64,000 nucleotides of DNA from Octopus sinensis (taxonomy: Eukaryota), in contig NC_043007.1 of the NCBI RefSeq assembly GCF_006345805.1, positions 20,398,001 to 20,462,000 on the forward strand, given 5' to 3'. How positions within the stretch are numbered: position 1 is the first letter of the stretch; each line of letters starts with the position of its first letter. Under the pieces are notes generated by a model. The model did no database searches and was not told the origin of the DNA. It saw nothing but the letters and a program-made list of their open reading frames with translations. Below are positions 1 to 64,000 of the stretch, piece by piece. Both the position numbers and the translations under genes were made by a program.

Positions 1-1517
1 CAGATTAACTATTTTGGCCGGATATGGCCGGTTTAAATACTAAAGGGTCAAGTGAATGCTTGAGTCACAAGCAACTGTATACCTACTTTTGTCTAGCTCT
101 GTTATTATTTCAATGAAATTACAATAACTTATGATTTTACATCTTTACGATATTCTTTGCTGATTTTGTAGTTCTGATTTCTTTGTTTTAGTTCCTATAG
201 ACTCGTTAATTTTTCATAGTCTCTGTTAATTTATATCCTTCTATTCAAACACATATTTAGTCTACCACTGTCACATGCATTTCCTTCTTTTATTTCTATC
301 ATATCTTCCCTTTATTCCATTATTGTTATTTTATTCTTCTTCTCCCTGTTATTTTATTTCCATCCCCTGTAAGTGTTGTGTATGGACTTTGAATTGGTTA
401 AAAAAAAAAATCTCGCTATAGCCATTATCAACTGTCTGCTGCTCAAACGAAAACCTGCTGTATCCTATAATTTATATTTTTTTATTAACCTGAAAATATG
501 TCGTAAACCAAGTACTTCCGAGTTTCGTGTGATATTGTTTTGTGTAGTTTCACTGAATCCTTTTATTTCATCCATATCTCCTAATTTAGGAAGCTATCCC
601 TTTGAAAGAAATAGCTGTTACCGATTCTTTTCCTGACAGCTTATGTCAGTCCATTATCTCTATTTGTCTGCAGATTTATAAAATGTTAAACGATGTTGTC
701 TTGGTAAATTCTGTGATGTTTCTGGATGTTGTACCAGATTTCCTCAAATCTAATAACCATTTTTCATTTTCCAGTGGTATGATGTAATATTGTTGGATAC
801 CTACAAATAAAAGTTAATTTTCTTTTTCTGTTCAGAATTTTATCTCTAAAAATCTTCCAACAAAGAGAAAAAAGTAAATAAAATATGAAAGTTATTTCTT
901 CTTTTCTTTTCATTTTTGGTGTAATTGTGAATATATTTATGAATTCCTTTTTTTTTTTTTTTTTTTTTTTTTCCTGATCCATTTTTAATATTTGTTTGTT
1001 CCAAAGCTCAAAATTGAGTACTGATATTTTACGAAAAAGTATAATTTTAAAATAACTGTTTGTTGAATTTTACTTATTTTGTTCATTTCAAGTTGTTGTT
1101 GTTTCTTTTATTTGCTGAACCAATATTCCAAAATAATTGCACTCCAAATCTTTTATTTGCTTCCTTATTTTTGTATTTCTTCAAATATATTTTTAAAATC
1201 AAAATACCATTACTATTGCTGGTATGACCTTCAAAACAATATTTTCTACACATTGTTCTCTTCCAAAATGTATTTACGAAATATTTCTTTCATCTACTCC
1301 AAGATTATTCTTCTGCTAGTTTTATGGACACCATCTTTTTTTCTTAGTTGATTTATTTTAGTGAACTTCAGAGTTGTTAGTCAATGTGAGAAAAACTCAT
1401 TTTAGTTTTAAAATATTTTAACTAAATTTCTAATAACTTGCATTGAAGCTTCCAACAGAATATTGCTTTTATGATAAGCATTTTTTTTTTAATGTGTGGA
1501 GGTAGTTAAGAGAGACT

Positions 1518-1928
1518 TTAACCCTTTCATTACTGTATTTCTGTTGAGATGCTCTGTGTTTCTTTCAATTACTTTAAATATAACAAAGAATTTAGTAAAA
1601 TAACTTAGTTATCATTAAGCTGGTGTTAGGAACATAAACTGTGACTAAGGTTTGGTGGAAGATTTTAATTCAAAACTTTTGGAAACAAGACATTTGTACT
1701 ACAGAACCAGAACTGGTTTCAGCCATTTGAGATGCTCTGTGTTTCTTTCAATTACTTTAAATATAATAAAGAATTTAGTAAAATAACTTAGTTATCATTC
1801 AGCTAGTGTCAGGAACATAAATTGTGACTAAGGTTTGGTGGAAGATTTTAATTCAGAACTTATGAAAACAAGACATTTGTACTCAGAGCCAGAGCCGGTT
1901 TCAGCCGGGTTGGTAATGAAAGGGTTAA
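1518..1928. mobile_element. piggyBac-like MITE family 1 (internal tandem duplication here); other copies 20386-20613, 45215-45442, ~58765-58973
   Basis: TTAA-CCCTTT ... AAAGGG-TTAA ends around a shared ~225-bp body. Confidence 0.85.
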
Positions 1929-2149
1929 GCCAGTCTCATATAGTTCTATATCATGTTTTGTACAATCCACTATATGAGGAAAGGAGGAAAAGGTTATATA
2001 TATATATATATTTATATATGTTATGCTTGTATACACATGCATATTTAAGAGATGTCTAAAATTAATGTGAAAACAGTCAAAAATTTTTATTAACTGACGT
2101 AATTCATTCAAATTGCACGTGTTGGCCGAGTAACTCTTTCTTTACACAA

Positions 2150-2488
2150 AGCTACAACTCAATGTAGTCTCCATCACAAGTGTTGCATTTGTACCATTGT
2201 TGATCTCATCTCATGAAACCCCTTTGAAAAAGAATTCAAGTGTGTCCTGTGGCTTTTACATCTTCACAGCCACTTTCACCTCTTCTACTCTTTTACTTGT
2301 TTCAGTCATTTGACTGCGGCCATGCTGGAGCACCACCTTTAATCGAGCAACTCGACCCCGGAACTTATTCTTTTTGTAAGCCCAGTACTTATTCTATCGG
2401 TCTCTTTTTGCCGAACTGCTAAGTAACGGGGGACATAAACACACCAGCATCGGTTGTCAAGCAATGCTAGGAGGACAAACACAAACAT

Positions 2489-2556
<68 letters not shown>

Positions 2557-3840
2557 GACAGGCTTCTTTCAGTTTCCGTCTACCAAATCCACTCACAAGG
2601 CTTTGGTCAGCCCGAGGCTATAGTAGAAGACACTTGCCCAAGGTGCCACGCAGTGGGACTGAACCCGGAACCATGTGGTTGGTAAGCAAGCTACTTACCA
2701 CACAGTCACTCCTACGCCTTCTATGTCATTAAAATCTTATCCCCTAAGACTTCATTCATTGTCCCAAAGAGGTGGAAGTCAGAGGGTATCAGATCTAGGC
2801 TGTGTGGAAGATGGAGAACCACTGACCAGCCCAGTTTGCCAGTTGCCTGTGGTTATACATTGTCCTGGTCAATGTAAATAGTTTTCAAATTCTTACTCGG
2901 TCACTTCCTCCTAATGGCTTCTCTAAAATATTTGAGATTCTCTGTGTACCATTCAACCGTTCACTGTACAATCATGTTCCAGGAAATTAAGGAAAATGAT
3001 GCCCTTACCATCCTAAAAAAACAGTCATCCTGGTTTTCTGTGTTGTCTGCTGGTTCTTGGACCTTCTAGGCTTTGGAGAAAAGGTATGGCACCATTCCAT
3101 GGACTAAGCCTTTGTTTCCAAGTCATAAAGACACACCAAAGTTTCACCCCCTGATTACCAAATTGGGATAAAAACATCACATCAACATTGGCATCAAATA
3201 TCCCTGCAAATCAAAGCAGGTTTCTACCCTTCTCTCCTTCAAACTGGGTATCACCTGCCAAAGTACCCACTTTGTTCACATTTCTTATTTCTTTACTGCC
3301 CACAGGGGACAAACAAGGACAGACAAACAGATTAAGTCGATTATATCGACCCTAGTGCGTAACTGGTACTTATTTACACGACCCCGAAAGGATGAAAGGC
3401 AAAGTCGACCTCGGCGGAATTTGAACTCAGAACGTAACGACAGATGAAATACTGCCAAGCATTTTGCCTGGCGTGCTAACGATTCTGCCAGCTCGCCACC
3501 TTAACTTTGTTCACACTTTCTGATACCCAAGGCCTTCCATCTTCTGTAATGTAGTACAGTCACAGTCCAGTTTTGCAGCAAGTTCACAGTTTGTGACTCC
3601 TCTGTCCATGCAAATCAATATATCTACTCGTCAGCGATTCATTTCAGTGGTCAGAAATTATTGTCTCTCAATGTGTGATTTTTCTTAAATACCAGTTTCT
3701 CCTTCTTTGAACATTTTCATCCGTCTATGCACATTGCTCACGTCAGCGGTATCATCTTTGTAAACTACCTGTAACATCCTGTGGATATTGGACAGCCTGT
3801 ACCCTTCCTTCATCAGGAACTTTACTTTCGCTTTCAATAA
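2150..3840 (-). mobile_element. Decayed mariner (Tc1/mariner) transposase relic, interrupted by two SINEs
   Basis: - strand fragments: AKVKFLMKEGYRLSNIHRMLQVVYKDD (HTH, ~3750-3830), HSLDLIPSDFHLFG (YSPDLAPSD-like, ~2760-2810), WYKC..CDGDYIE (C-terminus, ~2160-2200). Stops and frameshifts present. Confidence 0.75.
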
Positions 3841-4026
3841 AAAAAAAAGAAGAGAAAGAATATTTGCTGTAAAGTAAGTTACCCTACCAACATGAGCGAT
3901 TTGAATAATCCATGTCTCTTAACAAGAGTTACACTCACACCAGCATTAGTTTTGTTATAAACCTCACCCACACACATACTCATACACACACACTGCAAAT
4001 AAAAATATTGAAAATCTCCTTTACAT

Positions 4027-4254
4027 TTAACCCTTTAGTGTTTAAACCAGCCCTATCCGGCCAAAATATTCTACCTATTTTATGTTCAAACTAGTCAGAT
4101 ATGGTCATTCATAGCTACCTTATTGTGTCATTTAAAAAATAAACAATCACATCATTGAAATCTCAAAGCCATGAAATGATACAAGATTAATTTTACATGG
4201 TGTGAATACATAAGCTTTACATTTGACAGAATAATCTGAATGCTAAAGGGTTAA
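4027..4254. mobile_element. piggyBac-like MITE family 2; other copies 43211-43439, ~24790-25003, ~26350-27399 (interrupted), partial 1-50
   Basis: TTAA-CCCTTT ... AAAGGG-TTAA ends; shared CCGGCCAAAATATTCTAC core. Confidence 0.8.
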
Positions 4255-5409
4255 AGATCTTTTTGAAGACCACAGCATTTTCATTTAAAGAAATATAATG
4301 ATTTTTTTTTTTCCAGTACTTTCTTAGTTGTACAGTTTTATTGTATGTAATAGGTCATATATTTCAAATTAACATAGACTGTCAACAGCAGGGAACATTG
4401 AAAATTTGATGGTGATCTTATGCAATTATGCTGTTCTGATTTTTAACTGCTTCCAAGTTGTTTTCTTCAATCTATCATCTAAATTATTATAAACCTTATA
4501 AATAAAGAATTCTCTTTATTGTTTGTCATTATTGTGGCAGAGTGACAGAAATAACGGAGTGCACTTTTAGTTATGTTGAATCTATGTTTTGAGTTCAAAT
4601 ACTACCTTTTATCCTTCCAGGATAAAAAAAAAAATGTTAACAAGTCGCAGGATTGGCTGCGTGGTAAGTAGCTTGATTACCAACCACATGGTTCTGGGTT
4701 CAGTCCCACTGCGTGGCATCTTGGGCAAGTGTCTTCTGCTATAGCCACGGGCCGACCAATGCTTTGTGAGTGGATTTGGTAGACGGAAACTGAAAGAAGC
4801 CTGTCGTATATATGTATATATATATATATGTGTGTGTATGTGTTTGTGTGTCTGTGTTTGTCCCCCTAGCATTGCTTGACAACCGATGCTGGTGTGTTTA
4901 CGTCCCTGTCACTTAGCGGTTCGGCAAAAAGAGACTGATAGAATAAGTACTGGGCTTACAAAGAATAAGTCCCGGGGTCGATTTGCTCGACTAAATGCGG
5001 TGCTCCAGCATGGCCGCAGTCAAATGACTGAAACAAGTAAAAGAGAAAAAAAAAGAGAAAGTCAAGTACAAATTCCATTAGAACCAACTCTACTACTCTC
5101 TACAGACTCATTGGTCTTCACAAGTAATTTGTTCATAGTAGGAAGGATTTCTTACATTGGAACATTGCTATGTCTTGCAAAGAACTTTCACATGCAAGTG
5201 CTATCAGTCAAAAACTCCATATACCGGAAGCCAGCAAGTGTATGGGGTCATCAGGAGAGAATACGCACTGTTTCGGGGCCTACCTCTCGACGGCATCAAT
5301 GTGCACCAGCCCCCTCACTGATATGAGGCCCTACTTATTTATGAAGAAAAATAGAAAATAGTTGAATGAATCAACTTCAGTACATGACTAGTAGCTATTT
5401 TATTGATCA

Positions 5410-5995
5410 TGGCACGTGACCTGCTGTGCTTGAGGAGACCTATTGAGTCAAGTACATCAACATCAAAATAAATATCAAATGGAAATTGTAGTAGTGATAC
5501 CTGTGCCGGTGGCACGTAAAAAGCACCATCCGAACGTGGCCGATGCCAGCACCGCCTTGACTGGCTTCTGTGCCAGTGACATGTAAAAAGTATCAACAGA
5601 TCGTGGCCACTGCCAGCCTCCCCTGGCACCTGTGCAGGTGGCACGTAAAAAGCACCATCCGTACGTGGCCGATGCCAGCGCCTCCTTGACTGGCTTCCGT
5701 GTTGGTGGCACGTAAAAACCACCAACTGATTGTGGCCACTGCCAACCTCCCCTGGCACGTAAAAAGCACCATCCGTATGTGGCTGATGCCAGCGCTGCTT
5801 TGACTGGCTTCCGTGCCAGTGGCATGTAAAAAGCACCCACTACACTCATGGAATGGTTGGCGTTAGGAAGGGCATCCAGCTGTAGAAACACTGCCAGATC
5901 AGACTGGAGCCTGGTGCAGCCTCCTGGCTTCTCAGACCCCGGTCGAACCATCCAACTTGTGCTAGTACAGAAAACGGACGTTAAATGCTGATGAA
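5410..5995 (+). mobile_element. 5'-truncated 3' UTR of the same RTE LINE (representative of about 18 copies)
   Basis: Other copies (approximate): 6577-6775(-), 12186-12688(-), 13337-13702(-), 18470-18633(+), 22806-23190(+), 32688-33000(-), 35625-36056(+), 38718-39140(-), 40711-41345, 42790-43052(+), 43705-44043(+), 48545-48789(+), 50868-51135(-), 51445-51929(+), 59520-59806(+). Confidence 0.85.
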
Positions 5996-8900
5996 TGATT
6001 ATAATCCTAATCTATCACCTGTTTGCATTTTATCAATGTACTGTTTTAAAGTTCTACTGAGCAAACGCTGTGTCTGTGTGTGTGATATTTAGTGCAGAAG
6101 AAAGTTAATAAGAAAGATTAATATTGTATTTTGGTTGAGTCAGTCTTTTGCTACTCTGAGTTTCATGTGCAGGAGCACAGGTAAACTCAGAGTAGCATGA
6201 GAGGGTCTCAACCAAAATAAAATGAAACTATATACATTTTTCCCCGGACCGGGTGTTGGGTGTTGTGAGTGTTTATCGAGGTTCCAGCAAGGGTGGGGGG
6301 TGAACCCTGCTGTACTCTTTCATCACAACTTCCTCTCACTCTTTCTTTCTGTTTCTGTTGTACCTGTATTTCAAAGGGCCAGCCTTATCACACTCTGTGT
6401 CACGCTGAATCTTCCCGAGAACTACGTTAAAGGTACACGTGTCTGTGGAGTGCTCAGCCACTTACACGTTAATTTCACAAGCAGGCTGTTCCGTTGATTG
6501 GATCAACTGGAACCCTCCTCATCTTAACCAACGGAGTGCCACGTAATGTGTGTGTGTATGTGTATATATATATATATCATCATCATCATTTAACATCCAC
6601 TTTCTATGCTAGCATGGGTTGGACGGTTCGACCAGGGTCTGGGAAGCCAGGAGGCTGCACCAGGCTCCAGTCTGATCTGGCAGTGTTTCTACAGCTGGAT
6701 GCCCTTCCTAACGCCAACCACTCTGAGTGTAGTGGGTGCTTTTTACGTGCCACCGACACGGAGGCCGAGAAAGATATACTAGTTCTCAAAACAGATAATA
6801 AAAAAAAGCATTGGCTATTGTTGTTTAATATCTTATGTATTAAGTACAGTTAATACAGCATCATCAAAAATATCATAAATTCTGTAGATGGATGGCTTTT
6901 CTATGTGTGTCAGATGACAAAGGATTGCACTGTAGTGTACGTCATTCCACATGCACTAAGAAATGACAATTTGTAAACCCATCCAACCTTTGCCTGCTTA
7001 GAAAAACCTGACATAAAATGATGGTGATATTATACCAACTAAATTACTTTGCCCTAGAAAGAGATTATGTAAACAGATTAGATTTCGACTTAATTTTGCT
7101 GTTTATACTTTACAAAAGTCTTTTTTGTTTTACATTAGCTTTGGTATGGAGGAAAGGGTTGTGCTCATGACTTTTGCATTCCCTCTGAGACCTTGAGATC
7201 AAATTGGCTAACAGTTTTAGCTACTACCAGTAGTATTGCCCAGCGTTGCTCGGGTTTGCTTCGACCCTTTAGAATTGGAATTTTTGAAAAGTAAAAATTT
7301 TGCATCATGTAGCTTGCATCATGTAGCTCTTTAAGGGAACAATTTTCTGGTTTAAATACACCGAAAAATGGCGACACAGCAGTAAAAAAATCATTAAAAA
7401 ATAGGGATTTTCATAGAAAGAAAGCACCTTTTTGATGTAAATAATTTTTGGTGTTAACATGGTCCGATTTGAATTTTATCTTCTACAGAAGGAAGAGCAA
7501 GCCTTCTACCATACTCTCAATTTCAATGACACAGCAATTTGAATTTTTTCTTCTATCATACTCTCAATTTTGGTCAACTTGCGCCGCAGGGTCTTGGAGG
7601 AGAGTGTTAGTTGAAGGCTACCAAACCTGCTACACACAGACAACTTCAGCTTTATATATATAGATTTGTTGCTTAACTTCATGTCAATCTTGATCCAGCA
7701 GTGGTGGGTTGACAAAATCATTAGTGCATTGGATCAAATACTTAGCAGCATTTCTCCTAACTCGTCAGGTTCTGAGTTCAACTTTGACTTTCATCTTTTC
7801 AGGGTTGATAAAATAAGAACCAGTTGAGACTGGAGCTGATGTGACAATTAACCCTTTGCCCTCAAATTGCTGGCCTTATGCCAAAATTTGAAACCGTGAA
7901 TCAGTAGACCTGTGATCAATCATGACCACCCTGTTGTTTTAGGAGTATGAAACACTACAGGGTGTCCACAAAGTCTGGGTACATAGAGTAAATAAAATCA
8001 AAGCATAAACAATTAAATATAAGAAATGATAATTTCTTAAAGCAGGAGTGGCTGTGTGGTAAGTAGTTTGTTTACCAACCACATGATTCCGGGTTCAGTC
8101 GCACTGCATGGCACCTTGGGCAAGTGTCTTCTACTATAGCCTCGGGCCGACCAAAGCCTTGTGAGTGGATTTGGTAGACGGAAACTGAAAAGAAGCCTGT
8201 CGTATATATGTATATATATATATATATGCGTGTGTGTGTTTGTCCCCTAGCATTGCTTGACAACCGATGCTCGTGTGTTTATGTCCCCGTTACTTAGCAG
8301 TTCAGCAAAAGAGGCCGATAGAATAAGTACTGGGCTTACAAAGAGAATAAGTCCCGGGGTCGAGTTGCTCAATTAAAGGCGGTGCTCCAGCATGGCCACA
8401 GTCAAATGACTGAAACAAATAAAAGGATATACCCAGAAGTTAAGTTGATTACATCGACCCCAGTGCTTGGCTGGTTCTTATTCTATTGATCCCAAAAGAA
8501 TGAAAGGCGAGGTTGACTTTGCTGCAATTCAAAACTCAGAACATAAAGACAGACGAAATACCTATTTCTTTATTGTCCACAAGGGGCTAAACACAGAGAG
8601 AACAAACAAGGACAAACGGATTAAGTCGATTATATCAACCCCAATGCATAACTGGTACTTAATTTATTGACCCTGAAAGGATGAAAGGCAAAGTCGACCT
8701 CGGTGGAATTTGACCTCAGAACGTAGCGGCAGACGAAATACCTATTTCTTTACTACCCACAAGGGGTTAAACACAGAGGAGACAAACGGATTAAGTTGAT
8801 TATATCGACTCCAGTGCGTAACTGGTGCTTATTTAATCGACCCCGAAAGGATGATTAAATAAGTACCAGTTACACACTGGGGTCAATGTAATCGACTTAA

Positions 8901-9234
8901 TCCATTTGTCTGTCCTTGTTTGTCCCTTCTATGTTTAGCCCCGTTACTCGCTTCAATGAATGAATATGGTCATCGCGTGACTAGGATTGGGGCTTCAGAC
9001 ACAACTACCACAGCTGGACACACTGCGTTCTCCTGCTCCAACGGTTTATTCCGTCAGAATCCTACTTGTGTTCTAGCTCAATTTTCATCTTCGTTGCCTG
9101 CTAGACCGTCTTCCGTCCTCTCAAACCCCGAAGACGCAGATACATCTGACACAACATGGCCAAAATATTATAGTTATTGTTGTTCAACTACCATCACTGG
9201 TTTTCGTTCTGCTTCCATTTTTCCACAGGATCTT

Positions 9235-9649
9235 GGATCTTTTCGGTTTGAACGGCAGTTTTTTAAAATAATTTCCACGTAACTAAACACTTTTAAACTT
9301 CGTATATTGGTAGAATGTGTTTATAAAACATCTTTTTCTCTTGGCTTTAATGAGAAAATTCTGTAGTTTGTAAGATATTTGGGTTTTTTTCATCAATTTC
9401 TGCAATTTCAACCAATCAATGACATCTATTGAGGTGAAAAACATTCTGTGCCGTATGAATATGTCCCTCATTTAAGAAACAGATTGGGTTTATTTACATT
9501 TGTGAAGAAAAAAGATGCCCTTCCCCCCACCCCTAACCCTAACCCTAAAACAGATTGAAATGCAATAGATCGATACTAGGGTCATAATTATGGGTGACAA
9601 TTTCATATGACACCGCTAGAAAAAACTGCCGTTCAAACCGAAAAGATCC
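9235..9649. mobile_element. TIR element with internal telomere-like CCCTAA motif; partial inverted copy about 59972-60341, related element about 53010-53266
   Basis: 29-bp perfect TIR GGATCTTTTCGGTTTGAACGGCAGTTTTT; CCCTAACCCTAACCCTAA at about 9531-9548. Confidence 0.8.
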
Positions 9650-12019
9650 TCTATATGTCTTCATTTTTCAATTCCTTCAATTTTGTTCCAATTGATTTCA
9701 AATTTGCTGTATTGATGTAGTTTTGAATGCAAATATTGGAAATTAAATTCTTTTTTGTCATAAATCGATAATTAAAAAGTTAATAGCTTTTGATATTTGC
9801 AAATTTTGAGTAATTTTCTCCAATCAGAAGCCAGAGACACATTTGTGCCTGTTTCCATAGTAACAAGCCAAGCTGTTGTGTAACATGGTTATTTGTTTTG
9901 ATGTCGTCTCCAGCCACGTGGAGTTTACGTTGAGTTTTCCAACATGAACTGATCTCCAGTTTGTTTTATCTTTAAATGTCCAGTTTTTGCTTTCGTAACT
10001 TAACGTCCGTTTTCAGTTCCTTCATTTCCGTAATTTTTCGAATTGCATGTCTGTTCCAGAATTTCACATGATTAAAAACTTATTTTAAAACTTCCGTCGT
10101 TGAATGTTTTTGTCGTCGTCCTGTTGTCATCACGCACAAAATGCCAGCTTCCAAAATCATCTCGAACGCCCCTTTCCCGCTTCAGTCATTTTGTGTCGGC
10201 TACCCGTAGGGTCCGAGCTTCACACCCAAAGCAGAAGTTTACGATTTAAGGAAAACAGATTTGGTAACTGTTCCTAACATATCTAGCCGTCACGTTGGCG
10301 CTACCTTTGTTGTTTCATCTGAACATATACATACAATACATAAGACTAGAATTGTGAGGAATTTGGCTACTCGTTTGGTAAGTACACTAAAACGAGCCCG
10401 AAGTTTAAATATTAAACGAGTAGTTTTATTAATATTACACTGTTTGTAAACGCCTTTTAAACGTAAGCTATACGGTTTCATATCTAAGGGGTTTCGGTAT
10501 TTGGAAACTATTTCCATTTCAGGTTGTTAATAGTTTTGTACTCTTTTACTGGCTTCATTTTTGTTGTATTTATGTTGTTTTAACTTCAGGTCAGAAATGC
10601 AGGCATCCCCACCACGTTACGCAATCTTGCGTTTCTGAGTATTTTCTATTTCTTTACTGCCCACAAAGGGGCTAAACATAGAGAGGACAAACAAGGATAG
10701 ACAAACGGATTAAGTCGATTACATTGACCCCAGTGCTGGTACTTATTTGATCGACCCCGAAAGGATGAAAGGCAAAGTCGACCTCGGCCGAATTTGAACT
10801 CAGAACGTAACGGCAGACGAAATACGGCTACGCATTTCGCCCGACGTGCTAACGATTCTGCTAGCTCGCCACCTTGTTCCTGAATATTTTGCCGTAACTT
10901 CGGATAAGCAATAATACAGAGATTTTATAGTATGATACAAACTCAGCCCGAATGATGCTGGTGGCTGTGTGAGAGGTGGTGATGTAGTAGGAATTACTGG
11001 GAGCAAGAATATCCAATACCTATTTCTTTACTACCCACAAGGGGCTAAACACAGAGAGGACAGACAAAGGTATTAAGTCGATTACATCGACCCCAGTGCG
11101 TAACTGGTACTTAATTTATCGACCCCGAAAGGATGAAAGGCAAAGTCGACCTCGGCGAAATCTGACTCAGAACGTAGCGGCAGGCGAAATACTGTCAAGC
11201 ATTTCGCCCGGCGTGCTAACGATTCTGCCAAGCGGGAGGAAGTAAAGAATACGTACACCACCCGATTTGGGCGTAACCCTAAATAACCTTAAATACCGGT
11301 GTGCGTATTCTTTACCTTTGCATTTAAGGCGTACCCTGGGCAGTTGCTCGAAAGAGGGAGTTAAAATTTAAGGAGCCAGTGTTAATACATGTATGATGTG
11401 GTTATGAATGCAGAGTTTTAATACATTGTTTTGCCCAAGAGCTTATAATGTTATGACCCCAAGAAGGGTTCTCTTATTTGCATTGTAGACTATCTCCAGT
11501 ATCTGCTAGAGGTGAAGAACTTATCCAAAGTAATTAACGTTTGCAGTGCATCGTCTCTGTGCAGCTCAGTGTAGGAACTAAGGTTATTGTGATTTCCTTT
11601 TTGTGGTACTCTTTTACTTGTTTCAGTCATTTGACTGCGGCCATGCTGGAGCACCGCCTTTAGTCGAACAAATCGACCCCAGGAATTATTCTTTGTAAGT
11701 ACTTATTCTATCGGTCTCTTTTGGTGTGTTTACGAGGACGTAAACACACCAGCATCGGTTGTCAAGCGATGTTGGCGGGGGGGGGGGCAAAGACAGACAC
11801 ACAAGCATACACACATACACATATATATATACACACAGATATATACCACAGGCTTCTTTCAGTTTCCATCTACCGAATCCACTTGCGAGGCTTTGGTCGG
11901 CCCAAGGCTATAGTAAAAGACACTTGCACAAGGTGCCATGCAGTGGGACTGAACCCGGAACCATGTGGCTGGTAAGCAAACTATTTACCACACAGCCACT
12001 CCTACGCCTGATATATAAC

Positions 12020-13060
12020 TTCCTTCAGTGAAATTTTGCTTGATTGCCAGGATAATTAAAAGCAGCTTTTGTTTGGGCCCTGACAGCTTTAACTATCATT
12101 TTAATGTTGTATAAATCAAAGTACCTCTTAAACATTTCAAATCAGCCTTTACTGCAAAGAAAAGATTTTTTAAAAATAGTATTTTCATCATCATCCCCAT
12201 CATCATTTAACGTCCGCTTTCCATGCTAGCATGGGTTGGACGATTTTGACTGAGGGCTAGTGAACCAGATGGCTGCATCAGGCTCCAATCTTGATCTGGC
12301 AGAGTTTCTACAGCTGGATGCCCCTCCTAATGCCAACCACTCCGTGAGTTTAGTGGGTACTTTTTATGTACCACCGGCACAGGCGGTACTGGCAATGACC
12401 TTGCTCGAATCTTTTTACACATGCCACCAGCACAGGTGCCAGTAAGGCAACGTTGGTAATGATCACGCTCGAAAGGTGCCCTTTTGCATGCCACCGGTAC
12501 GGAAGCCAGTTGGCTGCTCTGGCAACGATCACGCTTGGATGGTGGTCTTGGCACCCTACTAGCACTGGCACAAGTGCCAGTAAGGCGACGCTGGTAATGA
12601 TCACGCTCGAATGGTGCCCTTTTACATGCCACCGGTACGGAAGCCAGTTGGCTGCTCTGGCAACGATCACGCTCGGATGGTGTTCTTCTATCTGTAATTT
12701 GTCATACAAATTTGTATCTTTTGCCTGAATACCCACTGTGTTTATCAGCACATTACATCCAATCAGATTGTCATTCTACAGACTCAAAAGTTGTTCTACT
12801 TGAAGCATCACATCAAATCTGTAAAAAAAAAACAAATGTCCAGGGATTTAGTGTAGTTGCTGTTTGAGCACTTGCCCTAATTTCATCTTTGTTGCCATGT
12901 TCTGTTCCCAATGTAGTCATCACAAGCTATAGTGTTTTTGCAATTTGGTTAAATTTTTCTTCTTCATCAAACCTTTGTAAAAACATCAAGTTTAACATCC
13001 ATTATAATCTCTTTATGACTCCTTTTGGTAATGTTATCTTCACTAACACATTTTTAAAAA
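12020..13060 (-). mobile_element. Decayed Tigger/pogo-like transposase (CENP-B HTH region)
   Basis: Fragments IQAKDTNLYDKL and AVKG*FEMFKRYFDLYNIK..KAVRA..AA resemble pogo ASKGWF..FK.R motifs. Split by an RTE 3' end at 12186-12688. Confidence 0.55.
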
Positions 13061-13796
13061 TCTTCTTAATCAGGTGTGAATGCATTGCTTTTGGCCCTTC
13101 ACAAGACTTCTGAGATTTGTAGGAGTGAGGAAGGATGGTATTCTCAATCCAGGGACCTGGCTCAAATGCTTGCAACAGGGTGAACTCTATTAAAGGTATC
13201 CGAGGTACCATTGGTAGATTAAGTCTACTGTCCAAGTAGGTCATGGTGGGATTTGAACTCAGAAAACAAAGAGCTGGAACAAATACCACAAGGCATCCTG
13301 ATGTCCTTATAGTTCTGCCAATCCACTTCCCTGAAGTCATCATCATCATCCTCATCATCGTTTAACGTCCGCTTTCCATGCTAGCATGGGTTGGACGATT
13401 TTGACTGGGGGCTGGCGAACCAGATAGCTGCACCAGTCTCCAATCTTGATCTGACAGAGTTTCTACAGCTGGATGCCCTTCCTAACGCCAACCACTCTGA
13501 GAGTGTATTGGGTGCTTTTACGTGCCACCGGCACAGGGGCCAGTTAGGCGGTACTGGCAATGACCTCGCTCGAATCTTTTACACATGCCACCGGCACAGG
13601 TGCCAGTAAGGTGATGCTGGTAACGATCATGCTCCAATGGTGTCTTTTACGTGCCACCGGCATGGAGGCCAGATAGCCGCTCAGGTAACGATCACACTCA
13701 GATACATTTTTATTGGGCCCAAAAGGATAAAACCAAAGTTGATCCCAGCAGGATTTGAACTCAAGTGCTGAGTCTCAGAACAATCACTGTAAGGCA

Positions 13797-13940
13797 GTCT
13801 ATCTATCCGTCTGTCTGTCTGTCTGTCTCTCTCTATCTATCTATCTGTCTAACTATCTGTCTATCTATCTATCTATCTGTCTATCTCTCTGTCTATCTAT
13901 CTATCTATCTGTCTATCTATCTATCTATCTATCTATCTAT
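13797..13940. repeat. (TCTA)n/(TCTG)n microsatellite
   Basis: Seen directly in the sequence. Confidence 0.95.
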
Positions 13941-14514
13941 GTGTGTACCATCTTTGACTTTGCCAATTTGCTGTCTTGATCTCTTTCCATCTTGAATAGA
14001 GGCTTGAACTGTAGTTTATGTGTTTATAGTTAAAGCCAACAGCAGACAAGAAATCCACACCAAATCATAAAACTTTAGGTGCAAAAATATGAGAAAATGA
14101 AAACAATGGAGCAGTGAAATGGGAAGAAGTGTTTTGATTTAAAGTTAGTAAAAAGACCCAAATCAGTTGAACTGGTGCATATACAAAAGGGTCAGGGAGC
14201 AGATGAATGCTGGCAAGTATGTTGAAAAAGGAAGGCAGTATAATTCATGCGTGCACAGATAAGGCAGGACTAGAGCCGGGAGGCTGACTGTTCATGAGTT
14301 TTGAAAAATACATTGAGTTTTCCATGCTAGCACAAGTTGCATGGTTCGACCGTGAGTGAAGTGGGTGCTTTTTACGTGCCACCGGCACAGGTGCCAGGGG
14401 AGGCTGGCAGCGGCTATGATCAGTTGGTGCCTCTTACGTGCCACCGGTACAGAAGCCAGTCGAGTCAAAATATATATATTATATATCATATCATATATAT
14501 ATATATAAATGTTA

Positions 14515-14705
14515 TGGATATGTACTTGCATAGCAAGTGACTTGATCTGAGATTGTGTGCTGGAACGAAAACAATTGCAGCACGGAAGGTGTTTATAAGC
14601 CATTTAAGAAACATACAAAACCATTAGATTCACTTCAACATTTAAATTTAATTTGTCAAAATATTTTCGGCGCTTTGAGACCGCGACCTGTTCACTGACA
14701 AAACT
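14515..14705 (-). mobile_element. Penelope-like repeat carrying the variant hammerhead; internally inverted copy at about 51190-51415
   Basis: About 190 bp shared. In the 51 kb copy the first ~80 bp are direct and the remainder is inverted. Confidence 0.55.
14653..14701 (-). ncRNA. Variant hammerhead motif with G3:C8 core (GUGAACA)
   Basis: UUGUCA GUGAACA GGuCGC ggucucaaa GCGCC GAAA AUAU UU UGACAA: 6-bp stem I, stem II closed by G-C, palindromic AAUAUU stem III. Confidence 0.65.
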
Positions 14706-15073
14706 TCTCTGCATCATTTATATATAAATGGATGAATGAATTATCCTTTGTTTACCGTTAACATGGAAAATTCAATAAACAGTTACCAGGGTAGCAAAAT
14801 TCACGCAAGTAACACAGATGAAGTGACCTATTCAAAGGTAGAAACTCCGGGTTTATGTGCAGTAATTTGTATACTCTTTACTTGTTTCAGTCATTTGGCT
14901 GCGGCCATGCTGGAGCACCGCCTTTAGTCGAGCAAATCGACCCCGGGACTTATTCTTTCTAAGCCCAGTACTTATTTTATTGGTCTCTTTTGCTGAACCG
15001 CTAAGTGACAGGGACGTAAACACACCAGCATTGGTTGTCAAGCAATGCTAGGGGTTCAAACACAGACACACAA

Positions 15074-15132
<59 letters not shown>

Positions 15133-15351
15133 TACGACAGGCTTCTTTCAGTTTCCGTCTACCAAATCCACTCACAAGGCATTGGTCGGCCCGGGGCTAT
15201 AGTAGAAGACACTTGCCCAAGATGCCACGCAGTGGGACTGAACCCGGAACCATGTGGTTGGTTAGCAAGATACTTACCACACAGCCACTCCTGCGCCTAT
15301 AGTATAAGTAAAAAAATGGAGTTGAACAAAGATGTTATTAAAATTCTTTTA

Positions 15352-15434
15352 CTTTCGCCATTTGTTTCGAAGACAACATTGGTTTTATTCCAAAGGAATA
15401 AACGGTATAAAATGCAATCTTCTCATCAGGAAAG
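15352..15434 (-). ncRNA. Degenerate hammerhead motif (U16.1 replaced by G)
   Basis: CUUUC CUGAUGA GAAGA...UCUUC GAAA CAAAUG GC GAAAG; lies beside a long (TA)n tract. Confidence 0.55.
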
Positions 15435-15462
15435 AAAGAGAGCTTATCTCAACAACAAGACA

Positions 15463-15519
15463 TTATATATTATATATCATATCATATATATATATAAAAT
15501 ATATATATTATATATCATA

Positions 15520-15613
<94 letters not shown>

Positions 15614-15690
15614 ATATATAAAATATATATATTATATCATATCATATATATATATTATATATAATATCATATATATATATTATATATCAT
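15463..15690. repeat. Compound (TA)n microsatellite
   Basis: Seen directly in the sequence. Confidence 0.95.
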
Positions 15691-16822
15691 CAAAACAACA
15701 TATTCCTATAATCAGAAATAGAAGCTTCTAATGTTTACTTCAACTAAGAAATGTCAGTCCAGCTCTTCAAAGCAGTAATTAACGGCTTTTTTATTGATAG
15801 GAACCAATTTTACACAAAGGTGAATGTTTAAATGTGTAATAATTTAATACATTTTCGTAGCCTACCTAGTTTTATTGATAAGCTGTGAAAAGGTTTTATC
15901 TGAATGTTGTCGATATATCCACCCTGCTAACTGAAAGTAAATCACAAAATAGTTTTACTTTCTGTGATCTAAATTCATAAGTATACAAATAGTTTATGTA
16001 GATAAGGTTCTTTATATGGCCTTATTGTCTACAGTCCAAAATATAGGACTGATGAGAAAATATTGAATAAAGTGACTAGTGATTATCTCCACAAATTTGT
16101 CTCTATTAAAAGATAAACAGGTAGGTTAGTAATCTAGTTTATCTTTGGTTAGGGGTCAGTATTTGGGACTAAATTTTTGGTACTGTTCATGAAGCAGTCA
16201 TGTGGCCAAAAGATCAGAGTTGACGTGACTAATTTCAGTGACGAGTTATGAGCAAAGTTTTTTTTATATTTCTACAGTCAACTAAAGTTCACTGACTGAA
16301 TCTCATAAGAGATTAAATTCCTCTAGGAAATATAATTTCTAAACTACAAGCTGACTACCAAGAATTTCAATACTCTTTATTTATATGTGTATATACAGTG
16401 ATTTCTTACCTAGACTCAAAGCTGTCAATACTTGTATAAGTTTACCAATATCACAAGTATAAAAGGCAAAGTTGATCTTGGTGAGGTTTGAACTTGGAAT
16501 GTACAGAAACACCAAACATTATAGATATTACTCACACACACAAACTCAATCATTCTTCAGAACTTACATTCTCCATTCAAAAGTATTTGTTTAAAAATGA
16601 GAAAATGTCACTGTAAAGAATACTTAAATTTGGATATTTTAAAAATTCGATGCTGGTACCAAAGAAGAGTTTTTATACGATAAAGATATTTGTTTGTTTG
16701 TTTATTTGTGGACCCCTGAAAAGAGTGTGAAATTTTAAGAATATAAAGTAAAATTAAATAATTTCATTGAAATATTGAGAACAGTTTTTTATTTTAGATT
16801 GGAAAAAAAAAAGGATTTAACA

Positions 16823-17981
16823 ATGTTTCGAAGGCATTTCTTAAACTTGTACAACCGTCTGTCTGTGATGACATCAGCTACAGTGAAATCTTCCCTTCAC
16901 AATGGATCTTTTAGTTTCCCAGAAGATATAGCCTTTCCTATGTATTTGTTGAGTAAAACTTCAGATTTTGAACACCAGACAGCATTGGTAAGTAATTCAT
17001 AATGCATCTGTTATAAGTTATTTATATTGTAATTTGTGAAAAACAGTGGTGCTGGTTACAGGTTTCTGACAGGCCAAACTCTGGTTCTCTAGATTTCTAA
17101 AGTGCAACAGTGACAAAGGATTAACTTAGCTGATGCACAAAAAATATTTCAAGGGACAAAATTTGAACTACTTTTTATTATTATTATTATTATTATTTTT
17201 ATTTTCTCGCTGTGTGGTAAGTAGCTTGCTTACCAACCATATGGTTCTGGGTTCAGTCCCACTGCGTGGCACCTTGGGCAAGTGCCTTCAACTATAGCCT
17301 CGGGCCGACCAAAGCCTTGTGAGTGGATTTGGTAGACGGAAAACTGAAAGAAGCCTGTCGTATATATGTACATATATGTATGTGTGTTTGTCCCCCCAGC
17401 ATTGCTTGACAACCGATGCTGGTGAGTTTACATTCCCGTAACTTAGCAGTTTGGCAAAAGAGACCGAACTGGGGTCAATATAATCGACTTAATCTGTTTG
17501 TCTGTCCTTGTTTGTCCTCTCTGTGGACTCTCCTACCTTTCACAAGAGACGACACAAGTGGTAGTTTCCCATCTATTTGCATTTTGGTTGGATGACGCTT
17601 CCACAAGAGATTTTGAGCTCTCATAAGGAGGCGAGTGTAGGTTCCATCCAACCGCCTCTCAAGCTTGTTATTCTTTGTAAGCCTAGTACTTATTTTATCG
17701 GTCTCTTTTCCCGAACCGCTAAGTTACGGGGAAGTAAACACACCAGCATCGGTTGTCAAGCGATGTTGGGGGGACAAACATTGACACACAAACTCACACA
17801 CACACACACATACATACATATATATATATATATATATGATCATCATCATCATTGTTTAACGTCCACTGTCCATGCTAGCATGGGTTGGACTACTGAAACT
17901 GAAAGAAGCCTGTCATATATATGTATATATATAGATGTATATATACATGCATATATATATATGTATATATATATATATATG

Positions 17982-18034
<53 letters not shown>

Positions 18035-21000
18035 ATATATATATATATACATATATACGTAGGGCTTCTTTCAGTTTCCGTCTACCAAATCCACTCCCAA
18101 GGCTTTGATTGGCTCGAGGCTATAAGTAGAAGTGGGACTGAACCCGGAACCATGTGGTTGGGATGCAAGCTACTTACCACACAGCCACTCCTATGCCTAT
18201 TTGTTTACAAAATATAAGATAAAATAAAAAATTGTCGGTTCCGGTATAGATCAATATTACTAAGAAATATTACTGCCGGTATGCCAAATCAGACAGTTTG
18301 AGAAGCACTGGTCTGAGGGTCCATAAGTCAAGAAAAAATGCTCTCGTAGGATCTAAAGTACATTAAAAAAATGTGCCGTGACATTTACCAAAGTTTTTAA
18401 CTCATTTGCTTTATATTGCATGAAATATTTCATTAGTTATAATATATGTAATTTTTATCCTATATTCTCTACACTCTCTGAGTGGTTGGCATTAGGAAGG
18501 GCATCCAGCTGTAGAAACTCTGCCAGATCAAGACTGGAGCCTGGTGCAGCCATCTGGTTCGCCAGCCCTCAGTCATTCGTCCAACCCATGCTAGCATGGA
18601 AAGCGGACGTTAAACGATGATGATGATGATGATTCATAAATTTCATGTTTCAATGACAATGTCGTTATGTATGAAATTTACAACTACAGGGTAATTTCCT
18701 TTTTAACATTGGAAATTTTGAAAACTTTATTGAATGTGTTAAGGAACAATATCCATTGTAAATATTTTTGATAATATTTTTTTATATGATTTTTGAAATA
18801 TATCATATAATTGTGGGATAATTAGAATATTATTTTTAATTTGTTTAAATTTTCATTTTTTTAAAAACTTGTGTACCATTCTCTACATAAAAATTTAAAA
18901 GTTACTAACTTTTACAATATTTACATTCAACGATATTTGTTAAATATCCGTGGAATGTAAATAATGTAAATAATGTAAATAATTCCTAATCTCTTAAATA
19001 TAGAACTGTATTAATAACTTTTTTTTATCTCACTACTAATTTAGTTAATTTGTAATTTTATACATATTTTTAATTTTATTTTTTAATTTTTAATTTTGTG
19101 AAAATAATTTACAACATCAAAATAGGTCTTTACCCAGCTACTGACATAAGGTAACTAAAGGGATAAAAATAAAATTGTTGAAAAGGTACCAATTTTGAAA
19201 AATGTGTTGGTGGGGAAGCAGTTGCCCTCCTTGCTTCCTTGTTAGCTACATCACTGAATGTATATTGTGGTTTTGATTCCCAGACCAGCGGCTCATTGCA
19301 TTCTTGAGCAAAACAATTTCACATTGCTTCAGCCCACTCAGTTGCAAAGGAGTAACCCTACAAGGGATTGGCATCCTGTCCAGGAGGAATGTTCTCTTGC
19401 CTACCTAGCCAGCAGGATGGCATCATTCGAGGGCTACAACAATGCATAGAAGTACATTGTGCCCAATAGTATATATATAAATATATATATATATACTCTT
19501 TTACTCTTCACTCTTTTACTTGTTTCAGTCCTTTGACTGCAGCCATGCTGGAGCACCGCCTTTAGTCAAGCAAATCGACCCCAGGACTTATTCTTTGTAA
19601 GCCCAGTACTTGTTCTATCGGTCTCTTTTGCCGAACCGCTAAGTGACGGCGACGTAAACACACCAGCATCGGTTGTCAAGCAATGCTAGGGGGACAAACA
19701 CAGACACACAAACACGCACACACACACACATATATATATATACATATATACAACGGGCTTCTTTCAGTTTCTGTCTACCAAATCCACTCACAAGGCTTTG
19801 GTCGGCCCGAGGCTATAGTAGAAGACACTTGCCCAAGGTGCCACGCAGTGGGACTGAACCCAGAACCATGTGGTTGGTAAGCAAGCTATTTACCACACCT
19901 ATATATCTATATATATATATATGTATAGGTGTAGGAGTGGCTTTGTGGTAGACAGAAACTGGAAGAAGCCCAGAAATTTTTTTTTTCAATCCCAGGGAGA
20001 AAATATAAATATTTCTCAGAATATGAACTCAGGTCCATAAACATACTGAACTTAGAATGTAATTATCATCACTTTAACTGACCTTCGTCTCATTATATCA
20101 TCACTTGGGCCTGCTTTTAAATAAACTATGTCCTCAAAAGTTTGTGAACTCTGATCATTTTTAAATTACTGAGTGAAATACATAGAGAAAGAGGGGAGAG
20201 GGATGGCGGTGGGGGAAGAGAAAAGAATTTATGATTTATTTTACATTTAGTAGGACTCTGTGTGTGTGTTCATGTTTTATGATAAACTAGCAGTATCACC
20301 CGGCCTTGCTTGGGTTTGTTTCGACCCTTTAGAATTGGAATTTTTGAAAAGTAAAAATTTTGCATTATGTAGCTTGTTATTTTCTTTAACCCTTTTGATA
20401 CCAACCCGGCTGAAACCGCCTCTGGCTCTGAGTACAAATGTCTTATTTTCATAAGTTCTGAATTAAATCTTCCACCAAACCTTAGTCACAATTTATGTTC
20501 CTAACACTAGCTTAATGATAACTAAGTTATTTTACTAAATTCTTTGTTATATTTAAAATAAATTGAATGAAACACAGAGCATCTCAAAATAAATACAGTA
20601 ACGAAAGGGTTAAGTGAACATTTTTCTGGTTGAAATACACCGAAAAATGGCGACACAGCAGTCAAAAAATCATAAAAAATAGGGATTTTCATAGAAAAAA
20701 AGCACCTTTTTGATGTAAATAATTTTTGGTGTTAACATGGTCTGATTTGAATTTTTTCTACTACGGAAGGAAGAGCAAGCCTTCTTCTATCATACTCTTA
20801 ATTTTGGTCAACTTGCGCCGCAGGGTCTCGAAGGAGATAGTGTTAGTTGAAGGCACATTTAGTAATTTACTAAAACAACTCTAATCTAGCAAAAGCCAAA
20901 TATATTTCAATAAAAAAAGAATTTGGCACATGTTCTTGATAATTCCTGCCTGAGATTTTCAATTCTATTTGAATATTGTGTACAAAAAATCTTGCAACAT

Positions 21001-21342
21001 TTACAAATTTGGAAATTTCTTAACCACTGTGCTCCACACACATGGCAAAAATGACTGCATGTCTTTCCACTTCTTGTGTTAGCATTTTTTCTTCCATGGG
21101 AGATCTGAAAGAAATAAAACCCATTTAATTACTCTCTTTTACTCTTTTACTTGTTTCAGTCATTTGACTGCTGGCATGCTGGAGCACCACCTTTAATCGA
21201 GCAACTCGACCCCAGGACTTACTCTTTGTAAGCCCAGTACTTATTCTATCGGTCTCTTTTGCTGAACTGCTAAGTGACGGGGACATAAACACACCAGCAT
21301 CAATTGTCAAGCAATGCTAGGGGGACAAACACAGACACACAA

Positions 21343-21375
<33 letters not shown>

Positions 21376-24300
21376 CATATATACGACGGGCTTCTTTCAG
21401 TTTCCGTCTACCAAATCCACTCACAAGGCTTTGGTCGGCCCAAGTCTATAGTAGAAGACACTTGCCCAAGGTGCCACGCAGTGGGACTGAACCCGGAACC
21501 ATGTGGTTGGTAAGCAAGCTACTTACCACACAGCCACTCCAAAGAGAGTTATATCTGGTTAATAAAGTGTCTTCAAATACTCCTGGCTCCTTGTATTCCA
21601 TAATTATGAATAACTATTGATTGTAGAATGAAAAAAACTGCATTTTGAATATTTCTTCTGGAATTGCATGCATTAAAAAACTTTCCTTTCTTTTTTATGA
21701 AGATAAATGGTGAAACTGGCCAGAGATTCAGTTATGAAAGCCTTCAAAAAGATTCCATTAAAGTTTCCAATTCCTTTTTCCGTCTTGGTTTGCGAAAAGG
21801 AGATGTTGTTTGTTTGTATGGCTCGAACACACCTGAAATGCTTCATATTCTTTGTGGAGTCACAGCCATTGGTGGCATTATCAGTCCAGCGATGGCACAG
21901 ATGTCTGTTGGTAAGAACTGATTTGTAATATAACACTACAACATTATACATGCATTTTGATTTTTTCCATTACATACATGCATTTTACTTGGTCTGAAAT
22001 CTTGACTTTGAACAGCTTGACTTGCATTTTTTATTTGGTTTCATGATTTTTTTAAATATAATTTTGTTGTCACATATATATTGGGTTGTCACGAAAGTTT
22101 GTGCCGATTTTTAAAGGAAATAAAAGGGTCAATAAATACTTGCCATTACATTTTTTAATCAACCAAATATGAATGATTTTGTTGCACAATGCGTCTCCAT
22201 CTTTCCTTTAACTTGAAAATACCCTCTTCTCAGAATTGAGGTGGTTTCATGGCAAAGAATTCATCAAGGTATCTTTTTACGTCATCCAAGGAATTGAAAT
22301 TTTTACCATTAAGACTAATCTGCAGAGACCTGAATAAGTGGAAATCCGAAGGAGCAATATCTGGTGAATATGGAGGATGGGGTAACACATCCCAGCCGAG
22401 CTGCAGCAATTTTTGTCTGGTTCCCAAAGCATCAAGTGCCGAAAATGAACTTTATCTTCCATTTTAAAGGGTTACAAAATTAACACAGGTGATAGGAACA
22501 TAAACCTTCTTCCACGAAAAGATAGCTTAAACTGTGCTCTAAATGGAAGTGTAGTCAAATCCTATTTTATGGACTCAACCATGTTCTAAAATAAGTCGAA
22601 AGGTAAGCTGCTATAAATCAGCACAAACTTTCCAGACAACCCAATATTTTGCAAGCATGTACTCAGAAATTATCAAATATGTTCGTCTCCACTGGACTTT
22701 TCTCTAACTCATTTTTTTGCAGCTTTGTCTTTGCAATAGTCAAGTAACAAGAAGAAATATGCTGATTTATTTCTGCCAATCATCATCAGATATAAATTTT
22801 AAAATTCCTGTGCCGATGGCCTCCCCTGGCACGTAAAAAGCACCATCCATACGTAGCCGATGCCTGGTTTCTGTGCCGGTGGCACATAAAAAGCACCAAC
22901 CGATCGTGGCCATTGCCTGCCTCCCCTGGCACCTGTGCCGGTGGCATGTGTAAAAAGATTCGAGTGAGGTCGTTGCCAGTACTGCCTGACTGGCCCTCAT
23001 GCCGGTGGCATGTAAAAGCACCCACTACACTCTCGGAGTGGTTGGCGTTAGGAAGGGCATACAGCTGTAGAAACTCTGCCAGAATAAGATTGGAGCCTGG
23101 TTCAGCCATCCGGTTCGCCAGTCCTCAGTCAAATCGTCCAACCCATGCTAGCATGGAAAGTGGACGTTAAATGATGATGATGGTGATGATGGTTCTCATA
23201 TAGGGCGGTGAGCTGGCAGAATCGTTAGCACGCTGGTCGAAATGCTTAGCGGTATTTCATCTGCCGTTACGTTCTGAGTTCAAATTCTGCCGAGGTCGAC
23301 TTTGCCTTTCATCCTTTCGGGGTCGATTAAATAAGTACCAGTTATGCACTGGGGTCGATAAAATCGACTTAATCCGCTTGTCTGTCCTGTGTTTAGCCCC
23401 TTGTGGGTAGTAAAGAAATAGGTTCTCATTCCACTGTTGGTAATGACTGATGTATACCATCATATGTCTTTTAGTTTACCATTGCAAATTTTCTTTTTCA
23501 TCTCTGTTAATTATGGTTATACTGATTTTGTTTGTAGGAGAACTCGTGTCCCAGTTAAGAGATTCCCAGTCTAAATTTATTGTAACCACCCCAGAATGTG
23601 TTATTCGGGCTAAAGAAGCAGCCAAAAGAGCCAATGGTATTCAGGTATTTGTTATTGTAAATTTGTTACATTTTCACTACTCTGTTGTTTGTTTACTCAG
23701 GGTAAAACCAAAATTTGAAAAATAAATCTTTCACTGGAGAGCAAATATTTAAGAAAAAGTGGAAGTGGATTGGTAGCACGATTAGAAAAGACACACCAAA
23801 TATAGCAAAAAGTGCTTTAAAGTGGAAACCGGTTGGATATAGAAAGAAAGGTAGGCCTAAGAACTTGTGGCATAGATCAACACAAAAGGAACTAGAGAAA
23901 GGGGGACATTTAGTGTTTTTAAGTTACTGGATTGTAACTATGTTGGGGCACTGCCTTCAAAATCAGAATTTGTACAATAAATCTTTCTCTGGAATTATTA
24001 AATAGTTTTTATTGGTTTCAAGTCATTGGACTGTGACCATGCTGGGGCACTGCCTTCAGAATCAAAATTGGAAAAGAAATTTTCCCTGGAAAAATCTGTT
24101 ATTTCGTTTTTGAGAACTCATGTAAAGTTTATATGAAATAAAGAACAACATTAAAAAAATTATTGAGAAATCTCTTTAGATGCAATAGGTTTGCTTCAGT
24201 GTACCCCTTCTGAGAGATTGTTTGCATAACAAATCACATCACAGACTAAATAGGTTACTGAGAGAGAGAGAGGGGTGAGAAAGGGAGTGAGATGACAAGA

Positions 24301-25562
24301 GAAACATTAAACTTTCTGATGTCAAATAAATTGTCATTGTCATCATCATCATCATTTAATATCTGTTTTCCATGCTGGTATGGGTTGGACAGTTTGGCAG
24401 GAGCTGGCAAGCCCAGGAACAACATCAGGTTTCATTGTCTGTTTTGGCACGATTTCTACAGCTGGATGCACTTCCTAATATTTGCCATTTTAAAGACTGT
24501 ACTGGGGCATTTTACATGGCACCAGCACCAGTGCTTTTCATGTGGCACCATCAGTAAAATTTTTATTTTTCTAAAATTTTCGTTGTGTCTTGCAACCTTT
24601 CCAATAGTTTTGACTCTATTGAAAAGAGTCAAAACTATTGAAAAGGTTGCAAGATGCAACGAAAATTTTAGGAAAATAAAAATAAGAAAAAGAAAATGGA
24701 AATTTTACCTGTGAGTGTGTTATATTATAAGGCACAAGAAGAAAATGACTCTCCCCAGACACAACAAAATACTCATTAAGTATTATTGCTTTAATCCTTT
24801 AGCATTTGGATTTCTCTCTCAAACATTATGCTTGTTTATTTACACTGTTTTAAACTAAGCATGCTTTATTCTGTACAAAAGTGTGATTGTTTATTTTTAG
24901 AATGACATTGTATGGTAGGTGTAAGAGGCTAGATCTGGTTAGTTTGAACCTAAAATGGGTAGAACGTTGGGGCCAGACATGCTGGATTAAGTGTTAAGGG
25001 GTTACATTTTCTTCTTGAAATTTTCAAGATGTCTTTATTTTCGTTCTCATCTTGCAGGAAACCATAGTATTAGGACAGGCTGAAGGTTGCCGACCATTTT
25101 CTGATCTACTCAGATCAGCAAGTTTTACTTATCCGGATGTACACATTAATCCTCGGAAAGACACAGCTCTTTTGCCATACTCAGCAGGATTATCAGGAAA
25201 ACCTAAAGGTGTAATGCTGACACATCAAAATTTAATTTCTGCCATTGAGGCACTGAGGTACGATCATAATTTATCTTCTCTTTTTATTTTTATATTTTGT
25301 TTTAGTTATTGGACTGTGGCCATGCTGGAGCAACGCCTTGAAGGGTTTTAGTCAAACAAATCAACCCCCCCGGTACTTATTCTTAAAGTCTGGTAACTTA
25401 CTTCTATCAGCATCTTTTACCAAATTTCTAGCTTACAGGAACATAAATAAACCAACACTGGTTGTCAAGCAGTGGCAGTGAGGAACAAACACAAATACAA
25501 AACCACACACACATACACGTGTGCACACACACACATGCACGCATACACACACACTTACACAT

Positions 25563-25612
<50 letters not shown>

Positions 25613-27142
25613 GTCTTAACACAGTTTCTTATTTCTTTACTCCCCACATGGGGCTACATACAGAGGGGACAAACAAGTACAGACAAATGGAGTAAGTCGA
25701 TTATATCGACCCCAGTGCGTAACTGGTACTTATTTAATCGACCCCAAATGGATGAAAGGCAAAGTCGACCTCGGCGGAATTTGAACTCAGAACGTAGAGA
25801 CAGACGAAATACCGCTAAGCATTTCGCCCGGTGTGCTAACGGCTCTGCCGGCTCGCCGCCTTTGATTGACACAGTTTCTGTCAATCAAGTTTCTGTGAAT
25901 TTGATTGACACAGTTTCTGTCAATCAAGTTTCTGTGAATTTGATTGACACAGTTTCTGAGATGAAAAACAGGCCTTTCATGATACCCTCATAGCCAAGAA
26001 CCCTTTAGCACTCCCTTGTATATACATACATGATAGACTTCTTTCAGTTTCTATCTACTAAATTCACTTGCATGGCTTTGGTTAGCCCAGGGCTGTAATA
26101 GAAGACACTTCTTCAAAATACCGTACAGTTGAATTAAACCGCTCAGTTGGGAAGCAGGCTTCTTAACCACTTAACCATTCCTTCACCTGTATAAATTAAA
26201 ATCTACCTTTATATTTTTATGTAAGGACCTTTTTGTTAATTTATTGTAAACACCAGCTCTGTAGTAATAAAACTAACTGAAACATATAACAGTTGTTTTC
26301 AATTAGAAATATTATCATGGAAGGATTAATAAGTTCTCATATTAGTAACTCTAATCCTTAGCATTTAAATCAGCCATATCCTTTCAAAATATTCTACCTG
26401 TTTTATGTGCAAACTGGTCAGATCTGGTCTTTCACACCAACCCTACAATATCATTTTAAAAATTAAGTTACCTCAGCAAAATCTTAAAGCTATAAAATAA
26501 TACATGATTCGTTCAAAACAATGTGAAAAAATAAGTATCACCGGAAATCCTCGAATATAGTCCGCCCTTGAGTATAATATGCAGGGAATTTTTAGGGGCT
26601 GTACCTCTGAAAAACCTAAACCTAATGTATAATATGCATCCCTTCTCTAACTTGAGTCAAGCAGGTCTATATAACGTCCTTGGTTTGTAAAAATGTATAC
26701 AGTAACGTCCTTTATTATTATTGTATATATTAATAATGCAAACGTGTAGCTTTTTTGTGCATTTTGTTTGCAGAAAATAAAGAAATAACAGTAATAACGT
26801 TTAATAAATGTTGCTTACTGCAAGTTATGGATGATTCTTTTATGATTTCATTGCTTTCAGGCTTAGCTTAAGGTAGTTTCGCGCTCGACATCACAACATG
26901 CATCTGAAGCATGGAACAAACTGCCGGCATCAGTTGTTAGTTGTCGGAGCACTGCATCCTTCAAGGCTTCCAGGCTTCCTGAGATTCGCCAACACTACAC
27001 CTGATTTTCTCCCCTCCATACACATGCAAGCATGTATCTGACTCATACACTGTTCATTTCCCAGGCATTTGTACATTACCGCATATGCTTTATACGCACT
27101 TCTGACAGGTTGTGGTGCACCTGAGCACTGTATACATTAATT

Positions 27143-27185
<43 letters not shown>

Positions 27186-30100
27186 CATTATTATTATTAT
27201 TATTATTATTAATAATAAACATTGCCAGACAGCAAATAGAGACTCGGACATTGCTTAGAAAATATTTTTCATTTTTAACCTCGATATAGTACGCACTAGG
27301 GATTTTGATTTTGACCCTTAAATTTTGGGGAAAAAATGCAGATTATACTCGAGGATTTACGGTACTTTTGACAGAATAATGTGACTGCTGAAGGGTTAAA
27401 AGTATTATCCTTATGCGATTACTTGTTACGAACAATCATACTTTTATTTGTCACAAATTTATTTATTTCAGACAACCTGACTACATTACATTTGAGGCAG
27501 GAAAGGACCATAATGTAATGGTGTTTCCTTTGACCCACGCATCTGGACTAGTTATGGGTTTTGGTATCTCGTTGGTACAAGGGGCCACCATTGTGACTCT
27601 CAACAGATTTGAAGCTCGGTCGTATTTGGAATCTTTTCAGAAATACAAGGTACACTCAGTTATTTTAAGTGATGAGGCTTGTTTGCAATCTTTATTTCAC
27701 CTGTGAGAACAAAAGATAGTTATTTAACTGATTTTTATGATATAAAAGTTTTTTTTTCTGCCCTTTTCAAGCCTAGCCAGGCTCATGGGCCCAGTTTCCC
27801 AGTTTCTGTGGCATATGTGTCTCCCCCCAGCTGGACGGGATACCAGTCCATTGCAGCATTACTCAAGAAACAGGAAGAAAGAGTGAGAGAAAGTTGAAGC
27901 AAAAGAGTACAACAGGAGTCGCCACCCCCCCCCCAGCTGGAGCATTGTGGAGCTTTAGGTGTTTTTGCTCAATAAACACACACAACGCCCGGTCTGGGAA
28001 TCGAAACCGCAATCCTCCGACCATGAGTCCGCTACCCTAACCACCGGGCCATTGTGCCTCCACAGTTTTTCTATATAGATTTACATAAATGTACCCATCA
28101 ACATACCACCAGTGAACAAAAAAATTATTTTTCCCTGTTATGATTTTATTAATTACTAATCATATGTGATTAAATTTTACTTTAGATATTATTCCAACCA
28201 TGAAATAATTTCATTCCTATGATTCATTTATCACTGATTCATTTTTTTTTATTAACCAAACACTCATAATAGATGTATTATGTTTTTTTTATATAGTTTA
28301 TCCCTATGATAGCTACAGGTCTGCTCAGTCAGGATAGGCCTAGGGCTAAACAGTAACAATAATAAATGAATTTAATAATTAATTTTTCAATTGGTTTTTT
28401 TAACCTTGCAGGGAACATTTACCATGGCAACACCATCAATGATATCATCTTTCAACTCCCATCCTCTTGTGCAAGAAACTGATCTTTCCAGTCTAAAGAC
28501 GATCGTAAGTCAATCGGGATATCTGAACCCTAATCTCATTCAACAACTTTCTGAAAAACTGAAGGGAGTAAATATAAGACAAGGTAATTGCTGCTACAAT
28601 TATAAATTATCTAGTATTTATTTGTTCTTTGCCATAGCTCCATATTGCTTATGTGTTCGGGCCATCTAATTTTAAGTATACTACGCAAGCATCTGTTGAT
28701 GAATGATTGTATTTGCTTATTTGACTTAACTGTTGTTTGCCATGTCTCAGCCCCATACAATAACACCGCTTTTACGTTAGTGTTAAAAATTCTTATTTTG
28801 TTCTTTATTGAAATTACACTTGCGCTCCATACTTTTCGACTAGGGAGCAAATATTTAAGAAAAAGTGGAAGTGGATTGGTAGCACAATTAGAAAAGACAC
28901 ACCAAATGTAGCGAAAAGTGCTTTAAAGTGGAAACCGGTTGGATATAGAAAGAAAGGTAGGCCTAAGAACTCGTGGCGGAGATCAACACAAAAGAAACTA
29001 GAGAAAGGGGGACAGTTATGGCAGAGTATAAGTACAGAAGTGAAAAATTATGCGACATGGAATTCAACTATATAAGTGGCCTATACTCCACGTTGGAGGG
29101 CTGGAGGAGGAGGAGGAGGAGGAGGAGGAGGAGGAGGAGGAAGAAGAAGAAGAAGAAGAAGAAGAAGAAGAAGAAGACAGCTTCATTCAATGTTTAACTT
29201 TTTCATCATGTATGTTGATAAAACCAGCCATAAAATGTCACTTCTAAACATGGAGGGATATCTTACTTATTATCTCCAAAGTACTTCTCAAAGACAGGTT
29301 CTGTATGTAAAGGTAGATAAGTTCTGATCTGCAATCACCTTTCTCAGAACCACCTACAGTACCCTAGACAATCGCCATACAAGATATGGTATGACTGGTT
29401 CACAAGGTATGAATGAATTTAAACTATATTCACTTTAAGCAAAGATACTTAAGACATAGGAAAATAGCTGTGGCTGTAGGATAATTAACGGTGCAACACA
29501 GAGGGGACAAACAAGGACAGACAAATGGATTAAGTTGATTATATCTACCCCAGTGCGTAACTGGTACTTATTTAATTGACCCCAAAAGATGAAAGGCAAA
29601 GTCGACCTCGGTGGAATTTGAACTCAGGACGTAATGGCAGATGAAATACCTATTTCTTTACTACCCACAAGGGGCTAAACATAGAGGGGCAAACGGATTA
29701 AGTCGATTATATCGACTCCAGTGCATAACTGGTACTTATTTAATCGACCCCAAAAGGATGAAAGGCAAAGTCGACCTCGGCAGAATTTGAACTCAGAATG
29801 TAGCGGCAGACGAAATTCCACTAAGCATTTCACCCGGCGTACTAACGTTTCTGCCAGCTCGCCACCTTTAATTGATAAATAAATACCAGTGAGATACTAG
29901 GGTTAATTCAGTTAACTATATTCAGTTCCAAATAAATCAGTCCTCTGCCTTTTGAAAAACAACCCTTTTAAATTAGAAATATTGAATTTCTAAATGTCTC
30001 AAAGAGACATGAGCGGTGGTGGAGTGAAAGAGTGGTTGTATAATTTCAACATAACGTGACAGTTCCATAAAGGGAATTACACCACTGCTATATAGCCCTA

Positions 30101-33100
30101 GGAAGCATCGACGTTTCCTGTTGGCTTTGATACATTTTCTGTGTCCTTATATTTGCGAAGGGGAGGCAAGCACCCTTAAACTTTAATGCAAGAATCTTAT
30201 TTTGTCTATTTGCTATCATGGATTTTTGATTAAAAAAATAACTTCTTCAGGTTATGGACTGACAGAAACATGCGGTGTTGGCATGGCAACTCCTGCAAGC
30301 AACATAAAGAATGGTTCTGTTGGGGTTCCAGTTCCTGGAATGGAAGTCAAAGTAGGTTCCTCTCCATTTATTTCATCAACTGTAACACCATATCAGAGAT
30401 TTTACAAACATACAATCATATGTTCTGTTTTATCATCTTTGCCATGAAATCACAATGATACCGAATCATCATACACATGATTATCATTGCTATTATTTTT
30501 ATCCCCATCCAGTTAATTGATTCAAAGACCAAGACAGACACAACCAACGAACGAAAAGGTGAAATTTGCTTCCGTGGGCCAAGTGTTACTTCTAAGTTCT
30601 GGAAACACAGAGACAATAATGAAGAAATGCTCTTGGAGGACAACTGGCTCAGAACAGGTAATGACAACTAATGTCTATGTGTGTTTTAATTTTGCATCCA
30701 ATTAAATACTGGGTTGTCCAGAAAGTACGTGCCGATTTTTTAAGGAAAGAAAAAGGTCAATAAATACTTGCCGTTACATTTTTAATCAACCAAATATGAA
30801 CGATTTCGTTGCACAATGCATCTCCATCTTTCCTTTAACTTGAAAATACACTCTTCCCAGAATTGAGGTGGTTTCGTGGCAAAGAATTCATCAAGGTATC
30901 TTTTTACGTCATCCAAGGAATTGAAATTTTTACCATTAAGACTATTCTACAGAGACCTGAATAAGTGGAAATCCGAAGGAGCAATATCTGGTGAATATGG
31001 AGGGTGGGGTAACACATCCCAGCCGAGCTGCAGCAATTTTTGTCTGGCTCCCAAATCACCAAGTGCCGAAAATGAACTTTCTTATCTTCCATTTTAAAAG
31101 GTTACAGAATTAACACAGGTGATAGGAACATAAACCTTCTTCCACGAAAAGATAGCTTAAACTGTGATTTAAATGGAGGTGTAGTCAAATCCTATTTTAT
31201 GGACTCAACCATGTTCTAAAATAAGTCGAAAGGTAAGCTACTATAAATCGGCACAAACTTTCCGGACGAAAGAAGCCTGTTGTATATATGTATATATATG
31301 TATGTGTGTGTCTGTGTTTGTCCCTCTAGCATTGCTTGACAACCGATGCTGGTGTGTTTACGTCCCCGTCACTTAGCGGTTCGGCAAAAGAGACCGATAG
31401 AATAAGTACTAGGCTTACAAAGAATAAGTCCCGGGATCGATTTGCTCAACTAAAAGATGGTGCTCCAGCATGGCCGCAGTCAAATGACTGAAACAAGTAA
31501 AAGAGTAAAAGAGTAAGCCCAATATACATACACCACAGAATCCAGAAAACCGGTCTTATGAACCTCTGGCATTGTGTTCCAGTGTTTGTTTTGGCATGGT
31601 TTCTACAGTCAAATGCCCTTTTAATGACAATGACAACAATTTGTAACAGTTATATGTAAGGATTATGCTGCATTGAAGCATTGAATAAAAGACTGAAGGA
31701 GAATAATATCAATTGCTTATTTTATTAATATGATTATTATGCAACAGGCAATTAATTCTTTTTCTTTGATCACTTGGTGCCTAACCAAAGAGCACACACC
31801 TTTCTTCCTCACTTCAAGTATAGCCTGTCATGTGCAACTCAAGAAGTATCATTCTTTCTATCCAACTAAACTGTATTACTATATATATATATATATATGT
31901 ATATATAGGTGCAGGAGTGGGTGTGTGGTATGAGGGAAGGAAGTGGGGCAGAATAGGTTCTTGTTTTAGGCAAACAGAAATGAAATGAATTTTTACCTTT
32001 TTATAATTTCAGGTGACGTTGGAACTTGTGACAGTGAAGGACACTATAAGATTGTTAACACAATCAAAACGTTAATTAAATATAAGGGGTGCCAGGTGAG
32101 GTATCTTGCTTATTTCTTCATGTTTCATTAGAAATTTGTTTTTGTATTTTCATGCTAGGAAATTGTTTGAAACTTGTAACTGTAGCCTGCATTGACTGGG
32201 TTTATGGAAAGCATGCAACAAAGTTGCACAACCTTTGAGGACTTATGTCTTGAAGCAGTGTCCAGAGGCTAAGTTTCTTACATTTACATGCAAAACAATG
32301 ACACACAACTTGGAACATAAATAAATATATACATACATATATATACATATATTCTTCCCTCTCAGAACCTTACAGTAGTCTGGAACAACCAAATCTTAGT
32401 CAGTCAGTTAATGGGCTCCACTACCTCAAATGTTCTTAAAATTTAAATCCACATCTTTGTCTATGTATCTACCTTCTCTATAATGTTGCCACTTGATACG
32501 AAAATTTTTGTATTAATGGAAAACCTCTATAATTGGCTGATGAGTGCTCAGCATTTTAAAACTGTTGTAATACTTACAACATTTAATAAAATGATGTAGT
32601 ATGAAACGATTGTACCAAATTACCGGAGTCATTCTTGTTGCTTATTTTGATTACACACATATATATACATACATATATATATATATATCATCATCATCAT
32701 CATCGTCGTCATCATCGTTCAACATCCATTTTCCATGCTAACATGGGTTGGACGGTTCGACCAGGGTCCGGGAAGCCAGGAGGCTGCACCAGGCTCCAGT
32801 CTGATCTGGCAGTGTTTCTACAGCTGGATGCCTTCCTAACGCCAACCACTCCGTGAGTGTAGTGGGTGCTTTTTACATGCCACCGGCAAACGGCCACAAT
32901 CAGTTGGTGCTTTTACTTGTCACTGACACGGACGCCAGTCAGGCGGCGCTGGCATCTGCCACGTTCGGACGGTGCTTTTTACATGTCACTGGCACGGGTA
33001 TCTTTATACATACATACATGCAAACACATAAATATACATATGCATCCACTAGTCGTCCTTCCATCCGTCCATCCTTCCTTCCTACCAACCAACCAACCAA

Positions 33101-35321
33101 CCAGCCAACCAACTGGCAGACTTGTTAAAACAATGCATGAAATGTTTTGTGATATTATTCTAAATATTTATTCAACTATAGGCGCAGGAGTGGCTGTGGT
33201 AAGTAGCTTGCTTACCAACCACACGGTTCCAGGTTCAGTCCCACAGCGTGGCACCTTGAGCAAGTGTCTTCTACTAGAGCCTCGGGCTGACCAAAGCCTT
33301 GTGAGTGGATTTGGTAGACGGAAACTGAAAGAAGCCCGTCGTATATATATATTTATATATGTGTGTTTGTGTGTCTGTATTTGTCCCTCTAGCATTGCTT
33401 GACAACCAATGCTGGTGTAGTGTGTTTATGTCCCCGTTACCTAGCGGTTCGGCAAAAGAGACCGATAGAATAAGTACTGGGCTTACAAAAGAATAAGTCC
33501 CGGGGTCGAGTTGCTCGACTAAAAGGCGGTGCTCCAGCATGGCCGCAGTCAAATGACTGAAACAAGTAAAAGAGTAAAAGAGTATAGTCGTGGGGCCAAC
33601 CAAAACCTTGTGAATGGATTTGGTGAACAGAAACTGAAATAAGCCTGTCGTGTGTGCATGTGTATGATATGTAGGCATGTGAGTGTATGCATGTATATTA
33701 CCAAGCATTGTCTGGGGGTGAGAATTAAAGAGTCAAGGAATATATATATCAAACAAAATCAATCTGGTTTACATTCTGTAGGTTTCTCCTGAGGAAATTG
33801 AAGATCTTCTTCTACAACACCCAGCTGTGTTAGATGTTGCTGTGTTTGGCTTGCCTGATAAAGAAGCTGGTGAAGTACCAACGGCTCTGGTTGTCCAGCA
33901 AAGGAAAGTCGACCAGAAAGAACTACAAAATTTTGTCCAAGGTTCGGTTTTTTAAAACATTATATATATAATCATCATCATCATTTAGCGTCCGTTTTCC
34001 ATACTAGCATGGGTTGGACGGTTCAACTGGGGTCTGTGAAGCCGGAAGGCCGCATCAGGCCCAGTCAGATCTGGCAGTGTTTCTGCGGCTGGATGCCCTT
34101 CCTAACGCCAACCACTCCGTGAGTGTAGTGGGTGCTTTTTACGTGCCACCTGCACAGGTGCCAGACGGAGCTGGCAAACGGCCACGAACGGATGGTGTTT
34201 TTATGTGCCACCGGCACGGGGGCCAGGCGAGGCTGGCAATGGACACGAACGGATGGTGCTTTTACGTGCCACTGGCACGGGGGCCAGGCGAGGCTGGCAG
34301 TAGACACGACGATCGGATGGTTCGCTTAACCACAGCTGCAACTTCCACTGATGTTGATTGGCCTCAATTTTGGTTCTGCTTTCTGATGACTGTTCTCACT
34401 GGTCTTGCCGGGTCTTCTCATGCACAGCATACTTCCATAGGTCTCGGTCTCTAGTCATTTCCTTGGTGAGACCTAAAGTTCGAAGGTCGTGCTTCACCAC
34501 CTCGTCCCAGGTTTTCCTGGGTCTACCTCTTCCACAGGTCCCCTCAACTGCCAGGGTGTGGCACTTTTTCACACACCTAACTACATCCATTCTCGCCACA
34601 TGACCATACCACCGCAATCGTCTATCTTGCACACAACTGATGCTTCTTAGGTTCAACTTTTCTCTCAAGGTACTTACACTCTGTCGATTATGAATACTGA
34701 CATTACACATCCATCAGAGCATACTAGCTTCATTTCTTGCGAGCTTACGCAAATCCTCAGCAGTCACAGCCCATGTTTCACTACCATGTAGCATGGCTGT
34801 ACGTACACATGCATCATACAATCTGCCTTATATATATATATATAGCCTGGGGCGGTGAGCTGGCAGAAACGTTAGCATGCCGGGCGAAATGCGTAGCCGT
34901 ATTTCTTCTGCCATTACATTCTGAGTTCAAATTCCGCCGAGGTTGACTTTGCCTTTCATCCTTTCGGGGGTCGATAAATTAAGTACCAGTTATGCACTGG
35001 GGTCGATGTAATCGACTTAATCCGTTTGTCTGTCCCTTCTGTTTAGCCCCTTGTGGGTAATAAAGAAACAGATAATTGTTAATATCCAGTACCACTGCCG
35101 TAGTCTCCTTTAGAGAGACTTAGAAATAATAATATTTTGATTATTAGATGGATTAGTTAAAAAATTGATTTTTCCTATTTCTTTTTCCAGACAATGCAGC
35201 ATCATACAAGCAGCTGAGAGGTGGCATTAAGTTTCACACAGAAATCCCTCGTCTTCCAGACGGAACTATATCACGACAAAAGATTCGTGATTGGTTTTTG
35301 GAATTTCATAAAAGAGGTTAA
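16823..35321 (+). CDS. 4-coumarate:CoA ligase-like / luciferase-like ANL-superfamily protein, 11 coding exons, 549 aa, with degenerate catalytic motifs
   Basis: Exons (all GT-AG, phases consistent, total 1650 nt): 16823-16987, 21703-21910, 23538-23644, 25058-25257, 27472-27649, 28412-28583, 30251-30351, 30513-30657, 32013-32095, 33782-33941, 35191-35321. Family motifs: [91 protein letters not shown]. Confidence 0.93.
20287..20856 (-). mobile_element. Non-autonomous Helitron; other copies about 7226-7664 and 42049-42434
   Basis: - strand ends with a CCCGAGCAACGC(C/T)GGG-type hairpin about 10 nt before CTAG/CTGG; the 7.2 kb copy starts TCTATATATA. This copy contains a TTAA-inserted piggyBac MITE. 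Confidence 0.75.
22081..22644 (-). mobile_element. Non-autonomous mariner deletion derivative, complete with TIRs and TA target duplication
   Basis: TIRs TTGGGTTGTCacGAAAGTTTGTGCcGATTT / AAATCaGCACAAACTTTCcaGACAACCCAA with TA on both sides. Encodes [14 protein letters not shown] fused to [26 protein letters not shown]. Confidence 0.92.
23203..23423 (+). mobile_element. tRNA-derived SINE family B with a Nin/Deu-like central domain (representative of about 14 copies)
   Basis: GGCGGTGAGCTGGCAGAATCGTTAGC head, GAGTTCAAATTC B box, GCCTTTCATCCTTTCGGGGTCGAT..AAGTACCAG core. Other copies (approximate): 3283-3502(-), 8440-8945 (multimer), 10645-10873(-), 11017-11230(-), 25628-25860(-), 29495-29866(- dimer), 34849-35072(+), 36851-37085(-), 39947-40152(+), 47200-47435(+), 53757-53949(-), 60940-61161(-). 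Confidence 0.9.
26540..27364. mobile_element. pogo/Tc1-type non-autonomous element nested in a piggyBac MITE, itself containing a LINE 3' end with an (ATT)n tail
   Basis: Ends CCGgAAATCCTCGAaTATAgTC / GATTATACTCGAGGATTTACGG-TA. The internal GTGCACCTGAGCACTGTATAC..(ATT)n recurs inverted at about 52490-52580 and 54020-54070. Confidence 0.6.
27750..28063 (-). mobile_element. tRNA-derived SINE, third family
   Basis: A box TGGCCCGGTGG, B box GGTTTCGATTCCC, A-rich tail. Related segments at about 6245-6540, 60510-60830 and 61405-61515. Confidence 0.75.
28615..29178 (+). mobile_element. RTE LINE 3' end with inverted 5' segment and (GAG)n(GAA)n tail; shorter copy about 23735-23910
   Basis: + strand [26 protein letters not shown] (28843-29100); - strand [31 protein letters not shown] (28615-28850). 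Confidence 0.85.
30709..31522 (-). mobile_element. Second copy of the same mariner derivative, with a SINE inserted in its right TIR (31268-31516)
   Basis: Near-identical to 22081-22644 with the same internal deletion; the TIR resumes as CCCAATA after the SINE tail. Confidence 0.9.
32395..32653 (+). mobile_element. Penelope-like terminal repeat fragment carrying a hammerhead; second copy at about 37815-38170 (-)
   Basis: About 260 bp shared between the two sites, each bounded by TA microsatellite. The Penelope assignment is inferred from the hammerhead architecture only; no RT/GIY-YIG ORF is seen. Confidence 0.55.
32531..32621 (+). ncRNA. Type I minimal hammerhead motif (same family as 37943-38033), intron 9 of the 4CL-like gene, sense
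   Basis: AAUUGG CUGAUGA GUGCU...AGUAU GAAA CGAUUG UA CCAAAUU; predicted cut after 32614. Confidence 0.75.
33180..33583 (+). mobile_element. tRNA-derived SINE family A (representative of about 20 copies)
   Basis: Head GGCGCAGGAGTGGCTGTG(TG)GTAAG with A box and GGTTCAGTCCC B box, internal (TA)n(TG)n, GAGTAAAA tail. Other copies (approximate): 2287-2718(-), 4643-5058(+), 8041-8425(+), 11608-12009(-), 14873-15298(-), 17208-17468(+), 17668-18198(-), 19495-19900(-), 21131-21540(-), 31268-31516(+), 44468-44796(-), 49241-49640(+), 50088-50491(-), 55799-56171(-), 57240-57632(-), 61525-61902(+). Confidence 0.92.
33972..34828 (-). mobile_element. RTE-clade LINE 3' end: RT C-terminus, tandem-repeat 3' UTR and (GAT)n tail
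   Basis: ORF 34396-34710 reads [28 protein letters not shown]. It is followed on the - strand by ~40-60 bp GTGGCACGTAAAAGCACC repeats, GGTTGGCGTTAGGAAGGGCATCCAGC and a GATGATGAT tail. Confidence 0.88.
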
Positions 35322-36084
35322 ATATATTCACTATAATATCAAGTCTATTTCTGAGAAACATTCCATGTAAAATACAGAAAGAAAAAAAGATATATTTTTT
35401 GTAATTAAAAAAAAAATGATTCAAATGTAATTAATTACCTACAGACAGCAGTGTACATCAACCTGCCTTTACTCAAAAGAGAATTTTGTGCAGTATTCGT
35501 TTTAAAATATTTTAGATATTAAATAACCTGTTACAACAATGCTCTTTCTTATTCATTTCTTATAACTTGTGCAAAGGACAAACAACTTTAGTCTTTTAAC
35601 AAATCGATTTTGTTATTGTCCAAAATCAAACCAAATCAAAATCGATGAACATCAATGGAATTTGTATCTTTGTGGTACCAGTGCCGGTGGCACATAAGAA
35701 AACCATCCGAACGTGGCCGTAGCCAGTACCGCATCGACTGGCCTTCGTGCTGTGGGCACGTAACAAACACCATCCGATCGTGGCCGTACGCCAGCCTCGT
35801 CTGGCACCTGTGTCGGTGGCACATAAAAAACAACATCAGAGCGTGGCCGTTCGCCAGCCTCGTCTGGCACCTGTGTCGGTGGCACATAAAATCACCCACT
35901 ACACTCTCAGAGTGGTTGGCGTTAGGAAGGGCATCCAGCTTTAGAAACACTGCCAGATCTGACTGGCCTGGTGCAGCCTTCGGGCTTCCCAGACCCCTGT
36001 TGAACCGTCCAAACCATGCTAGCATGGAAAGCGGACGTTAAATGATGATGATGATGTTTCTTTTAATTAAAATGTCTGTTGTAT

Positions 36085-36442
36085 ATTCGAGCTTTGGTGT
36101 TGGAGAAGACTTTTACGGATTCCATGGACAGCGAGGCTCACCAGTGGAGAAGTTCTTAAGCAGATCAGGCTGAAAATGTCGCTAGAAGCTAGGATCACCA
36201 AGCTTAGATTGGCATATTTTGGTCATATTATGTGGAGAAAATCCCTGGAGAAGGACATCATGCTCAGAATGGTCAGTGGCAAGAGAGGAAGAGGCCGACC
36301 AAGAACCCGCTGGCTTGACACCATCAAGAGTGATACTGGAATGGACATAGCCAATCTGAAAGAAGTGGCCCAGGATAGAACTGACTGGAGGACACTGATC
36401 CGAGTAACCGAGAGTTGACTTTGACTGAGCGGATAGATAGAT
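36085..36442 (+). mobile_element. BovB-like RTE LINE 3' end with (TAGA)n tail
   Basis: FELWCWRRLLRIPWTAR..LRLAYFGHIM..SLEKDIML..GKRGRGRPRTRWLD..DRTDWR. Confidence 0.88.
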
Positions 36443-37503
36443 ATTTTTATATTTCTGAAATACTTTAATAAGCTACATAAAGCGATGAACTGGCAGAATC
36501 GTTACCACGCCGGGCAGAATACATAGCAGCGTTGCTTACATTTCTTAGTTCAAATTCCACCAAGGCCAACTTTGCTTTTTCAATAGGTGTAGGAGTGGCT
36601 GTGTGGTAAGTAGCTTGCTTACCAACCACATGGTTCCGGGTTCAGTCCCACTGCATGGCACCTTCAGCAAGTGTCTTCTACTATAGCCTCAGGTCGACCA
36701 AAGCCTTGTGAGTGGATTTGGTAGACAGAAACTGATGGGATGCCTGTCCATTACAGGATTACCCATTTTTGCCAGCTAAGTGGACTAGACCAACATGAAA
36801 TGAAATGTTTTACTAAAGAGCACAACACATCGCCTGGTCCAGGAACCAAAACCTATTTCTTTACTACCCACAAGGGGCTAAACACAGAGAGGACAAATAA
36901 GGACAGACAAACGAATTAAGTCGATTATATCGACCCCAGTATGTAACTGGTACTTATTTAATCGACCCCAAAAGAATGAAAGGCAAAGTCGACCTCGGCG
37001 GAATTTGAACTCACAACTTTGCGACAGATGAAATACCGCTAAGCATTTCACCCGGCGTGCTAACGTTTCTGCCAGCTCGCCGCCGTAGGAATCGAAACCA
37101 CAATCTTACAACCATGAGTCCAACACCCTAACCACTAAACCATGACAAGATTTGAACTCCGAACATACAGAGCAGGAATAAATACTGCAAAGTATTTTAT
37201 TCAATGCTCAAACAATTCTGCCAAGCCACCATCCTAAAACATGTTAATCACAAAATATAAGAAATAAACAAAGAAAATTCCCCCAAAGAAATCATTATTA
37301 AAATTAAAATATTTTTCCATAGAAATTTATTAATCACAATTAATGACATTCATTATTATTATTTTATTAGATTAATTAGCCTCTTCATGGAAGAGAAGAA
37401 ATTCCTTTGACAAAATATCAAATTGGCACGTAAACAAAGAATCAATTGTTTACTGTATCAGAATGTTCCAGAACAAAGCAGAAATGGTTGTCTTAGATTG
37501 AAG

Positions 37504-38167
37504 CTAAGTCTTTGCTTCATCTTCATCTTCCTTCAGTATCTGTTCAGTAAGTCTTTTCCTTTCTTCAGCCTGTCGAAGTCTACGCAGAACCAAACTTTCA
37601 AAGGCTCTTTCGTCAGAGGTCATCGGCTGGTAAGAATCAGCTTGATAAGAATCAGCCTGGAAAGCCAACGGAGTTGGTGTCTGTAAATATATAAATATAT
37701 ATAAATAGTTAATCCAAACATGAACAAAGAAAAAACACAACCAATGCCAGGACGTGGAACAAATATAGTGTTATTGGACGCTCCCCCTATATATATATAT
37801 ATATATATATATAAGTTCAGCAAAACTGTAGATTCAAATGAATATGGTACTCAATTTAGATTCACCAGAATTTTGTATGGTGTTATTCATAAAAATCCAT
37901 GGGCTGATTATAATCAAAATAAGCAACAAGAATGACTCCGGTAATTTGGTACGATCGTTTCATACTACATCATTTTATTAAATGTTGTAAGTATTACAAC
38001 AGATTTAAGATGCTGAGTACTCATCAGCCAATTATAGAGGTTTTCCATTAATATAAAAGCTTTCATATTAATTGATAACATTATAGAGAAGGTAGATATA
38101 TAGACAAAGATGTGGATTTAAATTTTAAGAACATATGAGGTAGTGGAGTCCCTCCACTGACTGACTA

Positions 38168-38208
<41 letters not shown>

Positions 38209-41200
38209 ATCACCAGTGCCGCTGGACTGGCTCCTGTGCAGGTGGCACGTAAAAAGCACCATTTGAGCGTGGCCGTTGCCAGTACTGCCTGACTGGCCCT
38301 CGTGCCGGTGGCACGTAAAAGCACCCACTTCTAACTAGTCAAAATGGCAGTACACAACTTTGGACATTGGAAAATCAAGACAACAGTTTAGCTAAACAAA
38401 CACAATTTTTACCAGTAAAACTAAAATGTATCAAAGTCTAGCTTACTTTGTGAGGCATCTTTTCTGTTTCATTGTTGCATTCAGGCACAGCAGATGGGGG
38501 TGGTGCATCGATCCACGACAAAGTTAATGGGTTGTCCTCAAGTCCATGTTCACACAATAAGGCTTTTTGCTGCAGAAGTCAGAAAAAAATTATATCTGTG
38601 TTTAAAGAAAACAGAAATATGAATACAACCCATAGTTTTACGGTTCAAATAACTCTCCTACATCTCTAAAACACACACACAACCTTTATTTAATAGGAAT
38701 GGAACTTGAGGGAGTAAATCATCATCATCATCATCATCATCGTTTAACGTCCGCTTTCCATGCTAGCATGGGTTGGACGATTTTGACTGAGGGCTGGCGA
38801 ACCAGATGGCTGCCCCAGGCTCCAATCTTGATTTGGCAGAGTTTCTACAGCCGGATGCCCTTCCTAACGCCAACCACTCCGAGAGTGTAGTGGGTGCTTT
38901 TTATGGTGCCACCGGCATGGGGGGGGGAGGGGCAGCCAGGCGGTACTAGCAATGACCTCGCTTGAATCTTTTTACACATGCCACTGGCACAGGTGTCAGT
39001 AAGGCGACGTTGGTAACGATCACGCTCAAATGGTGCCCTTTTACGTGCCACGGCACAGGGGCCAGTCAGGCGGTACTGGCAATGACCTCGCTCGAATCTT
39101 TTTACACGTGCCACTGAAGCGACATTGATAACGATCACGCTTGAAGAGCAAAAATCATGATCTACAAGTCTTTACAATCAATTGATTTGTAGTTACACAC
39201 CAGAAAAGAACCCCCACTTCTGTTTATATGTGTGGTGGTATGTTTGTTTTTTCTTACTTACAAAATCATACGCAAGCCATACCTGCACAAGAAGGATGAA
39301 ATAATGAAAAAAAGTCACATCATCATTTCAACTCTTTAGCATTCACATTATTCTGTCAAAATATAATGCTCATTTTAATTTTTTTTTTTATTTATGCACC
39401 CTTTTCAAGCCTAGCCAGGCTCATGGGCCCAGTGTAATCCAAAATATAACAATAAATTTATCAAAAAGATTTATTTTTACTTACAGCCATAGTCAGGGTC
39501 TTGAACTCCACAATTCCACTTCCATTTTTCTTACTCGATACAACCAGGGCGGTAACTTCCCCATACTTCAAAGAAACAGAATTACAAAGGCATTTAAAGA
39601 CAGTCACCAGCATCTTATAGTATCAACCTTTAGCATGCAGTAGGCACACCATGTCACCATATGAGTTTTCTCCCCTCTCAATGCGATAAATGCACCTGCA
39701 GCTACAGGGGAGGAAATTCGTACTGTGCCATGATGCATCTAAGCATGCAAAAGGTTAAGATAATGCATTTATATATTACTGATTGAAAATGGGAATACAT
39801 TTACGAATCAATAAATGTTTGCATCATCAACATTGTTTAACATCCACAGGTCAGATGGGATTTTTAGTTGTAGTTGATTGAGTTTGTGTAGCAGCAGCAC
39901 TATCTTAGATATTAAGCTCTCCAACCACGACAAGCCCCACATAAAAGGGCGGCAAGCTGCCAGAATCGTTAGCATGCCGGATAAAATGTGTAGCCGTATT
40001 TCGTCTGACGTTACATTCTGAGTTCAAATTCCGCCAAGGTCGATAAATAAAGTACCAGTTACACACTGGGGTCGATGTAATCGACTTAATCCATTTGTCT
40101 GTCCTTGTTTGTCCCCTCTATGTTTAGCCCCTTGTGGGCAATAAAGAAATAGATATGTAAATTGCATTTGAACTTTAGAAGGTTCAATCACATCATAAGT
40201 ATTTTTTTGTTCCTAAAGAAGTAATTATCACCATCTAATGTCTATTTTCCATGCTTGAATGGGTCGGATTCTTTGACAGAACCTGGTCAACCAGAGGACA
40301 ATGCCAAGCTCCAAAGTCTACTTTGGCATGGTTTCTACAGATGGATGCCATTTCTAACACCAACCACTTTACAGAGTGTACTGAATGGTTCTTACCTGGC
40401 ACTGGCACCAGTAAAGTTACCAGGTAATCCATAAGACCCCATGAGGGAGGGGTGGTGTAGTATTGAGGATGGTGGATTTATGCCCAGGTAATGAAGGGTA
40501 AAATTGCGACAGATGGACAAGAACAAATGTTTTGCTGTCAGGGAGGTACATGTAGCATCGCCATGAGAAATAAAATATATCATTCCTAGCAACCTTAAGT
40601 GTTTTAACTGTGTTGCACAAGTGTAGAGATATCATACAAGATTGTCTCATTGATATACAGAGCAACTGTGTTTTCGAGCAAGGAAACTAGTGTGTCTGGC
40701 CTCCACTGAGATCATCATCATCATCATCGTTTAACGACTGCTTTCCATGCTAGCATGGGTTGGACGATTTGACTGAGGTCTGGCAAACAAGATGGCTGCA
40801 CCAGACTCCAATCTGATCTGGCAGAGTTTTTACAGCTGGATGCCCTTCCTAATTGCTAACCACTCCGAGAGTGTAGTGGGTGCTTTTACGTGCCACCGGC
40901 ACGAGGACCAGTCAGGGGGCACTGGCAACGGCCACGCTCAAATGGTGCCTTTTATGTTCCACCTGCACAGGAGCCAGTCTAGTGGCCCTGGCAATGACCT
41001 CGCTCAAATGTTTTTTCACGTGCTACCAGCACAAGTGCCAGTAAGGTGACACAGGTAACGATCACACTCGAATGGTGTTTTTTTACATGCCATCCATACC
41101 TAAAAGCATTGGTACTAATGCCAAGTAAAAAGCACTGGTGATGTGGCCACATAAAAATCACTAGTGATGGTGCCATGTAAAAAGCACCCAGTACACTCTG

Positions 41201-44200
41201 TAATGTTGTTGGTGTTAGGAAGGAGATCCAGCTATAGAAACGAAGCCAAAACAGATTATGGAAGTGGTGTGGCCCCTGGCCTTGCCAACTCCTGAGAAAC
41301 CATCCAATTCATGCCAACATGGAAAATACATTAAATGAAGATGATGTTGAGAGGCAATGCAAATGAGGGATTAAGTTACTTATGGATGACATTTTTGATT
41401 GAATAACGTTGAGAAATAGATGTTTAAGGTAACGTGAAGAATTTATGCTTCATTATTCCACTCAATAACAACACTAAGTCTCCAATGGTGTCTTCATGGA
41501 TAACAAGATATTAATCATAAGAATTTGAAAATAAAACCCTTCATTTTGCTGAACAATTAGGATTTTTTTTTCCTGAAAATTTAATTCGCAAAACCTCCAA
41601 AAATATGAATAATGTGTTTGAAGCTACTCTTCAGAATCTAAATGTATATTTGAAGATCTTACCTTAGAAAACAATTCCTCCAAAATATCTGCCGTATAGC
41701 CACCATTTGAAATATCTCCTTTTTTGGATTTCCATTTGATCTTTGAAAATTAGAGAAAAAGAAATAATTTATGCAATATTTAATCTGGACAGATTCAGAT
41801 CCCTTCCTTTTTCTCAAATTATTTGAAGTACACTTCAGTCACCAAACAGACCCATCAAGATATCTCGTCTCCTTATAACCAATTGAGGAATAATTACTGT
41901 TATCGTTATCATTGTTTTAATCTAGCTCCAAGTCATCACTGATCAAAAATCTTCCAGCCATGACCATCTAGCCTTCTGTATATCTAGGACAACATTGCTC
42001 AATCTATCCTTGAAGGTAGGAAGTGATTTGAGAGAGATTTATCAGCAACTGGCAGTATCACCCAGCGTTGCTCAGGTTTGTTTTGACCCTTTAGAATTGG
42101 AATTTTTGAAAAGTAAAAATTTTGCATTATGTAGCTTGTTATCTCTTAAAGTGAACATTTTTCTGGTTGAAATACACCGAAAAATGGAAACACAGCAGTC
42201 AAAAAATGGTAAAAAATAGGGATTTTCATAGAAAAAGAAGCACCTTTTTGATGTAAATAATTTTTGGTGTTAACATGGTCCGATTTGAATTTTATCTTCT
42301 ACAGAAGGAAGAGCAAGCCTTCTTTTATAATACTCTCAATTTTGGTCAACTTGCACCGCAGGGTCTTGGAGGAGATAGTGTTAGCTGAAGATTACCAAAC
42401 CTGCCATACACAGACAACTTCAGCTTTATATATACTTATAAACCCCTTCAGAGGTGTCTTCAGCTCTAGTGTTGGGTGCATGTCTTCTTTCTTCTGTTCC
42501 CTGGCCTCTTCGATGTATCATCAGCGAGCGTCAGCCGGTGACTGACTGGTCAAATTTTTCCCTTTAAATACCTGTCGCTAGGGAATTTGACAGGAAAGAC
42601 ACATCTGCAACCATGTCTAAAACAGGTCACATTAACTGCACTTAGCTGCCAATCAAAAAATGCAAATAGACTGAGTTGCTTTCACCTTGAATCAGAAAAT
42701 ATCAACCTAAATTTATGACACGCTACAAACCACAGCTAATATCATAGTTACATCCACAGTTAACTCAACAGTGAAAGTTACAAATATTACTGGCACCTGT
42801 GCTGGTGGCATGTGTAAAAAGATTCGAGCGAGGTCGTTGCCAGTACCACCTGACTGGCCCTGTGCCAGTGGCACGTAAAAAGCACTCACTACACTCACGG
42901 AGTGGTTGGCGTTAGGAAGGGCATCCAGCTGTAGAAACTCTGCCAGATCAGACTGGAACCTGGTGCAGCCATCTGGTTCGCCAGCCCTCAGTCAAAACCG
43001 TCCAACCCATGCTAGCATGGGAAGCAGACGTTAAACGATGATGATGATGATAATTACAAACATGTTTTTCTTCAAAAATAGTTAAATAGATTTAAAATTA
43101 AATTACCTTTAATCGGGGAAGCAGCTCCGATGAAGCTAAACACAAAAAGAAATATAATCTATATATAAATGATATAAGAAACCAGTTCATGACAGCAACA
43201 ATACAAGCAATTAACCCTTTCGTGTTTAAACCGGCTGTATCCGGCCCAAATATTCTACACATTTTATGCTCAAACTGGCCAGAACCAGCATCTCACACCT
43301 ACCCTGCAATGTCATTCTTAAAATAAGCAATTACGTCTTTCCTATCTGGAAGCTACAAAATAATATCTGATAATTTTTTTTTAAATGTGAATAAATAAGG
43401 ACTATTTTTGCCAAATTAATCTGAATTCTAAAGGGTTAAATGACAACTATATAAGCTCACATGTAACTTATAGTTACATGTCCATACATAGCCAACTATA
43501 CTTATAAATTGGTAACTCCACCTACAGGCTTCTTTCAGTTTCTGCCTACCAAATCCACTCACAAGGCTTTGGTTGGCTCGAAGCTATAGTAGAAGACACT
43601 TGTCCAAAGTGCCACGCAGTGGGACTGAACCCAGAACCATGTGATTTGTAAGCAAGCTACTTACCACACAGCCACTCCTACACCTATATATATATGTATA
43701 TATCGGCATTGAAGCCAGTCGTACCAGTGCCGCCTCGACTGGCTTCTCTGCTGGTGGCACGTAAAAAGCACCATCCGAACGTGGCCGATGCCAGCACCGC
43801 CTCGACTGGCTTCTGTGCCGGTGGTACGTTAAAAGCACCAACCAATCGTGGCCGATGCCAGACTCCTCTGGCACGTAAAAAGCACCCACTACACTCGTGG
43901 AGTGGTTGGCGTTAGGAAGGGCATCCAGCTGTAGAAACACTGCCAGATTAGACTGGAGCCTGGTGCAGCCCCTGGCTTCCCAGACCCCGGTCGAACCATC
44001 CAACCCGTGCTAGCGCGGAAAACGGACATTAAACGATGATGATATATATATATAAAGAAATATATTACTAATTACTTTCATTTATCTCGTGTTTTGACTC
44101 TTCCTCATTCATTTTTTCCTGCTTCATTTGTTCTTTTAGATATTCTTGTTCTTCCGCCAATAATTTAGAACCTTCTTTCTGTAAACGTTCAATCTGCAAA

Positions 44201-47200
44201 ACAAAACAGAAAAAAAAGTTGAATCATTAGTTTTAAGGTTCGTAACAAATACCTATCATTCTTCGTTTTTTAATCAAATCCATTCAGGTGTTGTTAGTCT
44301 TCTTAATTTTCACGATTCATGATTCACAAATCAAAATATTTCTAGTAATCAAACAAAAACTTTCATATTCAGCTTGAGCAGGTGTTATAATTAATTAATT
44401 TACATTACATATCTCCACTTTTAAGTAATGTAATAGCATCCATTTTTGTCTTAATAAAATGACTAGCTTTTACTCTTTTACTTGTTTCAGTCATTTGACT
44501 GTGGCCATGCTGGAGCACCGCCTTTAGTCGAGCAAATCAACCCCAGGACTTATTCTTTGTAAGCCTAATACTTATTGTATCAGTCTCTTTTGCTGGGGAC
44601 GTAAACACACCAGCATCGGTTATCAACAGACACACAAACACATATATATATCCAACGGGCTTCTTTCAGTTTCCGCCTACCAAATCCACTCACAAGGCTT
44701 TGGTCTGCTTGAGGCTTGCCCAAGGTGCCACGCAGTCAAACTGAAGCTGGAACGGTGTGGTTGGTAAGCAAGCTACTTACCACACAGCCACTCCTGTGTA
44801 AAGGTTATTTGTTTAAAATCCTGTTTTTGATGTCCAATCTTCCATTACCCACCAATAAATAAAGAGGTTTTAATAGTTTTTAGGAAACAAGTCATATTCT
44901 CACCTCAGCTTGTAAATTTATATACGATGCAGCTTCTTTCGCTTTCTGTTGCTCATAAGCATTTTCTCGGGCTTCTAAGTCTTGAAAATATAAAAAAAAT
45001 ATGGAACTTTATGTTGATGACAAGAATAAATGTTTAATATTTTGGAATGATTTTTCTCCTTTTATTCTGGAGCAGTTGTTTAACCTCTTAGCATTAACAT
45101 CACTCTGTTAAAATTAATGCTTTTTTTTTAATTCACATTGTTTTAAATTAATCATGCATTATCTTACAGCTATGAGATTTTGATGAGAATTCAACAAAGA
45201 ATTTACAATGATTATTAACCCTTTCGTTACCGTATTTCTGTTGAGATGCCCTGTGTTTCTTTCAATTACTTTAAATATAACAACGAATTTAGCAAAATAA
45301 CTTAGTTATCATTCAGCTAGTGTTTGGAACATAAATTGTGTCTAAGGTTTGGTGGAAGATTTTAATTCAAAACTTATAAAAACAAGACATTTGTACTCAG
45401 AGCCAGAGCCGGTTTCAGCCGGGTTGGTAATGAAAGGGTTAAATAATAATTTTAAAAGCCAAACACTCTATACAACATGTTAATTATTAACTAAGCATTC
45501 AAAACAAATCTAATATATTCACTTACACTGCAAGTTATCAAATATGCATGAAGCCTTAAATAGTCCAAAGATATAACAATGATTTCGGATCATAGCAGCC
45601 TACTATTTGATAGGTGCAAGTGTGGGTGTGTGGTTAAGGATCTTGTTACCAATCATGCAGTCTTGGGTTCAGTCCTACTGTGTGGTACATTGGGCAAGTA
45701 TCCTCTAATATAGCCCTGGGTTCACCAAAAGCCTTGTAAATGGATTTGGTAGACAGAAACTAAAAGAAGCCCATCGTATTTATGCATACTGACATGGGTT
45801 GGATGGTTTGACAGGAGTTGGCAATCCAGGGGACTGTGCCAAACTCCAATGTCTGCTACGGCAAGGTTCCATAGCTGGATAACCTTCATAGTTTCCAAAC
45901 AGCAATCATTTTACAGAGGGTACTGGATGCTTGTTACATGGCACCAACACCAGTGAGTTCTCCAAGTAACTCACAAGACAAAACCCCACAATTGAGCAAG
46001 GTGTTGTTGTATTGAGGGAAGTGGCTTTATGTCAAATTATGAGAGATTAGAGCAGTGTTCCGTGGAACCTTAGGGTTCTGCCAGTACAGTCCATGGGTTC
46101 CGCAAGAAGTTACAAAAATGCTAAAATCAATAGTAATTTTTAATTCTCCTGTGCAGATATGTGTGTATAAGACTATTAAATTATTGCACAGGGGTTCCTC
46201 GAGCCAGTGGAATGTTTCCTTGGGGTTCCACTCCAGCAAAAAGGTTGAAAAGCACTGGATTAAAGTATGATAGAGAGGCAGGTACAGATGTCTTGCTGTG
46301 GGGCAAATACATATTAGATCTTAAAATACATATGTTTTTATGTATATATATAACAAAGTAAAAGACATCAGTCAGTTTAAAACTATTCACCTTCTTTGAG
46401 TTTTTTCCGTTTACTGTCAAGTTCCTTATTTCTTATAATGGCAGCCTTTTTAGCTCGCCATATCTTGTCATATGCTGCCTGATAGAAAATATTTTATGTA
46501 TTTAATTGTGAAATAAAATATTCATTCAACTATAAAAACATTAAAAAATCAAAAGCATATTTATAAACAATAAGATGAAACCCGGAACAGTTGTCTTTTT
46601 AATCACATTACCCACACTATATATACATAGATATACACAACTAATGTAGGATAAAATTTTATCAATGGCCAGCATATCAAAAAATACCTTTAAAGGTTAA
46701 ATTTATAAATAACTTATAAAATAAGGGCAAAAGTAAAATTCTAATGCCAAATATGCCGAAATAAGACAAAATTGTCAATAACCATTATAATTTATGCGTC
46801 TCAAAACAAGCCAATAGAAATTTCTAAAAAATCCATTTTTATCGTATTGGTCCCAATTTCGGGGTTAATTCATAAGAATTTTCCCCTCCTCAGCGATAAA
46901 TACATAAGACATAAATGAAATACTTACTCATACCCATGGAAAAATATATAGATATAGATATATATATATAGATATGTGTGTGTATCAGTTTTGCACAAAT
47001 ACACTGAAAACTTACCTTCGCTGATATATCGGTTAAAACTTCAAGAGCCTTGGATAACTGTTGAAACTCTAGTGCTGGAATATAAGAAGAAAAAATCACG
47101 GTAATATTGATTTCAAATTTTGTCACAAAGCCAGCAATTTTGGGCAAGTGGGTAAGTTGATGCCATCAACTCCTGTGTTCAGCTGGTACTTACTTTATCA

Positions 47201-50200
47201 ACGGTGGCTAGCTGGCAGAATCGTTAGCACGCCGGGTGAAGTGCTTAGCGGTATTTCGTCTGCTGTTACGTTCTGAGTTCAAATTCCGCCAAGGTCGACT
47301 TTGCCTTTCATCCTTTCGGGGTTGATTAAATAAGTACCAGTTACGCACTGATGTCGATATAATCGACTTAAACCGTTTATCTGTCCTTGTTTGTCTTCTC
47401 TGTGTTTAGCCCCTTGTGGGTAGTAAAGAAATAAGTACTTACTTTATCAACCCCTAAAGGATGAAAGGCAAGGTAGACCTCAACAGAACTTGAACTCAGA
47501 ACATTAAGATGAATGAAATGCTACTAAGCAATTTGCCAGGTATGCTAATGATTCTGTCAACCTGCTTCCTCAACTGTCACATATTAGGAATTTCTTCTTT
47601 CTGGAAATGTTATCATTCGTGTTAGCAGAAGTTGTATGCTTTTGTAAACTTAGACATTTGTGCTATTGTTTTATGTTAAATGAGAATAGCATCTATGGAT
47701 GGTTAGTCGAGCGCTTACTAAAAAGTATATAACCTTGGAGTAATTAAACAAACACTTAATGACAAATAAAGGGCTTCACTTGATCTGCTTGAAATAGCAT
47801 CTAAATCTCCCTCACTTCATGCCATACAGTCTTAAATAAGGGCAACTAAAGTGGAGAAAGTAATCTGGTGAACAAAAAGAGGGGATGGTCACAGCTAGAA
47901 AGGCTCCGACTGATCAAGGTAGACCTGGAACTAAACAATTTATCCACCAAAAATGCACCAATCTCAGGTTGTATCAAATTATTGATTTGGCGTTAGAAAC
48001 ACTGCCAGACCAGACTGGGGCCTATATCTTCTTTTACAGTTTCATTCATTGGACTTTAACTACGCTGGGACAAGACCTTCAGATTGTCTAATCAATTATA
48101 TCGACTGCAGCACTTAAATCAAATAATCAGTTAGTGAATGGTTAAATTTCCTGTCACGTCGCTGTAGGGAGTTATCTCCCTTCACTCGCTAAACGTCACA
48201 AACAATTTACACTAACTCGCACATATGATCTGCTCCTGTAATATCTCTACCCACCATTCTTTACTCGGAAGTAATTGGTCAATTACTACAGTAAAGATAG
48301 ATCCTGAGGGTGCCACAGTGTTCGTAATCTTTTTCAAAATAAAGTCAAACCTGCACCTACAATTTCTTTTTTGCCTCTCATCCTCTGTTGCACTCTAATC
48401 TCCTCCAACTCTATTTTTTTGCATTCAGCCTATTCCTGTCGCTCTCATCAATTGCTCTTCCAATCAATAATTAAATTATTATTGCAGCTATTATTTATCA
48501 TTACATTCTAAGAGTTTAAATATTAAGGAGGTTGATTTTGTCTTGTGGCACGTAAAAAGCACCATCCGAGCGTGGCCGTTTGCCAGCCTCCCCTGGCACC
48601 TGTGCAGGTGGCACGTAAAAAGCACCCACTACACTCACGGAGTGGTTGGCATTAGGAAGGGCATCCAGCTGTAGAAACACTGCCAGATCAGACTGGGCCT
48701 GGCACAGCCTTCTGGCTTCTCAGACCCCAGCTGAACCGTCCAACCCATGCTAGCATGGAAAACAGACGTTAAACGATGATGATGATGATTCCGTCTAAAA
48801 TCTATAATTAAATTATTAAGTTTCGTTTTTGGATTTGGTTTGCAAAATTCTTTATATGAGTTTGTGTGTTGAAGCATATTCTGTTGTGTCTAGGGAGAGT
48901 CATTCTCTTTTTGTGCCTTATTATGCAACACACTCACCGGTAAAATTTCCACCTTTTTCTTATTTTTATTGTTCTAAAATTTTCGTTGCGTCTTGCTACC
49001 TTTTCAATAGTTTTGGGAGTCAAAACTATTGAAAAGGTTGAAGCATATACTGTTGCGTCTGGGGAGAGTCATTCTCTTTTGGTGCCTTGTGGTTTAACAC
49101 GTTCACCGGTGGAGTTTCCACTTATTTCTTTTTAATTTTTCTAAGGTTTTCGTTGCATCTTGCAACCTTTTCAATAATTTTGAGAGTCAAAACTATTGAA
49201 AAGGTTGCAAAATGCAACGGAAATTTTAGGAAAATATAAATAGGTGCAGGAGTGGCTGTGTGGTAAGTAGCTTGCTAACCAACCACATGGTTTCGGGTTC
49301 AGTCCCACTGTGTGGCATCTTGGGCAAGTGTCTTCTGCTATAGCCCCGGGCCGACCAATGCCTTGTGAGTGGATTTGGTAGACGGAAACTGAAAGAAGCC
49401 TGTCGTATATATGTATATATATATATATATATGTGTGTATGTTTGTCCCCCCAACATCGCTTGACAACCGATGCTGGTGTGTTTACGTCCCCGTCACTTA
49501 GCGGTTCGGCAAAAGAGACCGATAGAATAAGTACTGGGCTTACAAAGAATAAGTCCCGGGGTCGATTTGCTCGACTAAAAAGGCGGTGCTCCAGCATGGC
49601 CGCAGTCAAATGACTGAAACAAGTAAAAAAAGAAAAAAAGAGAAATAAGAAAAAAAGTGGAAATTTTACCGGTGAGTGTGTTACATAATAAGGCACAAAA
49701 AGAAATGATTCCCTCCAGACACAACAGAATAAATTATTAAGAGGTTGATTTTGTCTTTTATTTCATCTAAAATCCGTAAGATTATACCTCTTCTACTATA
49801 AATATGCAGTCTGGTATCGATATAAAACCTCACCATTATGTATTATTACTGAATGTGTATCAACATACATTATCATTATTGCATTATATGTTTGTGTTAT
49901 GGGAGAATCCCAAACACCTCAGCATGTCTGAAGAGAGACTCACCGATTACAGAAGAAATGAGTGAACCGTCAGTAGCTGAACAGTGACTATTGAGTATTG
50001 TACCTACATTTGAGTAATATGAAGTGAATACAGTGTTAACATGTGTCTATAATAGGTTATTTTTACATAACTACAACCACCTCTCTCTCTTTTACTCTTT
50101 TACTTGTTTCAGTCATTTGACTACAGCCATGCTGGAGCACCGTCTTTAATCGAGCAAGTCGGCCCCAGGACTTATTCTTTTGTAAGCCCAGTATTTATTC

Positions 50201-50296
50201 TATCGGTCTCTTTTGCCGAACCGCTAAGTTACAGGGACGTAAACACACCAGCATCGGTTGTCAAGCAATGCTAGGGGGACAAACACAGACACACAA

Positions 50297-50327
<31 letters not shown>

Positions 50328-53086
50328 CATATATACGACAGGCTTCTTTCAGTTTCTGTCTACCAAATCCACTCACAAGGCTTTGGTCGGCCCAAGGCTA
50401 TAGGAGAAGACACTTGCCCAAGGTGCCACGCAGTGGGACTGAACCATGTGGTTGGTAAACAAGCTACTTACCACACAGCCACTCCTGCGCCTATTTATTT
50501 GTGTAATAATATTTTACGCCAGACATGTATATCCACGCCATATCAGTTTGTTATTTTAAAATGTATTAATCATTATTACAATTTGGATTACAATGAATTT
50601 TTCCAAATGGATTTCTCACCTGCGTTTGCATTATCTGGATTTTTATCAGGATGGCATTTCAGAGCTTTTTTTCTGTAGGCTGAAATAATCTGGGGGAAAA
50701 AAAATAAAAGAACAAATAAACATTACGTACAAGTAAAATTCCATTCAAACTTTTCATTCAACTTAAAGCAGCTTCATAACGATATGTTCTTGTTTCAAAT
50801 AGTCTGTACAAGAAAGGTCCACAAGGCCCCTGGGGTGTCCATATAAGATTTTGTTGCAATACACAAAATCATCATCATCGTTTAACGTCCATTCTCCATG
50901 CTAGCAGGGGTTGGACTGTTCGACTGGGGATCTGGGAAGCCAGGAGGCTGCACCAGGCTCCAGTCTGATTTGGCAGTGTTTCTACAGCTGGATGCCCTTC
51001 CTAACGCCAACCACTCCGTGAGTGTAGTGGGTGCTTTTTACGTGCCAGGGGAGGCTGCCAGCAGCCATGATCAGATTGGTGCATTTTACGTGCCACCGGC
51101 ACGGAAGCCAGTCGAGGTGGCTCTGGCAATCGGCCAAAAATATTTTGACAATTTCTTATACAATTCCTAAAAATTATAAAAGTATATTACGGAGATGTAC
51201 TTGCATAGCAAGTGACCTGATCTGAGATCGTGTGCTGGAACGAAAACAATTGCAGCGTGTATGGTGTTTAGCACGGAATTTTGTCAGTGAACAGGTCGCG
51301 GTCTCAAAGCGCCGAAAATATTTTGACAACTTAAATTTAAATGTTGAAGTGAATCTAACGGATTTTGTGTGTTTCTTAAATGGCTTATAAACACCTTCCA
51401 TGCTGCAATTGTTTATAAAAATATAATAGAATTTTTTTTTTTAAATCAAAATAGATGAACATCAATGGAATTTGTATCCTTGTGGTACCAGTGCCGGTGG
51501 CACATAAGAAAACCATCCGAACGTGATCGTAGCCAGTACCGCAACGACTGGCCTCCGTGCTGAAGGCACGTAACAAACACCATCCGAGCGTGGTCGTCCG
51601 CCAGCCCCGTCTGGCACCTGTGTCGGTGACACATAAGAAAACACCATCCGAGCGTGGCCGTCAGCCAGCCTCGTCTGGCACCTGTGTCGGTGGCACATAA
51701 AAAACACCATCCGAGCGTGGCCGTCTGCCAGCCTCGTCTGGCACCTGTGTCGGTGGCACATAAAATCACCCACTACACTCTCGGAGTGGTTGGCGTTAGG
51801 AAGGGCATCCAGCTGTAGAAACACTGCCAGATCTGACTGGCCTGGTGCAGCCTTCGGGCTTGCCAGACCCCAGTTGAACCGTCCAACCCATGCTAGCATG
51901 GAAAGCGGACGTTAAACGATGATGATGATTAGATGGGAATGGGGGTCCACCCGAGTAAAATAGGAATCAAAAGGATCCAAAGGTAAAAATGGTTGAGAAC
52001 TACTGCTCTATATGATCACAAGACCTGCTAAAAGTAGCAGCCAAATTTCCTTCAAATCGCACCTTACTACTCATTACATAATAGTCCGAAGAATGATGTT
52101 TGAGAGGTCAGTTACAGTTGAAACCTCTTTGAAGAAAGAGCTGCCTGACTTGGGTTGACTTGGAGTCAAACAACTTGACTATATTCAGAACATGTTCTAA
52201 AATACACCGGTCATATGTTTCTTTTTCTCTTTCTCTCAGACATACTATCTCCATTACATAGTAGACCTGAAACTAAATATCAAACACTTTGCCTAATTAA
52301 CGTATTTTAAGGAACACTTTTTTGTCAAAAATTAGGTTAAAAAATATGGGAGTTTCTTATACATGGATAGTATTATAATCCCTTTAAAAAATCTCTTTTC
52401 CAAATTTTAAGCCCCAAAAATTAGGGGGTTCCTTATACACGTTAAATACGGTACTTCTGGTTAGAATTCTAGCAGCCTTTTGGCGTTATTATAATAATGA
52501 AATTGTTGTATACAGTGCTCAGGTGCACCACAACTTGGCAAAAAGTGCGTATAAAGTATATGCAGTAATGTACAAATCAAATATACAAATTTTAGATTCC
52601 TATCAAATATACAAATATAATTGCTTGTATCCCTCTGAAACTTGGTTTAGTCTCATTTATTAAAGGTCACTCATTAACTTGAAACATCGGTAAATCTTAC
52701 CCATTAACGCAATGTTTAAAAAGGAGCGAAACAGCGCCATCCTTTCTTTGCACCAAACATTAGGGTTCTTTCCATCACAGATCCACTTTAAAAAATACAT
52801 TATTAAAACCCAAAACAAAAAGTAAACTTCTTCTCTGGTTGTATAATCCAGTAAGACTACATACAAGTTCAAAATCCGCATTTAATCGATAAGCTGGAAT
52901 ATTTAAATTTGAATTCATACTTTCGAAGGTTGTAAATATTTTCGCAAACTTCCTCAGTTTCAAAGTAAGATATTAGCAAATCGCTCCATGGAGCTAAGGT
53001 TACCAAGAGACATCTTTCGGTACAAGTACCATAACTGCCAAGTCTGTTTGTTTACATCTGAAGAAGATCGTCACTTTCTGTAAAGT

Positions 53087-53151
<65 letters not shown>

Positions 53152-54212
53152 GGGTTAGGGTTAGAGTTTGGATTAGGGGTGGGAGAAAAGGGTTACTTTT
53201 TTCTTCAGAAATGTAAATAAACCCACGTGGGTTTATAATTGGCAGTACTTGTACCGAAAGATCGCCAATAGAAGATTGACCAAATATTTCATTTAAATTT
53301 ATCCGGGAAGTAAAAGTTATATCTCGTTCTTGGATCTGGTTTGCAAGATTCTTTATATGAGTTCGTGTGTTGAAGCTTATTCTGTTGTGTCTGGGGAAAT
53401 ATTTCATTTAAACTTATCCGGGAAGTAAAAGTTATATCTCGTTCTTGGATCTGGTTTGCAAGATTCTTTATATGAGTTCGTGTGTTGAAGCACATTCTGT
53501 TGTATCTGGGGAGAGTTATTTCCTTTTTGTGCCTCTTATAATGTAACACACTCACCGGTAAAATTTCCGTTGCGTTTTGAAACCTTTTCAATAGTCAAGA
53601 CTATTGAAAAAGTTGTAAGACGCAACGAAAATTTTAGGAAAATAAAAATAAGAAATAAGTAGAAATTTTACCGGTGAATGTGTTACATTGTAAGGCACAA
53701 AATGAAAATGACTCTCCCCAGACACAACAAAAGTAATATCGTAAATGTTTATAATTTCCTATTTCTTTTCTACCCACAAGGGGCTAAAAACACAGAGGGG
53801 ACAGTGCGAAACTGGTACTTTATTTATCGACCCCGAAACAATGAAAGGCAAAGTCGACCTCGGCAGAATTTGAACTCAGCGTTAACGACAGACGAAATAC
53901 CGCTAGACATTTCGCCCGGCGTGCTAACGATTCTGCCAGCTCGCCGCCTTCATAAATATTTATAATTTCCATTATTCTTTCTAATTATTCCCGATGTGAA
54001 TGTAACTACAAATGACATTTATAATAATAATAATAATGAAATTATTGTATACAGTGCTCACGTGTACCACAACATTTGTTTACTATTTTCTCCCAAATCG
54101 TAAAATTTCTGTAGACAGGTCAACAATAAAGCCATACCTCTTTCTTAGTGGCTGTTTCATCTATTTGGAGGAGAGAATATAGATCTAATTTCGTAATATC
54201 GGTTGCTGCCAT
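37504..54212 (-). CDS. DNAJC17: DnaJ homolog subfamily C member 17 (J-domain, coiled coil, RRM), 11 exons, 324 aa
   Basis: Exons on - strand (GT-AG, total 975 nt): 54212-54138, 50689-50620, 47074-47016, 46478-46391, 44980-44904, 44193-44076, 43135-43107, 41740-41663, 39565-39485, 38569-38447, 37680-37504. Motifs: DLYSLL..AYRKKALKCHPDKNPDN (HPD), IERLQKEGSKLL, PRLKIKWK..NGGY..FSKYGEV, NPLTLSW, FESLVLRRLRQAEERKRL. AATAAA on - strand near 37326. Confidence 0.95.
37943..38033 (-). ncRNA. Type I minimal hammerhead motif with palindromic stem III, DNAJC17 intron 10, sense
   Basis: AAUUGG CUGAUGA GUACU...(UGUUGUAA uac UUACAACA)...AGUAU GAAA CGAUCG UA CCAAAUU. The stem III palindrome is ACGAUCGU; predicted cut after GUA at 37950/37949. 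Confidence 0.8.
46838..46900 (-). ncRNA. Type I hammerhead ribozyme motif (canonical core) in a Penelope-like repeat, DNAJC17 intron 3, sense
   Basis: - strand reads UUUAUCG CUGAGGA GGGG(aaaauuc uuau gaauuaa)CCCC GAAA UUGG ga CCAA UA CGAUAAA. Stem I is 7 bp, stems II and III are intact, and the predicted cut is after AUA at 46845/46844. Confidence 0.85.
48790..49735. repeat. Fold-back (palindromic) repeat family; other copies at about 24560-24780 and 53285-53735
   Basis: Arms such as CACCGGTAAAATTTCC...AAATTTTCGTTGCGTCTTGCAACCTTTTCAATAG face their reverse complements across a short centre. This copy is interrupted by a SINE at 49241-49640. Confidence 0.8.
51281..51329 (+). ncRNA. Second, identical copy of the G3:C8 variant hammerhead motif
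   Basis: The 49 nt are identical to the reverse complement of 14653-14701. Confidence 0.65.
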
Positions 54213-54407
54213 GGTTCGTAGTAAAAGTGTGTTTGTGTTTCGTTGAAGAAAGACAAATGAATGAAAAACCGAAAATTCCGGGAAAGCAATATGCAAGGGA
54301 GGTAATAACACTTCAGCGATAGTTGCGTAAATTATAATTTAGTTTCATCCAAATTTTCGTCATTAATACATTTAATTTAATTTCATAAATAATAAAATAT
54401 AAATTTT

Positions 54408-54770
54408 ATATTCTCTTCTTGAAATAGATGAAACAGCCACTAAGAAAGAGGTATGGCTTTATTGATAACTTGTCTACAGAAATTGTACGATTTCAGGGAA
54501 AATAGTAAACAAATGTCATTTATATTTGAGGGATCTTTTTTTAAAATTTATATTTTATAATATCGATTACTGCCATGGTTTAATAGCAAAAATGTGTTTG
54601 TGTTTCATTAAAAAAATACGAATGAATGAAAAACCGAAAATTCCGGGAAAGCTACATGAAAGGGAGGTAATAACACTTCAGCGATAGTTGCGTAAATTAT
54701 AATTTAATTTCATTCAAATTTTAGTTACTAATACATTTAATTTAATTTCATAAATAATAAAACGAATTAT
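54408..54770. pseudogene. Rearranged duplicate of DNAJC17 exon 1 and its promoter (one inverted and one direct segment)
   Basis: About 54408-54517 is the reverse complement of about 54072-54180. About 54557-54765 is a direct copy of about 54194-54400. Confidence 0.85.
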
Positions 54771-54870
54771 AAAATATAAATTTAAAAAAAAGAAATCAAA
54801 TCTAAATGGTTTTAAGCGATTTTTCTATGGCAGAGCCTCGTTCTCATACGAAGGTCTCACACGTGCCAAC

Positions 54871-54911
54871 GCCATCTCTTCCTTTTAGTCGTTCGGTTCT
54901 CCTTCGGGCAG
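54871..54911 (+). promoter_or_regulatory. RPL9: RPL9 TCT/5'TOP initiator and non-coding first exon
   Basis: CTCTTCCTTTT (54876-54886) is the typical ribosomal-protein polypyrimidine initiator. It is followed by CAG|GTAAGG donor at 54912; the intron would run to the acceptor at 56264. Confidence 0.8.
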
Positions 54912-55427
54912 GTAAGGTGCCACCATCTCACTCACATTTTCGCTTAAATTCCGTTATTATTCCATATTGTTCCCAATTTTTCTTACTCCGTAATGTTCCT
55001 AACGTATGGTTGATTCCACCAAAGCCGTCTAAGTCGCCACAACACCGCTAAATATTGAATATAACCGTTTTTAAAGTCTAATTTCTCCACGAAACTTCCA
55101 TGTGCGCCATTTTATATTCGCCAAATCAGAAGAAAACAGAATTTAATTACAACTTTTGTTGAAGATATTACTCTATTTTTCTTATTAATTCAGTGATGTG
55201 TATATAGTATGTTAATAATCGGTTTGTGTTTTATGAAATGTGGCTTCAAAATGCGAGTTTTTAAAGCTGTAAGCAGTTAATTAAGCTCGACTTCGTCTGT
55301 TGCTTCCGATCTTATAATCCAATAAACGTGTCGTGCATGACATGACGCTCGTAATCCGTGTAAATCCCAACTGATCCACATGAATTCTCTATGCAATGTA
55401 ATTGTTCCACGCATGTTACCATTTAAC

Positions 55428-55687
55428 GGTATTAACTTGAGAACAGTGGTCCCTGTGCGCGCACTCGCACGTCACCGCTAGCCAGTCGTGACTAATCGAT
55501 CCTACAACGACTACGTTGCAAAGTAAATAAAAACACAAAATATATAATTTTTTTTTTTTTTACACAAAGCAAATAATTTTTTTAAACGAAGTAAATAAAA
55601 CACAAAGTAAGGATCGGTTATAGTCACGACTAGCTAGCGCGAGTACGCTACTGCGCGCACCGGGACCACTGTTCTCAAGTAGTACTC
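55428..55687. mobile_element. Merlin-like MITE in RPL9 intron 1
   Basis: About 75-bp imperfect TIRs (GGTAttaACTTGAGAACAGTGGTCCC...GGGACCACTGTTCTCAAGTAGTAC) and an 8-9 bp target duplication (C)CATTTAAC. Confidence 0.75.
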
Positions 55688-56275
55688 CATTTAACTTCCT
55701 TTGATTGTCAACCTCTTGAATTATTGCAAAACTTAATTTTGATCGATGTTCAGTTTTTACTGTGTGCCTATTTAAACACTCAAATGAGTTGACGGTATAC
55801 TCTTTTACTTGTTTCACTCATTTTCACTGCGGCCATGCTGGAGCACCGCCTTTAGTCGAGTAAATCGTCCCCAGGACTTATTCTTTGTAAGCCTAGAACT
55901 TATACTATCGGTCTCTTTTGCCGAACCGCTAAGTTACGGGGACGTAAACACCATCGGTTGTCAAGCGATGTTGGGGGACAAACACAGACATACAAACATA
56001 TATATATATATACATACGACGGGCTTCTTTCAGTTTCCGTCTACCAAATCCACTCACAAGGCTTTGGTCGGCCCGAGGCTATAGTAGAAGACACTTTGCC
56101 CAAGTTGCCACGCAGTGGGACTGAACCCGGAACCATGTGGTTGGTAAGCAAGCTACTCACCACACAGCCACTAGTTAGATTTTTATTTTAATTAATATAA
56201 ATTAATCGTACGATAAATATATTTTGTGGTTGCTTTTATTGTTTTGTTTTTCATTCTATTTTAGAATAAACAAAA

Positions 56276-56839
56276 ATGAAGACGATTTACGCTGACCAGA
56301 CTGTGAACGTGCCGGATGGAGTGACGGTAAAAGTTAGTTCGAGGCGTGTGACGGTTACTGGTCCTCGCGGGACCCTGTATCGAAACTTCCGACACCTTTT
56401 CATCACAATTACCCTGCCTAGGAAGAACCTCGTCAAAGTCGAAAAATACTTCGGTAAGAGGAAAGAATTGGCCGCCGTGCGCACTGTTTGCACTCATATT
56501 GAGAATATGATCAAGGGTGTTACCAAAGGGTTCCGTTACAAGATGAGGTCTGTTTATGCCCATTTCCCAATCAACGTTGTGGTATTGAATGGCGGCAATG
56601 CCGTTGAAATCAGAAATTTCCTTGGAGAGAAATTTGCCCGACATGTGGAAATGTTACCTGGTGTTATGTTCTCTGTATCGACGGCGCAAAAGGATGAATT
56701 CGTCTTAGAAGGAAATGATATCGAGTTGGTTTCCAGATCAGCTGCCCTCATCCAACAGTCAACATCAGTGAAAGAAAAAGATATAAGAAAGTTCTTGGAT
56801 GGCATTTACGTATCCGAGAAAGGTACTATACAGGAATAA
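56276..56839 (+). CDS. RPL9: 60S ribosomal protein L9 (uL6), 187 aa, single coding exon
   Basis: Uninterrupted ORF with [55 protein letters not shown]. Splice acceptor at 56263-56264 (TTTTAG) just before the ATG; AATAAA signals near 56899 and 56923. Confidence 0.97.
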
Positions 56840-58320
56840 ATAATGTTGGACAGTGTGAACACGAACTTTTACAGAACGTTTCAAACATTGTCTGATGAAA
56901 TAAAGTGGAGTGAACTATCTTTAATAAATGTGCTTTCTTTTCATTCCAATGTGCTGTGATAATATTTCATATTTCTATATGGCATATTTCATAGATAAAT
57001 ACAGATGTTAATTTTTTTTGCCTTTTTATCCATATTGTTGACTTGAAGTTTTCTACCGTCTTCTCAGTTGCATCCACTATTTAGTAATGATTTTGTATAG
57101 CTATTGTTTTGGTTAATTTCAATTGTAAACTCTCTAAACGGCTTTTAACTATGTTTAATCTAAATGCTATTGATATCTTCAGGGTAATGAAATCAGATCT
57201 TAAAAACTCTTTAATGCTAGCAAAATGTCCCTATCGGATACTCTTACTCTTTACTCTTTTACTTGTTTCAGTCATTTGACTGCGGCCATGCTGGAGCACC
57301 GCCTTTTTTAGTCGAGCAAATCGACCCCAGGACTCATTCTTTGTAAGCCCAGTACTTATTCTATCGGTCTCTTTTGCCAAACCGCAAAGTGACGAGGACG
57401 TAAACACACCAGCATCGGTTGTCAAGCAATGCTAGGGGGACAAACACATACACACATATATATATATACATATATACGACAGGCTTCTTTCAGTTTCCGT
57501 CTACCAAATCCACTCACAAGGCATTGGTCGGCCAGGGGCTATAGCAGAAGACACTTGCCCAAGATGCCACGCAGTGGGACTGAACCCGGAACAATGTGAT
57601 TGGTTAGCAAGCTACTTACCACACAGCCACTCGATGGTTTCAAGCTTGTATGTAAGCAATATTGGGCATTCCTTCGATATGATCAAGACATTTCACTAAG
57701 GGTATTTCCGTAGGGTGTGGAGTTTAAATTATGCCAGCAATGTCTCATTTTAAACTTGAAGAAAAAAAGCCTTGCATATTTGTTCTTACCTGTTTCATGT
57801 GTGTATATATGTAAAATCTGCAAATTTCCAAGCAGAATCGAACTGTCATTTCCTTCCACGGATATACGCGAAGTGAAGTGTTTTGATTTTGTCGAGTTAT
57901 ATCGAAAGAATGCGAACTTTTTAGATGGTTTCAAGCTGGTATGTAAACAATATTGGAATGTGTAGTTCTAACTACAAAAGTTAAATAGGATCCCACTTGG
58001 TAAAAATCGGAATCCTTTGCATGTTCTGTTGCTTGTCTTGGAAGTTTTGGCTTACAAGTTATTGATCAACTCAAGATGATTGTGGAAGACACTTGTACAG
58101 TGGAATTGAATAGCTAGCGATTGGCTTTCAGTGATGGATATAAATATTGGTGAGAAAACAGGTGGGTGGGCTTAGCACAGATTCCCTTGCTATTTGAACT
58201 ACATTAGGTTAGCTACTGTTTGAATTGCACTGGACTATGATATATCTTAACCTGATGTTCTCATACTTCTGTTATTAAACTAGAGGTCTGGATTCTACTT
58301 GTGCATGATCTTAAAATTTG

Positions 58321-58550
58321 GGTACTACTAGCGAACAGTGGTCCCGGTACGCGCTAGCTAGTCGTAAGTAGTCGATCCTACAACGGCTTTTTAACCCTAA
58401 CCTTAGTTTGTTTATAAAAATTATTTATTTAATTTTCTTTGATATGTATTCAGCCTTGAAATACAAACATACGTGCAAGTCGTAGGATCAGCTACTTACA
58501 ACTAGCTAGTGCGAGTACATGCACCGAGACCACTATTCGCTAGTAGTGCC
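58321..58550. mobile_element. Merlin-like MITE, related copy downstream of RPL9
   Basis: GGTACTACTAGCGAACAGTGGTCC...GACCACTATTCGCTAGTAGTGCC with an 8-bp target duplication AAAATTTG. Confidence 0.8.
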
Positions 58551-61500
58551 AAAATTTGTATCTTGCATATAACTACCAACATATTTTGCATTCTGTCATG
58601 GGTTGAATGGTTTCTCCAGGATCCAGCAAGTTACAGGTTTGTATAGAGACCGAGTGTCAGCTTAGGCATTGTTTCTAGAGCTGGATACCTTTCCTGACGG
58701 TAAACAAATGACTCTAAGCTTGTTTTTAGGGAAACTATTTTCGTCTTGTGGTCAGTGCAACACTTGACCCTTTCGTTACTATATTTATTTTGAGGTGCTC
58801 TGTGTTTCTTTCAATTAATTCTAAATATAACAAAGAATTTAGTAAAATGACTTAGTTACCATTAAGCTAGTGTTAGGGACATTAATTGTGACTAAGGTTT
58901 GGTGGAAGATTTTAATTCAAAACTTATGAAAGCAAGACGTACTACAGAGCCAGGTTGGTAACTAAAGGGTTAAAGTTGTACTAGAGTAGTTGTTTTGAAC
59001 TGTTGACTAATTAGATGTTTAATGAATATTTCCTGCTTCTGCATAAATGAATTCTTGCACTTTTCCCAACCAAAAAATCACAGATCCTACATGTGAAGTG
59101 ATAATGCACTAAAAAGTTTTTCTTTGCATATGTGATACTAAATTGTCCTGTCTTTTATACCATCTGGTACAATACTTCTAATTTTCCATATCATTTGCCT
59201 TCATGTTTATATTTTACACCAGTTGATCCTATTATCACTTTTATATTCCCTTTAAATACATATAAATATTGGTTAGTTTTGGACAGGCCTTGCCAATTTA
59301 AATTGAGGGCCGCTTGTGTAGTTTATGCACTTAAGATCAAATAATCAAATTACTGAGTCTAGAATTTTTAGTTTGTTTATAATTATAAAGTGGTAGGCTA
59401 TTGTTTTATAGCCACTTTGAGTATACCTTTAGCTTTTGTTTCAGTCAGTGGACAGTGATTATCCTGGGGCACTGTATTGAAGGGTTTTAAAGTCTGGTAC
59501 TTATTCTATGAATTGCATTAAAAAGCACCATCTGAACGTGGCTGATGACAGTGGCACTTAAAAAGCACCATCCAAATCGTGCCAGTGGCACGTAAAATGC
59601 ACCAATCCGATTGTGGCCATTGCCTAGCACGTAAAAAGTACCCACTACACTCACGGAGTGGTTGGTGTTAGGAAGGGCATCCAGCTGTAGAAACACTGCC
59701 AGATCAGACTGGAGCCTGGTGCAGCCTTCTGGCTTCCCAGATCCCTGGTCGAACCGTCCAACCCATGCCAGCATGGAGAACAGACGTTAAACGATGATGA
59801 TGATGAAACTTATGTTATTGGGACGTTAATAAAAGTAAACACGCACATTGAACTTCTGTGTACCAAATTCACTCATAAGGCAGCCTGGAGCTTAAGTTGA
59901 CACTTGCCCAAGGTGCCATGTTGTGAGACTGAACCAATAACCACATGGACGTTAAACGAGGATGATGAATGTCATATGAAATTGTCACCCATAATTATGA
60001 CCCTAGTATCGATCTATTGCATTTCAAATTGTTTTAGAGTTAGGGTTAGGGGAGGGTATCTTTTTTTCTTCAGAAATGTAAATAAACCCAATCTGTTTCT
60101 TAAACGAGGGACATATTCATACAGCACAGAATGTTGTTTACCTCAATGGATGTATTTGATTGGTTAAAATTGCCGAAATGCAAGAAATTAAAGACGAAAT
60201 ATGTTACAAACTATAGAATTTTCTCAATAAAGCCAAGAGAAAAAGATGTTTTATAAACACATTCTACCAGTATACGAAGTTTAAAGTTTTTTAGTTACCT
60301 AGAAATTATGTTACAAACTGCCCTTCAAACCGAAAAGATCCTAAGTACCTGAAAAACAAAGAATTATGAAAGAAGGCAAATATGTACCAGGGGTGGCAGA
60401 AAGAAGAGAGAACTAAACTTGATCATTCTGGAACACCCAGAATAAAAACAATAACAACTGAAAGACTTACCCTCTAGTCATTACTAAATGTCATTGTAGA
60501 TAACTGATGCTTGGTGTATGGTCCAGTAGTTAGGAGTATTTGGCCCACAATCGTAAAGTCAAGAGTACGATTCCCTGCAGCACACTGTATTCTTGAACAA
60601 GGCAATCTACTTCACCTTGCTGCAGTCCATTCAGTTGACAAAAATTGAGTTGTAGTTGTAATACAAAGTGGCCAACCTTGTGACATTGTGTGAAGCTGAA
60701 TCTCCCTGAGAACTACCTTTTATGGTATACATGTCTGTGAAGTACTCAGCCACTTGTGCATTAATTTTACTAGCAGACTGTTCCATTGATCAGATAAACA
60801 GGAACCTTGTCGTAACTGACAGAGTGCCATTTTAATAAAAAGAGGGAAAGGGAAGAAAATGTTCCATAGCGTAAAGCAAAAATGTCATATCTTTAGTACG
60901 AGCAGTGAAAGCTAAGACAAAATAATTGCTATTCCTTTTATTTATTTATTGCCCACAAGGGGCTAAACACAGAGGGGACAGACAAACGGATTAAGTCGAT
61001 TACATCGATCCCAGTGCATAACCGGTACTTAATTTATCGACCCAGAAAGGATGAATGGCAAAGTCAACCTCGACGGAATTTGAACTCAGAACATAACAGC
61101 AGGCGTAATACCACGAAGCATTTTGCCCAGTATGCTAATATTTCTGCCAGCTCGCCGCCTTATTGCTATTGCTATTAATGGAATAATTGTTATTCCATCA
61201 TGTAGTATTAGCCATCGACTCACGCTCAGTTTGATTAACAGCCTTTGCATTGGTATTTATCTGTGGGCTTGGCTTCCAGACCTGTGAGACCCCACATGCT
61301 GCTGTTAGGACCGGATTAACACCCATAGTGATCTTAATGTCTACAAAGATTTTCCTGCCCCTATTCAGGATCTTTTTTCATTTTCTTTCAACCACTTGAA
61401 GGTTTATCTTGCTCCAGTCCACTCAGCTGGCCAAAATGAATTGTAGTTGTAATTCAAATGGGCCAGCCTTGTCATATTCTGTATGAGGCTGAATCTCCCT

Positions 61501-62427
61501 GAGAACTACGTTAATGATATACATAGGCGCAGGAGTGGCTGTGTGGTAAGTAGCTTGTTTACCAACCATATGGTTCCGGGTTCAGTCCTACTGTGTGGCA
61601 CCTTGGGCAAGTGTCTTCTACTATAGCCTCGGGCCGACCAAAGCCTTGTGAGTGTATTTGGTAGACGGAAACTGAAAGAAGCCCATTGTATATATGTATA
61701 TGCGTGTGTGTGTCTGTGTTTGTCCCCCTAGCATTGCTTGACAACCGATGCTGGTGTGTTTATGTCCCCGTAACTTAGCGGTTCGGCAAAAGAGACCGAT
61801 AGAATAAGTACTGGGCTTACAAAAGAATAAGTGCCGGGGTCGAGTTGCTCGATTAAAGGTGGTGCTCCAGCATGGCCGCAGTCAAAATGACTGAAACAAG
61901 AAATAATATGCCTGTGGAGTACTCGGCCACTTGGGAGTTAATTTTATCCTCGTGTGGTAATGAAAAGTGAAAGTGACATCCAATATTTGCTGTAGTTATT
62001 TGTCTTTGATTTAACACTGTGTCTATGCATCGGTGTATCAGTTTTTCCTTTCAATCTCCATATCTACTGTACCTCTCATTTTTTCTCTTTCACTTTCCCT
62101 GTGTCCCTCCTCTCTCCTGCTTTTAGTATAACAATGTGTATATATAACTATGTATCAACTTTTCTTTCAACCTATGTATCTACTTTTCCTGCGACGTGAT
62201 AATCATTTAAATACAGAAAATGAACGCTATTACCACCTACTGTCTGTCTCTCTTACTTCCTCTCTGAAACATTTAAAAGCACCAAATGAATGCTGCCTCT
62301 TTTACTCTCCCTCTTCCTTTCTGTCCTCCTCTCTGATGCTTTGCCATTCACTTCTTCCTTTAAAGTATATGTGACACACACCACAGGTACATACAAACAG
62401 AACAATTTGGCATATTAATATTATTGA

Positions 62428-62856
62428 CTAGCTGGCCACGTGCCTTAAAAAATGACAGCTAATTGTAGTATTTTATATATAAAAAAGGTATATAATAATC
62501 ACACATACAAACATTCACATACTGCTCTTGTACATGCACACAGATACACACATGTACACAGACTTGAAACGCTATTTGATTTTTCTTTTTAGCGTTGAAT
62601 GTTCACTGTCCCACTTCCATTGCAGCCCCCCCCACACACACACACACGCAGACAAACATTCACATAACTTCCTTTTACATACATACACATATACTCACAC
62701 AGAGTTGAAACGCTGTTTGATTTTTTTTCACCACAGATCTTTCATCATCTCACAACCAAGTTTGCCATCACCCCTTCCTTCCTTATTCATCTATCACCCC
62801 TTCCTTTCTCATTCATATGTTGTGACGGAGAAAAACACGAGTATTGTTATAGTAGA
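62428..62856 (-). mobile_element. Possible non-autonomous Helitron with internal (CA)n
   Basis: - strand starts TCTACTATAAC and ends CTAG between A and T; the 3' hairpin is not clear. Confidence 0.4.
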
Positions 62857-63154
62857 TAAGTAGGATTATTATTAATTAGATCTGTTCCTGTACGGCAGAA
62901 AAGAGATCCAATTAGAAATTATTATCATTGCTATTAATTTCATGTTTGAGTTCTGCTAATCATGGACATTGAAGTTGATTTGAATGTGGTTCTGTAAATT
63001 TGTTTGACGATAGGCACAGGAGTGACCATAAGCACAAGTATGGTTGTGTGATAAGAAGTTTGCTTCTGGGCTCAGTCCCACTGCATGACCCCTTGGTGCA
63101 GTGAGACTGGACCCGAAATCACATGGTTACAAAGCAAGCTCCTAAAAAGTACCA

Positions 63155-63620
63155 GAAGGGGGTGTGAATTGGACTTCCTGGAAAGGCCTGAGAGAGGGTG
63201 AGTGGGACTTGCTGGAAAATTCCAAGGAGAGGAGAAAGGACTTCTTTGGAAAAGTCCAGGAGGGGTAGGGGCTTCCTGGAAAAGTCTGAGGAGGGGGTAA
63301 AGACTTCCTGGAAAAGTCCAAGGAGGAGGTGGGCATTTCCTCGAAAAGACTGAAAGGGGTGCACCTCCTAGAAAAGTCTAGGGATGGGACTTCCTGGAAA
63401 AGCCTGCAGAGGGGCTAGGGACTTCCTGGAATAGTCCAAGAAGGGGCTAGGGATTTCCTGGAAGTCTGAGGAGGGAGTGGGTACTTCCTGGAAAAGTCCG
63501 AGTAGAGGTGGAACTTCCTAGAAAAGACCGAGGAGGGGCAGGAAGGACTTCCTGGGAAAGTCCAAGGAGCGGTGGGATTTCCTGGAAAAGCTAGAGGATG
63601 AGGTGGGCCTTCCTGAAAAA
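63155..63620. repeat. About 31-bp minisatellite, about 15 units
   Basis: Consensus close to GGGACTTCCTGGAAAAGTCCGAGGAGGGGT, with an internal GGACTT/AAGTCC inverted repeat. Confidence 0.9.
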
Positions 63621-64000
63621 TGTTTTAAAAAATAACTTACCAGCATTCCCTTCATATACACAGTGATCACATTCAGTTAAAATGGTTTGCTGATGTCCCT
63701 CTTTTTTTCCTTGGTGAGAAGATCGCATTGTTTTACATCATTTTATTCCCTCTGGAATAACACCACTGTTTTCTTTGAATCATATGTCGGAAGTATAAAG
63801 ATTTGAATAACACCTGCGTGTAACTCCACTTCTTTATTTATGTTAATCAAACACATTTCACTAAACCCTGGAATGTCTACCTTTTAAGTAGGCTGTTACA
63901 TCCTTGGTACTTATGCCAATTTTTTGCTACCCTGGCAAATATTTATTTATTTTTTTCCGTGTTATTTGTACACATTGACAAAAATACACATACATTTATA

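Follow-up and report, generated by a model that had tools for sequence, protein, structure and literature searches.

Minimal hammerhead ribozymes of Penelope-like elements (PLEs) are described, in the available part of PMC4209133, as type I motifs of the PLE terminal repeat (pLTR) that possess an extra nucleotide separating positions 9 and 10.1, a G10.1-C11.1 pair and a short palindromic stem III. They come with a U-rich 5′ flank, as thousands of solo truncated copies and as inverted pairs. The hammerhead of Octopus sinensis analyzed here shares these traits. Unlike the motifs described there, however, it has a G3:C8 core, and all four Watson-Crick 3:8 pairs are found within this one genome. 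A U3-A8 variant is known from a Schistosoma PLE hammerhead, and none of the 56 rows of Fig. S3 in that part of the paper contains G3:C8 or A3:U8. The extra nucleotide is G in the octopus motif, as in one row of the figure, against a consensus of H. U17 occurs in 24 of the 56 PLE hammerheads and the triplet UUU once, in Crassostrea gigas, indicating that the word "unusual", applied to the UUU cleavage triplet in the original prediction, is overstated.

A second close relative is PAc, the Poseidon element of Anolis carolinensis, as characterized in the accessible portion of PMC11167929. Its RT with C-terminal GIY-YIG domain, its hammerhead at the pLTR-ORF junction, its two fixed 3′ ends inside the ORF start (the "tail") and its AT-rich targets all appear to have octopus counterparts. 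It differs in possessing a C3:G8 core and an ORF that starts inside stem II, whereas here the core is G3:C8, the ORF starts 57 nt after the predicted cut, and the tail is about 55 nt, unlike that of PAc. Engineering of C3G/G8C in PAc rescued cleavage partially, and the PLE protein was needed for cleavage. The same portion of that study found that cleavage could be dispensed with in vitro, and none of its RNA reads had an end at the site. A separate remark, given as "data not shown", holds that the activity of G3-C8 is higher when position 17 is G than when it is C (PMC3884650).

Dimer-cleaving PLE variants (Lunse, Weinberg and Breaker, as far as covered by the review PMC6765202) resemble the octopus motif in their diminished stem III, in PLE association and in cleavage as a dimer, which is predicted here. 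Covariation at 3:8 in nature is also known from natural hammerhead core variants, of which the available text of PMC3088659 reports only U3-A8. Penelope of Drosophila virilis, going by the accessible accounts of it, likewise has a small palindromic stem III, with a 2-nt insertion, and its pLTR intron has a 3′ end adjoining helix I, a feature comparable to the branch-point/pyrimidine/AG-like signal that here stops 14 nt before stem I; it differs in its canonical CUGAAGA core and 2-bp helix I. The loop I-loop II tertiary contact of fast hammerheads is not described for PLE minimal hammerheads. A literature search for natural G3:C8 or A3:U8 returned, in the text available, only engineered G3-C8 (PMC3884650, PMC11167929) and natural U3-A8; Lunse 2017 and Przybilski and Hammann 2007 may list G3:C8. 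The accessible parts of PMC6155905, PMC13481778 and the supplement of PMC8557442 (whose octopus rows are Naiads) hold nothing on G3:C8. PLE hammerheads, dimer dependence, U3-A8 and U17 are already published, and priority for natural G3:C8 is uncertain. The present locus adds copy number, a coding parent, four-way covariation and a 5′-end map.

Two identical G3:C8 hammerheads in the window

By sequence and by a descriptor scan, the window (the whole 64,000-nucleotide stretch of O. sinensis DNA analyzed) contains a type I minimal hammerhead at 14653..14701 on the minus strand and an identical one at 51281..51329 on the plus strand. Reverse-complemented, 14653-14701 is identical to 51281-51329 at every letter, confirming the original prediction of one 49-nt motif present twice; the strand of copy 1 had been left unstated. 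The motif runs in the order stem I (UUGUCA), core (GUGAACA, that is, G3 U4 G5 A6 A7 C8 A9), extra G, stem II, GAA, AAUAUU, U17 and the other strand of stem I (UGACAA). In copy 1, stem I pairs 14701-14696 with 14658-14653, G3 is at 14695, C8 at 14690, the extra G at 14688, stem II at 14687-14669, G12 at 14668, the AAUAUU palindrome at 14665-14660 and U17 at 14659, with the predicted cut between 14659 and 14658. The corresponding positions of copy 2 are 51287 for G3, 51292 for C8 and 51323 for U17, with a predicted cut at 51323/51324. As had been claimed, the core changes are limited to C3>G and G8>C: the literal consensus (C3 U4 G5 A6 N7 G8 A9 / G12 A13 A14 A15.1 / U16.1 H17) is matched everywhere except at positions 3 and 8, and the Watson-Crick 3:8 pair, which is the structural requirement behind this consensus (PMC3884650), is present as G3:C8. 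Predicted folding agrees with a stem I of 6-7 bp and a stem II of 5 bp, and forms stem III only as an intermolecular palindrome.

When the descriptor was allowed any Watson-Crick 3:8 pair (stem I of at least 4 bp), its matches in the window were exactly the two copies, and 60 dinucleotide shuffles gave 0 matches. An Rfam scan of the window gave no hammerhead match, even at E<=1. The copies share 136 nt at 96%, with 0/49 differences in the motif versus 5/87 in the flanks (Fisher p=0.16), a contrast too small to carry the claim that an identical motif beside differing flanks indicates selection. Identity of the motif is uncommon among same-subfamily pairs (13/1,370), a figure that has to be read with the window pair having been picked out for being identical. 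Because the copies lie 36.6 kb apart on opposite strands, they cannot make a cis dimer. They are inert, dead-on-arrival fragments, of no special importance in themselves. The predicted hammerhead fold, G3:C8 as a fixed compensatory swap and a palindromic stem III suited to a dimer draw their support from the family and its sister families, and none of it from the window pair. At 51133-51154 (+), 38 nt ahead of copy 2's inverted arm, 22 nt partially match the ribozyme's 3′ half, either by chance or as an aborted copy.

The host is a Penelope-like element terminal repeat

As a type I minimal hammerhead, the motif sits in the pLTR of a Penelope-like element of high copy number; the original prediction recognized the motif and missed this host, a retroelement. 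The surrounding ~204 nt are a high-copy repeat in the 2.7-Gb genome, with 1,742 exact genome-wide matches to a 26-mer that spans the core and leaves positions 3 and 8 free, and 5,395 to a 25-mer outside the ribozyme. The host fragment of copy 1, 14517..14715 (-), is the 3′ end of the pLTR, covering element positions 3-204 (BLAST to a natural copy, L005, 94.6%), and ends at the long ("tail") end, adjoining a (TA)n tract. It includes a remnant of the PLE ORF start at 14517..14603 (-), with the ATG at 14603-14601, which continues in frame into the RT ORF in loci L186 and L190. By sequence comparison, copy 2 lies in an arm at 51270..51414 (+), comprising element positions 8-152 and the short 3′ end, which is joined by an inverted, 5′-truncated second arm at 51192..51270 (-), comprising positions 126-204 and the long end. 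This head-to-head layout is typical of PLE insertions, as described in the available part of PMC8557442.

An arm sample was drawn from 80 loci picked by the non-ribozyme 25-mer; after 4 duplicate loci and duplicated arms were dropped, it comprised 135 arms. Their 3′ ends cluster at positions 146-153 (46/135) and 200-204 (74/135), their 5′ ends are variable, and the arms are often head to head. A flank of at least 80% AT adjoins 43 of 55 long ends, and 38 of the 55 have a TA repeat. Such a truncated, inverted, tailed layout is the one shown by Penelope-like elements (PMC8557442 and PMC11167929, in the parts accessible). The features of PLE minimal hammerheads are present as well, namely the extra nucleotide 9a, G10.1-C11.1, palindromic 15.2-16.2 and location in a pLTR.

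We asked whether the window loci could instead hold a retrozyme-like or host-domesticated ribozyme, acting in circular RNA replication or gene regulation. Copies are short, numerous and non-coding, two of them are identical, and animal retrozymes have been reported to derive from PLE pLTRs (bioRxiv 10.64898/2026.07.22.740005). Yet the copies are solo or head-to-head with no head-to-tail arrays, their motif is uncut, they end at the two fixed PLE ends given above, and locus-specific conservation is absent, making this reading very improbable. A non-LTR retrozyme was rejected, as same-strand close pairs are segmental duplications and copies extend into coding PLE.

Short copies of the PLE repeat pile up at the 5′ sequence G-AG-ATG (element positions 1-4; copy 1 starts there, at 14715; L217, L218 and L185 upstream). 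Of 37 short arms that end in AG, 25 have G at the first position, as against 0 of the 46 arms extending into the parent, where it is C or T and lies inside a conserved branch-point/pyrimidine/AG-like signal that stops before stem I. Short arms with the G-AG-ATG start showed no common sequence further upstream. The 5′ G may be either a cap-derived extra G at a transcription start or a trace of splicing.

A coding parent

Some arms extend upstream as far as the end of an ORF, across ~1 kb rich in microsatellites, the hammerhead sitting ~1 kb behind the endonuclease end. Among the best 30 endonuclease-end loci, 24 have the element downstream on the same strand. In L186 and L190 the element has an ATG at position 119 and passes from there, without a change of frame, into the RT ORF (in L190 the ORF meets a stop after 105 codons), so that both insertion ends fall within the ORF start, as in the anole PLE. 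The parent protein, P0002, corresponds to a stop-free frame of 1,042 aa that contains YVDD and, C-terminally, the motif VYQIKC..YIGET. It had no significant Pfam match of its own to RT or GIY-YIG, and a PDB sequence search with it gave 0 matches. A homologue, P0084, matches PF01541 at 6.6e-7 and RVT_1 weakly, and the PF01541 loci L051 and L036 show 49% identity to the C-terminal part of the parent protein. Judged by motifs and homologues, the parent is a putative single-ORF protein of ~1,000 aa of RT + GIY-YIG type. A Cx3CxxC linker before the endonuclease fits Neptune/Nematis, when set against the published description only (PMC8557442, available part), and identity to another PLE family, L041, is only 21%.

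An intact single pLTR-ORF-pLTR copy was not seen among the loci. Segmental duplication accounts for three closely spaced copy pairs (L031-L033) and a tandem of 4 kb (L094/L095) that had been considered as full elements. The dominant 781-aa GIY-YIG family was rejected as the parent, its DNA match being no longer than 14 nt.

Conservation within the G3:C8 family

At loci picked without using the core, G3:C8 is present in 116 of 126 arms and C3:G8 in none. Counting by eye the first 100 listed of the 1,742 core matches gave 90 with G3:C8, the rest being single changes. Double variants at 3 and 8 number only 10 genome-wide, none of them C3:G8 and two A3:U8, and G3:C8 is fixed in two subfamilies. 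As had been predicted, G3:C8 is a fixed compensatory swap, with other Watson-Crick pairs in sister families. The usual stem II of the family is a perfect 5-bp GUCGC/GCGAC, with the extra G between A9 and G10.1. The GCGCC of the window copies is a minority form: in the column of its C, A is found in 97/106 arms and C in 3/106. The bulged stem drawn in the original prediction is therefore not the usual one. The commonest stem variant, A>G in 20/112 arms, retains a U-G pair.

The subfamilies differ at 15 columns, distributed as 5/9 in loop II, 1/42 in core and stems (loss of one U from the far end of stem I) and 9/127 elsewhere. The contrast between loop II and core plus stems gives p=3e-4, where the loop II changes may be one event; that between core plus stems and the non-loop remainder is not significant (p=0.45). 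Rare post-insertion substitutions occur at 79/3,495 (2.3%) in core and stems versus 212/10,029 (2.1%) in the rest. These equal rates indicate that genomic copies decay neutrally and that any selection acted on source elements. Across parents at ~80-96% endonuclease identity the core is unchanged, while loop II is variable. As a weak check, contigs of four sequencing runs had variants of at least 3% in loop II and as A>G stem changes, and none in the core.

A head-to-head composite of arms 8-147 and 28-204 with the same junction was observed at L072, L081, L111, L112, L122, L123, L133, L140 and L143 (also L031 and L033). At nine loci its long arm begins inside the core (position 28), without the first core bases, and G10.1-C11.1 is broken at 5 of the 9. 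The composite appears to have been copied as a unit despite the incomplete core of its long arm.

Covariation of the 3:8 pair across families

A sister family with a UUU site has 2,029 matches, with U3:A8 in 95 of 100 listed. It is represented in the window by an inverted pair at 24559..24764 (core starts at 24638 (+)) and by further arms at 48880..49246 and at 53496..53727 (core starts at 53604 (+)). Sub-threshold miRNA-like Rfam matches at 24559-24764, 49050-49246 and 53496-53727 are hairpins of inverted U3:A8 arms; inverted PLE arms of this kind are a likely source of false miRNA calls. A C3:G8 sister family (L194-L197, L082:1237) possesses a non-palindromic stem III and, in 8 of 9 arms listed, C at position 9, a sign that this clade tolerates change in the core; a relative of this family, L121:672, has a canonical core. 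The G3:C8, U3:A8 and C3:G8 families are related clades at 42-58% endonuclease identity, with the same architecture and the hammerhead in the same place. Each is well supported in a FastTree of endonucleases, which is unrooted and does not give the order of changes.

A more distant PLE family (L052:2072, L254-L259) carries A3:U8 together with a GUC site, a 2-bp stem II and an ACCGGU palindrome; at <=1 mismatch it has 191 matches, with A3:U8 in 99 of 100 listed. A second, more distant U3:A8 family comprises 8 loci. U3:A8 hammerhead-like motifs with the ACCGGU palindrome, some with a weak stem II, were noticed at L046, L047, L048, L197:6489, L198:5242 and L210:1267. The descriptor found no hammerhead at 16 loci of more distant relatives, where two sister motifs were then spotted by eye, and none was found at 8 older loci of 62-75% identity.

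As read from the sequences, all four Watson-Crick forms of the 3:8 pair occur, fixed in different families within a single genome, and this covariation across families is the strongest evidence. Together with it, G5, A6, G12, A13, A14 and H17 are kept in the G3:C8, U3:A8 and A3:U8 families. The neutral decay of genomic copies and the non-significant subfamily test against non-loop sequence would also suit a dead relic, in which a founder drifted to G3:C8 and the motif hitchhikes in the pLTR unconstrained. Such a relic is quite unlikely, however, given a chance of ~0.4% (assuming independence and equal base use) that four non-canonical families would all fix a Watson-Crick 3:8 pair, and given a core that stayed the same over the range of endonuclease identities in which loop II varied.

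Modest evidence for cleavage at the predicted site

Copying of cut RNA would be expected to produce arms that begin at position 62 (U1.1). In the 5′-end map, matches with a non-T just before positions 62, 61, 63 and 70 numbered 97, 79, 159 and 152, of which 50, 30, 70 and 50, respectively, were classed as truncation or point change. Truncations made up 33 of the 50 classified at position 62, or an estimated ~64 of 97, as compared with estimates of 26, 23 and 15 at positions 61, 63 and 70. The resulting excess over the control mean is 2.9 (1.8-4.6); it is 2.4 without hairpin-microhomology junctions and 2.1 (1.3-3.5) when TA-flank cases are removed as well. The first estimate of 24/30 (~78) became 33/50 (~64) with more loci, and the excess rests on three control positions, includes some duplicated loci and concerns a site at the foot of a hairpin. 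Position-62 starts are of the order of 1-2% of arms, as inferred from the 5,395 matches, and a sample of 127 arms showed no excess around the cut, with 5 starts in positions 61-70. The excess at the predicted cut may be taken as modest evidence of in vivo cleavage. The uncut motif is kept by most arms, 81/127 beginning at or before position 20, and uncut RNA was the source of most copies.

Folding predictions put the cost of closing stem III in a monomer at ~5 kcal/mol. For L005, the double hammerhead reaches -24.0 kcal/mol versus -23.4 kcal/mol for two open monomers, and inactive dimers are lower still, at -26.4 kcal/mol (a 10-bp palindrome sequestering A13/A14) and -29.0 kcal/mol (the cofold optimum). 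These predictions fit a slow ribozyme that would depend on a dimer or on protein, as reported for PLE motifs.

We favor, as probable on balance, a family-wide G3:C8 hammerhead of the PLE pLTR that is likely to undergo slow self-cleavage after U17, probably in dimeric form or assisted by the element's protein. In tandem or read-through PLE transcripts, two motifs would pair through AAUAUU into stem III. G3:C8 would retain the tertiary pair that positions nucleotide 8. With U17 instead of C17, a dead-end G3-C17 pair may be avoided, as the analogous case of C3-G17 and the remark in PMC3884650 suggest. Cleavage would shorten the precursor, leaving an RNA whose 5′ end lies 57 nt ahead of the ORF. 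If cutting is inefficient or late, most copies would be reverse-transcribed from uncut RNA.

The motif might otherwise be a structure that does not cleave and that serves the PLE protein as a binding or folding site or acts before the ORF as a translation or splicing element, with the 3:8 pair kept for shape. That templates were mostly uncut and that the energy minimum is not the active dimer would agree with this, and so would the anole PLE, whose hammerhead mutants had no effect on insertion in vitro (PMC11167929, accessible portion); the available part of PMC4209133 allows functions other than cleavage. The A9C sister family and the core-less composite both spread, and the spread of the latter counts against cleavage being necessary. 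Against such a structure, three families retain G12, A13, A14, G5, A6 and H17 together with the 3:8 pair, and 5′ ends are in excess at the exact bond. We therefore hold a non-cleaving structure to be somewhat unlikely and retain the slowly cleaving pLTR hammerhead as the preferred reading.

More tentatively, and with rather less confidence than an even bet, the PLE lineages here may run working hammerheads through all four 3:8 pairs, in which pairing between positions 17 and 3 is avoided. The 5′-end pile-up could then be a fossil record of in vivo cutting and of cut RNA that is retrotransposable, and searches for CUGANGA would miss such motifs. If this is true, PLE families called hammerhead-less may conceal such motifs; descriptors fixed on C3/G8 or U3/A8, and Rfam, overlook whole families. 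In vitro rates of PLE hammerheads are low, and it was the single biochemical study of a PLE that found cleavage dispensable (PMC11167929). Thousands of copies per family together with four core pairs would provide evolutionary evidence for selection on active-site geometry, and the octopus families supply a genome-only test, the 5′-end map, as well as a panel of natural variants.

Other features of the window

At 56276-56839 (+), the window contains an intact, intron-less ORF of ~187 codons belonging to the ribosomal protein L6/L9 family (Pfam PF00347, E=3e-31). It is preceded by a pyrimidine tract and AG, and is either a single-exon gene or a young retrocopy. A G-rich tandem repeat with a 32-nt period and ~14.5 copies spans 63171-63620. 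Other abundant, SINE-like repeat families occupy many sites (e.g. 15100-15300, 3270-3500 and 51565-51765), and one such family has internal tandem units of 63-67 nt.

Follow-up and report, generated by a model that had tools for sequence, protein, structure and literature searches.

A type I hammerhead ribozyme motif lies in sense orientation in intron 3 of a DNAJC17-like gene of Octopus sinensis, and we consider it probable (roughly 80%) that this motif is a passenger copy of a Penelope-type retrozyme, carried by a 5'-truncated member of a repeat of about 469 nt. The copy is likely neutral, cutting the DNAJC17 pre-mRNA rarely or never. Because the motif sits in one truncated copy of a multi-copy repeat, it is likely an ordinary passenger rather than a gene-control device. 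The DNA analysed, referred to here as the window, is a stretch of 64 kb, and all coordinates below are positions within it.

37507..54212, minus strand: coding span of the DNAJC17-like host gene, 11 exons, encoding protein P0001 (324 aa)
46479..47015, minus strand: intron 3 of the DNAJC17-like gene, 537 nt, GT..AG
46945..46985: TA-rich microsatellite at the 5' junction of the repeat copy, the likely target site by the pattern of the family
46638..46944, minus strand: 5'-truncated lone repeat copy, covering the unit from position 148 as far as the second of its common 3' ends
46617..46637: TA-rich stretch at the 3' junction
46838..46900, minus strand: type I hammerhead ribozyme motif, sense to DNAJC17-like intron 3
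46900-46894 with 46844-46838, minus strand: stem I, UUUAUCG with CGAUAAA, seven Watson-Crick pairs
46835..46844, minus strand: 3' arm of stem I, with the private changes G1.3A, U1.7A and C1.10U; the 5' arm has C>U at 46904
46887..46893, minus strand: catalytic box C3-A9 (CUGAGGA), position 7 being G in this copy
46861..46886, minus strand: stem II, with 4 bp, an AA/AA internal loop, a 5-bp inner helix and a 4-nt loop
46886-46883 with 46864-46861, minus strand: outer pairs of stem II, GGGG with CCCC
within stem II, minus strand: inner helix AAUUC/GAAUU, closed by a UUAU loop
46860-46858, minus strand: G12-A13-A14
46846..46857, minus strand: palindromic stem III, forming 4 bp and a GGAC loop as a monomer or a 5+5 bp duplex with a second copy
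46844..46845, minus strand: predicted scissile bond, after A17 (46845) of the AUA triplet, placed by hammerhead numbering

The host protein P0001 (source label Octopus sinensis) contains Pfam DnaJ and RRM_1 domains and maps to 11 minus-strand coding exons; orthologous proteins were found. The intron at 47015-46479 sits between coding exons 3 and 4, which are joined in frame. The original prediction, made from the sequence alone, had placed a sense hammerhead in intron 3 of DNAJC17 about 115-180 nt past the donor of a 537-nt intron, and this location was confirmed: the motif (minus strand, 46900-46838) spans 116-178 nt 3' of the exon 3 donor in a GT..AG intron of that length. The predicted cut leaves 171 nt of intron on its 5' side and 366 nt up to the acceptor, and the break proposed at 46845/46844 agrees with hammerhead numbering. 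Two donor-like motifs (GG|GTATGA and GA|GTAAGT) lie within the repeat copy at 46935-46924 on the minus strand, about 80-90 nt 3' of the true exon 3 donor. They are possible cryptic 5' splice sites, and no use of them was seen in the contigs of four sequencing runs.

All conserved type I core nucleotides were present (C3 U4 G5 A6 N7 G8 A9, G12 A13 A14, A15.1-U16.1 and H17), surrounded by helices of 7, 4(+5) and 4 bp, with helix I open. The CUGAGGA core, the GGGG/CCCC stem II with its inner AAUUC/GAAUU helix and the 7-bp stem I had all been read correctly in the original prediction. Its GAAA element holds for G12-A13-A14, the last A serving also as A15.1 of stem III. Its 5-bp AUUGG/CCAAU stem III does not hold for a monomer; with a fifth pair, only 2 nt would be left for the loop, and the monomer form therefore has 4 bp and a GGAC loop.

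In a descriptor scan of the 64 kb, the motif was the sole match, and a search of the window found neither a second hammerhead nor a second palindrome. Rfam returned no hammerhead match at gathering score for the whole window and none at E<=10 for 46400-47200. The long stem II and stem III of this motif may lie beyond what the Rfam models cover. Because of this silence, the hammerhead call rests on the core descriptor together with conservation across the family, and on these grounds the motif in the DNAJC17-like intron is real.

The hammerhead belongs to a non-coding repeat unit of about 469 nt that is present in high copy number in the genome. A search of the octopus genome for the motif and its surroundings (221 nt in all) returned 2503 candidates; 40 of these were scored, with 49 matches at 88-100% identity. 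The exact pattern of core and stem III occurred at no fewer than 753 genomic places, compared to 0 for the reversed control. We defined the unit by mapping 73 loci onto a natural unit from locus L063, and what follows describes the top-scoring copies, the only ones examined. Tandem copies were present at L063, L045, L065, L087 and L078 as dimers and, at L078, one trimer, with a hammerhead spacing of 468-470 nt (513 in one case) and a GC content of 31-32%.

Within 93 loci we delineated 119 same-strand runs, 100 of which were at least 150 nt long. Among these 100, 89 terminated at one of two unit positions, 71 were followed by TA-rich DNA, 26 exceeded one unit and 5 spanned two hammerheads. The 5' starts of the runs were spread evenly along the unit; an enrichment of 5' ends at the cleavage site was rejected, given that only 3 of the 100 starts fell within 14 nt after the cut. 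At 9 of the 40 scored places the repeat was adjoined by an opposite-strand (inverted) partial copy. No coding ORF common to the repeat copies was found at 42 loci. Donor- and acceptor-like motifs flank the hammerhead, and an intron inside the element was also considered; it was rejected since none of 121 loci contained a precisely spliced copy, and the contigs of four sequencing runs held no spliced joint within the element.

Two other members of the family deserve description. L155 (G000:C394) is a diverged tandem pair with a period of about 330 nt and without most of the 5' part of the unit, and one of its hammerheads has U at position 7. L020:1117-1820 (G000:C5 near 30490589), recovered among the first 20 loci, lies about 200 nt 3' of the donor of a Hep_59 / C9orf78-like exon, and its stem II carries an A10.1-C11.1 mismatch. 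Because this copy is also intronic and in sense, such a placement is not unique to DNAJC17. A literature search for octopus with hammerhead, ribozyme or Penelope returned no description of the repeat family; the supplements of PMC4209133 and PMC7229834 may list it.

The copies form dimers and partial tandems, carry inverted 5' pieces, share two fixed 3' ends and lie at (TA)n targets, an anatomy that makes the repeat a likely non-autonomous Penelope-type retroelement, that is, a non-LTR retrozyme. As described in PMC8557442, insertions of Penelope-like elements (PLEs) can be truncated at the 5' end, partly tandem or accompanied by inverted 5' copies; they also bear tails and favor (TA)n. What defines non-LTR retrozymes, according to PMC7229834, is a type I hammerhead within tandem units that are short and low in GC, and a preprint derives retrozymes from the pseudo-LTRs (pLTRs) of PLEs and gives, for Xenopus, an overlap with introns of 42-44% of retrozyme copies (bioRxiv 10.64898/2026.07.22.740005).

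One locus contains a frameshifted Neptune-type Penelope-like element (L043:5600-9640) with RT, a CX4CxxC linker and GIY-YIG, the clade being assigned by the linker, a motif taken from PMC8557442. This family is very abundant and young, with 16851 candidates, the top 150 of which have 92-100% amino acid identity and include open frames of 800-1000 aa. As an autonomous partner sharing sequence with the unit, however, the Neptune-type element was rejected: the unit was present at 1 of 30 Neptune-type loci, which was the starting locus L043 itself, and no common sequence was found beyond it. A relaxed hammerhead scan of the same 30 loci found nothing. The abundant Neptune-type PLE could nevertheless supply the enzyme for copying the retrozyme.

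These observations bear on an alternative to which we give a small chance, namely that the repeat is a solo pLTR of an unsampled autonomous Penelope-like element; the passenger verdict would be the same. The repeat shares tails, (TA)n targets and inverted 5' pieces with PLEs (PMC8557442), PLE pLTRs are described as bearing hammerheads with a palindromic helix III (PMC4209133), and the copies considered here are the best-scoring ones. However, what precedes whole units is further unit sequence and not an ORF. In addition, tblastn with Neptune RT/EN pieces matched 2 of 121 element loci: in one RT/EN lay downstream of the element, and in the other a TA run lay between. No RT plus GIY-YIG ORF flanked by the unit was present among the sampled loci.

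If the repeat is a retrozyme, as we favor, tandem units in source copies would be transcribed, and two hammerheads about 469 nt apart would pair via their palindromic stem III. Cleavage by the paired hammerheads would release RNAs of unit length, perhaps followed by circularisation, and a Penelope-like RT/GIY-YIG protein acting in trans would copy the unit RNA into nicked (TA)n sites. Copying would begin at one of the two fixed 3' ends and break off at varying positions. The window copy would then be one such truncated product, inserted where intron 3 has a TA run and by now diverged by about 3% from related copies.

We asked how the ribozyme is conserved within the family using an alignment of 98 copies (97 distinct); 42 of the loci behind it were chosen with patterns in which part of the motif is fixed, and the sample is therefore biased. 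Across the 97 distinct rows, 95.2% of stem cells were paired, a value inflated by relatedness among the sequences, as is every pairing measure other than the count of two-sided changes. One stem II pair changed from GC to AU in 8 of the 97 rows, and two stem I pairs were altered on one side, yet still paired, in 24-25 rows. Pairs with a two-sided change numbered 5, versus 2.6 after shuffling (46 of 500), and none was in stem III. Covariation is thus modest, with two-sided change not beyond that of shuffles. N7 is polymorphic in the family (A, C or G) while the other core positions are conserved. In the contigs of the four runs, likewise, no core position except N7 reached a threshold of 10% variation; in run X3, N7 was about 59% A, 26% C and 15% G by summed depth, which is not a copy number. 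Because the free N7 varies while the other core positions and the pairs are kept, we infer that the ribozyme has been selected within the family.

The window copy occupies 57% of intron 3 and matches the unit at 91.6% over 299 nt, with no further match elsewhere in the window. Contigs of the four sequencing runs did not cross the insertion junctions, and the exon 4 side lacked cover in all four. The unit ends in an AT-rich hairpin (as at L124 and L125), and a short deletion has removed the middle of this terminal hairpin from the window copy at 46650-46660. L125 matches the tail of the window copy at 99% and is without the changes of the window hammerhead.

Relative to the column majority, the window copy differs at 10 of 305 positions (about 3%); four of the differences are CpG transitions, and four changes fall within stem I. 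In siblings this stem consists of 6 bp, a 2x2 loop with an unpaired U1.7, and then 3 bp. A at positions 1.7 and 1.3 gives the window copy its seven Watson-Crick pairs, and its distal pairs are weakened, having decayed through CpG changes. Other copies retain U1.7 in 94 of 97 cases and G1.3 in 95 of 97. Genome-wide, the family version of the stem I arm was found in 818 copies and the window version in 2, the second carrier being L155, a distant and independent copy. When N7 and a poorly covered tail column are excluded, 2 of the 4 non-CpG substitutions convert non-Watson-Crick stem I positions to Watson-Crick. According to PMC11875169, solved hammerheads have an unpaired U seven bases after the cut that makes a Hoogsteen contact with loop II, and U1.7 is not essential in engineered trans ribozymes. 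Thus, extending stem I to seven pairs is a private departure from the family, and it may reduce activity. A literature search on U1.7 and on exon tethering yielded no match.

It had been proposed that this hammerhead works as a gene-specific monomer, cutting the DNAJC17 pre-mRNA in competition with splicing. That reading is not supported: the motif is part of a high-copy repeat and stands as a lone copy, with a private stem I and a stem III whose predicted stability is confined to the duplex. Tuning of the window copy for that role, as an exapted intronic ribozyme, is highly unlikely. The core is intact and in sense, and the two non-CpG changes that complete stem I are unusual (2 copies versus 818), but intact cores are common in the family (at least 753 copies), the identical perfect arm arose independently in the distant L155, and the window copy has lost U1.7 and let its distal stem I pairs decay. 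A template switch between the arms of stem I could give both perfecting changes at once. The two changes speak against neutrality, yet both can be explained by chance among hundreds of copies or by a single such event, with selection as the less probable cause. Precedents for exaptation exist, in that intronic hammerheads have been proposed to act in amniotes (PMC6155905) and activity of the CPEB3 ribozyme has been shown (PMC10919898). In CPEB3, however, the next exon is 9931 nt away (PMC10919898), whereas in the octopus intron the 3' splice site follows 366 nt after the cut. At the mammalian elongation rate quoted in that study (3.5-4.1 kb/min), the acceptor would emerge, by a rough estimate, about 6 s after the ribozyme. 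Published cleavage rates for retrozyme monomers, 0.8 per min for coral and 0.1 per min for mussel (PMC7229834), correspond to half-lives of about 1-7 min; the comparison can be only rough, as the rates are not from octopus and splicing itself is slower.

Whether a lone copy would cut at all depends on stem III, which reads AUUGG-N(1-2)-CCAAU in all subfamilies seen, with GA, A or U as the spacer. Its predicted energy is +0.5 kcal/mol as a hairpin and -12.3 kcal/mol as a self-duplex. The palindrome thus appears to suit dimer cleavage, being predicted stable only as an intermolecular duplex. As described in PMC4209133, metazoan type I and PLE hammerheads have a palindromic helix III and act as dimers, and single min-HHR motifs of PLEs did not cleave. 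The hammerhead is not the predicted minimum-energy fold, in which CUGA mispairs with UUGG. The predicted share of the hammerhead fold was 0.7% when the motif was folded alone and at most 0.5% within the intron, from models that ignore tertiary stabilisation. Because a family-typical sibling also scored low (0.07%), this share is weak evidence and does not separate active from inactive copies. On the other side, invertebrate retrozyme hammerheads with a 2-bp helix III are reported to cleave efficiently (PMC7229834). Because coral and mussel retrozyme monomers cleave, cleavage by the window copy as a monomer is possible by analogy. In one viroid hammerhead assayed with four triplets, AUA proved the slowest (PMC1636495).

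A rough energy sum for the window copy gives -39.3 kcal/mol for a double hammerhead compared to -35.8 kcal/mol for two monomer folds, and this raises the idea that free retrozyme RNA might join a lone intronic copy in a double hammerhead and so cut host pre-mRNAs. We hold this to be very improbable. Retrozyme circRNAs are abundant in mussel (PMC7229834), and contigs of one putative RNA run cover the octopus repeat, although they give no strand, ends or circle. Yet the energy sum is crude, and known dimer hammerheads work in cis in tandem transcripts. Furthermore, when three natural units were folded in silico as circular monomers, they scored better than shuffled sequences (z of -2.8 to -4.1), 62-63% of the RNA was paired, and in none of the three was stem III an exposed hairpin. 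It is just as improbable that a retrozyme with a palindromic stem III has seeded introns, such as those of DNAJC17 and the C9orf78-like gene, with lone hammerheads that are silent alone and switched on in trans. Lastly, an arrangement of short motifs that arose by chance in AT-rich DNA would be consistent with the silence of Rfam and with a folding z of only -2.2 for the 63-mer, but it is ruled out by the conservation of the family, whose pairs are preserved even as the unconstrained position 7 varies, and order-3 Markov simulations of 64 kb gave nothing comparable (0 of 60 at stems I>=7, II>=4 and III>=4; 1 match of any quality in the same 60).

The passenger retrozyme can be set beside known systems. 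Like the octopus repeat, metazoan non-LTR retrozymes of mussel, coral and axolotl, as described in PMC7229834, carry a type I hammerhead in a short, low-GC, non-coding unit, occur as dimers or multimers in hundreds to thousands of copies, and have a well-paired predicted circular monomer. The octopus unit, at 468-470 nt, is longer than theirs (170-400 nt, with repeats of 150-450), and unlike them it occurs mostly as dispersed truncated copies with inverted 5' pieces. Its palindromic stem III is also longer, and its stem II contains an internal loop; the unit is known here from DNA copies, its circle being a prediction. With PLEs and their pLTR hammerheads it shares the palindromic helix III suited to dimers (PMC4209133, PMC8557442), as well as 5' truncation, partial tandems, inverted 5' copies, a 3' tail and the (TA)n bias (PMC8557442), but in contrast to PLE pLTRs it has no RT/GIY-YIG ORF attached at the sampled loci. 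Because its family stem I has 6 bp plus an internal loop, its stem II has 4 bp and no bulge follows A9, the octopus hammerhead is not a min-HHR.

The amniote intronic hammerheads of RECK, CTCL and DTNB (PMC6155905) are likewise type I, sense, intronic and retroelement-derived. Domesticated intronic hammerheads are recognised by deep conservation, and those of amniotes are conserved across deep lineages (PMC6155905), whereas the octopus copy lies about 3% from hundreds of siblings. The CPEB3 intronic HDV-like ribozyme is a model for cleavage in competition with co-transcriptional splicing; it differs from the octopus motif in its fold and in its distance to the next exon, and its function was measured in CPEB3 itself (PMC10919898).

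With this repeat, the known non-LTR retrozymes gain a cephalopod family. Its Penelope-style insertion anatomy on a non-coding unit agrees with a proposed origin of animal retrozymes as non-autonomous derivatives of Penelope elements, and its history serves as a caution: an intronic hammerhead that looks 'perfect' can be a repeat copy that has drifted. If the host intron were cleaved, whether by the copy alone or in trans, a recent transposon ribozyme would be acting on a splicing-related gene; if cleavage were activated in trans, transposon expression would cut host pre-mRNAs.

The window contains further repeated DNA. Other abundant short interspersed repeats flank exon 3 (for example at 47190-47560) and fill the window, and one flank of L155 has about 28 matches within it. 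An inverted near-duplicate of DNAJC17 coding exon 1 is present on the plus strand at 54406-54519, about 200 nt 5' of the start codon.
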